DNA of 63,473 bases, filler included, from Folioceros fuciformis (lineage: Eukaryota): the NCBI GenBank assembly GCA_049999805.1. It is 19 parts of 19 records of this genome, joined end to end, with 100 filler letters (N's around TTAATTAATTAA, not from the genome) between each part and the next. Parts side by side here need not be neighbours in the genome. Positions count along the whole stretch, not along the records: positions 52,052 to 60,509 come from JBNGIO010002877.1; 18 more parts are not named here. The stretch is one strand, 5' to 3'. This document shows positions 1 to 63,473 of the stretch, in pieces; position 1 is the stretch's first letter, and each line of letters begins with the position of its first letter. The notes below the pieces were generated by a model. That model saw nothing but the letters and a program-made list of their open reading frames with translations. It was not told the origin of the DNA and searched no databases. The position numbers and the translations under genes were made by a program.

Positions 1-859
1 TGTCGCTAGGTGGAAGAGGAAGGCCTGCGGTATCTCCAGAGGAACAGGCAAGACGGGACGAGTTGGCAAGACAGATTCTTGCAGGGGAGTTCGGTAAGAT
101 CAGAGTTGTGCAGCCTTCTCCTCCCCAGGGAACCAATCTTGAAGCAGGGGCCAAGCTTTTTGTCGATGAAGGAGGGGAATATGAAGCCCGACGTGAGCAA
201 CAATTTTCCAAAGCCACCGAGTGTGTTGGATTCTGTAGGGAAAAGGACGCGAAGGTTGTCCTTCTGACCTGCCCACCAAAGCATCCCCAATAGAGTTGGG
301 TAGTTAGGATAGACGTGGTAGGAGGGGTGGTTTAAGCGTTTAAAGACACTGTTTAATGCGCTTAAGCGCTGTAGCAGGTGAGGGACCATCAATGGCTGCC
401 TACCTGATCAACCACCCCAACCGACAGTAGCCAGGAATTCTATAAGAGTCATAGGGCTCAAGAGATAAAATGGTCGGTCTTTGTTTCTTACCAAGCCTGA
501 ACACACTTGTTCGTGTTCCAACAAGTGCGCTCCTGCCGGCTGCGTCGTCTGCAGCCCCTGGTAGCTTGGTGGGGATCGTGACGGCCCAGACGCCTGGGTG
601 TGAGGTGCCGTGCTTCGCACGCACACTCGTGGGTATCCTACTGGAGTGAGTCGCCGACAGCAGAGGCGTGTTTGGCAGGCAAGAGGTGTATTCAGGTTCG
701 CGAGGGTCGTGGTAGAAGAAAGGTACGAATAGAGTTGCACACACACAACTAGGACAGGCCCTCCTTCGAGGGAACGAAACCTGCTAGACTACACGACAGC
801 GGGATAGGTGTGGCCGCTAGAGGGAAGCCCCTGGGTGTCCCCGGATTCTTTCCACCACA
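1..859 (+). mobile_element. 3' part of an LTR related to LTR family X (ends ...CCACCACA), inserted in the leader of another element
   Basis: GGGAACGAAACC...CGACAGCGGGATAGGTGTGGCC at ~770-815 matches the family X end at 23587-23765 and 25282-25673; TATA-like CTATAAGA at ~440; left boundary not determined. Confidence 0.55.
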
Positions 860-1290
860 GCTGTCCAGGCATGGTGGCACAGGGGCAATCAATTCGTGAG
901 CATTCTCACAGGCAAAGTGCCTGAAGGCATCTGCTCACGAAAAAGATGCCCCGCACGCTTCTACAACCCGTCCAGAATTCAAGGCAGCAAGAAGAGAAAA
1001 CTAAGGAGACGAGTTCGATGCAACTTAGGAAACTTCAAAAGTGCTGCGTGCACCGAAGTGCACACAGCCGATCTAGGCTGCTCGTGCGCTGGGAGTTAAA
1101 CGCACGACATGGATCGCCGCACGCTCTGATACCATGACATGTTTGTGTGTAGATAAAAGAAGGGAATTGAATAGAATGTCATGATACATGTCATATGAAC
1201 TTGACCAGGTGACGGTTATTGATTGTAACCGTCACCTAACCCCTAACCCTAACCTGAACTAATAAAAAGAAAATTAAATATAACCTGTCA
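860..1290 (-). mobile_element. 5' LTR (1135-1290, TGACA...TGTCA, ~156 bp), tRNA-iMet PBS (1123-1134) and leader of an LTR retrotransposon
   Basis: Minus strand reads ...ATGTCA-TGGTATCAGAGC; terminal inverted repeat; the element interrupts a copia integrase right after HSDICEPMSTES. Confidence 0.8.
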
Positions 1291-1630
1291 GATTCAGTGC
1301 TCATGGGTTCGCATATGTCAGAGTGGATGGTTTACAGCAAGCATCGTGCTCGTGTGGGGAAAGGATCTTTAAAAGGTAATTGGTTCAGCTTTGTGTATTG
1401 ACATATTTTGCAGAAAAAATCCTTGTGGACTCTCAGCTTGACAAGGTCCTTGTACATGATAGGGTTGGCGAGCATGTTTAAGTATCGAGGGTTCATGTGG
1501 CCTGCTCGGCAATGCCAAAGAAGGGACTCGTTCAGAGATGTGGGGGAACTACTATTGACCAGCAGGGGAGTGGATTGAATGTTGAGGAGGTATAGGTCGT
1601 TAAATAGGAGTCCATGGGCTAGGGTGACCT
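1291..1630 (-). pseudogene. Ty1/copia GAG-pre-integrase / integrase N-terminal fragment
   Basis: Manual translation: LLWHCRAGHMN...FCKICQYTKL...FPTRA...*TIHSDICEPMSTES (HHCC zinc finger plus start of catalytic core). Confidence 0.85.
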
Positions 1631-2652
1631 AGTTAGAATTGCTAACGTGGAAGCAGATGCATCGAAAATGATCTATTAGGAACTAAATAGGTGGATACAA
1701 AGGTAGGCCTTAAGTAGCAGTTTACGAAGGGGTGTGCTCTTTGACTAACCTGCCAGTTAACTAACTACACTTATAACAAGGTCTAGTTAGGCTAACCAAC
1801 ATAATACATAACCACATGGTCTGCCTTATATTTCGACTCTCCCTCTCAGACAAGTGCTGGTTGCTATTAGAAGAGAGCTCCTAAGTACAAACGGAGATCA
1901 CTGCTGTTGACTCCAAGCTTTAAACTTCTTCAAAACGGCTATCACCTAGAGTCGGCAGTCCTCACTCTTGTAGAGCCTGTAGTCTACAGGATCTCACAGA
2001 GTAGAACACCACTCCAGTGACAGAAGAGAAGCATGCCAACTGCTTCGTATCATCAACCCCAAGTGACGGAATGTTTGTGTAGTGAAAGGTCCTATCATAT
2101 AAGTCATTTGTTTAGTGTCATGTATCTACTACAATCCACCAAACCAAGCTCTTCTCTGTGAAAACAATGTTTGAACTTAGGAAAGGACTTGGTCAAGACA
2201 TCTACTGAGTTGTTGTCGGTAGGTATATACTAAAACTTGATGATACCTCTCTCAGCAGCATCTCTAATATAATGATGTTGAATTTCTATATGCTTGGTGT
2301 GTGCATGGAAGACGGGGTTAGCAACCAAACCAATTGCAGACATGTTGTCACAATGCAAGATTGTTGGCCCTTCTTGCTTCATACCCAAGCCTTCACAAAG
2401 CTTCCTTTCCCACTCAACCTCCTCAGTGGCTTCAGTGAGTGCCTTGTACTCAGACTTTGTGGAAGACAGGGAGATGGCTGCTTTTTTTCTACATGACAAA
2501 TTAACTACAGAGGAGTTGGCCAGAAAACAATAAGCCGATATACTTTTTTGAGTATTAGCGTTAGAGGCCCAGTTTGCATCTACATAACAAGTGAGCTTAA
2601 GATGCTTCTTCCCGTTGGGTTTATAGCAAAGACCATAATTGGGTGTGCCCTT
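1631..2652 (-). mobile_element. Ty1/copia 3' end: RNase H (to ~2100), 3' UTR, PPT (1839-1848) and 3' LTR (1631-1838, AG...CT termini)
   Basis: ORF 2230-2499 SLSSTKSEY...HCDN...HTKHIEIQHHYIRD; PPT TGAGAGGGAG; closely similar to 39186-40220. Confidence 0.9.
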
Positions 2653-4188
2653 TATTAGAAAAGCAGGAGCCGTTATGTTCAGAACAATAACAAACAGTTC
2701 AGGTAGTTTCGCATTTACAGTTTAGACGGTTTAATAACTGCTTAATATTTTGTTTACACAATTCGTTTTAGCAATAAACAATATCCTTTTTGCTTCACAC
2801 TCGAGAGGACGCTTTCCTTCCATGGCTCCCAAGAACATCCGTCTCCTAGCCTCCTCACCTCAATCCTGCCATAGTTAGCTTCATAGCTTTATGGTATCAG
2901 AGCTAGTTCGATGAGTCCTTGGCAAATGCAATGGGTGTCAATCCATCTTGAATGCACCACTTTGCCTTCAAGATGCCGAGACGAAGATTTCCTGCACCCG
3001 ACACACAATCTTCTCTGACATGCCCACTTTCTGCTTGCTTAGACTAGATTCTTTATTCCTTTTGCAGATCTTTGGAGAAGAGGGCAACTTCGTCAACTCC
3101 CCGGAGTCATCCCACACATTTTCCGATGCCCACATGTGAATGCCGATACCGACATCCCGCCACTACGTCTGTTCTTCAATGTGCAACCGAGAGAGTCTTG
3201 CATACGAAGAAATCCTCAACTCCAGGACGCACCAATGAAGATAAAATTGCATCTCTTCACAGAGAGCTCTACACTCTACAAATGAGTGTGAGGGAGCAGG
3301 ATGCATTCATCTCAAGGATATTTGAAAACATTGAGGTTCTTCACTTGTCTTGTGTAGAACGTTTTCAAATGGATATCAAATCTATTAGTCCTCCTCAAGC
3401 TAGAACACGTATGTCTAGCACCATGTTGTAGTTTCTCGTTTATGACAGATAGTTCAAACTTTGAGGATGAAATTGTCGTGGACATTTCATCTCTCTTTGT
3501 TGAACCTCCTAACCTCTTTGTCTGGGATTTCTCCCCAAGCAATCTCTTGGAAAGACAACGTCCACAACCATTAGTCCCTAATAGGACTCTTAATCCTGTA
3601 GTCATGTCTGGAGCCTCATCTTCTGTCCTTGTTGTTCCTGCCTTGAAGATTGAATTCAGGGACAAGGACAGGTTTAATGGCACAGACTATAACATTTGGG
3701 CTATGAGACTCACCCAAATTTTTGAGGAGAATGAGCTGTTGTCCATCGTGGATGGCAGAGAACCTAAGGTGACGACACCTGCTAGAACGGCTGACGAAAT
3801 CCTAGCCTGGGAGCGTAAGGATAGATGAGCACGTTCCATACTCATTGCTGCCTTAGACAGAAACGTTATGCCACACACAACAGATGCAAAGACATCTGCA
3901 GATGTGTGGAAAGTTTTTCAGTCAATTTACCAGGATAAGAACTCAACATCTTTGGTGCATGTGCACAGAGATTTTTTCAATTTGAGAATGAGGGACAATG
4001 AGCCTGTCAAGGCTTACATCAACAAGTTTAGGACTCTTCGTGCTAATCTTGCGTATTGTGGCATAGTGCTCACGGAAGTACAAGTAGCGATAAGCATCAT
4101 GGCTTCACTTCTTGAGAGCTATCAGCATTTTGTTGGCAGTCAAAATGCCACAATACATGCAGTTGTTCAGGCGGCAACATCAGGTCAA
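2653..4188 (+). mobile_element. Ty1/copia 5' end: LTR (~2653-2891), PBS-iMet (2892-2903), upstream coding region and degenerate gag
   Basis: TGGTATCAGAGC; KIEFRDKDRFNGTDYNIWAMRL...W.RKDR*...FFNLRMRDNEPVKAYINKFR (copia gag, UBN2-type). Confidence 0.88.
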
Positions 4189-4362
4189 TGTCATGCTGTT
4201 GCTGTATGGGAAACAGAGCACCTAAGACTCTATGACTGGATACTGACTAGAGCATCCTGGGCATAAGCCCTGAATGCTGAAATGACTAGATACTGACTGG
4301 AGCATCTCGGGCATAAGCCCTGATGCTGAAGTGCTTGATGATGTCATGTACATGGCCCATGG

Positions 4363-4462
4363 NNNNNNNNNNNNNNNNNNNNNNNNNNNNNNNNNNNNNN
4401 NNNNNNTTAATTAATTAANNNNNNNNNNNNNNNNNNNNNNNNNNNNNNNNNNNNNNNNNNNN
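4363..4462. other. Artificial contig linker N44-TTAATTAATTAA-N44 (first of 18; others start at 6346, 10908, 12503, 15920, 17724, 20421, 22367, 23487, 25182, 27363, 29556, 33325, 36647, 42159, 47131, 51952, 60510)
   Basis: Identical 100-bp blocks with a six-frame stop palindrome; ORFs ending in X...LIN are artefacts of it. Confidence 0.98.
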
Positions 4463-6253
4463 GTGTACTCTTGTACTGGGACTCCTGATTCTGTTGTTGA
4501 TTTTGGTAGGAATTTCTACCTCTACCATCTCTTTGCCCTCTGCCACCTTGGGCTCTACCTCTGCCTCTGCCAAAGTCGAAGGCTTGCTCAAAGCTTTCCT
4601 TAGGCTTAGAGGATGATTCCTTGCCTAGGTTTTTCTCCTCTATGATCAACATAGAGATCAGGTGTGAGAAATTGGGAATGTTTTCCCGAGTCTGTATAGA
4701 AGTCTTGAACTGCTTATAGGCAGGTGTTAACCTGCGAAGCAAACTTTGACCTTGTCGTCATCTTCCACAATGACACCAATGGACGCAAGGGATTCCACTA
4801 TCTCTTTGATCTTTAACGCATACTCATTGATTGATAAGTTCTTCTTCATAATTGTGTTGAAGTCATTCTTCAACTGTAGTTTCCTCGCCTTCGTGTTGGT
4901 CTCATAGAGTTTGACCAACTCATCCCATGCTTCTTTGGGCAACTCTGCATCCTGTATGTGCCCAATCATGGTGTCATGAATGCTGATTGACAGCCAATAC
5001 ATGACCTTCCGAGATCCTTGACTCCAATCCTTCAGCACCTTAATCTACTCCGCTGTTGCATTCCGTTCAAGTACTACAAGGGGTTTTTCATGCTCCCCCT
5101 CAATGTAGTCCCAATAACCCATCCCATAAGAAAGTTTGTAAAACGAAACTTCCAGGCATGGAAGTTGTTTTTTTCCAGCTTCTCTTGCACGATCTGGTTA
5201 ATACTGTCACTGGCCATTCTTGCCACCACTCAAGGTTGACACTCAATCCTTCTTGAGTACTCACACTTGATAAATGTCTGCAAGAAAGAGACTGCTTCTG
5301 ACTGGAGTTTTACTCACAAGACCTTAAGTCTCTTCTTCCTAAGAGCAATCTGGTGCGGAATCACACTGCCTTGCATGAACCAGATTATCTCATGCTCCGT
5401 GTCCTTACAGACTCTTGACGATCTACCCACAAAGCTCCTGTGAGATTTCGTGTCAATTCCTTCCCTGCTGCCAAGCTAGGGTTAGCACACTTTCTTGCAG
5501 CTGCTGAGGCTACTACAGCTGTTGCCTCCACTTGTTAGCCCTTCCACAGAGCTCCGGGGATCAACAGCCCGTTGCCCTTCTCCTCACTTCTTGCACACAC
5601 CGATATGAGAGTTAGCTGCCGCTTGCTACCGATCTCCCTCCAAGCTGCTCCAACTCCTCGTAGCTCCTCCAGCTCCTGGTGTGCACTCTTACTGCCTCTT
5701 GCAGCACCTCCTACACTAATCTTGCACCGCCCTCAGGTGTACCCGCCTGGCTCTCCGGCTCTGGGCTACGCTTGGCAATTTGGCTCTCCGGCTGTGGGCT
5801 ACGCTTGGCAATCTAGCTCTCCGGCTGTGGGCTCCGCTTGGCAATCTGGCTCTCCGGCTCTAGGCTACTCTTGGCAATCTGGCTCTCCGGCTCTAGGCTA
5901 CTCTTGGCAATCTGGCTCTCCGACTCTAGGCTACACTTGGCAATCTGGCTCTCAAGCTCTAATACCATGTCAATAGGATCGACTCCAGTCTATGAGCAAG
6001 TGTAGGAGAGGAGAGAAGAGAGGGTGGTATTGGTGGTCACAACCAAAAACAATACACATTACCACTGTCTTACTATGGAGGTCCGAGGTCTTCATTTAAG
6101 TAGTACATTTAGGGCTACACAACTTCCAAGTTCAATATGGGATAATCTACACTATCCTAAGTTCATTAATAACTAGAACTAGTTTAGTATGAACCCAACC
6201 GGGATAACTAACACCACATGAGTTTAGCTTATATAGAGCTCGATAACTCAACA
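4463..6253 (-). mobile_element. Ty1/copia 5' end: LTR 5968-6253 (TGTTGA...TGACA), PBS 5956-5967, leader, frameshifted gag (~5218-4470)
   Basis: PBS TGGTATTAGAGC; ORFs 4727-5038 and 4407-4742 carry W..L..LYE...RKLQLK, YKQF.TSIQTRE and an RG-rich tail. Confidence 0.88.
5747..5953. repeat. 33-bp tandem repeat, ~6.3 copies (CTGGCTCTCCGGCTCTRGGCTACKCTTGGCAAT), in the copia leader next to the PBS
   Basis: Directly visible; translates as GSPALGYxWQS repeats on the plus strand. Confidence 0.95.
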
Positions 6254-6445
6254 TATCGTGCAGGCTTGGAGTGTGTGGACTATTTGCCGGATGCGTACCG
6301 GCTGCATAGGATGGTGACTACAGTGTGCCTATATTGCAGGCGCAANNNNNNNNNNNNNNNNNNNNNNNNNNNNNNNNNNNNNNNNNNNNTTAATTAATTA
6401 ANNNNNNNNNNNNNNNNNNNNNNNNNNNNNNNNNNNNNNNNNNNN

Positions 6446-7141
6446 ATAACATGTCAGCCATTGCTATGGTGGCTAATCCTGTTTTTCATGCCCGCACTAA
6501 GCACATCGAGATCCAACATCATTACGTTAGGGATGCTGCTGAGAGGGGCTGAGTAAAGATTCAGTATGTACCTACAGATCTCAATGTAGCTGATGTTTTG
6601 ACCAAGTCACTTCCTAAGTTTAGACACTGTTTTCATAGGGAAGGACTTGGCCTTGTAGATTGTAGTGGTTATGTTACTCAAGAAAACTTGAAGACGTGGT
6701 AATAATATTCCTTCTTGCTCCATCTAGTGCAAGGGTAGCTGTAACTGGAGTATTACTTCTGTTCTGGTCATGACCAGTGCGCTACTGTGGAGGTTGTCGC
6801 CAGCGATAGACTTCTTGACAGTGTCAGCGACTGGAAGATTTGACAGCCGAGCTGAAGTAGATAGCTCTTTGCTACAAACTTTCCAAGCACTGACCTCTAA
6901 TAGAGCTCTCATAACCTCTACGTGACTGAGAGGGAGAGTTAGAAGGGGTACCAGTCCACTAGAGTTAAGTAACCATAAGTCATGCTAGTTTAGCCAACCA
7001 AGAGTTATGTTAATTTGCTAGGCTAGTGAAAAGTCACACCCTTTAGGGTGATACCTATAAAAGGACAACTATTTGTATTTTGTATTATTCTTAATGTATC
7101 TTTTGTATTGAAGACACGCTTCCGCATGTAGTCTTCCAACT
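6446..7141 (+). mobile_element. Ty1/copia 3' end: RNase H C-terminus, PPT 6927-6936, 3' LTR 6937-7141 (AG...CT termini)
   Basis: NMSAIAMVANPVFHARTKHIEIQHHYVRD...ADVLTKSLPK; TGAGAGGGAG then AGTTAGAAG...CTTCCAACT. Confidence 0.9.
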
Positions 7142-8872
7142 GTTGCTCCTTCAATGCTTGGATCTCTGCCCTAGCCTGGTGCGCCTCTTCCTCCACTCAT
7201 GCCTTATCCTCACTTAGGACCCACTGCTCCTCTTCCAAGAGTCGTCGTGCCGTCTGACTCCGCTAGCTCCCTCCAGGCTTCGGCCTCCTTCCCTCTTGCC
7301 TTGGCCCCCTTGCTCCGAGCCTCAGCCTCTCTTTCTGCCTACATGCTTAGCCAGGTCAGCGCCTTGGCTGCCTGGTCCAGCAAGTCAGCTTGTGCCTACA
7401 CCATGGCTGAGGTTAGTCTTGGCAGATTCACCTCCTGTGACTCACGAGGAGCCATTCACCTCTTGGTTATCTGCCTTCCTAGCATTGCTCGCAACTTCTC
7501 CAGCTCCCCTGCCTGCAGCCTATCCACTTCCGGGATTTTTTTAAAATCCTCTTCCCATTCTGGAAATCCTTCCTGCTTTGGAACGTGCCCTAATTCACCC
7601 ATACCCTCAGGAGGAGCCACTTCCGTCTCTGGCACTTGCCCCTTAGGTGCTTCTGGCTCCACCTTGTTGGGCTCCTTCTCCTCGGGCTCTTGGTCTGCTG
7701 GTTCTTGGGCAGCTCCCTGCTCCTTCTTAGCTTGCTCTTGGGCCGCCTCCTATGACGCTGACCCACTTCCTTTCCTGACAATCTGACCATTGGCCCGTCT
7801 CCTCTTGGTAGGAGCCTTTTTCCCTGACCCTGCCTTTCTCTTTTGCCTAGCGGGGGTCCCCTCCTTCGAACTATCCACACCGCCTGACTCCCAGCTACTA
7901 GAGTCGGCTTCCGCTGGCTCGACGGGCTTCCACTTTACATTTCTTATTGGTCTCCACATGTGCAGTGAGGCGAGCACCTCCAGCTCTGACACGAGATTAG
8001 CATAGCAGTAGATATGAATTAAAAAAGGAGAAATCATTGAAGGTCGGGGAGAGGACAAGGTTAGATTCTGTCTTTCCTCATCCATCCGGGCGTACAGGAT
8101 TTTCCCCCAGTCCACCTTGCTCCCCTTGACCACCTCGTGCACAAACAGGAGCATCTGGTTGGACAGATAATCCTGCTTGCAAACCTGCAGGAAACATAGG
8201 AACCACCTAGTCAGACCCAGCAGCTGAGGGTTGGCCATGTCGTGGACCAGCCACCCATTGGCTTCCTTCTTGGTGCCTGGTTTGAGTAGCCCTTCGCCCT
8301 CCGCTGTGCCACCTCATTTCTTCAGGGACTCCAGCACCAATCCCCCCTCCTCCTGCTGGTCACGGCCATACACTCCCTTACTAGCTCCAAGTTCCACGCC
8401 TGGGGTCTGCCACAAATTCCCTCTTCTCGGACGGGCTCTCTCATTTTCAGGGTGCACTCCCTAACCAGCTATGGCGCCGCATGGTTCCATCTCTGGGTCA
8501 TGAACCCGAGGCCTAGTCTTCGACCAATCCTCCGGCTTTGACCCTCCAATGCTCCATGTTGGGCCACAAGAGCACATCAATCTTCGGTACAGGGGAGTCT
8601 CCCTCCTGTTCAGGTACAGCTACTCCTAGTAGCAACTCTGGCCGTGACCTCATCCTGCTCGATTCTTCCCCTACTCCAAACCCTGATGCTTCCTGCGCCT
8701 ATGGTCGCCGGCGCTCTCCGCCCGCTCTGCTACCTTGCCTAAGCTCCCGCTCCTCCTTCGGCCGTCGTTGCGCTTCGCGGCTACTCCTACTCCCGCTCCA
8801 ACCCGCGGACGTTTTTGCCTCGGTTACTACCCAGGTCCTCCCTTGATTCGCTCTAGGGTTTTATGCTGCCAT
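7142..8872 (-). pseudogene. Degenerate retrotransposon accessory ORF (plant-mobile-domain-like core, then low-complexity and coiled-coil tail)
   Basis: NGWLVHDMANPQLLGLTRWFL...VKGSKVDWGKILY.RM; several stops and frameshifts; family assignment by resemblance only. Confidence 0.5.
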
Positions 8873-9302
8873 TCCCGTTCCACTACCGCCGGTTGGGCTA
8901 CCGCCGGTTCCCCTTCCATGATGGTCGCCCAACCGGCTACCGTCGCCCAGTCACAACACTCCAATTTTCACCTAAGTCCACAATTACCTAAGCCCCTACT
9001 CCATTTCCTATTTCTTATTTTCCAGGGGGGGGTACATATATAGACACATGAGGGCCCCCGCACCACTAAGGGCCAAGGACACCCTCGCCCACACTTCTTC
9101 TTGGTCCTGTCACTCAATCCTATCAAGACACCAAGGGCCAAGGAGCCTTTTGGGTGTAAATACCCAAGTATTATTTCCATACTAAGCCAATTCACTCGCA
9201 TCTTCAGAAAAAAAAACACTACCTGTTCACCCTGCTCTTCAAAATGGGAGTCCCGAAAGTTTTTTTCCTCTACAGCTCCATGTCTACGAAAATCATGGGC
9301 TT

Positions 9303-10440
9303 GATATGGAGGTTCAAGCTAGTTGTCCCGAGACCTGCGCTCTCGCACTGGTTTCAACTTCAAGGTTGTTGACAGGTGCTACTTCATCAGGCTCAGGCAA
9401 GTGCTTGTCATTCACAACTTCCTGTAGAACCTCCTCTGCGGCCAAATCATCTGACCTAACTGAGTCTTCAGACTGTACTGACCTAATTTCATCTTGGTTG
9501 GCAAGATCTAAAACTGGGTGAGCATCCTGTGCATACAAGTCATCAACTCCACATTGTCCAGCAGCAAGTTCACCATCAGAAGCTAGATAAGTATAAGAAA
9601 CTTCAATCTATTCTACATCTAGGTCAGCAAACAAGTCTTGCATTGTGGATAATGGTTCTGACTCATACAGTCGTGTTACTGCTAGGTCAGAATGAGGAGA
9701 AGTGAGCTCTATAAAAGTAGCACTCTGAGACAAGGTAATTTTAGAATTTGAAGGGTCAAACAGTTTATAGGCTTTAGAGTCTTCTGAATATCCAAGAAAA
9801 ATAAGGGGTTGAGCTCAATTATCTAACTTCTTCCTTTTGGTTTCACGTATGTATGCAAAAGTTGGAGACCAAAAACCTTCAAGTGAAGCAAACTGGGTTT
9901 CCGACCCTAAAAGGCTTCATATGGAGTTCTACCAAGGCAACGCAGAAGTCACGATTTTGTTCAGAATGTAAGTAGCACAAACTACAGCTTCTGCCCAATA
10001 TTTGTTTGGAAGGGTAGCCCATGACAACATGCTTCTAACCATGCCCATGAGCGTTTGATTTTTCCTCTCTGCAACCCCGTTGTGGTGTGTAGGGTACAGA
10101 GAGTTGTCCTGTGATACCATATTCCTCAAAGAGTTCATCAAAATGACGACCTGTGAACTCTCCCCCATTATCTATTCGAAAGCATTTCACTAATTTACTT
10201 ATTTGTCTCTGAACCATCTTGATCCAAGAAGAGATGGTTTCAAATACATCACTCTTAAATCTGAGGGGATAAGTCCATGTGTATCGCGAAAAATCATCCG
10301 TCAGAGTTAAGTAATATTTGGCACCTCCAAGAGACTTGAAAGGTAACTTTCCAACTATGTCTGCATGCACCAGTTCTAATACTTGCTTCGCTCGTGTAGC
10401 ATATTTATTTTTAAAGGGTAGTTCTTTCTGCTTGGACAGG
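9303..10440 (-). pseudogene. Ty1/copia integrase core and linker fragment
   Basis: VHADIVG...YYLTLTDDFSRYTW...RIDNGGEF...NGVAERKNQTL...YWAEAV; frameshifted. Confidence 0.93.
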
Positions 10441-10907
10441 TGTGAACCTCCAAAGTTTGGGGTAGTAGTTTGTTTTGGTTGAAAAAGGGTTAATAGGGTA
10501 TGGTTTGGTTTTCTTTTTCAACTTATTTTCCCTAATTTTCCTTGATTTTCTGGTCATTTTTCCTATTTTTCTTTGTGCTAATTAGGTTAATTGACCAGGA
10601 AATAGTTAGCTTGGTTATAAGAGTGGGTATAGGTTTGGTCCCAGACCTGGGAAGGTTTAGGTTCGGCACCAGGCCATAGGGTTGGGTGATTAGTTTAATA
10701 TTAATTAAAGATATATAATATTAAATGATTGATTAATAATATAATAATAATATTAAAATAATATAATAATGGTTTGAACATAGGAACGGGTATCTGGGTA
10801 TGTCAGTGTCAGGGGTCAGGGTCTGACGATAGGCTGGCTGATTGCTTGGCTGGCATGAACGGCCATGGAGGCCATGCCCTAGCTAGAGCTAGAGGTAGGG
10901 GTTGCGG
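10441..10907 (+). mobile_element. LTR terminus TGTGAACCTCCAAAGTTTGGGG (family Z); further copies at 16020-16216 (-) and 17517-17723 (+)
   Basis: Three near-identical copies with a sharp TG boundary, all running into contig ends. Confidence 0.75.
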
Positions 10908-11362
10908 NNNNNNNNNNNNNNNNNNNNNNNNNNNNNNNNNNNNNNNNNNNNTTAATTAATTAANNNNNNNNNNNNNNNNNNNNNNNNNNNNNNNNNNNNN
11001 NNNNNNNCTTCATGCGGCGCCGAACATGGCAACCTTACGCTTCCGGTCCCCAGGCCATGTCTGAACGCACCGTAGCAGCCCAAGAGATCAACACATCCAA
11101 GGAACCTACTTGCCAAGGGACAGCGAGGAGGGTCACATAGCTTTCACTTGGGGGCGGTATCTGCTGAAGCGCATATCGGATAGTCTAAGGCACCGGGCCG
11201 GGCAGTCCTGCAGGCTTCATGTCAAGACCGGGAGCAGGAGCTCCATCAAGGCCTGGCACCTTTTGGCCACCGTCATCTAGCAGTGCAGGAAATCTGCAAC
11301 TTGTTCGAGTGAAAGCTTGACTTGACCGTGCACAGGACGGAAGTGGTGGTTATGTTCGCTTG

Positions 11363-12246
11363 TGTGTGAAAGTGGTTTCTTCTGATGAAGCCGTATAATC
11401 TGATGGTTATGTTCGCTTTTGTGTGAAAGTGGTTTCTTCTGATGAAACCGTATAATCTGAACAAGACTCTCATAAGACACCGATCCGAGCAGACACATCG
11501 TTTCATGTTGAGGCATTCTTAATGCCTTCTCACACTCAATCATCACTCTCTAAAATCCTCAACGGTTTTCACGTCGAGAGCCCTCCATGTTTTTATCACA
11601 TGGTATGAGAGCAGAAATCTAACAACATGGAAGAAAAAACGTCACTAGCTTTGAGTTCAGCTGAGTCCGAATACATTGCAGCTGCTTCTCCAGCCAAGGA
11701 GGGACTGTGGCTTGTACAACTCCTTAAAGACCTTGGGTATCCACAGCCAAGGAGGGACTGCGGCTTGTACAGCTCCTTAAAGACCTTGGGTATCCACACG
11801 ATGGACCAGTGGAGCTCTATGTGTGATCACGAGGCAACCATCGCTCTATCCCGAGACATGAGGTTTCGTGAGCGTTCTAAGCACATCAAGCTACGATATC
11901 ACTTCTCCGCTCTAAGGTGGAATCTGGAGAATTGCCACTCACATATGCTCCCACTGAAGATCAACTAGGGGACATCCTAACGAAGCAAGATCTAGCACGA
12001 AGGCTTCTATTCATTATTAGGCCTTGTAGATTTGTGATGTCTTCAGATCATTTAGCTTCAAGGGGGTGTGTGAAAGTGGTTTCTTGTGATGAAGCCGTAA
12101 AATCTGAACAGACACTCATAAGACACCGATCCGAACAGACACACCGTTTCATGTTGAGGCATTCTTAATGCCTTCTCACACTCAATCATCACTCTCTCAA
12201 ATCCTAAACTTTTTTTCACCTCTAGAGCCCTCATGTTTTTATCACA
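11363..12246 (+). mobile_element. Complete non-autonomous copia-derived mini LTR element (TRIM-like): LTRs 11420-11600 and 12067-12246, PBS 11601-11612, RNase H remnant, PPT ~12060-12066, TSD GCTTG
   Basis: Two ~180-bp TG...CA direct repeats; GCTTG at 11358-11362 and 12247-12251; LALSSAESEYIAA...ERSKHIKLRYHF. Confidence 0.9.
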
Positions 12247-13079
12247 GCTTGAACTCGGGGGGAAAGCAAGCAGGACATTGGCGCAGGGTAGGTGGCAATC
12301 ATAAGCCGCTGGAGTTCCGATACCCCGACCCGCGCGCTGCGCGTGCCTGCTCTCCGCCCGGACGGAGCATACCTTCAAGCACGTCTATTGTTGCCACCTT
12401 AACGCGCCGCTCTGCAGCATGGGCAACCAACACAGCTGACCGCGCTGGGGGCGACCGCGGGGTCATACGTCCATTCCAATGTGCCCTCTAGGCATACCGT
12501 CGNNNNNNNNNNNNNNNNNNNNNNNNNNNNNNNNNNNNNNNNNNNNTTAATTAATTAANNNNNNNNNNNNNNNNNNNNNNNNNNNNNNNNNNNNNNNNNN
12601 NNGATTGCAGCTATGCTGAGTGTTGGCGGCCTTTCTCACTTGGATGGAAGCTTCATCCTTTTGCTCCTACTTGCGCTGCTGATTGGTGTTGCTCTCTGGG
12701 AACAGAGAAGATTTGCCTTCAGGTTCTGACGTAGAAAGTTTCCGCAAGCTGTCGCCGTGTCTAGGTCTTGCTTTAATTTTTGAATCCGCTCACAGTGATG
12801 CAGAGGGTAACCTAGTCTTCAGGTACGCCCTTTTGGAGGTGTCCTGAAGTGGCGGCGGAGATGGCAGGCTTATAGTTGTTTCACTTGTACACGCACAAGG
12901 GTGAAGCAAAGCTAGCTATTCCCTTGTGTGCCCATCTGCCCCCACTGCTTGTGACAAGGCTAACCCTCGGTGCGAGGTATGTGCTCGTGCTGTGTAGTTG
13001 TGCAGGTGTCAAGAGCTTGCTTGAGTTCAGAGCCCTAAGCCCTTGCAGTGCGCGATGTGACGGTCCTTTGGTAGTGGCT

Positions 13080-15919
13080 TCATGAGTAAGTCTGCTAGAT
13101 TCTGATATGTGGGTACGTAAACTAGGTCAATTTCTCCTGATGCTACTGTCTGCCTGATGTAATGCTGCTTGATAGCTATATGCCTGGTCCGTGAATGATG
13201 CACTAGATTTCTGGACAGGGCTATGGCTGACTAGTTGTCGCAGTATACAATAGTAGCTCCAGGTTGAGGAGAGCCCACAGATGCCATGAATAGGCGGTTG
13301 TAAATAGTCTCCTGAGCAACTGCGGTTGCAGCTGTGTATTCCGCTTCGGTGCTAGACAAGGCTACAACTGTTTGCTTCTTCAATGTCCAGTTGACAATGC
13401 CTCCGCACAGCATGGTGCATTTGGCAGTGATGGACTGCCTGGAGTCCTCATCTCTTGCCCAGTCTGAGTCGGAGTAGCAGATAAGTAAGGGAAACTTGCC
13501 TTGTGATTTGTAGCTGATACCGATGTGTTGAGTGCCTTTTATGTAACGAAGAACTCTTTTGACTCCTGCCCAGTGGGAATTGCCAGGGTTGGCAAGGAAC
13601 CGTGAAAAAATTCTGGTTGCGGGATATACATCCGGTCTTGTCCACCCACTAATCCAGATAAGGCACCCCGTGAGCATGTTGTACGGCTTCTTTGCCATTT
13701 CCTGTTTTTGTGCTTCAGTCTTCGGACTTTGCTCAATAGAGTACTTTTCTCCCACAGCCATTGGGGTGATAGCAGGTTTGCAGTCAGTCATAATAAATCT
13801 TTCTAGCATTTGTCTTATGTAGTGAGCTTGGTGACAGAAGATGCTACCTTTGTTAGAACTGATCAGGATCTGTATGCCTAGGAAGCAGGTCAACTGCCCT
13901 AGATCTGTCATGGAAAACTCGGCCATGAGGATTGACTTGACTTTCTTCACGATGCCAGGGGAGTTGGCAAAGATGAGTGCATCATCGACATACAAAGCTA
14001 TGATTGCAAACTCTTGCCCAATTCTAAGTATGTAGACATTTGTGTCAGCATCACTTTGACTGAAATCAGACTTGAGTAGGTAGGCATGGATCTTCTGGTA
14101 CCATACTCTCGGTGCCTGCTTCAAGCCGTACAGGCTTTTCTTAAGTCTGCAAACCTTATGTGGTTCGGTTTTACCGACATAGCCCTCAGGTTGCGTAATA
14201 TACATCTCTTCGTCGATTGTGCCATGCAGGAAGGCCGTTTTAACATCCATGTGCTGGATGTCCAGCTTGTGTTTAGTAGCCAAGGCAAATAGCATTCTGA
14301 CTGATGACGCCCGTACCACAGGTGAGAAGGTTTCGTTGAAATCCATACCTTCAACTTGTTTATAGCCATGGACAACATATCTGGCCTTGTACCTGGCCAC
14401 TGACCCATCTGGATTAAGCTTCTTCTTAAAAACCCACTTTCTTGTAAGTGGCTTACGCCCTGGAGTCAATTCAACCAGCTCCCACATGTTGTTGTCAATG
14501 AGGGACTGGTATTCAGAGTCGACACTAGCTTTCCAGAGTTTGCCTTCAGGGGAAGACAACGCCTCCTTTAAAGTGGCTGGCTCTCCAAGGTCCTGTGCTT
14601 CTAACAAGGCCTAAGCAACATAGCTGTATGGTGTGTTTGACTCATGAGGTAAGGAGCTGTCTGGATTGGCAGCAAGATTTACTTGCTGTTGTTGAAACTC
14701 TTCGTCCAGTTCATAGCTTAGAGGTTTGTGTGTCCACTGACTTGGGTCTGGGGTGTGCCTCCTACCAGACCTTCTAAGTGCTGGTCGCTCATGAGTTGAC
14801 TCTTCCACATCCTCGGATGCAGGTTCCTCAACATTCTCCTCAGTTTCTGGTGAGGGCAAAGATGGGTGACTGTCATCGACCACATTGTCATAATCCTCCT
14901 GCTGGGTCTCACTAGACTGGTCACTTGCCTCCGAGCTCGGATCATCTGCAGTGAGGTCAGGTTCATCTTCAGGAAAGACGTCTACAGTTTGAACAAGGAC
15001 AGGTGGTGCAAGTTGTGGAGTGACCACATGTTCATCATGTGTTAAAGATTCTGTTGTAGATGCATCCTGGTCAGCATTCGTACGACGCTCTAAACCAGGT
15101 ACATCTTTGCTCTTTCGAGAGGCTTGCAACAGAAACTGCTCGTCGAATATAACGTTTCTTGCATGCAGGAAACATCGACGTAGGGGTCATAGAGCTTATA
15201 GCCCTTAATGCCTTCTGTGTAGCCGATGAACAGGTGTTTGGTTGCCTTAAAATCCATCTTGCGTCTAACCTCATCAAGTGTATGTACATAGGCTGGACAA
15301 CCCCATATCTGCAAGTGGTCCACTCGAGGCTTGATGCCAGTCCATCTTTCAAAAGGTGTAGCGTTGGCGAAGGCACGAGTAGGTAGCCGGTTTTGTATGT
15401 AAACAGCAGTGGCAATAGCTTCAGCCTAGAAGCTTCGAGGAAGCCGGGCCAAATGCAGCATCGACTTGGCAGCAGCCTGAGTGACTTTATTTTTATTCTC
15501 ATGGAGAGGATTTTGTTCATGCTCGTAGGGAACTGTAAGTTGGCAAAGTATACCCTCCCATGAGCAAACCTCTGTGAATTCCCCTGAGGTAAACTCACCG
15601 CCATTGTCACTTCTCAAGCATTTCAGTTTCTGACCTGTAAAGCGTTGAGCATAGGCGAGGTACAGAAGGAAGCAAGAGAATGCTTCATCTTTACGCTTGA
15701 GAAAATAAGTAACAGTTAACCGACTCCAGTCATCAATCAAGTGCATGAAATAGAGAGCACCCCCAAGAGATCTAGTGGACATGGGTCCGCACAGGTCAGT
15801 GTGCACAGTCTGAAGCAGGGTAGTTGCTCTTGTGGCATCTTGACTTGGATGGGGAGCCTTATGGTGCTTTCCTTGGATGCAGGCTTCACAGAAGATAGTC
15901 TTCTCTGATTTGAAGTGAA
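13080..15919 (-). pseudogene. Ty1/copia pol (integrase-RT-RNase H), interrupted by stops and frameshifts
   Basis: HTDLCGP, RSDNGGEF, KWVFKKK, QHMDVKTAFLHG, LYGLKQAPR, LYVDD, SDSDWA, ALSSTEAEY. Confidence 0.95.
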
Positions 15920-18683
15920 NNNNNNNNNNNNNNNNNNNNNNNNNNNNNNNNNNNNNNNNNNNNTTAATTAATTAANNNNNNNNNNNNNNNNNNNNNNNNN
16001 NNNNNNNNNNNNNNNNNNNAAACCTATACCCACTCTTATAACCAAACCCACTATTTCCTGGTCAATTAACCCAATTAGCACAAAGAAAAATAGGAAAAAT
16101 GATCAGAAAATAAAGGAAAATTAGAAAAAATAAGTTGAAAAAGAAAACCAAACCATACCACTATTAACCCTTTTTCAACCAAAACAACCCACTACCCCAA
16201 ACTTTGGAGGTTCACAATAGCATAAGTATATAGCCAGATACTAATCGTCTTGTATCAAGGTCTCCAGCACAGTCGACATCATGCTGTTAATACTGGATAA
16301 TTCATACTTGGTGTATGTTGATAAACTAACCCTGTATTCATAGTGCCCTTGAGATACCAAAATATTCTTTTAACACATGTTCATTGGAGCTATATGCTTT
16401 CTTCTCTTGCCCAAGATTAGAACTCAAATAAATCACATGAGCACAATTGGTTGCTTAAACAAGTGAAAGTCAAAATAGGAATAGTTGCATGTGGAACGGA
16501 AAAGTTTGGTAATCGGTTTAGGAAAGTGTCATAACCCTTTCTTTTTGCTTAGAACAGTTCGAAGGGAGGCATGTGGAAGGTAGGTTTCTGGGCAAGCGTG
16601 CACGGTAGGCAGTGAGCAGTTGGTGAAGGTTTTTATGGATTTTTTTAGTTCTATTTTGGTAGGTTAGGTGTATGGTAATAGGACAAAGTAGTATCGCGTC
16701 AAGATAAGAAGATACCTACGTAGTAGGATGTCTAGCTACATACATAGAGAGACTACCTACATGGGGTAGACGCCTAGTAGGGAGGGTACCTACTAGGTAT
16801 GTCTACTTATAGCATTTAGCCGAAGATACCTACGTACGTAGGGAAGGTACTTGTATGGTAGACACCCACCTACAAAAGGAATTGGTAGGGAGCCTACCTA
16901 CAGCAATGGGGTAGGTAGCCTATCTACAAGAATGGGTGGGAATGGTAGGGAACCTACCTACAAGAGAGGGGGTAGGGAACCTACCTACGAGGGGAGCATT
17001 AGAGAGCCAACCTATGAAGGGGACATTCTTACCCTACATAGGGAAGGAGCCTCAAGTTGAAGAAAGTGGATCCCTTGCCTACTGAACCTATGCCACCTTG
17101 CCTTCACCAAAGCCAAAATGGTTTATCAATTTATGGGTCAAAGGTGAAGGTGAAGGGCTCCAGCAAGCGCCCGCAGGAGTGGAGCTGCAGAGCTGCTTGG
17201 GCCAATAGGGACACATGAATGGGAGAGGGTAGCCTCCCAACCTGGAAGAGCAACGAACAGCGGTGGAAGCCCTGATGAGGAACCACGGGGCTTGGAAGAT
17301 TGCAGGAGAAAGCAAAAAGGAAAGAAGGTTACAGATGCAGGTGGTAGCCGGTCAGCAAGCTTCACTCAGCCATCCGGGCAATGTCAGCAATACCTTATAA
17401 ACAACGTGTCGATAAGGTACTGCTGACATTTGAGACTTGTCTACATTTGTTTTGGGGCACATTTCTGATGTAAGTCTTATCCCATTAGCAAAAGGAGTGG
17501 GGGCAAGTTTGGCATCTGTGAACCTCCAAAGTTTGGGGTAGTGGTTTGTTTTGGTTGAAAAAGGGTTAATAGTGGTATGGTTTGGTTTTCTTTTTCTACT
17601 TCTTTTTCCTAGTTTTTCTTTATTTTTTGATGATTTTTCCTATTTTTCTTTGTGCTAATTAGGTTAATTGACTAGGAAATAGTTGGTTTGGTTATTAGAG
17701 TGGGTACAGGTCTGGTCCCAGACNNNNNNNNNNNNNNNNNNNNNNNNNNNNNNNNNNNNNNNNNNNNTTAATTAATTAANNNNNNNNNNNNNNNNNNNNN
17801 NNNNNNNNNNNNNNNNNNNNNNNGATCACAAAAAGACGAACGAGCCCTTGGAACGTTATCGTTTATGTGCATCGAATGTCAATTCTTGTCCCCGTGAGCT
17901 CCCGTTGCTAATATAGCAAACCCCGACCTGGCGTTAGGTTTCAGGGCAACACCTGGACGCGACATAGTTTTGCTGGGGCAGAGACGATCCAAGGCACACG
18001 GAACCTTACCTCGCTGGCATCTGAGAAGATGGCAAGCACTGGGAGGAAAGGAAAACTTGTGCAGCATCATGTACCGGGTTGGGGCAGGTGTTGGGACGGA
18101 ATCGGGATATCTCGTTACCTCTGGCTCCTGATGATCTCTCCGCTGCAATGTGGATGGACACAAGGTCTCTCATCCTACTAGCATTCCACTGTGCACTGGT
18201 CTGGAGTCTAACACCTGCAAAATGGCTGAGAGAACCGGGCCCACGACCTGAGGAGAGCGAACGAGTTAAGGTAGGATTGAGCGAGATGTACAAGCTGTAA
18301 GACGCTGCAGAGGACCAGGCCTGCCCGGCCACTACGACGCCACATTCTCACCAGTCGCACCACACGGATGCCATCATCCGCGGTGGGATGAGGCGAAGCT
18401 GGCTGCTCCCCTGCTCCGAAGCTTCCGAACGCCCCCACGTGCGTGTAAAATGTGTTGCTTCGACTTCCAGGAAATGTGCCTGAAGCTGGCTCCTCTCCTT
18501 CCCCCCAGAATCTGGCCTGGCGCAGCCCACATGATGCAATATATGTCTCGCACACGGACCATCGGCGGTCGTATTCAGGCTCGTAGCATCACGGAGTGGA
18601 GGCCTAGAGCACGGAGCGAGCCCGGAAGCGCCTTGGATTGCACGGTGACTCGCTGCTCTTGAAAAACAAGAAGCTGTCACATT

Positions 18684-20397
18684 ATGGACTGGATTGATGC
18701 AGTCCTGCTTGTGGTAGCGGGATTGTTGGCCGTTGCCCACATTGCGACTCAAGCACGCAAGTGGTCCAGCAGCGGGGCAAGGAAGTATCGCCTTCCACCA
18801 GGCCCGCCGGCATGGCCACTGGTGGGAAACCTCTCCATTTTCTCCCATCCCCGTCCGCACGCCCGCCTGGAGGAGCTGGCCAACGAGTTTGGTCCGGTCA
18901 TGTCCATCCGCTTGGGATCGAAGCTGGCTGTGGTTGTCTCATCCGCGGATGTGGCCAGGGAGGTGGTGAAAGTGCAGGACAACAATTTCGCATCCCGTCC
19001 CACCTTTACAGCCTTCAATCATCTGGTTTTCCGGGAAGGAACGTGCGGATTTCAACCCCTCGGACCTAAGCACCAATACGTGAGGTAAGCTTGTCAGACG
19101 GTGATCGATGTTCGCTGCAAGACTACAAATTTTGCAACCTGAACCTGCTCTTGCTCTCAGACTGGTGCTCACAATGATGAAATGATAGCCATGGTTCATG
19201 CATTTCACTGACAGGAGGATTATTGCCACAGAGCTGTTGGCTCCCAAGCGAACTCAGCGATTCGAGGAATCCAGACGCCAAGAACTGGATGCTGCCATGA
19301 CATCTGTGCTACACAAGAGTGGGCAAGAGGTCGACATCCACGAACTGGCCATCACTCTGACTATGAACAACATAACCCGGATGTTGATGAACAAGCGCTT
19401 CTGTGAGTTCGAGCATGGGGAACAGATTGGAGGACACTGCACCATGGTGAGCTCCAGACCGCCACCTGCAGTTCTATCGTACTTGGACGCAGTCATGGAC
19501 AAAATCCAATGTGGTAACCCATAGTGCTATGCTCCAGCCTGGAGCATTCTTGGCCAGCTTACAATTCCAGTGATTTGCGTGGGCGCGGAGCCTTAATCTA
19601 TGGTGTGCACTGTGCAGGTCAATGCAAAGGAAGCAGCCGAGTATCGCTGGCTGATCGGTGAGATCAACCGGTTGCTGGGGATCCCAGTGATGGGAGACAG
19701 CATTCCTTTCTTGAGTTTTCTGGACACGTTCACTGTAAGGAGCATGCAGAAGTCCAGGAGCAGGCTGAGCAACTTGCTGTCCCAGATCATCGATAACCAC
19801 AGGCAGCGAATGAGCCAATCCACCACCTCCTCTCCTAATGACTTCCTGGAGGTATTGCTGAAGCTTCCCGGGGAGAAAGGAGTTGACAAAGATCTAGCCA
19901 TGAAAGGAATTTTAACGGTAGGACGACAAACCGAAAGATCACCCGGTCATGACGGTCTTCTTGCCCACGCGAGACAAACAGTGTGTACCCACTCTCAGAT
20001 TGTGTATTTGTCCCGAACGGTGATCGCAGGATTTGGTGCTCGCTGGAGTCGACACATCTGCCATCGCAGCCGAATGGGCTCTGTCAGAACTGCTCAGAAA
20101 CCCGTCCGTGATGCAGAAGGCACAGCAAGAGCTGGACTCCGTTGTCGGGAGGGATCGCCAATTGCAGGAATCAGATCTGGCTAATCTTCCGTACATTCAA
20201 GCTGTTTTGAAGGAGACGTTGCGGTTGCATCCCGTCGTTCCCCTTCTCATCCCACATTACTCCAGGCAAGACTGCACACTTGGGGGCTACGACATTCCTG
20301 CCAATACCATTGTTTTTGTCAGCCTCCTGAACCTTCACAGAAGCCCAGCAGCTTGGGATAGTCCCCTCCAGTTCCGGCCAGATAGATTCATGGAAAG
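18684..20397 (+). CDS. Cytochrome P450, CYP71 clan (A-type), 3'-truncated by contig end; exons 18684-19084, 19215-19446, 19618-19917, 20030-20397
   Basis: N-terminal TM anchor, LPPGPxxWPLVGNL hinge, FASRP, I-helix AGVDTS, ETLR (ExxR), FRPDRF; three GT-AG introns keep the frame and a fourth donor GTATGT lies at 20398; heme motif not in window. Confidence 0.93.
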
Positions 20398-20520
20398 GTA
20401 TGTTCATTCACAATGTCATGNNNNNNNNNNNNNNNNNNNNNNNNNNNNNNNNNNNNNNNNNNNNTTAATTAATTAANNNNNNNNNNNNNNNNNNNNNNNN
20501 NNNNNNNNNNNNNNNNNNNN

Positions 20521-22179
20521 GCTACTTAGAGGTTAAGCGATGCATTCTCCCTAGTTACCCTCTGCAAGTTGATGATGCTCTGGGAATTCCTTTGCAAGGT
20601 TTCTCAAGGCTGTGGGCTCAAGAATTTAGGGCAAGGGTGTATCGGTCACAAATCTTTAGATTGGCGTGTCGGAAAGGAGTTATCCAGCTTGGTCACCTAT
20701 GGAACAGATCAGAGGCCCGTTGGAAGGAGGTGGAGGAAGTCAAGGGTGAATTTGGTTTAGGGACTCGACATGTTCGGCACATTTTCTCCTGGTTGCAAGA
20801 GGGGTTAGAGGAGAAGGTTCAACAGGCGTTAAGGCAACAACCTGCCCGGGGCGCTGAGGGGTGGTATGTGTATTCCATGGATAGTAAGGGAGCAGATTCT
20901 GAGGAGGATGAACAGGAGGATGTCCTTGAACTGGATAGGGCAATTTGGCTTACAGGCACGGCTGAAAAAGAAGAACTACGGTCATTCAAGGTCCTTTCAC
21001 TTGAAGGGCTTTTGGAGGATAAGGGCAGGGATGATGGAGACATCCGAAGAGGGGAACTTCGGCCCATCACGGTCCTCTCTAAATCTGTTCGCGCAGGGCG
21101 GTGGTGCACCCAAGTCGAACATTCTAATGGGCCGCAACTCTCGGACAAGCTAGGAGTTCGATGTTGGCTTCGGCTTGCGGAAAATTGGGAGTTGGCCTTA
21201 AGACCTGATCTATACAATTGGCCTAGGAGACCTGGGTGTAAGGTGGTCAACCTTCGGTCTTTCTTCAACTTCCCAACGGCGGACCTTTACCTTTGGATGG
21301 TTCGAGCACAGAAACTCAAGCAGCTGCAACCAATGGCTCCCAAGCTACAGTTATCTGAGCGGAGGCAAAAGGAGGCTATCAAGCTGCTTTGGAAGTCAGT
21401 GGGAATTCCTCCCAAGGTTAGGACGACAATTTGGTGTTTTTTCCAAGCTTGTTTGCCTAATGCGGATCGGTGGGATGGCTTGTTGGCTGCTACGGGGGAA
21501 GATCATTGTCGGCTGTGCACCTCCGGTGCCCCAAATAAAAGCCAACACGCGTTCTTCCACTGCGGTTTCGCTCAAGAGATATGGAGTGAGGTGGGCAATT
21601 GGCTGCAAAGGATTATCCCTGGCGCCAGCCTCAGGATCACAAAACAAACTGCCCTTTTTGGGTTGGATGCAACCTCGGGCAAAGCTCTACTTCAAGCGCA
21701 GTGGTGGGGCTTACTATGGTCTTCGTGCATTTTTCATCTTTGGGTCAACTGGTCTTCTGTGGTCTATGGAGGTAATGAGCCAGTCTCATCTAAGGCTTTG
21801 CTATGGCGCATCTGGGAGCACTTACTAATTGCAGCTGAAAGTCTGAGGCAGACTCATCAAAAACAGTTCAAGCGGAGCGAATGGAGGTCGGCGGGTTTCC
21901 TAGTTAACCGGAATAACGAACAATGGAACCACGTCTATCCTTGGGGAAGGTGAACCCCCATGATCCTAGGGCGAGTTTGAGGTGGTCTTAGCAGTCCGCT
22001 AATAATAGGATGATGGGGAGCATTTCCCGAGCCCTAGTCAAAGAGCTGGACTCGGGGCCGGGGTGTTACCTCCCCCGAGTGGGTTATGTAGGCTATGTAA
22101 ATACGTAGGCAGGGGTCCCCTTAGTACTGTAAGAGGATGACACTCTTAATCAGAATCCTTTTTTTACGCGAAAAAAAAA
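20521..22179 (+). mobile_element. L1/Tx1-like LINE 3' portion: ORF2 C-terminus (stop at 21953), 3' UTR, poly(A) 22171-22179
   Basis: zf-RVT motif LW...IPPKVR..IW...CRLC......HAFFHC..AQEIW; A-tail. Confidence 0.88.
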
Positions 22180-22466
22180 GAAGCAATGGAATTAGCAGCC
22201 GGAACCTGGCATGAAAACGGTAGCTTATTCAGCGGAATAAGCTTCTAGCCAAAATGGTTCCTTGGCCATGGAAGACTAACCCTGGGGTGCTGGAATAGGC
22301 CCCGAACTAGGAGGAGAAGAAAGTAGGTGAAACAGAGTTGAATTGGAATTTCTGGAATTAAATCCANNNNNNNNNNNNNNNNNNNNNNNNNNNNNNNNNN
22401 NNNNNNNNNNTTAATTAATTAANNNNNNNNNNNNNNNNNNNNNNNNNNNNNNNNNNNNNNNNNNNN

Positions 22467-23486
22467 CTCCTCCTGGATCATGTCCATGACCTCTCCCCGC
22501 ACATCTGGTGGGAATTCCAGGTTCCCCTCCTTTGCTGGAGCTACTTCCTTTCCAGCCCTTAATTTTTCCTTCTCGGAGCTTTGTCCCCCAGTCACGTGTG
22601 GAGTGCTCTTCCCTTCCTCCTCCGATCCGGTAGTGGATTCAGCTTCCTTCCTTCTCTTCTTGGCACTCCGTTGCTTCCCTCTCTTCCTTCCACTACGGGT
22701 GCATATTGCCATAGCTGCAGCCTCCCCATAGTAACCCCCCATCGTGGTGTCCAAGCCTTCCAATCCCTGAAGCACCCTGGCCTCAGCCTCCTCCCAAACA
22801 GCCATGAGGGCGTCCTCCACGTGCATGGCCGTTGCAGCCCCTTGAGGTGCTGCTTGCTGCACCCCTGTCACCACTGGCTGGGTGATCCTCACACTCTTTC
22901 TAGGGTTCTGGCAAAGCACGCTACCCGCCACGTGCCCTTGCTGTTTGCAGTCCTGGCACAATCTATCATAACCCCCATTGGCTTGCCTGGTTGCTGAGGG
23001 GCAACTATTGGCATAATGTCCAAAGCCCTGGCAATTGCAGCATTGGACCACCCCCGTTGTTTGATTAGCAACCCTCCCCATTTGGTTGCTGCGACCACCC
23101 ATGCTCATGGGATTTCGCAGAATGGAAGGGAGGGCCGTCTTGGGGTATTGCTGCCCTTGGGGAAACTCCTGAATTTGGTAGGAGTCCTCCACCTGGCACT
23201 CCTCTTCTCCCCCCTCATAGGTCAGCAAGTGCACCTTGGCCCCTTGACAATGGGTCTTGGTGTAGCCTTGCTCACCACAAGTGGAGCAAAATAGGTTAGC
23301 CCTGCCACTAGTTGCAGCCCTTCTTCTCTCATGTTCCTTGACTGCATGGAGATGAAACTTCTCAAACTTGCTCATCATCTCCTCCATCTTGGACTCTTGC
23401 TGCTCTACCTTCTTGGCTGCAGCCTCAGCCTCTTTCTTGACCTGCTCCACCTCCCTCTTAGCATTAGCCACCTCTTGTTTGGCCTT
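22467..23486 (-). mobile_element. Ty3/gypsy gag C-terminal half with three CCHC-type zinc knuckles
   Basis: CSTCGEQGYTKTHC, CCNCQGFGHYANSC, CQDCKQQGHVAGSVLC, then an AICTRSG motif; open across the contig. Confidence 0.8.
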
Positions 23487-23586
23487 NNNNNNNNNNNNNN
23501 NNNNNNNNNNNNNNNNNNNNNNNNNNNNNNTTAATTAATTAANNNNNNNNNNNNNNNNNNNNNNNNNNNNNNNNNNNNNNNNNNNN

Positions 23587-23765
23587 GGAGGGGAGCCCTC
23601 GAATCCATCATCGAGTTCATCAAGTCCGACCCTCCATCCACAGCAGCAAGGAACCCCATCGCTCCTTCGTGGGAACGAAACCCAATGTCTCAACGACAGT
23701 AGGATAAGTGTGGCCACTAAAGGTGGAACCCATTGGCAATCAGTGCCCAGGGTTTTGCCTCCACA
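23587..23765 (+). mobile_element. LTR family X 3' end (...GTTTTGCCTCCACA); other copies 25282-25673 (+), 27463-27742 (+), 32226-33324 (-)
   Basis: Four near-identical copies ending at the same CA with different flanks and no PBS. Confidence 0.85.
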
Positions 23766-24960
23766 CGTCCCGCATAATAAATCGGGTAATCCCTCTTCTT
23801 TCCATCTCGCTAGCTGAGTACGACCCCAATGGCAAAGGCAGAGACATCAACATATATATGGAACTTCTTACTCCAATCAGGCCCCTTAAGTGTTGGCGCG
23901 ATCACGATTGTGGTCCTGAGGTCCTGAAATGCCTCCTCTCTAGGCGACGTCCACGCCCACTCCTCATCCTTCCTTAGCAAGCTAGTTAATGGCACCACCC
24001 TTTTAGCAAATTTTTTAATAAACCTCCTGTAATAACCGACCATCCCAAGAAATCCTCTCAGCTCCTTCAACGTAGTCGGCGGTCGGAGTGCTTCAATGAT
24101 CTTTACCTTGTCGGGGTCGACTGCAATTCCCCTCGCTGAGTTCTATGCCCCAGCAAGATGCCTTTCGACATTCCGAAGTAACACTTCTCCGGGTGGAGGC
24201 ATAACTTGGCCTCTCTACACCTCTCCAAGCACCTCCTCAAACATTTCAAATGTTCCTCCGCGGTCCCGAACACGCAGAAATCATCCAGGAACACCTCCAC
24301 AAAGTCTCGGAGGAAGTCCTTAAAGATTTTAACGATTGCCCTCAGAAAGGATCCTGGTGCTCCCATCAAACCAAACGCGCTACGCTTGTAGGCATATGTC
24401 CCCCAATCGGTGGTGAATGCGGTCAGCGGCTAGTCGCTCTCTTGGAGATGTAGCTGGTTATAACCTGAGTACCCATCTAGGAAGGAATACATCATCCGGC
24501 CTGCAATTAAGTCCAAAATGTTGTCAATGAATGGTAGCGGAAAATGGTCCTTCTGCGTTACCTTATTCAGTCTTCGCCAGTCTTGGCATACCTTGATTTT
24601 CCCTAGCTGCTTCTTTGGTACCACAACAATTGGTGGTACCCATTCAGAGGTAACAATGGGATAAATGATGTCCGCCTTCAGGTACAACTCCAGCTGTTCC
24701 TTCTCCTTTAATGAACACTTCGGATTCAGCTTATATTGGGGTATTCTCAAGGGCATTGCTCCTGGTTCCAGCTCAATCTTGTGTTCCCCCCACTCCCTAG
24801 GAATGCCCTTCATGTCTGTTACGTCGAAAGCGAACACATCGATAAATTCGGCCAGCAAATCCTTCATCCCTTCTTCCAACACCGCGTCCAGCTTAGTGGA
24901 GAACTTAAGAATTTTCCCTAGCAGGACCTCCACATCCTTAATCTCATCCGCCTGCACCCA
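23766..24960 (-). pseudogene. Ty3/gypsy RT-RNase H fragment
   Basis: EWVPPIVVVPKK...CQDWRRLN..TQKDHFPLP...SFLDGYSGYNQ, FLDDF, LRGFLGMVGYYRRFIK, YVDVSAFAIGVVL. Confidence 0.93.
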
Positions 24961-25673
24961 TTCACGTTCTACCAGTGCTGAGGTGATGCCAAACTAAGAA
25001 AAATAAGGAATGCTAGAAACGTGTCAAGGCAGCTTGACATCGTGCATGCAATAGCCAGCAAGCAATAAGGAATAACAAAATAATGAATTGGATAAACGTC
25101 AATGAACATAGAGTTGTTTATATAGTTTAAACCTAATACGCCTAGGTTAACATTAATATACTTAACGTATATTTTTCATACNNNNNNNNNNNNNNNNNNN
25201 NNNNNNNNNNNNNNNNNNNNNNNNNTTAATTAATTAANNNNNNNNNNNNNNNNNNNNNNNNNNNNNNNNNNNNNNNNNNNNGTAGGAGGAGTCAGTAGGG
25301 AAGTGTAGAAGGTAGTGGTGTCATTATTAGTTGCTGGTGTTGGTGCTGGAGTGAGAGAGTGAGTGAAGTGAGTGAGGGAAGTTGCAGATCTAAGAGGTTA
25401 GGGTCGTTGTAGTGACAGGAGTGAGTTTGTGGGCACCGAGAGAGGTGCGGCTGACCGCCAGACAGCGAGGCCTATCCTACGCCTGATCGGAGCTGGAGAG
25501 GAGCCCTCAAATCCATCATCGAGTCGATCAAGTCCGACCCTCCATCCACAGCAGCAAGGAACCCCATCGCTCCTTCGTGGGAACGAAACCCAATGTCTCA
25601 ATGACAGTGGGATAAGTGTGGCCACTAAAGGTGGAACCCGTTGGCAATCAGTGCCCGAGGTTTTGCCTCCACA

Positions 25674-26275
25674 GGTGGGCAGTTGGCTGCGAAAGAGCTT
25701 CCTTGGTGCTAATCTTAGGATCAAGCAACAATCAGCCTTATTTGGGTTGGATGCAGCCTCGGGGAAACCTCTACTTCAGACACAATGGTGGGGCTTATTG
25801 TGGTCTTCTTGCCTTTTTTGTCTTTGGGTTAACTGGTCTTTTGTGGTATATGGAGGACGAGAGCCAACCTTTGCTAAGACTTTATTATGGCGTATATGGG
25901 AGCACTTATTGATTTCAGTAGAAGCATTGAGGCAGTCCCGTTGGAAACAGTTCAAGAGGAAAGAGTGGAGGCAGGCGGGTTTTCTCGATCCAGGGAATGA
26001 GGAGCTTTGGAATCACTCGTGCCCCTGGAGTAGGTGAACTTATCTGGTATGTGGAAAATTGGAAGATTAGTCTGAGTGGTCCTAGCAGCTTGCAATTATC
26101 ATGATGCAGGGGTACGCCTTTTGAGTGTTAAACTTTTGGGCTCGAAGTTGGCTTTCCCCTCTCTCATGGTACTCTCACCCTGTACATACGCAAGCAGGGG
26201 GGTCCCCCTTTGTATTGTCTGTGGAAGATTCAGTCCATCAATTTAATCAGAATCCTTTTCTCGAAAAAAAAAAAA
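25674..26275 (+). mobile_element. LINE 3' end (same family as 20521-22179), cut at its 5' side by LTR X; poly(A) 26264-26275
   Basis: ALFGLDAASGKPLLQTQWWGLLWSSC...WNHSCPWSR matches the 20592-21953 ORF end. Confidence 0.88.
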
Positions 26276-26401
26276 TACTGTCGCCTCCCTCTTTGCTGCT
26301 GGCGCATTCCTCCTGGCCGTCGCGCTCCTCCTCCTACTGGTCCGCCTCTGGCCCTTCTACCCCGCCGCTGGTCAGGCAGGTCCTCCCACATGACCTCCAC
26401 C

Positions 26402-27292
26402 TTACTGCTGCTGCTGCTGGCCCTCGCTGGCGGCGGCACAGGTGACTTGTTGCAGGAAATCCCTCTCCTCCCTCCGTCGCCGAATACTGAGGATGAGGAC
26501 AGGCTCCCGTTCAACCCACCGCTGTGCCTCCTCCTCTGTCAGTTCCTCCAAGACTGCCTCAGAATAGCAATGAGGCAGCCCCCATACCCGCCATCGGTAG
26601 TAGTGGATACCCTTGCCCCTTGTCTTCAATTGTAGGAAGTAGCCCCGCGTCCCTCCTGTGCCCATACGTACATACAAAAATAGCTTCAGAACTCGGGCTC
26701 CCTCCACATAGAGGCCTGGCACATAAGAGGCCTCCTCCTCATACTGCAGCATAACCTGACCCTCTGTCATAAAGGAGGTGCTTACCCCTTCCTCCCTTAG
26801 GCTACCTCGGGCTGCCTGACCCCTGCTCTCCTGGGGTACCTGAGAGTCCTTCATCCCTCCAGCTGCTACTACTTCCCCCGGCTTAGTCCGCCTGGTGCGA
26901 GTCGCCCTCCTAGAACGCCTAGGCACACGCGCCTCTGCCCTTACTGCTTCGACTACCGGGGTCGTGGCTTCAGCTACCGGCATCGTACCTCCCCCATCGG
27001 TAGCCCCTTCAACTACCTTGGGCGTCGCGAGACTACCGGTAGCCCCCCCGGCTACCAGTGTGGCCATTCGACTACCGGTAGCCCCTCCAACTATCGGTTC
27101 TGGAATTGGACTACCAATAGTCCCGTTGGCTACCGATTCTGGAACTGGACCACCGGTAGCCCTTTCGGGTACCGGCGTCGTCGCCCGACCACTGTGCCCA
27201 GCCTTGCCCTTCCCTTTTACTCGCTCTCTAGCCTCTTCCCACTCCTGTTTGTACCTGTCTGCCAGCTTCTGGGCTTGTTCCATCGTAGCCAT
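26402..27292 (-). CDS. Unknown 296-aa ORF, probably a TE accessory protein (coiled coil, GATG repeats, aromatic-rich domain)
   Basis: Long open frame; no recognised domain. Confidence 0.35.
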   Translation of the reverse strand: MATMEQAQKLADRYKQEWEEARERVKGKGKAGHSGRATTPVPERATGGPVPESVANGTIGSPIPEPIVGGATGSRMATLVAGGATGSLATPKVVEGATDGGGTMPVAEATTPVVEAVRAEARVPRRSRRATRTRRTKPGEVVAAGGMKDSQVPQESRGQAARGSLREEGVSTSFMTEGQVMLQYEEEASYVPGLYVEGARVLKLFLYVRMGTGGTRGYFLQLKTRGKGIHYYRWRVWGLPHCYSEAVLEELTEEEAQRWVEREPVLILSIRRRREERDFLQQVTCAAASEGQQQQQ

Positions 27293-28369
27293 CTCCTGCT
27301 CCTAGGCCTTGGCCACTGTGGAATGGAACTTGCACCCAAGAACCTCCAAGGGCCACACTTTCNNNNNNNNNNNNNNNNNNNNNNNNNNNNNNNNNNNNNN
27401 NNNNNNTTAATTAATTAANNNNNNNNNNNNNNNNNNNNNNNNNNNNNNNNNNNNNNNNNNNNGAGGTTAGGGTCGTTGTAGTGACTGGAGTGAGTTTGTG
27501 GGCACCAAGAGAGGTGCAGCTGACTGCTAGACAACGAGGCTTGTCCTACGCCTGATCGGAGCTAGAGGGGAGCCCTCGAATCCATCATCAAGTCAATTGA
27601 GTCCGACCCTCCATCCACAGCAGCAAGGAACCCCATCGCTCCTTCGTGGGAACGAAACCCAATGTTTCAACGACAGTGGGATAAGTGTGGCCACTAAAGG
27701 TGGAACCCGTCGGCAATCAGTGCCCGGGGTTTTGCCTCCACAAATATCAAGGGCAGTGGCAGCATAAGCCTGAACAGAAGCAGAAGAAGATTGAAAGTCA
27801 AGGGCAGTTATTTTGCCCTTCGCAGAGTTCCTTAAGACAAGCTAGAGTCTCAGCTGTGCAGTTGCAAAAGGAGCACTCAAGGTTTTTGACTTAGAGATAG
27901 CATACAAAATTGTGAGGAAAGCATATGCTTGGTTGAGCAATTGCAATTCTTTAATTTTTCCATTAAGAAAGTAAGTAAATTTTCGAGCCATGAAACATTT
28001 TCACATGAGCCATGAATTTTTTTTTCGAGCCATCATTTATGGTTAGCAAGGGCGACTACTAAGGAGATCACAATGTTTTGAAGTTTTTATGTAATGTGAA
28101 TTCATATTTTGCTTAAGCTCCGTAGAACTCAAAGACATACTTTGTTCCTTTTACATGTCCAAGAAACAATTTCATTACACAAAGTGAAGCAATAGCTAGA
28201 TAAACTTTTCCTTGTAATAAGGTCAGCTGCTCCAATTAGCATAAGACCAACCCTCAAGTGAAAGTTGTCCTGTTCCCGAATGCTTATATTGAAGACCTAC
28301 ACTCATATTATCAAATAAATATCGATAAATGCGTTTTTCTGCAACCTAATGAACCAAGCTTGAATTAGA

Positions 28370-28815
28370 GAGAAATTGTGACGCTATGGATACCGCATGA
28401 CTGATATCTGAGCAAGTCCAACCACTAAGGAATAACAAGCATCTGACGACCTCTCTAAAGGGGGTTTGTAATGGCTTCTACATTCAATATATGTAGTAGG
28501 GCTATCCAAGATAGATAAGACTTGACATGCCGCAAGTTGAGTGGCTGAAGGACGAGCTACCTAAAGCTTAAAACGAGTAAGGAGCTGCATAACATATTTA
28601 GTTTGAAAGATGCTTAGTGTACCTTCATCCCTATTTCTAGCAATTTGAACTCCCAGGCAATAGGTAAGAGTTCTCATGTTCTTCATTTTGTACTTGGAAC
28701 TAAGAATATTCTTAACATCCTTCAATAGGTCTTGACTATTCGCAGCAATAATGATGTCATCCACACAAAGAGCAATGATAGCAAGTTTACCATCCTTACA
28801 AAGAAAATAAACATT
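28370..28815 (-). pseudogene. Old Ty1/copia RT fragment
   Basis: IIALCVDDIIIAANS...LTYCLGVQIAR...QTKYV. Confidence 0.8.
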
Positions 28816-31800
28816 AATAAAAATTATTTATGGTTATGATTTGCAAAATGGGACGATATGAATGGAGTTTTTGAAGCTAGCCAACATTGCAAGTGCACAT
28901 ATATAAGATGGATTTGCTTCAGGAGTTGCCCCCTCCCTGGGGCCCTGGCATGACTCAATCCCAGACAAGGATGAAGACAACTTTCACTTCTACATTTTCA
29001 TCCCCTGTTAACCCTCACATGCCTCCTAGACCTGGCTTGCGAGAGTTCCAACCAAACCACAGTCTAGCTGCTCAACTCACAATCATGAAATGAACTCCTC
29101 AAATTGCACCCAGCCTCCATACTTTCGACAGCATGATCTGCTTCTGCTGTTGTGGCTCTCCCGATGCCTGCAACCTACGCAATTTCCGGCAGCACAATGT
29201 CTTCATCTGATTCCTATTGTCCTCCAATCAGATGCGAGTTTACTTGAGGGCAAGCTCTTGCGGACGGGGCTCTCTGGTTGCACTGAAGGACATAACAAGC
29301 TGGGGCAAGGTTTGCATTATCGCTCTCTCAACCTTGCTTCGGACGCTATCTTGTTCTCCAAATTCTACTGGGTTTAACTCGTGGCCAACTTCTTCCATCG
29401 TTGGCGCGGCATGGCCTCAGCCTCACGCACAAAATTGAATCCATCATATCCTGAAAAACTTCTGCACATGGCTAATCTAAGGGTTCCCTCCTTTCTCTTG
29501 TTCAGGGACAATTTGGGTGCGAATCAAAATCCACTTCTTCGGTGGATGAGGAATGNNNNNNNNNNNNNNNNNNNNNNNNNNNNNNNNNNNNNNNNNNNNT
29601 TAATTAATTAANNNNNNNNNNNNNNNNNNNNNNNNNNNNNNNNNNNNNNNNNNNNGCTGGATCCAGGCCAGACGGGCCTTGGGCTGATCCAAGCGGTAAT
29701 GGATGGCAGGTGAGTTTGAGGCGGATCAAGGCGGCCGGTGGGCTAGGGAGATCCTGGCCGAGGGGGAGTCCGAGCTAGGAGGGATCCTGGTGGGTGGCGA
29801 GCTACTGAAGAGCTTAGGCAGCAGCCCAGCCGGGCCGGCTACTGGGAAGCAGGCAGGCCGGCTTGCAAGCTCCTGGACTGGTCAGCAGCATGTCGGCGGA
29901 GCCAGGAGCACGCTAGGCAAGCTGGATGGATCGCGGCCAAGCAGCAGGCGGGGCGAATCTAAGCTGATTGGGACCAGGGCTGGAACCAAAGGCTGGCAAG
30001 TGTTCCAGTAGCAGGATCCCACGCAGTGGCTGGGTGGGATTATGGCAAGCAGCCGGATTCAGTCGGCTAGGCGGATTAGAGGGGAGCGCTGGCCTCCAAG
30101 TGACCGACGCCCCGAGCAGGCGGGTGCCAAGATCAGCCTAGCAGGCCGGCTGGTTGTAGGGCAAGGGTTGGCAGGCGGATCCCGCTAGGCAGCTAGCAGG
30201 CAGGCAGCCTAGCCCATTAGCATGGCAAGCGGGCGCCTGGTTGGATCGGCAAGGCGAGTAGCAGGGGGGCCGGCTCAGCAGTGACCAGCTGCTGAGCAGC
30301 AGCCAGGCGGTCAGGGGCCGATCGGGGTGCGGATCCGCTGGCTTGGGTGGCCCGGCAGCTAGGGGAGCAAGCATGCCGTCTGGCTGGTAGGAACTGGCCA
30401 GGGTAGGTTCACGGCGAGATGCTAGGCGGCGTGGCTAGTCTCGACTAAGCACAATGGCCTGGTTGGCTGCCTTAGGTAGTCGATTGCCCGGCCCAGAAAC
30501 AGCCAGGAGGGGCTGGGATGGTGGGCAGCTGGGGTCAGATGATTTAGAAGCCAGGCCGAACCACAGGAGTAGATTAGGACGAAGGTAGGCGAGCTGAGCA
30601 GACCGGACCCGGGGGGGGAAATGGTCGCCTAGCCAGGTCTCGGCAGACAGCCCGGCCGACGACCGGCAACAAGGAGGCGAGCCCGAAATCGGGATTGTGG
30701 GGGAGACCCTTGAGGCTTGGCAAGCATCCCCCGCCGGAGGACTGCTGGGCCAGGGATGTCTGGAGGATGGACCCTGGCTGGTGTGCATAGAACGGCCCGG
30801 TTGGCAAGATAGGCAGCCATGGACAGCAGCCGAGACAGGCTGCAGGAGTATCCAGCAGGCGGCGACGTGGCAGCTAGGGGTCTCTGGCCAACTGGTTGGG
30901 CAAGCGAGACAAAGTGGATCTGAGGGGGGTTGGGCTAGCGGCCTGGCTAGCTGTCTTAGCCAGGCAAATGCCCGGCCGCGAGCAACCGTGATGAGCCGTG
31001 ACGGCTGGCCGAACAAGGGGGTTGCTGGCTGGAGATGGCGGTGAGGAGTCTGGTTAGCAACCCAACCTGCTCCAATTGCAAGCAAGTAGTAGGTGGCCTA
31101 CGGGCTGGTCGCCTGGCCAGATCCAGGCAAAGGCAGGCTGGCCAGTCGAGTCTGGTCGGCTAGCCAGCTAGCTGAATCAGGAAAACGACAGGCGACTCAG
31201 CAACCAGGCGAGCTGATTGGATCCAATCCCGATCAGCCAGAGACCGAGCAACTGGGATAGTCGCAGTTTGGCTGGAAGCAGGGCTAGGGGAGTCACGGCG
31301 TGCTAGCCGAATCCAGGCGGTGGCTGAGGATAAGCGGTTGAATCCGAGAGCACCCAGGCACGGACGGACTTGCACTTAGTGCACTGCAAACCAAGGATAG
31401 CGGCACTAAAACACTGGTTGTAGACTACTGCCAGGCAATTTTAGGGCGTGGACTGCCCCACCCAAGCATTGAAGGCAAGGGTAGTACACCCCTTGTACCA
31501 TGGCAGCCAGTGGCCGTAATTAGCATACGGCTTGCCATCCGCGGTTAGTGGGTTGGAACTGACTTGCTACTGCAAGCGAAGGGCGGATGCTAATTGCGGC
31601 GATAATGGATGGTGTGTGCCATGCCAGGACGCGACGCCCTGGGGCTATCCGCTCAAGGGCATAAGTCCAGCTGACTAGTCCAGCAGCTTGGAGGTTGGTC
31701 TGCTAAGGACATAAGTGACACTCGGCTTTCCATCCATGAGTAGCAAACCCTGGTTGCTTGTAGGCCGAAGGCCTAGCCTAGGGCCAGGAGTCTTGGCCAG

Positions 31801-32005
31801 TCGTGGCCAGCAGGATGGAGGGAAGGACCTAAAGATGGGAGACTCTGGGGAAGAAGGCAGGGTAATCAGAAGAGGGGAGATGATCTGACCCGGGAGGGGA
31901 GAGGGATGTTGAGAGGCACCCTTGATTTTTGCTAGATGTGAGGGGTTGATAATTGTGGGCAGCTAACGGTGTCAAGGGGCAATGGGCAATTAGAAGCAAG
32001 GGTGG

Positions 32006-32225
32006 GTTAGAGTTAGGAATCTAGGTTAGGTTAGGTCTGGGTTAGACTTAGGTTAGGTCTAGGTTAGGTTTAGGTCAGACCTAGGTCAGGATAGGTTAGG
32101 TCCGGGTTAGACTTAGGTTAGGTTTAGGTCAGACCTAGGTTAGGTCTGGGTTAGACTTAGGTTAGGTCTAGGTTAGATATGGGTTAGGTTTAGGTCAGAT
32201 CCAGGTTAGGTCAGACCTAGATTAG
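32006..32225 (+). repeat. Degenerate (TTAGG/TTAGGT/CTAGG)n array with higher-order repeats
   Basis: Directly visible; cut on the right by LTR X. Confidence 0.85.
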
Positions 32226-33424
32226 TGTGGAGGCAAAACCCTGGGCACTGATTGCAGACGGGTTCCACCTTTAGTGGCCACATTTATCCCACTGTCGTTG
32301 AGACATTGGGTTCCGTTCCCACGAAGGAGCGATGGGGTTCCTTGCTGCTGTGGATGGAGGGTCGGACTTGATCGACTCGATGATGGATTCGAGGGCTCCC
32401 CTCCAGCTCTGATCAGACATAGGACAGGCCTCGCTGTCCGGCGGTCAGCTGCACCTCTCTCGGTGCCCACAAACTCACTCCAGTCAGTACAACGACTCTA
32501 ACCTCTCAGATCTGCGACTTCCCTGACACATCACTGACTCTCTCACTCCAGCACCAACACCAGCAACTACCAACAACTTGCAACGACACCATTACCTTCT
32601 ACACTTCCTCACTGACTCCTCCTACCCGGCAAGAGTCACTGGACTAACCCCAAAGAAAAGAAAGAAGGGAACACTCTCCCTTCTCGGATATCTCCTCCCC
32701 ACAACATTACCAGACGCCATGAAACATGACCGGCCTACAGCACTTGTCCAAACAGGGAACAAGAGTGGACAGGTCGAGAGAAAGACACATCCTTTACAAT
32801 CAAGAGCTAGGGGCAAGCCCCTTCACCCTGGTCATTACACCTTATGATCCTACCAGACACTGTACAACCGACAACACGCGGCTTGCGATCCTACCAGACG
32901 TTGCATAGCCGGCAACACACTGCAGGTCCTAACCCAAGCAGGGACAGACCACAAGAGCTCATGTAGAGAGTACATCCAAGAGCTCACGAAGTGACAGACT
33001 GACTCCCAAAGTGAATGACTACCTCCTCGTACAGGCTCACCTAATCTTATAGGAGCCTCTCTCTCTCTGACTTCACCTCTCTCTAACTTGACAAATATTA
33101 TTTTAATAGGACCACTAGCCTAGCCGGCTGTCACCAGCCACTTATTTAGACTTCTAGCACATCCTGCCACCAATGAGCTGGCCCTACCACCACAAGGATC
33201 TACCACCTCTTAGACTATCTTGGAACTTCGGAGGATGTCTGATCTTCAAAGATTTACGGACGCCGCCTCTTCCTTCTTAGATGGCCGCCCGCTAAGTCTT
33301 CCCCTGCAATTGTTCACCCTTGGTNNNNNNNNNNNNNNNNNNNNNNNNNNNNNNNNNNNNNNNNNNNNTTAATTAATTAANNNNNNNNNNNNNNNNNNNN
33401 NNNNNNNNNNNNNNNNNNNNNNNN

Positions 33425-33541
33425 CTCTCCATGGGCAAGAGTGGTTCCATACCACCTCTTTTCTCGGAGCATAGAACTAGTCACAATAGTCACCCTCTCC
33501 ATGGGCAAGAGTGGTTCCATACCACCTCTTTTCTCGGAGCA
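33425..33541. repeat. End of a ~70-bp-period tandem repeat (CTCTCCATGGGCAAGAGTGGTTCCATACCACC...)
   Basis: Two copies at the contig start. Confidence 0.8.
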
Positions 33542-34093
33542 AGGAAACCAGCAAGCCTCCAAACTTAACGCTTAAACTTACAAGCCCCCAATCCTTACAC
33601 TTAAACCTATACCGTGCTAATACCCTTGTACCTTTTGCTGCGATCACATGTTGTTTCCAAGTCCACAAAAGCAAAGATTTGATGGGCATTAGGTTCTTTC
33701 CCCAATTCACCATTGCCCATCCAATTTATCCAAAGGTTAGATAAGTAAGAGTTCCACACCAGTCCCCACCCTTGATATTGGAATTTGAATAGAGGCTTGC
33801 CTAATAACTCATCTAACCCAAAGAGAGTAGCCTATTTTGAGGGCATCACATTGGCCTATGGGGAGAGGGGTTGGGGCCACCTACTCACCTCCTTTCAAAT
33901 CGCTTAGCACTAAGACTCTTAAGTGGATACAGTCCAAAGGCTAGTAGTCCACACCTAAGCTTTTGCCTTGTGTTTAATTTAAACATAATAATTATTGAAT
34001 TTCTCTTTAGGTTTGAAGGGCCTCATTGTTCTTTCATGTATTATTTTAAATGGGCACAATGGCCTCACGAAGAGTCTAACATACAATAACTAT

Positions 34094-36188
34094 TAATGAA
34101 ATATATGTAGTTTAGAGCATTATTCATTAGGGCACCTTTACTTAAACATTACTTTCTATCTTAAGTAATTATTTAATTAGTTGTTCTAGGTAGTTAATTG
34201 TTATATTAGTTAGTTGTTATATTAGTTGCAACTACCTAGTGGTTACAACAACTTATGGTTGTAACCACCTAACCACCTAGCCTATATATAGGCTTGTACT
34301 CTTTACTTTCTTAATTCAATTGTATTGTATCTCTTCTGCCTAAGAGTTATTGATTCTCATCATGGTATCAAAGCAAGTAGCTCTCTATACTATACTTGAG
34401 CCCTACACTCTCTACTGCCCAATGCTACTCTAGCTTTCTTCTATTACTAATTGTGTATCATGGAGATCTCCTCTTGGGCAGCAACCAAGTGGAGCATCAA
34501 GTTCTCTAAGCATGCGCAACCTATGCATCCATTTCCTTTTCGCTTATCATGGTTTGTCTAAATCCTGGCGAACAAGGAAGAAGGAGGAAAGTCAAGACTC
34601 AGAGAAGGAAATGGCAACAAAAGGACTTCATAGAAGTTTCATCAGAGGAGTTTAATCTTCACTCCCCTACTGAACATGATTTGCTTGAAGTCCATGTTTG
34701 TAATTTAATATTTGCCCTCCTCTCTAAGTCCAAACATAGAGCTAAGTCCATCATATTAGCTAGAAGGACCTTGCTCTCCACATTTAGTCTTTACCAATCA
34801 GGTGCTATTGAGTCCGCAATTTCTCAATTCATCAAATTGAAGACTATAACTTTTCCCCCTAATAAATTACAGCAATCACTCAACACCATCAGATCAGAAG
34901 CTATCCAAATACATACTTCAACTGATGAGAGATTGAATTACCTCAACCAAGAGATATATTTAATCTCCAAAGCTGTTGAGAAACTAACTGTCATAGAGGT
35001 TGATATTGCTAACCCTTTTATCTGGAGCAATACAGATACTTGCAATAAAACAATAAAGAGGTGCAGCACGTGCACGCGCGCTACTCCCAAATTCATCGTG
35101 AGGACTTTGCGTCAAGCACAATCCAGCTATCTTCATTAATTTTGAACATCATCTGCAATGTCTGAAGAGCAAGTTATTGACGAGGTTACACAATCAAACG
35201 AGGACGCCGAAAAACTTAAAAAATGGCTTGCTGGAGAAAGAGCCAAGTGGGAAGAAGAGTGGAAAAGAAAGACTTCTGACTCTCCACATACAAATGTGGT
35301 TCATGGAGAAGGCTTTAAGGAGAAAGATTCAATGGAAAAGGTATGACGTTTGGTAAATACGTGCCAAAGGAGTATTGGGACACCATGACTTATGGGAAAT
35401 CATTAGCGGTGATATTGATCATCCCATCTGGAATCAAGATTCTAAAGCAAACTGGGACATCAAGGATGAGAAGGCTCAAGATATCATCATAAGTGGACTT
35501 ACTGAATCAATGGTTCAGCAAGTCTCAGAAGGAGGAACTTCCAAGGAGATGTGGGACCATCTGACCCAGATATATGCATCAAGCGATGTCATGAGTATGT
35601 TGACAGCCACCCGCAATTTCCAAAATCTCAAAATGAGAGAAAGCGATTTCATTGAAAGCCACATCAGTGCATGTAGATTGGCCAAAAATAATCTTGAAGC
35701 AGCATCTGGTGAAAAGATCTCCGAGAAACAAGCCTTCATCAATCTTCTATCCACTCTACCATCTTCCTATAGGCCTTTTGTGACAACACAAAATGCGGTC
35801 CTTTGCACTGCACAGAAGGATGCCGCAACAACAGGCTCATCAACGCTGAACATCAGCTTAAATGAGCTCATAGGAGCCATCATACAGGAGGACTCTAGCC
35901 GTCGTTACAACACTCGCTCCACCAGACAGCAGGTGATGTTCACAGCAAGTGGCAGAGGTAGAGGCCGAGGCTAGGGCCGAGGCAAAGGGTCTTTCACCTC
36001 TCGCCCATACACAAATCCCCCTCGTGGAGACATTAATCTTCTTCTACGCCTGCAAGAGGTAAAAAGAAGATTATTTGTAATTGGTTCAGAATACCGAATC
36101 ATATGGAGAAAGACTACAATATGAAGAAGAATGGCGAGTCTAAAAAGGAGGCCGCACCTGAAGTACATGTTGCCGTGAAGAAACAATC
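34094..36188 (+). mobile_element. Ty1/copia 5' end: LTR ~34094-34362, PBS 34363-34374, upstream ORF 34549-35139, degenerate gag 35158-~36185
   Basis: TCATCA-TGGTATCAAAGC; HDLWEII.G...WDIKDEKAQ...MWDHL..IY...NLKMRE...LPSSYRPFV...RGRGRG; degenerate zinc knuckle. Confidence 0.88.
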
Positions 36189-36488
36189 TTTTTTTTTTCG
36201 TGAAAAAAATTCTGATTAAATTGGCAAATGCCTCCCACTACAATACAAAGGGAAAGTCTTGCTAACGTATGTACAAAAATCACGCACCAGAAGAGAGGGG
36301 GAGAACTGGTCGTGAGTCCAAGACTTAAGACAAGGCTCTCAGAGAGCGCTCCCCTGCACTATGATTCCCTCGAACTGCCAAAGCCACTAATACTCACCCT
36401 TAAGGTCTCCCACGGACTTTAAGACTCATCATGCCTAGGGGCACGAATGATTCCACCACGTATCTTTCCCAGGCGCTAGGAATCCCGC
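36189..36488 (-). mobile_element. LINE 3' end (third copy) inserted in copia gag; itself cut by a probable LTR starting TGTGGAG at 36489
   Basis: Minus strand AGFLAPGKDTWWNHSCP; poly(T) 36189-36198 on plus; shared TTAATCAGAAT motif. Confidence 0.8.
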
Positions 36489-36746
36489 TGTGGAGTGGTT
36501 TCTTGTATCCAAGAACCACCAAAGGGCCACACTTTCCCTTATTGTCATTGCAACCTTATGATTCGCTCCCAAGGGGTGAACTAGCGTCAAGGAACACCTA
36601 CGATTGTCTATTCACACTTCTACCTATCAGCCGGTCCCTAGACTTGNNNNNNNNNNNNNNNNNNNNNNNNNNNNNNNNNNNNNNNNNNNNTTAATTAATT
36701 AANNNNNNNNNNNNNNNNNNNNNNNNNNNNNNNNNNNNNNNNNNNN

Positions 36747-39185
36747 TGCTTCGCCTTCTCAATGAAGGAGCTGAAGAGGTGTAATGTGTTGACCTTTAGG
36801 ATCAACCTTACCACCTCGGAGCCCATCTACAGGAGAAGGTACCGTCTCAGCAAGACAAAATGGGACATGGTAGACGCCCGTTGCGGGGAATTGCTGGAAG
36901 CAGGGTTGATCAGGTCCTCTAGCAATGACTATGCTGCTGCCACCGTGATGCCGCCCAAGAAGGATAGCCAAGGGCTATGGACTAAGAAGAGGATGTGTGA
37001 GGACTATCGTCCCATAAATGCAGCAACAGCACAGGATCAGTACCCGATGCCGACCCCTGAAGAAATTTTTGACTGCATTGGGCAGTCAGCCTTCTTCTCC
37101 TCACTTGACCTACGCCAAGGATTCAACCGGGTGCCGGTTGCTGAGGAGGACATCAAGAAGACTGCCTTCCATGGATCTCAGCAGCTGTGGGAGTGGCTGG
37201 TGATGCCTTTTGGATTTAAAAATGCACCAGTCACCTTCTAGAGGACAATGGATCTTGTACTAGCAGGTGCAACATATTTGATGTGCTACATTGATGATGT
37301 CCTTGTGCATAGCGAGGATTTTGAGCAGCACTTGGCACATCTAGAGGATTTGTTCCTTAGGTTGCGGACGGCTGAGCTCACGTGCCACCCCTCCAAATGT
37401 GAGTTTGGGATGAGCATTGTAGCATACTTGGGACACAAGATCGTGCCCAATGGAGTCATGCCTCATGCAATCAAGATCCAGGCCATTCAGCAGGTGAAGG
37501 AGCCCACCAATGTGTCAGCACTACGGGCATTTCTAGGATTGTGCTACTATTACAGGGTGTACATCCAGAATTTCAGCAGGATTGCTAAACCGCTGAACGA
37601 CCTATTGTGCAAGGACGTGGAGTGGCTGTGGGATGAGCATGCTCAACACTCTTTTGACACCTTGAAAGAGCGGCTCAGCACATCACCCATTATGGGTCGT
37701 CCCAATTTTGACAAGCCGTGTGCGCTTCATACAGACTGGAGTAGTCTAGGGCTGGGTGCTGTACTTGCGCAAGAGGATGAGTACGGGAAGGAACGTTTGA
37801 TTGCCTTTACCTCACGGAGCAACAGCCGTGCCGAGGCCAATTACAGCGGCTATGAGGGCGAATGCCTCACCGCTGTTTGGGCAATCTGCCACTTCAGACC
37901 TTACCTCTATGAGCAGCAGTTTACCCTTGTCACTGACCATCAGCCCTTGAAGTGGCTGATGACAAACACAAAGCTCAGCGAAAAACTTGCTTGCTGGGCC
38001 ATAATTTTGCAAGATTACAACTTCCATGTGGAGCATAGGCCAGGGGTGTCACATCAGAATGCGGACGCCCTCTTCAGGAATCTAGATAGCAGCTGTAGGG
38101 ATGCCACGGAGGCTAGGCAGGATGAGGATGATCAGCCACAAGGACAGGCAGATTTAGCTGTAGCTGCCTTGGTGGCCATGACATGCCTTGGACAGCTTCA
38201 GGTTGCAGCAGCTCAACATGTCCCCAGGGACATATGGGAGGACGAGCATACAATTCAGTTTGTGCAAACTGGCCATCTAGGTGAAGATTGGACAGTAGCA
38301 GAATGTGAGCAGGTACAGCAACTTGTTGCTGCCTACTACTGGAGAGATGGGTACCTCATCTAGAGCCGGGCCCATGGTGTGGAACGGCTGGTTCCACCTC
38401 CCAAAGATCGTGCTGATCTCATTCGAAGAGTACATGACAACATGGGGCATTTTGGAGTCAAGAGGACCTACAGCTTGCTCGCCCCTCACTTCCACTGGTT
38501 TGGCATGCATGCACATGTCCGGGAATGTGTCGCTTGTTGTGAGCCATGTAACCGCGTCAAGACATCCTTCACTATGTAGCACTCAGAGCTGCACCCACTC
38601 CCCATCATGGGGCTCTTCTTCAGGTGGTCCTGCGACCTCATAGGAGAGCTGCCCAAGACACCAACCGGTAACGTGTACATCTTGGTGATGATAGAGCACT
38701 TTAGCAAGTGGGTGGAGGCTGTCGAGTTGCCTGACAAGTCATCCAGGAGCACGTCACAGACTTTCTTGCAGAACGTGCTGAGCCGCTTTGGCAGCTACGC
38801 AGAGTGTCTCACTGACCAAGGTTCAGAATTCCGAGGGGAATTCCAAGACCTGTTGGATGTGGCACTAATTGACCACAGGAGGACCAGCAGGGACCACCCT
38901 CAGGCTGACGGGTTGGCTGAGAGGATGGTTCAAACCATCAAAAAAGAGCCTCCACAAGCTCTGTCTGCAGCAGCCGAAGGGGGATTGGGACATCATGCTG
39001 CCTTATATATTGATGGGGTACTGGATGAGCACGCACGCTGCCCTAGCTCATTTCTCACCCTATTTCCTTCTTTTTGGCAGGGAGCCTGTTCCACCTAGCT
39101 CCATTGCTAAACAGATGCAGGTTGTGGTCTCGCTGGATGATCCAGCCACTTGGGCTAGGATGATAGGTGACAGGGCTGCCCTTTT
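36747..39185 (+). pseudogene. Ty3/gypsy pol (RT-RNase H-integrase), truncated by a copia insertion; same family as 57683-60509
   Basis: DYRPIN, LDLRQGF, MPFGFKNAP, YIDD, HTDWS, TDHQPL, H..MGHFG...C..C, TDQGSEF, PQADGLAER. Confidence 0.95.
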
Positions 39186-41602
39186 AGTTAGAATTGCTAA
39201 CACGGAAGCAGATGCATTGAAAATGATCTATTAGCAAATTAATTAGGTGGATACAAAGGTAGGCCTTAAGCAGCAGTTTACGAAGGAGTGTGCCCTTTGA
39301 CTAACCTACCAGTTAACTAACTACACTTATAACTATATCTAGTTAGGCTAACCAACGTAATACAGAACCACGTGGTCTGCCTTATATTCCAACTCTCCCT
39401 CTCAAACACGTGTTGATTGTTGTTAGAAGAGAGCTCCTAAGTACAAACGGAGATCACTGCTGTTGACGCCAAGCTTTAAACATGTTCAAAACGGCTATCA
39501 CCTAGAGTCAGTATTCCTCACTCTTGTAGAGCCTGTAGTCTACTAGATCTCACAAAGTAGAACACCACTCCAGTGACCAGAAGAGAAGCATGCCAATTGC
39601 TTCATATCATCAACCTAAGTGACGGAATATTTGTGTAGTGAAAGGTCCTACCAAATAAGTGATTTGTCTAGTATCATATATCTACTACAATCCACCAGAA
39701 CAAGCCCTTCTCTGTGAAAACAGTGTTTGAACTTAGGCAAGGACTTGGTCAGGACATCTACTATGTTGTCGTCGATAGGTATAAATTGAACCTTGACGAT
39801 ACCTCTCTCAGCAGCATCGCTAATATAATGATGTTGAATTCCTATATGCTTGGTGCGTGCATGGAAGACAGGGTTAGCAACCAAAGCAATTGCTGACATG
39901 TTGTCACAATGCAAGACTGTTAGCTCTTCTTGCTTCATACCCAAGTCTTCACAAAGCTTCCTTTCCCACTCAGCCTCCTTAGTGGCTTTGGTGAGTGCCT
40001 TGTACTCAGACTCTGTGGAAGACAGGGATATGGCTGCTTGTTTTCTACATGACCAGTTAACTACAAAGGAGTTGGCCAGAAAACAATAAGCTGATATACT
40101 TTTTTGGGTGTCTGCATCGGAAGCCCAATCTACATCTACATAACAAGTTAGCTGCAGATGCTTCTTCCCGCTTGGCATATAGCAAAGGCCATAATTAGGT
40201 GTACCCTTAAGGTACCTCATAATGCGCTTGATAGCAACCCAGTGATCCTTTCTTGGGTTTTCAGAGAACTAGGCAACAGCGTTGACTGTGTTGGATATAT
40301 TGAGTCTTGTCTGAATACTCAGGAACATGAGGGTGCCAACTGCCATGCGATAAGGAATATTTTCCATCTCCTTTTTGTCTTCTTCAGATTGGGGACATGA
40401 GGCATATGAGAGCTTGACTCCAAACGCACCTGAGGTGGTTGATGCCCTAGCATTCTCCATGTTGAAGCGTTTGAGCATATCGGCTACATATCTACCTTGG
40501 TGAAGATAGATAGCACCTGTGGTATCCCTATGTACGTGCATGCCAAGGATATACTTAGCCTTTCTCAGGTCCTTCATCTCGAATTCCCTGCTGAGGTCAG
40601 CTTTTATCTTGTTGACCAGTTCAACATTATTGCCTGGAATAACTAAGTCATCCACGTAGAGTGCAACTAGAACAAGTGAGCTATCCTTGCATAGCACATA
40701 AATATTAGTATCTGCTTCACTTTGAACAAAACCTATTTTCTTAAGATATGAATCCACTCTCTCATACCACAGTCGTGGGCTTTGCTTAAGGCCATAAATT
40801 GAGCGATTAAGTTTACACACCTTTTGTGGACAAGCCTTATCTTCGTAATCCTTGGGTTGATCCATGTAGATCTCTTCCTTAAGATGACCATAGAGAAAGA
40901 CTGTACACACATCAAGCTGATAGATCTCCAAGTTTAGTTCAGCACATAAAGCAAGGAGCATTCTAATTGATGCAGCCTTGACGACGGGTGAGTAGACCTT
41001 ATCGCCTAGATAATCCATTCCCTCTTTCTGACTATATCCCTTAGCTACTAATCTCACCTTGTAGCAAATTCATGGCTCTACTTCCTGGAACTTAGTTTTA
41101 AGAACCCATTTGCACTTTACAGTGGTCCTAGCCTTAGGCAGACTAACCAAAGTCCAAGTGTTGTTTTTAAGTAATGAGTTGTACTCATCATCAATAGCCA
41201 GCTTCCATTTGGCTGCCTCGGGTCTCGAGTAAGCCTCCTGTAAGGTTAAAGGATCTCCCTGTGCAGCAGCAACACTTAAGGCATAGAGAGCATCCGAAGA
41301 ATTAACATAGGTTAAGCTAGATTGATTAAACTCAATATCAAATAGTTGTTCCTTCCAGAGATGCCTAGGCTGGCGCACACGAGTAGGATATCTACGCTCA
41401 GGAGCAGCCGGGGGCCTAGGTGGGGATGGAGGAGTGACAGGTGCTTGAGGAATATCATGGGGCACCACGTGTTCAAAATCAACATGTTCAACATCACCTT
41501 GTTCCGTATGTGGGTCCTCAGATACTACCTTGTGGTCTATTTCCATGTCCCCCTCTCGAGCAGGAACAAGTGAATCAGGAGCATGCTGCACTTGTGAAGC
41601 AG
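39186..41602 (-). mobile_element. Ty1/copia 3' half (linker-RT-RNase H), PPT and 3' LTR 39186-39394 with AG...CT termini
   Basis: ORFs 41070-41591, 40269-41057 (LYVDD, YGLKQSPR) and 39648-40220 (DVDWA, SLSSTESEY). Confidence 0.93.
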
Positions 41603-42158
41603 TGTAGGGTTATTAAAGCCCAATGTGCTTAGACTAATATGTTTAGTCTAAGATTAGTGTCTAGTTAAGTATCATTTTTTAGATTAGCTTAAGCTAATTT
41701 GTGGGAAGCTTCTTGTGCAGCTTCCTGTGGGCTTCTTGAGAAGCTTCCTAGGGAGCTCTTCTAGAGGGTATAAATACCCCCTTGAGCTCCCATGTATTTG
41801 TGTGACTCTATTGTGAGTGTGTGACCTCTGTTTCTCCTCCTCCTTGCCTCCTCCTCTCGTCTCCTTCACCATGTAGTTCCTAGAGCATTCCTTCAAGTGG
41901 TATCAGAGCTCAGGTTGTGGAACTTAAGTTGTGGAGCGAGATGGTCATGTCTGCAGGTGCCACGGACAAAGATCCGTGACAAAGGACATCTGGGAGGAGC
42001 ACGGAACTCCGAGAGCGAGGGAGCTGGAAGCTCGAGGTGCCGGGAGTTTGGGGCACCGGGAGGGTGTTGCCACACCACAGGGGCATCTGCCCCGGGCCAC
42101 CAGCGGGGGCTCCAGGCCCCTGGTCGGGGCGGGGCGGAGCACCTGCACGCTAGCAGCC
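41603..42158 (+). mobile_element. LTR family Y 5' LTR (41603-41895), PBS-iMet (41898-41909) and leader; second copy on minus strand, LTR 44903-45196, PBS 44890-44900
   Basis: TGTAGGGTTATTAAAGCC...CA-AG-TGGTATCAGAGC; GGGTATAAATACCC TATA box; two copies. Confidence 0.88.
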
Positions 42159-42258
42159 NNNNNNNNNNNNNNNNNNNNNNNNNNNNNNNNNNNNNNNNNN
42201 NNTTAATTAATTAANNNNNNNNNNNNNNNNNNNNNNNNNNNNNNNNNNNNNNNNNNNN

Positions 42259-44770
42259 GTACAAGGTCTATGACCCAGGCACAGGAAGAGTTACTCACGC
42301 TCGATTCGGAAAATTTGATGAGCATGCTGTGCTGACAACATGCATTGACCTGACCGAGTCTAGAGATGCCCATAATGATTCACAAGCAGGAAACAACCTC
42401 TTGGCCAACGTACCTGAGTTGGAAACGTCAACATTCCGGATAGACCAATACACGCATGAAGATGCTCAACAAAACAATCAGCAGCAACAGGCTGTGCAAG
42501 GACCAGGGCCAATTCATGTGCCAGAAGCCGTGAGCGTAGGAGATGTAGAATCAGAAGCTTCAGAGTCATATCAAGAAAAACTGGAAGTTTCAAGTAATGG
42601 CGCAGCTGACGCTGGCCCAGCTATGCTTTCAATTGAACCTGGGGTAGAGGTGCGTAGGTCGTCTAGAAGGCATACCTCGTCCCCCTTGGAATGGTCACAG
42701 GTGCCGTATGGATGGGAGGCAAACCTGAGCACGAATCAGTCCATGCATCATGCATATTTAGTGGCCTCTGATCTGGGAGAGCCCTCGTCCTATCAAGAAG
42801 CCTTAAAATCCGTTGATAAAGAAAAGTGGCAGGAAGCTATAAAGTCTAAGTACGAATCCTTGATACAAAATGGAACTTGGGAGTTGCAGGATTTACCAGC
42901 AGGCAGAACTGCAATCACGAATTGATGGGTCTTCAAAAGGAAGCTGAATCCCGATGGATCTACAGCTAGATTTAAAGCAAGGCTGGTCGTTCGAGGCTTC
43001 ACTCAGAGAGAAGGGATCGTCTACAATGAGACCTTCTCCCCAGTAGTCAGGTCGTCGTCGGTCAGAACTCTGTTTGCCATAGCTGCACAAGAAGGATTCC
43101 TCGTACACCAGATGGATGTACAGACAGCTTTTCTGAATGGGATTCTAGAAGAAGAGGTTTACATGGAACAACCTGAAGGCTACGTAGATTCCAAGCATCC
43201 AAACAAGGTGTGTAGGTTACGGAAAACCCAGTACCCATTGAGCTCAAGCAGTCACCCAGAGGTTGGAACAGGAGGCTGCATAAGTTTCTTATCAATGCAG
43301 GCTTCAGGCTGTCTGATGCAGATGGTAGCGTATATATATGAAAAAGATGGACAGATAGCTTATCTTGCAGTTTATGTGGATGACACGTTGATTGTAGGAT
43401 CGTCGATGAGCATGGTCGATGAAGTGAAGAACATCTTGTCCTCTGAATTCAGTATGTCAGATCTGGGTGCCTACACTTTCTTCTTGGGCGTTCAAGTTTT
43501 TGTTAATCGTGGGTCGAGTAGCATAAGGCTACATCAGAGACATTACGTGAACAAGCTATTAGAAAAATTCAACATGGCCCAAGCCAAGCCAGCAGCGACG
43601 CCGGCAGCAGTGGGAGCAATTTTGACACAAGATATGAGTCCTAAAACTGAGTTTGAGATAGCAGAGATGCGAGATGTGCCATACCGCATGCTTGTTGGCT
43701 GCCTGCTCTGGCTGAGTAATTGGACCAGGCCTGATATATCATATGCGACGTTGGTTGTGTCTCAGTTTCTATCCAACCCAGGCTTGCAGCACTGGTCCGC
43801 TGCAAAACGCATCCTAAGGTATTTAAAGGGCACGTCAGATATAGGATTGTTGTATGAAAAGAGTGAAGAATAACATGCATGTCAGATTCAGACTGGGCAG
43901 CAGACCGAGATTCGAGGAAATCTGTGTCAGCTTACTATGTAAAAGTTGGAGGATGTCTTGTGAGCTGGTCTTCGAAGAAACAGTCCATAATCGCGCTCTC
44001 TTCAACAGAAGCAGAGTATGCTGCTGCCACTTCGGCCACGCAAGAGGTTATGCACATGAGAATTTTGCTTGAATCATCTGGATACAAACAGGTTGAGCCT
44101 GCGAATATGTGGTGCGACAACCAGTCCGCGATTGCTATAGCGAGAAATCCAATTGCACATGCAAGGACACGGCACTTTGAGGTTAAACAACACTTCGTTC
44201 GAAAGGCGCTTGAAGACAACGTCATCAACCTTGAATATGTGCCAACCGAACAGAACGTGGCAGATCTACTGACCAAGGCCCTGCCCAAGGAGAGGCATTT
44301 GAGGCTCGTGAGTGCTTTAGGGCTGGCGACATCATCAGGATTCTCGCCGCCAGAACAGAGTGTCAATAATGAGCCTGCACATGGCAAATTCCACATCAAA
44401 CGTGTGCCGGAGGGCAGACGGAATGAGTCTGCGAAGTCGGGTACTTTGGTTGCAGGTGTGAACGACAAGAGAACATCAAAGAACCGGGATCGCAAGAGTG
44501 ATCGATAGCGCGTAAAGTGAAGTGCCAGACAGCGAGCTCAAAACGAGAGGGGCTCGAAGAGTAGATAGATAACCATAGCTAGTCTAAGTGGGAGTGAAAA
44601 ATATATATAAATAGATATATCTTAGCTATAGTTATTCACAATATATCAGTAATTAGTATATTTCAGATTTCATGGGACATGAACAATAACCGTATTAACT
44701 GTTTTTATGAGCGGGTGCATTTAAAGGTGCCCGCCAGCAGTAAAGACACTTCTTCTTTGTAAATTTCTAG
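42259..44770 (+). mobile_element. Ty1/copia 3' half: linker-RT-RNase H (to 44508), PPT ~44586-44594, LTR from 44595 (right boundary approximate)
   Basis: MDVQTAFLNG, VYVDD, SDSDWAAD, ALSSTEAEY, ADLLTKAL; frameshifts. Confidence 0.92.
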
Positions 44771-46026
44771 CCTTCACTGCAGAGCCTCCTCAAACGGCCA
44801 CTGGGATTCTGCCTTCACTGCAGAGCCTCCTTATGGCTCGGTGCACCTCGTCCGCAGTACCTGCCATCACCCTCTACTCCATAATCCTAGCTCAATACCA
44901 CTTGTAAGATCGCTACAAGGAGCTACATGGTGAAGGAGAGGAGAGGAGGAGGCAAGGAGGAGGAGAAAGAGAGGTCATACTCACACAATAGAGTCTCGCA
45001 ATGCAAGGGAGCTCAAGGGGGTATTTATACCCTCTAGAAGAGCTCCCTAGGAAGCTTCACAAGAAGCGCACAGGAAGCTGCGCAAGAAGCTTCCTACAGA
45101 TTAGCTTAAGCTAATCTAAACTAATGATACTTAACTAGACACTAATCTTAGTCTAAACACATTAGTCTAAGCACATTAGGCTTTAATAACCCTACAACTA
45201 GGTCTAAGGTAAATATATCAGACAATCGGGGAAGAGTCTCATGCGCACCATCGTTACAGAATGGAAAAAAGTCTTCAGCTTTCCACGGAATCGCGATTAC
45301 GCTTAAACCCAAGCGCTTCAAAAATTTGGTTTTCTTCATTACGCTGGACTTAGCGGCCGCCACCATAGCTCTTGACTTCCTTGTCACCATCATAATCAGC
45401 TGTTGCGCCAGCCGCCACTTGGAAGAGATGCAGATGCGCAGCGGGAGGATCCTTACTGAGCCATCGAGGGTTGAGAGGTGTAGAAGGCAGCCAAGAATTG
45501 AAGAAGAAGTCCGGGGTATGCTGAATTGGGTGAGCTGCGGATCACTGGAGGAGGTCATACGACTCGTGAATAGTTTCCCAGCAATTCTTGGGCCTCTCCC
45601 AGGGACAATTCAGGCCCCAGCATCTCAGGGACCTTAAACCCCAACAACCCAACTTCCATTTCTTGGAAATGGTTCTGCCCACCCTACTCGCCCAGCTCCA
45701 ATTGGCAACAGATAGGATCAAGGAGCTTGAGGATATGATTGCACTTGGAAGGAGACCATCCCCTAATGACGATTGGCAAGATGTGAAGCCGTTTGTGTAG
45801 AAGGGACTGCACTGCAAGTAGATTAGATACTAAGGTAAGCTTCATCCTTCTTGCAACGCAGTGTTTACTCCCTTTGTCTCCTCAAGTACTAATTCGCAGC
45901 AGCTGACTTGGCGGTGTGTATGTGGGGCTTGTGCAGTTATTCTATGTGTACGGAGGAAACATAGGCACAACTCATCAACACCTAGGAAACCTTTAGGTTC
46001 CTGCCCCACATCCCACAGATAAGTCA

Positions 46027-47130
46027 CTAGTTGTCCAAGTATCTTGAGTAATCATCAAGGCCTAAGCCTGACATGTGCTTGTAGTGTTTATGCTTCACCA
46101 AGCCCTTGGTTAACACGTCTGCAACATTGTCCTCTGTGTTTATGTAGCCAACCTTCACAGCTCCTCGCTCAATAGCATCTCTGATATAGTGATGCTGTAT
46201 TTTGATGTGTTTAGTGCGAGCATGGAACCTAGGGTTTGTGACGAGAGCAAGTGCAGACATGTTGTCACACAGTATTGAGATAGGTGCCTATTCAGTTTGC
46301 CCCAAGTCATGTAGGAAAGTCCTTTCCCATTCTGCCTCCTTCGAGGCATCTGTCAAAGACTTATACTCCGCTTCTGTTGATGACAGGGCAATGGACAACT
46401 GCTTTTTACATGACCAGTTTACAGTTGCGGATGTGAGCAAGAAACAGTATGTCGAGAGGCTTTTTCTGGAATCGCTGTCAGATGCCCAATTGGCGTCTGT
46501 AAAACCAGAAAGTGTAAGTCTCTCCTACTCAATCCTTCTGTAGGATAGGCCATATGTATGGGTACCCTTCAAGTACCTAAATATCCTTTTAACTGCACTC
46601 CAGTATGCCATGCCAGGCTTTTCCATGAACTGAGATATAGTGCTCACAAAGTACTAGATATTGGGCCTAGTCCAGTTTGCCACAAAAATCAGGCTTCCTA
46701 CAGCGTGCATGTAAGGTACATCATGCATGTCCTGAACCTCATCTGGAGTTTGTGGACACTGTAAACTGGTAAGCTTAGCCCATGTAGAGAAGGAGTAGTA
46801 GCAGGCCTGGCCTCATCAAGCTTGAATTTTTGCAAAATATCATTGATGTACTTGTATTGGTGCACTCTAATCAGTCCTTCCTCTCATACCCTTAGGATCT
46901 GTACCCCAAGACAGTGCTTGAGCTCACCAATATCTTTCATCTCGAATTTGGTGCTCAGCATAAGTTTGACTTTAGCTAATAGTGGTTGACTGTTTGTGGT
47001 GAGGATGGCATCGTCTACATACAGTGCCAACACCACGAAGTCATCACCTTTGCTCAGCCTATATACATTTGAGTCGGCAGTGCTCTGGACAAAGGAAATA
47101 CTAATAAGGTAAATATGCATGGTTATATAC
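46027..47130 (-). pseudogene. Ty1/copia RT-RNase H fragment
   Basis: LALYVDD, MKDIGEL..CLG, TDANWASD, HARTKHI, ADVLTK. Confidence 0.92.
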
Positions 47131-47407
47131 NNNNNNNNNNNNNNNNNNNNNNNNNNNNNNNNNNNNNNNNNNNNTTAATTAATTAANNNNNNNNNNNNNN
47201 NNNNNNNNNNNNNNNNNNNNNNNNNNNNNNCCAGAACCAGCCATGCTTGGATCCTGCACCCCAATTCCAGAACCCATAGAGTTCATACTTGAAGGTATTG
47301 CCTCCCACTTGCGCAATACCACTGCCGTCCAGTGAGACGGTGCATCTGCAACCTGGTTCCTGCACCCAATTACCACATTGCGTTAGGATCTAAACAACGC
47401 AATAAGA

Positions 47408-50400
47408 ATGTCAATCAAAATCGAGTTCAAGGACAGGGACAGGTTCAATGGATCAGACTTTGCAGTCTGGCAGATGCGGATGATAGCAATTTTTGAAGAG
47501 CACGAGCTTATGAACATTGTAGATGGCTCACTTGGACTTCCTTCGTCCAACCCAATACCACCTACAGGACAACCTGTAGTCGATGTTATTTCAACCTGGC
47601 ATAAAAAGGACAAGAAGGCCAGAAATATCTTACTTTCAGCACTCGACAGAAATATGATTTAGCACACGCAGGGACAAACGACTGCGCATGATGTCTGGAA
47701 AGTTTTTCTCGATATGTTTGCGGCCAAGGACTCTATGTCTCTTATAAACTGTACACGTATGTTTTACTCACTTTGAATGAAAGAAACTGAAACAGTGGAA
47801 CATCATCTCCACCGTTTTCGTACCTTGCGGGCTCGTTTGGCTGCAGCAGGAGACATCTTGACCGAGTTGAAGGCAGCTACTGTTCTGTTGACGTCCTTAC
47901 CACCAAGTTTCAGGACGTTTGTTAGTTCACAATCAACCTTGTTAAGACAACTGGGTTCATCTGTAACTCTGTCGGAGGTCATCGGAGCCCTACTGGAAGA
48001 GGAATCCAGTAGGATTGGGACTGGAAGACCGTCTACATCAAATCAACAGCATGTGTTATATACCTCTCGCAACCGAGGCAGAGGTAGAGGACGAGGACAA
48101 AATTTTGCTCCTCGACGTCCATATCTAGGACACCAAAACACTTATACTCCTCGCAGAGTTAAAGGCCCATGTAACTGGTGCTGTATCCCAGGGCATTTTG
48201 AGAATGAATGCCGTAAGAAACTTGCAGGCGAGCCTCGTCGACCTGCAGTACAAGTCGAAACACATGTAGCTGTTAGACCATCACCGACAAACAATAGCAA
48301 CAAGCCTCCGACGATACTAGCAATATGTTTATCTCTTACCAGAGCTGCCGCGAATATGTGGTTCCTCGACTCCGGAGCCACTAATCATGTCTGCCAATCA
48401 CGGGACATGTTCTCTACTTATACCTCCTCTCAAACAAGTCAGTTCGTGTTATTGGGAGATGACAGTGGTCTGTCCATCCAGGGGACAGGTGAGATTCCAC
48501 TACACCTAAATCATGGCCATAGCATATTGCTCACAGGGGTACTACATGTCCCCAGTATGACCAAGAATCAGCTTTCTGTTCACAAATTGACTTATGATCA
48601 TAGCCTGCAGATCATTTTTACCCCTTTCTCCTGTACAATCTCACCAGTTTCACAACCTTCTCTAACGTTGGCATACGGTTTCCCATATCATGACCTTTAC
48701 CACCTGCACGTAACCACCAATGATAGTAAGTCCCAGAAACAACATGCACAACAAACCTTTGTTGCAGACGCTAGACCTGAAGTGAGTCCCACTTTCCTTT
48801 GGCATTGCAGGCTGGGTCACCCTAGCCTAGCATACCTTGATCGTGTCGTGCAGCATAAGGACTAGTACAAGGATGGACTTACCCTTAAACCTGATGCCAC
48901 TTTGTTTTGTGAAAGCTGTCAAATAGGGAAACTCACACAAAAGCCATATAATGACCCTTTACCAACTAGAGCGACCTCTTTGTTAGAAGTGGTCCACTCG
49001 GATGTGTGCGGTCCTATGTCCACTCAGTCTTTTGGTGGCGCAGTTTATTTCCTATCTTTCCTGGACGAGTGGAGTTACTTCTGCAAGTTATATTTCCTGC
49101 ACAGCCGACAACAAGTATTCAGCAAGTTTTGCGAATACACAGCTATGGCAGAAACACAGACGGGGTGTAAGATCAAGCGTCTTTGGACAGATAATGCTAA
49201 GGAATACCTCAGTTCCGAGTTTTCGGACTTCTGTAAATCAAAAGGCATTGTGCACCAGTTGACAGTGCCATATCATCCTCCGCAGAATCCTTTTGCCGAG
49301 CGCTATAACAGGACACTACAAGAAAGGACAAGGGCTACACTTACACTGGCTGGCCTAACCCGGGGCTATTGGGCTGAAGCGGTAGATTCTGTTAATTATG
49401 TAGCAAATCGCCTTCCACTGAAGCCCTTATTCAATATTACGCCTTTTGAGCGATGGACTGGACACAAGCCCCGCATAAGCCACCTCCGGATTTTTGGCGC
49501 TGTGGCATACGCCTATGTACCTGCAGACAAACGTTATAAGATGGATAACAGGGCTACAAAACATGTCTTCGTTGGCTACTCCGACCACATCAAGGGTTAC
49601 AAGTTATACAATCCCGTCACTAGGGACTTATCAATTGCTCGCAGTGTGAGTTTCAATGAAACTTTTGTTCTTCAGTCACACTCACGCACAAGCTCAAGTC
49701 ATGAACCTTTACCTGTATCCTCTGTCTACAGCCATACTCCAGCAGATTATTTCTCTGATCAGCCTATCCAGTCAGACCTGGAGGACACCTCTTTTGTTCT
49801 TTCTGACTATGACTCTGAAGAAGCACAAGTCACAGTACCTTCTACCCTGGATAATCCACAGCCAGCCTCGACGAACAGCTTGAACGATGGCCTCCCACCT
49901 GCCGAGATAAACATGCCTTTGCCTGAGAGGGATGATCTAGGTCTTACAGAAGCCACTGATCCGGGAGCTCCAGAGCAAATGAATATACCTTTTCGTCGTT
50001 CTTCACGTCCTCATCGTCCTCGTTCAGCCTGGCTAGACCCCCCTTACGAGCCTGGTGATTCCTTAGTCTCCTGGTCTGCTGTTGACGTCAGTGTTTTCGA
50101 TAGCTCACGTGCCAGCCTAGCCCAAGTGTCTCAGCACACAGCCATGACCATTATGGAACATCCTGACACGCCACTCACATACAAGGAAGCTCTCAGTTCC
50201 CCACATAAACATGACTGGCAGAAAGCAATAGATAGCGAGTACAAACCTTTGATGGATAACCACACTTGGCGACTGGTTAAATTACCAGCTGGGAGGAGAG
50301 CCATTACCAGCAAATGGGTCTTCAAGTTGAAACTACATCCTGATGGGTCTGTTGCAAGGTACAAGGCCCGCCTTGTTGCTCGTGGCTACACCCAAGTGCA

Positions 50401-51784
50401 AGGTCTTGATTACAACGAAACGTTTAGCCCTGTCGTAAAGCCCACATCAATGCATATACTACTATGTTTTGCCATACAACAGGGACTTCTTGTCCATCAG
50501 ATGGACGTCAAAACAGCCTTTTTAAATGGCCCTTTAGATGAAACTATCTATATGGAGCAGCCAGAGGGTTATGTGTTTGATCCTGACCTTGTCTGTGAAC
50601 TCCTCAAATCCATTTACGGTTTGAAGCAGTCAGCTTGTGTCTGGAACGGCCGGGCTGATGCGAAACTTCGTGCACTTGGTTTCCAGCCAATCACTGCCAA
50701 CTCTAGTGTTTATATTCTGCACAGGGAAAACCAGTTGTGCATTATAGCATTATATGTGGATGATAACTTCATATTCGCCAGTGATGATGGGATACTTACG
50801 TATATCAAACAACAGCTTTGTGAAGAATGGGATATGACGGATGTCGGCCCTTTACGTTTTGCTCTAGGGATTCAGTTCTTCTTCGACCCCACAGCACACT
50901 CGGTTACCTTGTCCCAGGAACACTTCATCCGCCAGATCTTGACCAAGTTCACATTGCAGAATATCAATCCTGTGTCAACTCCTTCTACATCCGGCGAAAA
51001 ATTATCTCTGGCAGACTGCCCTACTACAGCATCGGAAAAGGCTGAGATGTCAATGATACCTTATCGGGAAGTTGTCGGCAGCTTACTATACTTGGCCAGT
51101 TGGACTCGGCCCGACATCTCACATGCTACTAGACTTGTCTCACGTTTCCTATCTAACCCATCGAAACGACATTGGGTGGCAGTCAAACGAATCCTCCGTT
51201 ACCTGAAGGGAACTAGTAATCGTTGTTTGAAGTATACCAAGGCAGATAATTTTTACCTTACCAGTTACTCTGACGCAGATTGGGCCGGAGACATTGACAG
51301 TAGGAGGTCGATTGCTGCATACTGTACCCTTTTGTGCGGCTCCGCCGTCAGTTGGCAGAGCAAGAAGCTCTCCACTATTAGCCTCTCATCTACTGAGGCC
51401 GAGTACAGTGCACTCTCCCTGGTAGCTCGCGAAATAACCTGGATAAGACAGTTTCTTTTAGACATCAATATGGAGCAGCAACGGCCAACTATATTACAGT
51501 GCGACAACCAGTCCGCAATTGCACTCTCTGCAAATCCGGTCCTCCACGCACGCTCCAAGCATATCGAAATCCAGTTTCATTATATTCGGCAAGCTGTAGA
51601 GCAGAAAGTAATCCAGCTCAGTTATGTACCTACAGCTTACAATGTGGCAGATTTGTTTACGAAAGGCTTAGCCAAGCCACTACATGAGCAGCACACGCGG
51701 TCACTTGGTTTGGAGGAGATGGAGATTTTCTCCCCTACAGAATCGGAATCTGCATCAACACAATTTACTGCTAGATCAAACTAG
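47408..51784 (+). pseudogene. Nearly complete Ty1/copia gag-PR-IN-RT-RH in one frame with three premature stops (47660, 47774, 48863)
   Basis: All three track ORFs share a frame; CNWCCIPGHFENEC, WFLDSGAT, WHCRLGH...CESC, HSDVCGP, TDNAKEY, YVDD, SDADWAGD. Confidence 0.96.
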
Positions 51785-52051
51785 CATCTCATCTGCATCG
51801 GGCTTCTCCTGGATCAAGCCGGTACGATACAACCAGTCAGGAGCAGCTGTATGCTATGGCACAGAAACTAACCGTCTGCCGGTAGTGGTGGGGCGCAAGC
51901 GTTATCAGCAGGTCACTGTCAGCTCCACGTCTGTCACGGACGAGCCGTCACNNNNNNNNNNNNNNNNNNNNNNNNNNNNNNNNNNNNNNNNNNNNTTAAT
52001 TAATTAANNNNNNNNNNNNNNNNNNNNNNNNNNNNNNNNNNNNNNNNNNNN

Positions 52052-52261
52052 GGAAGGACTGAAGCTCGAGAGGCTTTACGCCCACGAGGAACCAAGCACA
52101 AGGAATACCAGAAGACTGTACTTAACACGCTCTCAACAAGTGGGAGTGATGAAGTATAAAAGCGATGTTATGTTATCGACATGTTAAGTAACCTAGGGTT
52201 AGCTATTTAGATAACATATATATCTTAGGTCTATACATGGTTTAAGTTAAATACCTCTTCA
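52052..52261 (+). mobile_element. 3' end of a copia-type element: PPT AAGTGGGAG and candidate 112-bp LTR 52150-52261 (TGAAG...CTTCA)
   Basis: PPT like that at 44586; 5-bp terminal inverted repeat; only one copy seen. Confidence 0.55.
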
Positions 52262-53405
52262 TTAGGGTTACGACTCTTAGCGAAAAGACACATCCCAATT
52301 TTATTTTAACTTCTTTTCTCGATCATCGTTTTATGTTTTTAATAATAAAATCTGCATTATCCTTATAAAATTGTCAATAGCATGGTTTGTGGTGCGCTTC
52401 TCTGCACGGACAGAGCCCACCCACACAATGTTATTCAGAGCTCTTTCTTTCGTAGCCTCGTACTTGTTCGCACCGATACAAAAAACTCATCTAAAGGCAT
52501 CCCGACAACATCATATCTTTGCAGATCCAATGAAAAAAGTCTCCACTGTAGAGCGTCCATCTGTGGTACGATTGACATCGAACAATGTTTGCAGAAATAT
52601 TTCTTGCTCTGTCATGCACATGTTTAGAAATTGGTACCTCAAATCCCAAAAGCCTGGTTTTCCTAAGGATCTAAGACACTGCTTTGCACAACATATTCTG
52701 CGGTAATCAACAGAAATACGGATCTCAGAGCACTTTGCCTCAAGTACAGTTGAGATTTTTTTCTTCCGACTGCGTCAATGATCTCCTAGAGTTTCAATCA
52801 GAGATTTGGACGATGGTTTTAGATTGTATGATCTTCGCACCGTTGTGCCAATTGTCATGCCATCTTCTTCCGGCAACACATTAGCTCCTTCATCTTCAGC
52901 AAGGAAGCGCACCCCGCTTGAAGTTCCTGGTATCCAGCTACCACTCGCATGTACTTCAACATCCACATTAACAACATCAATGTGAAAGATTGTGCCCTTT
53001 GCATTCCGCTTGATAGGTGTTGTTTTCCGAATCACTGGTCTGAAAGGAGATTGTATGCGCAATAGGCTTGTTGAAGTATGGATGTTGTCCAGAAGACTAA
53101 GCCGTACAGGCAAAGCTCGGAAGTCAATGTCGTACCCTTCTGAGTCATCCTCTTCAAGGCATCATGACGTGAACAGAAAACTCATACGTAGACTTTGAAC
53201 TAGAACACATGAATGCCCCTCAGGAATCGAATTCCTCACCTATCTTGAGAGTTGTACTCCACTGTTGTCATTGCCACCATCTCTCGTGAGAAAGAAGCCT
53301 CTCCATCCATGCCAATGTCTCAAGGATTGCTTGCAAATGACCTTCCTTACAAGATGCAAGCTAATGTCACTCAGAGTTTGATTGAAGATATCACAACTCT
53401 GACAT
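52262..53405 (-). pseudogene. Degenerate ORF resembling the Cys-rich N-terminal region of Sola-type (DUF7869-associated) DNA transposases
   Basis: Manual translation: ICCAKQCLRSLGKPGFWDLRYQFLNMCMTEQEIFLQTLF...FFIGSAKI*CCRDAFR*VFCIGANKY; catalytic domain absent because of the LTR at 52261. Confidence 0.55.
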
Positions 53406-53676
53406 AATTAAGCTGCCACTTGAATATGAACCTTTGATCACGATTAGAAATAGCTGTTAGCTGTTTGTTGTTTATAAATGGAGTTTGCAATCGTTGTTGT
53501 GGTTTAAATGCTAGAGACGTAGTTCAAACTCTTATGCTATTTCCAGAAACGGAGTTTAAAATTTAAATTTGACTTCAAATATCATCCTTAAATGCTTGAG
53601 ACATCATTCTCTTCTTCCAAATCAGACTAGTTGTCTTCACTGTCTATCATTCACAAGATCTGAAGCGCAATTGCAG

Positions 53677-55970
53677 ATGGCAGCTGGCCGGCAGAGCAAC
53701 AAGCAACTAAATGCGGCAATGGACACGCAGGCATTGGAGGCACCACCAAGGTTGAAGAAACAACGACAAGCTGTGAAGCTTCAGCTCGCGCTGCGTCTAG
53801 TCCATTCGTGGAAAGAGATAGCCAACGGCGACCTGCGGTTACAATAGGGGATGTTACACCTCATCCACCAGCTGTTGCACTGAGGAAAGACAATTCCGTT
53901 GGGAGCGTCCTTGCCTTGAACAACAAAGCTAGGGAAGTGCAGATTAACCATGTTCCTGTGAATGTGACTCAGTGTGGCAGCACGGGTGGTAGCCAAAACC
54001 ACAACATTCCGAATGCGTACAACTTTATGGAGTGTTTAAAGATGAAGAAGCTTGAAGACGCGTCACTTGCCAAAAGATTCAACATAGACAAAGAGTGGTT
54101 TTTAGAAATAGAAGAGGAGCCAAAAGACTGCACTTTGCCATGGGTGCCATTGGTGGCTCTATGGGTTAACGGTTTCCAAGGCTTGTAGGACGATGAGGCA
54201 GGGAGGCTTGGATGGATTCTGTGTGCATCTATTGACGATGTGGATGAGGAAAGCCATGTCAATTTCATATGCACGGGGCACCCACCAAGTCATATCACCG
54301 ATGATTACGATAGCCACAACCTCATTGTAGTGAATGTCGTGAAAGTTGTGCCAAAGCTCTGCGAACCAATGTGGCTAAAGAACGTTTTTAAAGATTGCTT
54401 GAATTTGGAGGATGTTAGTATATCGTTAATTCAGTCTTGGTTCATGTTTCCAGTGATAGCGTTCGGAAACCCTAAATTGCCCATTGCGTATTTACCGCAA
54501 GGCGGCGAACAGTTTTGTCGGACAGTCTTGCATTGTGTTGTTGAAGCATCGAGAATATGAGGAGAGCGCCAAAGGCATTCAATTCAAGCGGAGTTCGGGC
54601 CCATCACATCTAGGCAAACGAAGAGGGTTCAAAGACCTTTGGAAATGCCGCGCATGCAGCCAAAGCTTTCAGAAGACGACATCCCTGACCCATAACAGCT
54701 AAGCGGTGAGGAGAAGCAAATGGGAGAGTATTCATTCACCGAAGATAGCCTAAATGAAGCAGTAGATGCGGCTCGAGGCTTAGGAGAGGATGAAGATGCT
54801 GCAGCAGATTCGCCCATCGAGATATCCCCTCCACAAAAGAAGTTGAAGACGGCGCGCCGGACTACCGGCGCCCTTGTTCGATGGAAGAGGAAGACCACAA
54901 CCACCTCTCCCTCGAAGATGCGAAAGAGAAACACAAGTTGTTATCATCCACTCACCCACTCTTGTTTGTGTCTCGTGTGTGTGCAAACTGTTACCTTGGG
55001 AAGCCACAGGATTTAACATCTTGCGTAACAATGAAAGTTGTTTCAGTGGCAGCTACTTCACCGCAAAAGAGGAGGAACAGGATGTTAGGTACTAGAGGCG
55101 ATGCAGCTGCTCGGCCTGAGTAGAGATGGAAGGCCCAAGGTCCAATTTGTGAAGAGGAGTCACCATGGGCAGTAGAGACAAACGCAGAAAGGTTGGAGAG
55201 AGTTGCACAAGACAAGGATTATTTGAATGCAGTCCGTAGGAAAGCCCACACAAAACGGATTCGATCAACAACGTTTGATCTTCATGTTGACATCCTTCAT
55301 CTGGCCAGTTACATAATAGCAAATGCGCAGATACGGGAGGTAGACAAAGCATGGATGAAGTGCCTGGTCAAACAGATGCAATCAAGGTCAGTTAAGGAAG
55401 GCATTTTGCCTCTGCTTTGTATGATAGATCCCAAACAGGCTTCAAAAAAAGATGTTTCGCTAGACAAGATCACAACGCAACAATATCATATGGGAGTGCT
55501 TGGAGGAAACCACTGCTTCGCAGCTATGCAGAAGCTGCACTAGATATTCCCAGCTGAAGACAAGGATGAATGGATGGAGGGGCATGTATATGCAGGACTA
55601 ATGGAGGAGGAAATGAGAGTGCTCGCAGTTGATCATAATGTATATGCAGATAGAGAAAGAGAATGGGCTTCATTGAGCAAGGTCGGTATATCCACGACGA
55701 GCTTGATATCTTTTATAGAAAACACGGCTTGGATGAGAAGCCCCTTGTGAAGTGGAAGTTCAACTTGTACAGGTTGCTTGGAATGACGAATGAAGGAGGA
55801 GAGCCTCATGATTGGGTGCAAAAAATGGTAGATGGACAGACCAGGTGTAGTGGGATCCTGTGGGAAAACGTATACAAGATATTCCAAATGTGGGAGAGGA
55901 GTGAGCTCCCTGAACAGATAGTAGGAGGAAGCTCTGGGACAAAGAAACGTGCAAAAGACAAGAGGAAACC
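53677..55970 (+). pseudogene. Large degenerate ORF containing a ParB/Sulfiredoxin-like domain (~55325-55640)
   Basis: QIREVDKAWMKCLVKQM...LPLLCMID...VLGGNHCFAAMQKL*...VYAGLMEEEMRVLAVDHN; read through stops and frameshifts; ends at the repeat at 55971. Confidence 0.65.
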
Positions 55971-57600
55971 TTGTTGTGCTAAACAGCGTCAGCCTTATCA
56001 GTTGGCTGGCAATCAGTAGGATTGTGTGAAAGAGACAGATTATGGGCACTCGCTTTCTAGCCAGCTTGGTGGTCATGAACATGATCGTAAGGCAAATTGG
56101 AAATCAATTAAACAAAATGGTAGCCCTTGCAAGTCTTGATCTAGCATCACACAAAAGCGTCACCACACAGTCTCAGCCTCACAACATCCTCAAGTGATGT
56201 CTAGCAAGAGCGATTGCCTGCATCAACTGGCTGACTCTCAACCATCCATTCACACCCAGCGTGCGCAACACAAATTACTACACATGTCGGTGTCACCACA
56301 GAGGCCCCGAAGGCGTTAATTCTGATCCCAATGGTGATCTCCACAAATAGCGTTGACGATGCTCACTGCCGCCCCCGCAGCTTCGTTCGCGACTCAAGAC
56401 CACGCTATTCACAGCCTGCCCAGGCCAGGCCAGCGCCATGATCTAGGCACAGCGCTACCTCCCCAACCCCTCAGTCCTGAAAATGGCAACTGCAGATTTG
56501 TGTACGCATGGACGTCGACACCCATACACAATCTGCTCGTGCCGGCTCCAATTCATGACTAAACAAGCTCAGATCCGCTTGGATGCCCATGTAGATCACA
56601 AACTGCGTAGTCACATCCGTAGCTCCATGAGCGGGTCTTCCACACAGTTAGCTTAGATTCATGGACGGCCTCAGATCGCAGTCGATGGGGTTTTTCCCAC
56701 CCGACTCATGGCGCTCACACACGCTCCAAGTCGTTGTTGTCTACCAGCCCAACGCTCAGCGCCGCTGTGCGCTGGTGCTGCCCTGATGCCTGTGACGAGG
56801 CACCACAGCGTGCGTGAGCTCTCCTGGTGCTTGAGCTGAGAATCTCAGCTCAACGTCCAACGCTGTCGTTCACTGGTGCCGTTCTGATGCCGCGATGGAG
56901 CACCACGGCCCTTGTGAACTTGCCTGGCCGAATCTTGAGGTTTGTGAGCCAGACCCTAGGCGTGCAATCCCAGCGACTGTGTTTGCGAGTCATAGTAAGT
57001 CCTCCACCTAGCCCTGGTGTGGCACACTCATATTGTCAATCACACATACTCATACCACGATGCGACTCATCAGCGCTTTCACTCTGATTTTTGAGCAGTG
57101 GATTCACAAGCAGTTCCTTGGCCAGCCACCTTGACCGCAGGCTTAGGCTCAATGAGAGGACTTCTAACAACTGTGTGACTGAGCCTAGAAGTCCGACACT
57201 TATCTGTCACGCTTGCCCTTAGCCGTTGCTCACAGTCTTCCTCTTCTCCGTCGGTGCCATGCCGCCCACACTCGTAACCTCCCCACCATTTCGCACAATG
57301 ATGCTTCTGAGCCCTAATCGCGTCACACGTTCCCTACCTAGCTATCCATGATCTACCTAATTATATGATTAGACTAATTACATATATTTGATTAATTAGA
57401 TACCCTAATTAATTAGCATGGCCTGACAGTTGTCGTGCTAAACAACGTCAGCCTGATCAATTGGCTGGCAATCAGCAAGATTGTGTGAACGAGACAGATT
57501 CTGGGCACTCACTTTCTAGCTAGCCTGGTGGTCATGAACGTGACCGTAAGGCAAATTGGAAATCGATCAAACAAAATGGTAGCCCTTGCAAGTCCTGATC
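55971..57600. repeat. Pair of 171-bp direct repeats (55971-56141 and 57430-57600) at the 3' end of the PHD-gypsy element
   Basis: Manual alignment shows about 16 substitutions and no indels; a G-run PPT (minus strand) abuts the 57600 end. Confidence 0.85.
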
Positions 57601-57682
57601 CCCCCCAGTGTGGTGATACCTGGCACCAAAACTGTAGGCAGGCGTCGCGAAGAAGTGAATCGGATCCATTGAGTTTACCTGA

Positions 57683-60509
57683 TCAGTTGTTCCTGTGGTC
57701 TCTAGCTCGGCAGAGGGGGCAATACCATAGGTCCCCGGCACCTCGGTCAGTGGCGGCTGAAGGCAAAATAAATGGAAGCCTCCATGGCAGCCGTCACACA
57801 GCAGCATGAGCTCTAGATCATCAATTTGCCTATACACCTCACATGGGTAATCAGCTGGAGGGATCCAATTTGCTGTAACCAGCGTAGGGTCCAAGTTGGG
57901 TAGATGGCAAGGGGCACAATTCTTCATGTGGTCGGTGGTGACCCTCCCATCTGATCCTTCCAGCAACAGTACTCCATTCCCACACACCTCTCGCACCCGT
58001 AACACATGTTTGCTAGTGCTAGGTTCCAAGGTATCCTGCGTTTGCCGCTATAGGTAGACGTAGTCCCCTGGCTGAAATTTCCTGACCTTGGGATGGAAGC
58101 TCCCACTTCTGGTGTGAGCATACCTGAGCGTATCATGATGCTAGCCTATCCTGAGGTTGGCCATGGCCATTGGAATCACCTGTCTGAATAAGGCTGCACG
58201 TTCTCCAATGGCCTTGGCCCGTGCTGCTGGGTCATCCAATCTCAGCACCTCCTGCATCTGTCGGGCAATGGCCACACGTGGTACTGGCTCTCTCCCAAAT
58301 AGAAGGAAGTAAGGTGAGAAGTTGGCCAGTGATGCGTGCCTGCTCATCCTGTAGCCCATGGCGATGTATGGCAAAGCCAAGTCCCAATCTATCTTGGGCT
58401 TGGTGAGACACAGCTTCCTCACTGCACGTTTGATGGCTTGCACCATCCTCTCGGCCAATCCATCTGCCTGAGGGTGATCACGATTGGTGCGCCGGTGATC
58501 AATGAGCGCAGCATCTAGCAAGTCCTGGAACTCACCCTTGAATTCAGCCCCCTAGTCAATCAAACACTCGGCGCTGCTCCCAAACCGACTAAGCACATTG
58601 TGCAAGAATGCTTGAGCTGTGCTGCGTGATGCCTTGTCTGGCAGCGCCACCAGCTCCACCCACTTTGAAAAGTGTTCAATCATGACCATGATATAAACAT
58701 TTCCATGTGGTGTGCATGGGAATTCCCCAGCCAAGTCACAGGACCACCTGAAGAATAGTCCCATGATAGGCAGTGGCTATAACTCTGAGTGGGGGTTGCT
58801 GAAGGAAGCCTTGACTCTGTCACATTGAGCACACTTGGCTACTTCCTCATGCACCTGTGTGAACATGCCATGCCAGTGGAAATGGGGAAGAAGCAAGCTG
58901 TAGGTGCGCTTCACACCAAAGTGACCTAAGTCTTCATGTACTCTGTGAATCAGTCTTGCACGCTCTTGTGGTGGTGGCACCAGTCGTTCAGTCTCGTTGG
59001 CCAGTCTTCTCAGCAAATAGCCATCCCTCCACTCCTAGCGAGCTGCTCTCTGCTGCACCCTCTCTTGCTGGCGTGCATCCAGGCTGGCATCCATGTTTCC
59101 AGTCTTCACATATTGTAGTGTGACTTCATCACTCGAAACATCCTTGTGTGGTTGGAAACGACTGTTAGTGCAACCTTGTGCCACGCACAGCATAGTCACC
59201 AAAGCTGGAGCATTAGGTGCCTCTTCCATGTCACTGTTTTGGCGAGCATGTCAGTGTTGTCCACACTACTCTGCCCAGGTTGACGTGACACCACATATGC
59301 ATTCTGGTGCTTAGTTCCATGCATGTGAATCACCTCAAACTCATAGTCTTGGAGTATCATGGCCCACCTTGCAAGCTTTCCGCTAAGCTTGGTGTTTGAC
59401 ATCAGCCACTTCAAGGGCTGATGATCTGTCACCAATGTGAACTTTCACCCATATAGGTAAGGCCAAAAATGACAAATTGCCCACACAGCTGCAAGCAACT
59501 CCCCTTCATAGCTGGAGTAGTTTGCTTCTGCCCTGTTGTTGCTTCTTGAGGCATAGGCAATGACCCTCTCTTGACCTTCAGCATCCACTTGTGCTAGCAC
59601 AGCTCCCAACCCCAAAGTGCTCCAGTCTGTATGGAGAACAAATGGCTTGGCAAAGTCAGGCCTGGCCATGACTAACATTTGCATCAGTTTGCTTTTCAAA
59701 CTTTCAAATGCAGCTTGACAATTGTTTGTCTAGTCCCAAGCTGTCTCCTTGCACAATAGATCATTCAGAGGCTTAGCAATGCTACTAAAGGCCTGTACAT
59801 AGACCCTGTAGTAGTTGCACAGTCCTAGGAACGCCCTAAGAGTAGACACATTGGTTGGAGCTTGGATATGCTAGATTGCCTGAGCCTTGGCAGCATGTGG
59901 TATTATACCATTTGGTAGGATCCTGTGACCTAGATAGGCCACTGTATCCATAGCGAATTCACACTTGGCTGGGTGGCACGTTAGCTGGGCCTTTTGCAGC
60001 CTTCAAAACAGGTCCTCTAGATGGATTAAATGAGTGTCAAAGTCTACAATGTGAACCAGCACATCATCTATGTAGCACAGAAGGTGAGGGGCCCCTGCCA
60101 GTACAGTGTCCATGTCCCTTTGGAAGGTTACTAGTGCATTCTTGAACCCAAAAGGCATGACCAGCCACTCCCACAGATGGTGGGCTCCATGAAATGCTGT
60201 CTTGGGTATATCCTCCTCTGCCATTGGCACCTGGTTGAAACCCTGTCGCAGATCCAACATAGAGAAGAATTTGGATTGTCCAATTTTGTCGAACAGCTCT
60301 TCCAGCGTAGGCATAGGATACCTATCAAGTGCTGCTGCTGCATTGATGGGCTGGTAGTCCTCACACATTCGCTTTTCAATCCAAAAAGCCCTGGTTGTCC
60401 TTCTTGGGTGGAAGGACGGTGGCGGCTGTGTAATTAGAGCTAGAAGGCCTGATCAGTCCAGCCCGATACAGCTCTTGGCAGCGTGCTTCCACAATCTCCC
60501 ATTTAGATT
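57683..60509 (-). pseudogene. Ty3/gypsy pol (RT-RNase H-integrase) with a C-terminal PHD finger
   Basis: YIDD, HTDWS, TDHQPL, integrase core, GDYVY/SH3-like region, then CEVYRQ...LLCDGCHGGFHLFCLQPPL.EVP/GDLWYCPLC. Confidence 0.92.
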
Positions 60510-60609
60510 NNNNNNNNNNNNNNNNNNNNNNNNNNNNNNNNNNNNNNNNNNNNTTAATTAATTAANNNNNNNNNNNNNNNNNNNNNNNNNNNNNNNNNNN
60601 NNNNNNNNN

Positions 60610-62106
60610 GATCTCATTGGCTCATCTCTGCAGACCCTTCATGCAGCTATGTGTTTACAACTGATTCCAGAGGGGGTACCGGAGTGTGGAGGGTGAAGTA
60701 TGGGTTCCTGTTGGTTGAGTCTGAGAAAAGGCCATCAAATTGAGGGCGTGCTTGTGTGTCTCCGTGGGCTGTATGCCAGTCCCCCTTCCACAATCAGATT
60801 GTCTGCTTCGATGTCTGCCTACAGCATGAGGTAGGAAAATCTGGCCAGGAGAAGGTTCATGCCCTCTTCTGTTAAAAGTAAAGTGCAGGTCGAAAGGAGG
60901 CACGTGCTAAGGATCGTATATTGGGTATCTGCAGGTGACTGTTTTTGGAACTTGGTAGTGGCTTCGTTTCCTTCTTAGGTCAGTAGGCAAGAATCAGGGG
61001 CACCACTAGAAGTAACGGTCCTGGCGCTGCTGAAAGGTGCACATGGCATATCGCGTGTCCCTAGTATATCAGTTGTCCGGGTTCTCCGGAGACCTGTGCC
61101 TGAAATTGTCTCTGTAGGCATCTGCTGCCAAGTCACGATCTATAGCAATGTTTGCTAGTTGCAGGTGAAGGCGATCTAAGAATACTAGGTGTGGGTTGAC
61201 TTGGATCGTGTTGTACAGACAGGCAAAGATGGGTGCATCTGCAGGATCTGCTTTGAGAAGGACATCCATCGGCTCCAAGGCGACCCTCAGGGAGTCGTCT
61301 GCACTGGGGTAGAAAGAGTCTCGGCTCTAATCTAGCCAATTCTCATGTAAATTGTCCTCAGCTTGATCTCGGTCCCTCTGAACCCATCCCGTGGCGTCCA
61401 CTCAGTGGAAGAGGGAGTCAGGGAGGGAGGCTCCGGAGACTTCAGCATCAGAATGCCCTGAGACTGAAGGGTCGTTTACAAGACAAACTGAACGCTGCAG
61501 TCCAACGAAGTGAAAGCTTCACACGAATGAAGGGTTGAGACTTGGAAGCAAGCTAGTAGGAAACATCAAAAGGTCTATTGCAGATGCAGGGGGCTGAATC
61601 AGGATTACCCAACAGCCATCTTACGGGCGTGAGCTCCAATCAAGTCAGTTCGGGCTTGCAATATGCCGGTAAGGGCTCTTGGATTCAGGGTCAGGATGTA
61701 GCTTGCCTCCGACCAATCCACATTCTCGTGACTGCCCACAGCTCACCAGCGAGGAGGAGGTCGAATACGTTCTTGTAAGTGGAGGTGAGGGTGAAGGACT
61801 GCACATACTGACCTTCACTGTTGGCCTCCCACGTGGATCCGAGGATCCTGCGGGTCCAAGCCAAACAGAAAATCTTGGTGGTCAGGCACATCAATCCGGA
61901 GAGGAGATTGTCAAAGAGTACCGTTGTACATTTTCCGTCAAGACCCAGGTGTCGACAGCCTGTGCACATTACTCAGCTCTCAAGGGTAACATTGAAGCCA
62001 TTGGGTTACACATGCTCGTTCCTTCCCGCGTCTTTCACCTTGAGGGATTGTCACTCCAACCTTTCACTTTAGTTTTCTCACTGATGGTGCTATTCAGTTT
62101 TCAACA
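60610..62106 (-). mobile_element. Probable LTR (starts TGTTGA at 62106 on minus) and degenerate leader/upstream ORF of a retrotransposon
   Basis: TG boundary and broken ORFs (61069-61278, 60655-60903); no canonical PBS found. Confidence 0.3.
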
Positions 62107-62155
62107 TTGACTCTCTCGCGGGGACGGACCAGGCAAGCGGACAACGATAGTGGGT

Positions 62156-62423
62156 GGAAAACTCTTAACAGTGCTGGCACATCCTTGGAAAACTCTTAAC
62201 AGAGCTGGCACATCCTTCGAAAGCTCTTACCAGCGGTGGCACATCCTTCGAAAACTCTTACCAATGCTGGCACATCCCTCGAAAACTCTTACCAGTGCTA
62301 GCACATGCTTGGAAAACTCTTACCATCGCTGGCACATCCCTAGAAAACTCTTACCAGTGCTGGCACATGCTTCGAAAACTCTTCCAGTGCTGGTACAAGC
62401 TTCGAAAATTCTTACAGAGTGCT
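62156..62423. repeat. 31-bp minisatellite, ~8.7 copies (SGAAAACTCTTACCAGTGCTGGCACATCCTT)
   Basis: Head-to-tail units with no spacers. Confidence 0.95.
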
Positions 62424-62842
62424 CCCAAGAGGCACTTTTCACCACAACCACACATTACGCTATCTAGACAGCTACCAGATGTGGCAGCGCTTAGCAAGGA
62501 CTTACATTCTAGCTTTGCCTAAGCAGGCTGTTTGCCGCCAACTCAGTTTTTCCTGATCAGGCGCAGACCCTGTTCTCCCACTCCATTCTGTTTCTGCCAC
62601 CCCGGCTTGTTATCACCTCTGTCATGCATGAACTTGCAGGAGTGCCTCCTTGTAGTCTTTGCAAATGTCTGGCTGCAGTCTATCCTCAAACCCGATACCT
62701 AGAGGAGGACCTAAACAACGTAATCAACTCTAGCACCCGAAACCCTAAACTCTAACACGCCAGCATCTTTTCTCCTAGCACACCACCATCGTCTTCTATT
62801 CGTTCGCCAGCATGTTTTCTCCCAGCTCACCACCATCGTCTT

Positions 62843-63434
62843 CTATTCGTTCACGCCAATATGGCGGAGCAGACGAGTCCTTCTGGACTCCAGAGTACCA
62901 CTTGTGTCAAGACCATAAGCGATGAGCAACGCATTCAGGATATGTCCGGCACACTTTCGAAAAATTGGAAGATTCGTCGGAGGATCTGGTGGCATCACCT
63001 GACCCCGGATAGGTAGCAGCCACTCAATTGGTGAAGTGCCCTTAAGTTGAGCATTTACAATTCTTAATGTCGAGTTGATTTCAATCCTCCGAGGTTCCTC
63101 TTCAATATTGGCCAAGGTATTTGGCACACCTTTCATATGCTGGTGAAGGTGCCGTATAGAAGCATCCATATCCTGGATGGAAGCCTTGATATCATGGATG
63201 CATAGCCTGTGTAGAAGCCTCTGAAGAAGCCTGAATAGAAGCCTGCACAGCCTGTATAGAAGCCTGTGTAGAAGCCTGCATAGCCTGTGTAGAAGCCTCC
63301 AGAGCGGCCATCTGAACTTGTTGCTCTACGGCGGGCAAATTTGACATGTGAGGAATCTCAGTCCGAATTTGAGCTATCGCTGTGAAAAGATGCTCATACC
63401 CTTGGTCTACTTCGTTGCAGTCAGGCTGCTCCAT
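62843..63434 (-). pseudogene. Mug135-like C-terminal-domain protein with an N-terminal coiled coil; one frameshift at ~63200
   Basis: RIVNAQL...IEWLLP...P.NL..F.......LNALLIAYGLDTSGTLESRRTRLLRHIGV; two track ORFs join with one frameshift inside the AS.Q repeats. Confidence 0.65.
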
Positions 63435-63473
63435 GTATAAGAGACAACTTCTGCACGGCAGGGATGGGACGGG

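What the first reader, a model, noticed from the sequence alone, without database searches (positions are those of the whole stretch)
57683..57843. PHD finger fused to the C-terminus of a Ty3/gypsy integrase
Seen: after the integrase the minus strand encodes C-E-V-Y-x11-C-D-G-C-x4-H-L-F-C-LQPPLTEVP, and after a frameshift at ~57735, GDLWYCPLC-RARDHRNN-stop. This is a C4HC3 PHD pattern with the second Cys changed to Tyr (TGT>TAT); the ORF track hides the last Cys pair. Established: PHD fingers read histone H3 tails, and chromoviruses carry a chromodomain at this position. PHD-bearing gypsy elements are uncommon but have precedent (e.g. Chlamydomonas REM1). Inference: an H3K4-state reader steering integration. 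The sister copy at 36747-39185 is cut before this domain.
Basis: partly seen in the sequence, partly recalled or inferred. Interest (0 to 1): 0.7.

Follow-up and report, generated by a model that had tools for sequence, protein, structure and literature searches.

The report
Decayed gypsy retrotransposon with PHD-tipped integrase
This is a dead copy of a plant jumping gene whose DNA-inserting enzyme ends in a small histone-reading zinc finger, a feature that turns out to be standard for a large, little-described group of such elements in green algae and liverworts rather than a one-off oddity.

Summary
On the minus strand a Ty3/gypsy pol (RT, RNase H, integrase) runs in the integrase frame into a PHD finger (57843-57710), with a stop at 57685-57683. 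Pfam scores the part before the frame break at 28.5 bits against a cutoff of 24. This copy is dead: at least ten in-frame stops, two frame breaks, and Tyr in place of the second zinc-binding Cys.

The PHD is a family feature, not a capture. 137 of the 150 nearest protein clusters align into it. 33 of 35 of those and 117 of 120 long relatives carry PF00628 after the integrase. One example is an uninterrupted RT-RNaseH-IN-PHD protein 60-61% identical to this copy. Named relatives come from a liverwort, Klebsormidium and chlorophytes. Other copies in the source sample read Cys at the Tyr codon and carry one extra letter at the frame break.

The finger resembles solved readers of unmethylated H3K4 (CHD4, KDM5 PHD1, BAZ2, PHF21A, AIRE). 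I infer that it tethers the integrase to chromatin, as the chromodomain does in chromoviruses; no binding was tested. It is a new member of a known kind, of modest interest.

The window is 19 short contigs joined by spacers, so the "sister copy" lies on a different contig.

The parts
59919..60368 (-). Reverse transcriptase domain (RVT_1). The element is cut by the contig end at 60509, so gag, protease and the 5' LTR are absent.
   Evidence: translation P0003; PF00078 90.7 bits at residues 65-214. In-frame stops appear as X.
59343..59729 (-). RNase H domain of pol
   Evidence: PF17917 127.8 bits (residues 302-406) and PF17919 112.6 bits (278-376) of P0003; 61% identity to P0280 over 385 aa.
59196..59250 (-). 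Overlap of the two reading frames. The frame break between RNase H and integrase lies in here.
   Evidence: P0003 (frame ending at 59196) and P0002 (frame starting at 59250) are in different frames. ORF list.
58807..58977 (-). Integrase N-terminal H2C2 zinc-binding domain
   Evidence: PF17921 54.1 bits, residues 92-148 of P0002.
58474..58749 (-). Integrase catalytic core (rve)
   Evidence: PF00665 43.3 bits, residues 168-259 of P0002.
57931..58140 (-). Integrase C-terminal SH3-like (GPY/F-type) region between the core and the PHD
   Evidence: Conserved with all relatives in alignment A1. Weak MLVIN_C match, E=0.017, at residues 391-411. The label SH3-like/GPY-F is by position and recall, not by a significant hit.
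57904..57930 (-). Conserved H-x3-C-x2-C-H motif (HMKNCAPCH) about 20 residues before the PHD. Possibly an extra zinc knuckle.
   Evidence: C445, A446 and P447 are nearly invariant in A1. P433 and C434 are invariant in A3. The zinc-binding role is inference.
57710..57843 (-). PHD finger, C4HC3 pattern, split over two frames in this copy
   Evidence: PF00628 28.5 bits on the first 33 of 47 profile positions; best solved matches are KDM5/Lid PHD1 and BAZ2B.
57832..57834 (-). TAT (Tyr) codon at the place of the second zinc-binding Cys
   Evidence: 12 of 13 aligned relatives have Cys. Most related contigs of the same sample read a Cys codon (table 3, places 57832-57833).
57731..57741 (-). Site of the frame break inside the PHD. 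This copy is one letter shorter than related copies.
   Evidence: two frames. table 4: one extra letter at 57731 (3 contigs of X1, 1 of X2) or at 57735 (1 contig of X2).
57683..57685 (-). TGA stop of pol, 8 codons after the last Cys
   Evidence: Close relatives also end 3-13 residues after the last Cys.
57430..57600 (-). 171-nt stretch starting right after a G-run 75 nt downstream of the stop. It recurs at 55971-56141 at 91% identity. Possibly the start of the 3' LTR; unresolved.
   Evidence: No second LTR can be checked because the contig ends inside RT.

Best explanation
The locus is a decayed, 5'-truncated copy of a Ty3/gypsy-type LTR retrotransposon in a probable land-plant genome. Its nearest named relatives are in a liverwort.

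The pol polyprotein of this lineage ends, after the integrase core and its SH3-like C-terminal region, in a single PHD zinc finger followed within about 10 residues by the stop. The PHD is an inherited, conserved part of the integrase in a large clade. That clade includes elements of Klebsormidium, liverworts and chlorophyte algae, among them relatives that also carry a DNMT.

Proposed mechanism (inferred): in active members the finger binds the N-terminal tail of histone H3 when Lys4 is unmethylated. This tethers the integrase-cDNA complex to nucleosomes away from active promoters. It would be the same strategy as the chromodomain of chromoviruses, with a different reader and a different mark.

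In this copy nothing works: at least ten in-frame stops, two frame breaks and loss of one zinc ligand.
For: SHOWN - architecture:
- The domain order RT, RNase H, H2C2, rve, PHD lies on one strand, with the PHD in the integrase frame.

SHOWN - the PHD is a family feature:
- 137 of the 150 best representatives of 1.84 billion proteins align into the PHD part of the query.
- 33 of 35 scanned carry PF00628 about 210 residues after rve.
- 79 of 120 near-length relatives and 117 of 120 longer relatives carry PF00628.
- P0280 is an uninterrupted RT-RH-IN-PHD protein, 60% identical over the integrase and 61% over RT-RH, ending 5 residues after the PHD.
- Named relatives: Calypogeia fissa at 65-71% and Klebsormidium nitens at about 50%; Haematococcus lacustris; Tetrabaena socialis.

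SHOWN - tree:
- In a FastTree of the integrase region with the PHD left out (89 relatives sampled from 241 eligible, plus the window), the window groups with Calypogeia P0174 and P0280 at 99* support.
- That group sits inside a 24-row set (99*) holding 21 proteins that end right after the PHD, Klebsormidium included.

SHOWN - constraint:
- 279 of 355 relatives keep all eight ligands.
- 122 of the 184 full-pattern proteins among the 251 relatives in hand have the window's own spacing, x2-x11-x2-x4-x2-x14-x2.
- Mean column identity is 0.50 in the PHD, the same as 0.50 in H2C2+core. Non-ligand PHD columns score 0.39, against 0.24 for the linker before the finger (rows were chosen by the ligand pattern).

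SHOWN - other copies: contigs of the same sample carry the unbroken state at both PHD lesions.

SUPPORTS THE INFERRED MARK:
- The 60 best solved relatives of a close relative's finger (81 matches at E<=0.001) include CHD4, WSTF, KDM5/Lid PHD1, ATXR5, KMT2C/D, BAZ2A/B, DPF2/3, KAT6A/B, PHF21A, UHRF1/2 and AIRE. None of the ING/BPTF/TAF3 type is among them. The window's own piece gives the same kind of list.
- A review lists BHC80, AIRE, CHD4 and DPF3 as the unmodified-H3K4 subset. It gives as their marks no aromatic cage, acidic residues, and a hydrophobic residue before the third Cys (PMC3241642, passages). An array study found KDM5A/B PHD1, PHF21A and AIRE to prefer unmethylated K4 (PMC6979384, passages).
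- In the family the residue two before the His is Gly in 247 of 279 and never Trp. The residue before the third Cys is L/I/M/V/F in 274 of 279. The window has Gly and Leu.

PRINCIPLE:
- Fusing a PHD or a chromodomain to an integrase-binding domain redirected retroviral integration (review PMC8149907, passage).
- Chromovirus chromodomains direct integration to heterochromatin (cited in PMC6673714, passage).
Against: - No binding or insertion-site data exist for any member. The mark is guessed from sequence likeness, and PHD specificity is hard to call from sequence. Several of the nearest solved fingers read other or additional features, for example H3R2 (UHRF1) or acyl-K14 (DPF, KAT6). These specificities are recalled, except those in the passages.
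- The placing of the cage Trp two residues before the His is recalled, not taken from a call.
- In 105 of the 184 full-pattern relatives a Trp sits directly before the His. Its role is unknown.
- The copy in the window is dead, so nothing can be said about function at this locus.
- No LTR pair, primer-binding site, gag or protease is visible, because the contig ends inside RT.
- The searches used a query that includes 34 residues of the PHD, which slightly favours PHD-bearing hits.
- 76 of 355 relatives lack the full ligand pattern. Of the 67 such rows looked at (of the 251 relatives then in hand), 11 end before the finger and 21 gave no match to the C-terminal probe. The other 35 reach the region; most of these are cut or decayed inside the finger. 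A few diverge right after the CAPCH motif (P0150, P0187, P0199, P0211, P0224), so PHD-less members cannot be excluded.
- The host is only inferred. Of 5 hits to a P450 fragment on another contig, 4 are land plants at 34-43% identity and 1 is an animal.
Confidence: 0.6

Rival explanations
1. The PHD is a conserved part of the family, but its job is not choice of the insertion site. It might recruit or fend off host chromatin factors at the integrated or incoming copy, acting together with the DNA methyltransferases that many relatives carry. It might also bind a non-histone partner, for example for nuclear import or particle assembly.
For: - 28 of 120 long relatives also encode a C5 DNA methylase, and 3 of 35 do. 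The positions differ: between protease and RT in P0283, between RNase H and integrase in P0008.
- The chlorophyte branch adds a conserved tail of about 300 aa, with weak Tudor-like and methyltransferase-motif hits.
- A review notes that some PHD fingers bind non-histone proteins (abstract of PMC3241642, listing).
Against: - The finger sits at the very end of the integrase, where chromoviruses carry their targeting chromodomain.
- It occurs without any methyltransferase in this element and its closest relatives.
- Its nearest solved relatives are all histone H3 tail readers.
Confidence: 0.25
2. The finger reads trimethylated H3K4 and steers insertions towards active promoters, as the ING2-type finger does when tethered to an integrase cofactor.
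For: - Most characterised PHD fingers read H3K4me3: 18 of 31 H3-binding constructs in PMC6979384 (passage).
- Promoter-directed integration is known for other elements, such as Tf1 (abstract of PMC5741268, listing).
- Many relatives have a Trp next to the His (105 of 184).
Against: - No H3K4me3-type finger (ING, BPTF, TAF3, PHF2/8, PYGO) is among the 60 best solved matches.
- The position where those fingers hold their invariant cage Trp (placing recalled) is Gly in 247 of 279 relatives and never Trp.
- The hydrophobic residue before the third Cys, typical of the unmodified-K4 subset, is present in 274 of 279.
Confidence: 0.1
3. The PHD is a one-off: a host exon captured by this copy, an assembly chimera, or a host PHD gene that happens to abut the insertion.
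For: - Only one copy in the window shows the finger.
- The other related copy is cut before it.
- The window is a patchwork of short contigs.
Against: - Hundreds of independent proteins from many sources carry integrase and PHD in one open frame with the same spacing and the same stop position.
- The junction lies well inside one contig.
- Short contigs from the same sample bridge the region (table 8, records 1 and 2).
Confidence: 0.02

Closest known systems
Chromoviruses (Ty3/gypsy elements with a chromodomain at the integrase C-terminus)
   Same: Same superfamily. A small histone-reader module is appended after the integrase C-terminal region, at the end of pol. The proposed role is tethering integration to a chromatin state (passages in PMC6673714).
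   Different: No PF00385 hit appears at E<=1 in this element. The predicted mark is the unmethylated H3K4 tail rather than H3K9 methylation. One distant relative (P0148) has both a PHD and a chromodomain.
KnitGypsy-Dnmt3 of Klebsormidium nitens (de Mendoza et al. 2018, PMC5890265)
   Same: Klebsormidium integrase-PHD proteins are about 50% identical to this integrase and fall in the same 24-row starred set of the tree. 28 of 120 long relatives carry a DNMT domain. This element therefore most likely belongs to the wider lineage that gave rise to the DNMT-bearing Gypsy elements.
   Different: This element has no DNMT. The paper's main text never uses the word PHD (0 occurrences). Its figures and supplements were not seen, so whether the authors noted the finger is unknown. 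I did not show that the Klebsormidium proteins found here are the published element.
PHD-bearing retrotransposons of Chlamydomonas (Gypsy-7a_cRei; REM1)
   Same: These are Gypsy elements of the green lineage with a PHD finger in the Gag-Pol polyprotein. PHD is called a common accessory domain of Chlamydomonas TEs (passages).
   Different: The figure legend of Gypsy-7a_cRei lists the PHD before INT; here it follows the integrase. REM1's integrase is described as truncated, reversed, and keeping GPY/F plus a chromodomain. The REM1 paper itself is not held.
Cellular PHD fingers that read unmethylated H3K4 (CHD4, KDM5A/B PHD1, BAZ2A/B, WSTF, PHF21A/BHC80, AIRE, DPF3)
   Same: These are the best solved sequence matches, with E from 2e-15 to 3e-7 for a close relative's finger. 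They share the ligand spacing, the hydrophobic residue before the third Cys and the lack of a cage Trp.
   Different: Those are host chromatin regulators. Here the finger is the last domain of a transposon integrase. No histone binding has been measured for it.
Ginger1 DNA transposons (gypsy-integrase-like transposase with C-terminal extra domains)
   Same: A Gypsy-like integrase carries extra C-terminal domains, a PHD in one family, Ginger1-9_HM (passages).
   Different: Those are cut-and-paste DNA transposons with terminal inverted repeats and no RT. The PHD accompanies a Ulp1 protease domain.

Membership tests
Ty3/gypsy (Metaviridae) LTR retrotransposon | pol domain order RT - RNase H - integrase on one strand | tested here: met
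   RVT_1, RT_RNaseH, Integrase_H2C2 and rve lie in that order on the minus strand.
Ty3/gypsy (Metaviridae) LTR retrotransposon | RT and integrase of the gypsy type rather than the copia type | tested here: met
   The RT matches RVT_1, not RVT_2. A profile of 25 relatives has Ty3 Gag-Pol (7q5b) as its best solved match, E=3.4e-32. No tree against reference lineages (REXdb, GyDB) could be made.
Ty3/gypsy (Metaviridae) LTR retrotransposon | Two long terminal repeats with a primer-binding site and a polypurine tract | tested here: inconclusive
   The contig ends inside RT. Only a G-run 75 nt after the stop and a 171-nt repeat (57430-57600 and 55971-56141, 91%) were seen.
Ty3/gypsy (Metaviridae) LTR retrotransposon | gag and aspartic protease upstream of RT | not testable with these tools
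   That part lies beyond the contig end at 60509. A long relative (P0283) has an Asp protease upstream of RT.
Chromovirus | Chromodomain at the integrase C-terminus | tested here: not met
   No PF00385 match at E<=1 in P0001 or P0002. The C-terminus is a PHD finger.
PHD finger (PF00628) | Score above Pfam's gathering cutoff | tested here: met
   28.5 bits against 24 on the piece before the frame break. Close relatives score 42-44 bits over the full profile.
PHD finger (PF00628) | Eight zinc ligands C4HC3 in one reading frame | tested here: not met
   This copy has 7 of 8 (second Cys is Tyr) and the last Cys pair is in another frame. The feature is met in 279 of 355 relatives. At both lesions, contigs of other copies carry the unbroken state.
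Unmodified-H3K4-reading subset of PHD fingers | No aromatic cage; hydrophobic residue before the third Cys; acidic residues near the first Cys pair (criteria from PMC3241642) | tested here: met
   The window has Gly two before the His, Leu before the third Cys, Asp three before the first Cys and Asp-Asp in the first loop. In the family: Gly 247 of 279, Trp 0 of 279, hydrophobic 274 of 279. The exact place of the cage Trp is recalled.
Unmodified-H3K4-reading subset of PHD fingers | Binds the H3 tail, and binding is lost on K4 methylation | not testable with these tools
   This needs peptide or nucleosome binding assays.
DNMT-bearing Gypsy elements (KnitGypsy-Dnmt3 type) | C5 DNA methyltransferase domain inside pol | tested here: not met
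   No PF00145 match in P0002 or P0003. Only about 100 residues separate RNase H from the integrase zinc finger. The part upstream of RT is missing, so a DNMT placed there, as in P0283, cannot be excluded.

The most novel reading that the evidence does not exclude
The copy is a land-plant relic of an ancient, green-lineage-wide Ty3/gypsy clade that has not been set apart as a lineage. Its hallmark would be an integrase ending in a zinc knuckle plus an unmethylated-H3K4-type PHD finger, a parallel to chromoviruses that uses a different reader and mark to pick insertion sites.

One branch ends right after the finger; its named members are Klebsormidium and a liverwort. The other branch adds a conserved Tudor-like plus methyltransferase-like tail of about 300 aa; its named members are chlorophytes. 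DNMT domains were picked up several times in both.
Probability: 0.35. Interest if true: 0.6.

Novelty: new member of a known kind. Interest (0 to 1): 0.33.

Why it matters
How retrotransposons choose where to land decides how much harm they do and how genomes are shaped. Chromodomain targeting by chromoviruses is the textbook plant example.

A second, widespread reader-integrase fusion would be an independent solution to the same problem. This one reaches from chlorophyte algae through Klebsormidium into liverworts and is predicted to read the unmethylated H3K4 tail. It can be tested directly with peptide binding and insertion-site maps. It would also give context to the DNMT-carrying Gypsy elements already described.

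This locus adds little by itself. It is a broken copy, and PHD fingers in green-lineage transposons are already in print.

Tried and rejected
- Reading through the frame break: a code with two four-letter steps was not accepted. The two frames were read separately instead.
- Whole genome of the window: none is held, so copies were sought through protein collections and sequencing runs.
- Earlier notes of this scan: nothing by place, sequence or words.
- REM1 paper: not held.
- Literature searches for an integrase-C-terminal PHD lineage gave only general statements and the Chlamydomonas cases. The hits in PMC3286476 and PMC7602945 concern host PHD genes. The 2026 preprint on adenine methyltransferases in LTR elements does not mention PHD domains.
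- RNA evidence: no RNA holder is listed among the runs.
- Conserved tail of the chlorophyte branch:
  - No trace of it in the window (tblastn, 0 hits).
  - No solved relative at E<=10.
  - Only weak Pfam hints.
  - Only sub-threshold Atlas leads to phage N6 methyltransferases, score 0.84.
  - The structure prediction was interrupted twice and then not accepted, so the fold is unknown.
- ESM Atlas on P0174: it named a PHD-integrase cluster with Mollusca as commonest taxon. This is a lead only and was not used.
- tRNA genes near the element: none.
- Other PHD remnants in the window: none.
- One-off capture and host-exon readings: rejected, see rival explanations.
Full report
WHAT IS IN THE SEQUENCE

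It runs Cys-x2-Tyr-x11-Cys-x2-Cys-x4-His-x2-Cys-LQPPLTE in one frame. One base out of frame it continues GDLWY-Cys-x2-Cys-RARDHRNN-stop. Pfam's PHD model matches the first piece alone at 28.5 bits (cutoff 24; E=1.6e-6), covering profile positions 1-33 of 47.

A single translation of 59250-57741 holds the integrase zinc-binding domain (residues 92-148), the integrase core (168-259) and the PHD (470-502) in one frame, interrupted only by five TAG codons.

STATE OF THIS COPY

- Five in-frame stops lie in the RT-RNase H part.
- One frame break lies between RNase H and integrase, somewhere in 59196-59250.
- Five TAG stops lie in the integrase.
- A second frame break lies inside the PHD.
- A Tyr codon stands where the second zinc ligand belongs.

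The element is also cut inside RT by the end of its contig. The window is not one stretch of genome. Eighteen N44-TTAATTAATTAA-N44 spacers divide it into 19 pieces, and the finding lies on piece 52052-60509. No gag, protease, 5' LTR or primer-binding site can be seen.

It is about 66% identical in protein. It ends at integrase residue 358 (window 39195), just before an unrelated repeat that also occurs at 1681-2357.

IS THE PHD A FAMILY FEATURE?

- A full HMMER scan of 1.84 billion cluster representatives gave 45,783 hits at E<=0.001. Of the best 150, 137 align to query position 494 or beyond, that is, into the PHD. The other 13 stop earlier.
- Of 35 of these scanned with Pfam, 33 carry PF00628 about 210 residues after the integrase core. 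One of the other two ends at the alignment end, and one diverges inside the finger.
- In the 90%-identity collection, 79 of 120 listed near-length relatives carry PF00628. Most of the rest cover less of the query.
- 117 of 120 longer relatives carry it.
- P0280 is an uninterrupted 929-residue protein with RT, RNase H, H2C2, rve and PHD. It is 60% identical to this integrase and 61% to this RT-RNase H, and it ends five residues after the finger.
- In an alignment of 13 relatives, 12 have Cys where the window has Tyr. The close relatives stop 3-13 residues after the last Cys, as the window does at 8.

Other copies in the same sample give direct evidence. Two runs of one sample, probably the source of the assembly and so not independent, hold many short related contigs. 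In X1, 95 were laid: 14 at 99% or more, 13 at 95-99%, 27 at 90-95% and 41 below 90%. At 57833 most of them read the letter that makes a Cys codon (50.8 of 60.6 depth in X1, 3 contigs; 27.6 of 32.7 in X2, 2 contigs). At 57731 three X1 contigs and one X2 contig carry one extra letter, so their frame runs on through the last Cys pair (tables 3 and 4). Another 223 differences were not listed, so I cannot say that any of those copies is intact.

WHO CARRIES IT

Named relatives are:

- the liverwort Calypogeia fissa, 65-71% identity;
- the charophyte Klebsormidium nitens, about 50%;
- the chlorophytes Haematococcus lacustris and Tetrabaena socialis;
- a complete ORF in a protist transcriptome assembly (P0285).

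A P450 fragment on another piece of the window has four land plants among its five hits, and the other pieces carry plant-type copia elements. The host is therefore probably a land plant, perhaps a liverwort. This is inferred only.

A FastTree of the integrase region with the PHD left out used 89 relatives, sampled from 241 that have the finger and 400 residues upstream, plus the window. It places the window with Calypogeia P0174 and P0280 (99*). That group sits inside a 24-row set (99*) holding 21 proteins that end right after the finger, Klebsormidium included. The other 66 rows hold 61 proteins with a long tail after the finger, the chlorophytes included. All rows were chosen for having the finger, so this tree says nothing about gains or losses of the PHD.

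WHAT KIND OF PHD

The finger of the close relative P0174 matches 81 solved sequences at E<=0.001. The best 60 include CHD4, WSTF, KDM5/Lid PHD1, ATXR5, KMT2C/D, BAZ2A/B, DPF2/3, KAT6A/B, PHF21A, UHRF1/2, ORC1B and AIRE. No ING, BPTF, TAF3, PHF2/8 or PYGO finger is among them. The window's own truncated piece gives the same kind of list.

Published passages bear on this:

- A review assigns BHC80, AIRE, CHD4 and DPF3 to the subset that binds the unmodified H3K4 tail. It gives as marks the lack of an aromatic cage, acidic residues, and a hydrophobic residue before the third Cys. It states that K4 methylation abolishes binding (PMC3241642, passages).
- An array study found that KDM5A/B PHD1, PHF21A and AIRE prefer unmethylated K4 (PMC6979384, passages).

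Across 355 relatives, 279 keep all eight ligands. The residue two before the His is Gly in 247 and never Trp. The residue before the third Cys is hydrophobic in 274. The window has Gly and Leu. That the cage Trp of H3K4me3 readers sits two before the His is recalled, not taken from a call.

The finger is as conserved as the catalytic part of the integrase. Mean column identity is 0.50 in both; non-ligand PHD columns score 0.39, and the linker before the finger scores 0.24. This used 120 rows chosen by the ligand pattern.

HOW IT MOST LIKELY WORKS

Shown: a conserved PHD finger is the last domain of the integrase in a large clade. This copy is a wreck.

Inferred: in active members the finger binds H3 tails that lack K4 methylation and so holds the integration complex on nucleosomes away from active promoters.

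The principle has support. Chromovirus chromodomains direct integration to heterochromatin (cited in PMC6673714). A PHD or a chromodomain fused to an integrase-binding domain redirected retroviral integration (review PMC8149907).

I put about 0.95 on the structural and family statements and about 0.55 on the tethering mechanism with this mark. The rivals are a chromatin role unrelated to site choice (0.25), an H3K4me3 reader (0.1) and a one-off capture (0.02).

COMPARISON WITH WHAT IS KNOWN

PHD fingers in green-lineage transposons are in print. The Gypsy-7a_cRei polyprotein has one, listed before the integrase. Craig and co-workers call PHD a common accessory domain in Chlamydomonas TEs. One paper states that retrotransposon-encoded chromodomains and PHDs are widespread.

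The Klebsormidium Gypsy-Dnmt3 elements (PMC5890265) probably belong to the same wider lineage. 28 of 120 long relatives carry a DNMT. That paper's text never mentions a PHD, and I could not see its figures or supplements.

Eight searches found no paper that sets apart an integrase-C-terminal PHD lineage or reports it from bryophytes. Repbase, theses and subscription journals were out of reach.

The element is not a chromovirus, because no chromodomain was found. It lacks a DNMT in the visible part.

VERDICT

The locus itself is a dead, truncated member of a known kind. The wider clade may deserve a proper description.

Noticed in passing
whole window; spacers such as 51952-52051 and 60510-60609: The window is 19 short contigs (1.0-8.5 kb) joined by N44-TTAATTAATTAA-N44 spacers. 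Distances and neighbourhoods across spacers mean nothing. Most pieces carry copia or gypsy fragments.
   Followed up: yes
relatives P0006, P0007, P0009, P0011, P0013, P0014, P0022 and others (not in the window): In the chlorophyte-containing branch, pol goes on for a median of about 300 residues after the PHD. 115 of 119 such tails are mutually homologous. They show a weak Tudor-like hit (E=4e-5 in P0038; E=0.0023) and a methyltransferase motif-I-like stretch (D12/Methyltransf_15, E about 0.01, 2 of 8). No solved relative was found. The window holds no trace of this tail.
   Followed up: partly
57904-57930 (-) and the same place in all relatives: An H-x3-C-x2-C-H motif (…NCAPCH…) about 20 residues before the PHD is nearly invariant across the clade. 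It may be an extra zinc knuckle joining the SH3-like region to the finger.
   Followed up: no
relatives P0283, P0008, P0012, P0037 and others: C5 DNA methylase domains occur in 28 of 120 long relatives at different places in pol: between protease and RT in P0283, between RNase H and integrase in P0008. They occur on both sides of the main split of the tree. This suggests several captures or shuffling.
   Followed up: partly
relative P0148: One Logan-derived relative carries both a PHD (569-615) and a chromodomain (768-824) after its integrase.
   Followed up: no
59250-57741 (-): All five in-frame stops of the integrase part are TAG. Three of them stand where every aligned relative has Gln, as expected from C-to-T decay of CAG. 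Differences between copies are mostly transitions: in X1, C>T 47, G>A 59, A>G 27 and T>C 29 of 213 places.
   Followed up: partly
run X3: Contigs of run X3 (same sample) differ from the window almost only by C>T (44) and G>A (35), out of 99 places. This could be a converted (bisulfite-like) library or heavily deaminated copies.
   Followed up: no
relative P0175: A 475-residue open integrase-PHD protein from a Logan contig, 64% identical, also has Tyr at the second Cys position. This may be coincidence or a sub-lineage trait.
   Followed up: no
57430-57600 and 55971-56141: A 171-nt direct repeat (91%) has copies 1459 nt apart, downstream of pol. The first copy starts right after a G-run 75 nt past the stop. 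It may be the start of the 3' LTR with a rearrangement. De Mendoza 2018 notes DIRS-like repeat structure in the Klebsormidium relatives.
   Followed up: partly
53664-56019 (+): A run of open frames on the plus strand (174, 123, 139 and 121 aa), downstream of the element, has no Pfam match at E<=0.001. It may be another decayed mobile element.
   Followed up: no
18663-20181 (+), another contig: Three open frames match successive parts of cytochrome P450. This is either a gene with introns or a pseudogene. The best hits are land-plant CYPs at 34-43% identity.
   Followed up: partly
62126-62414 and 5714-5977: Tandem arrays with periods of 31 and 33 nt lie on other contigs.
   Followed up: no
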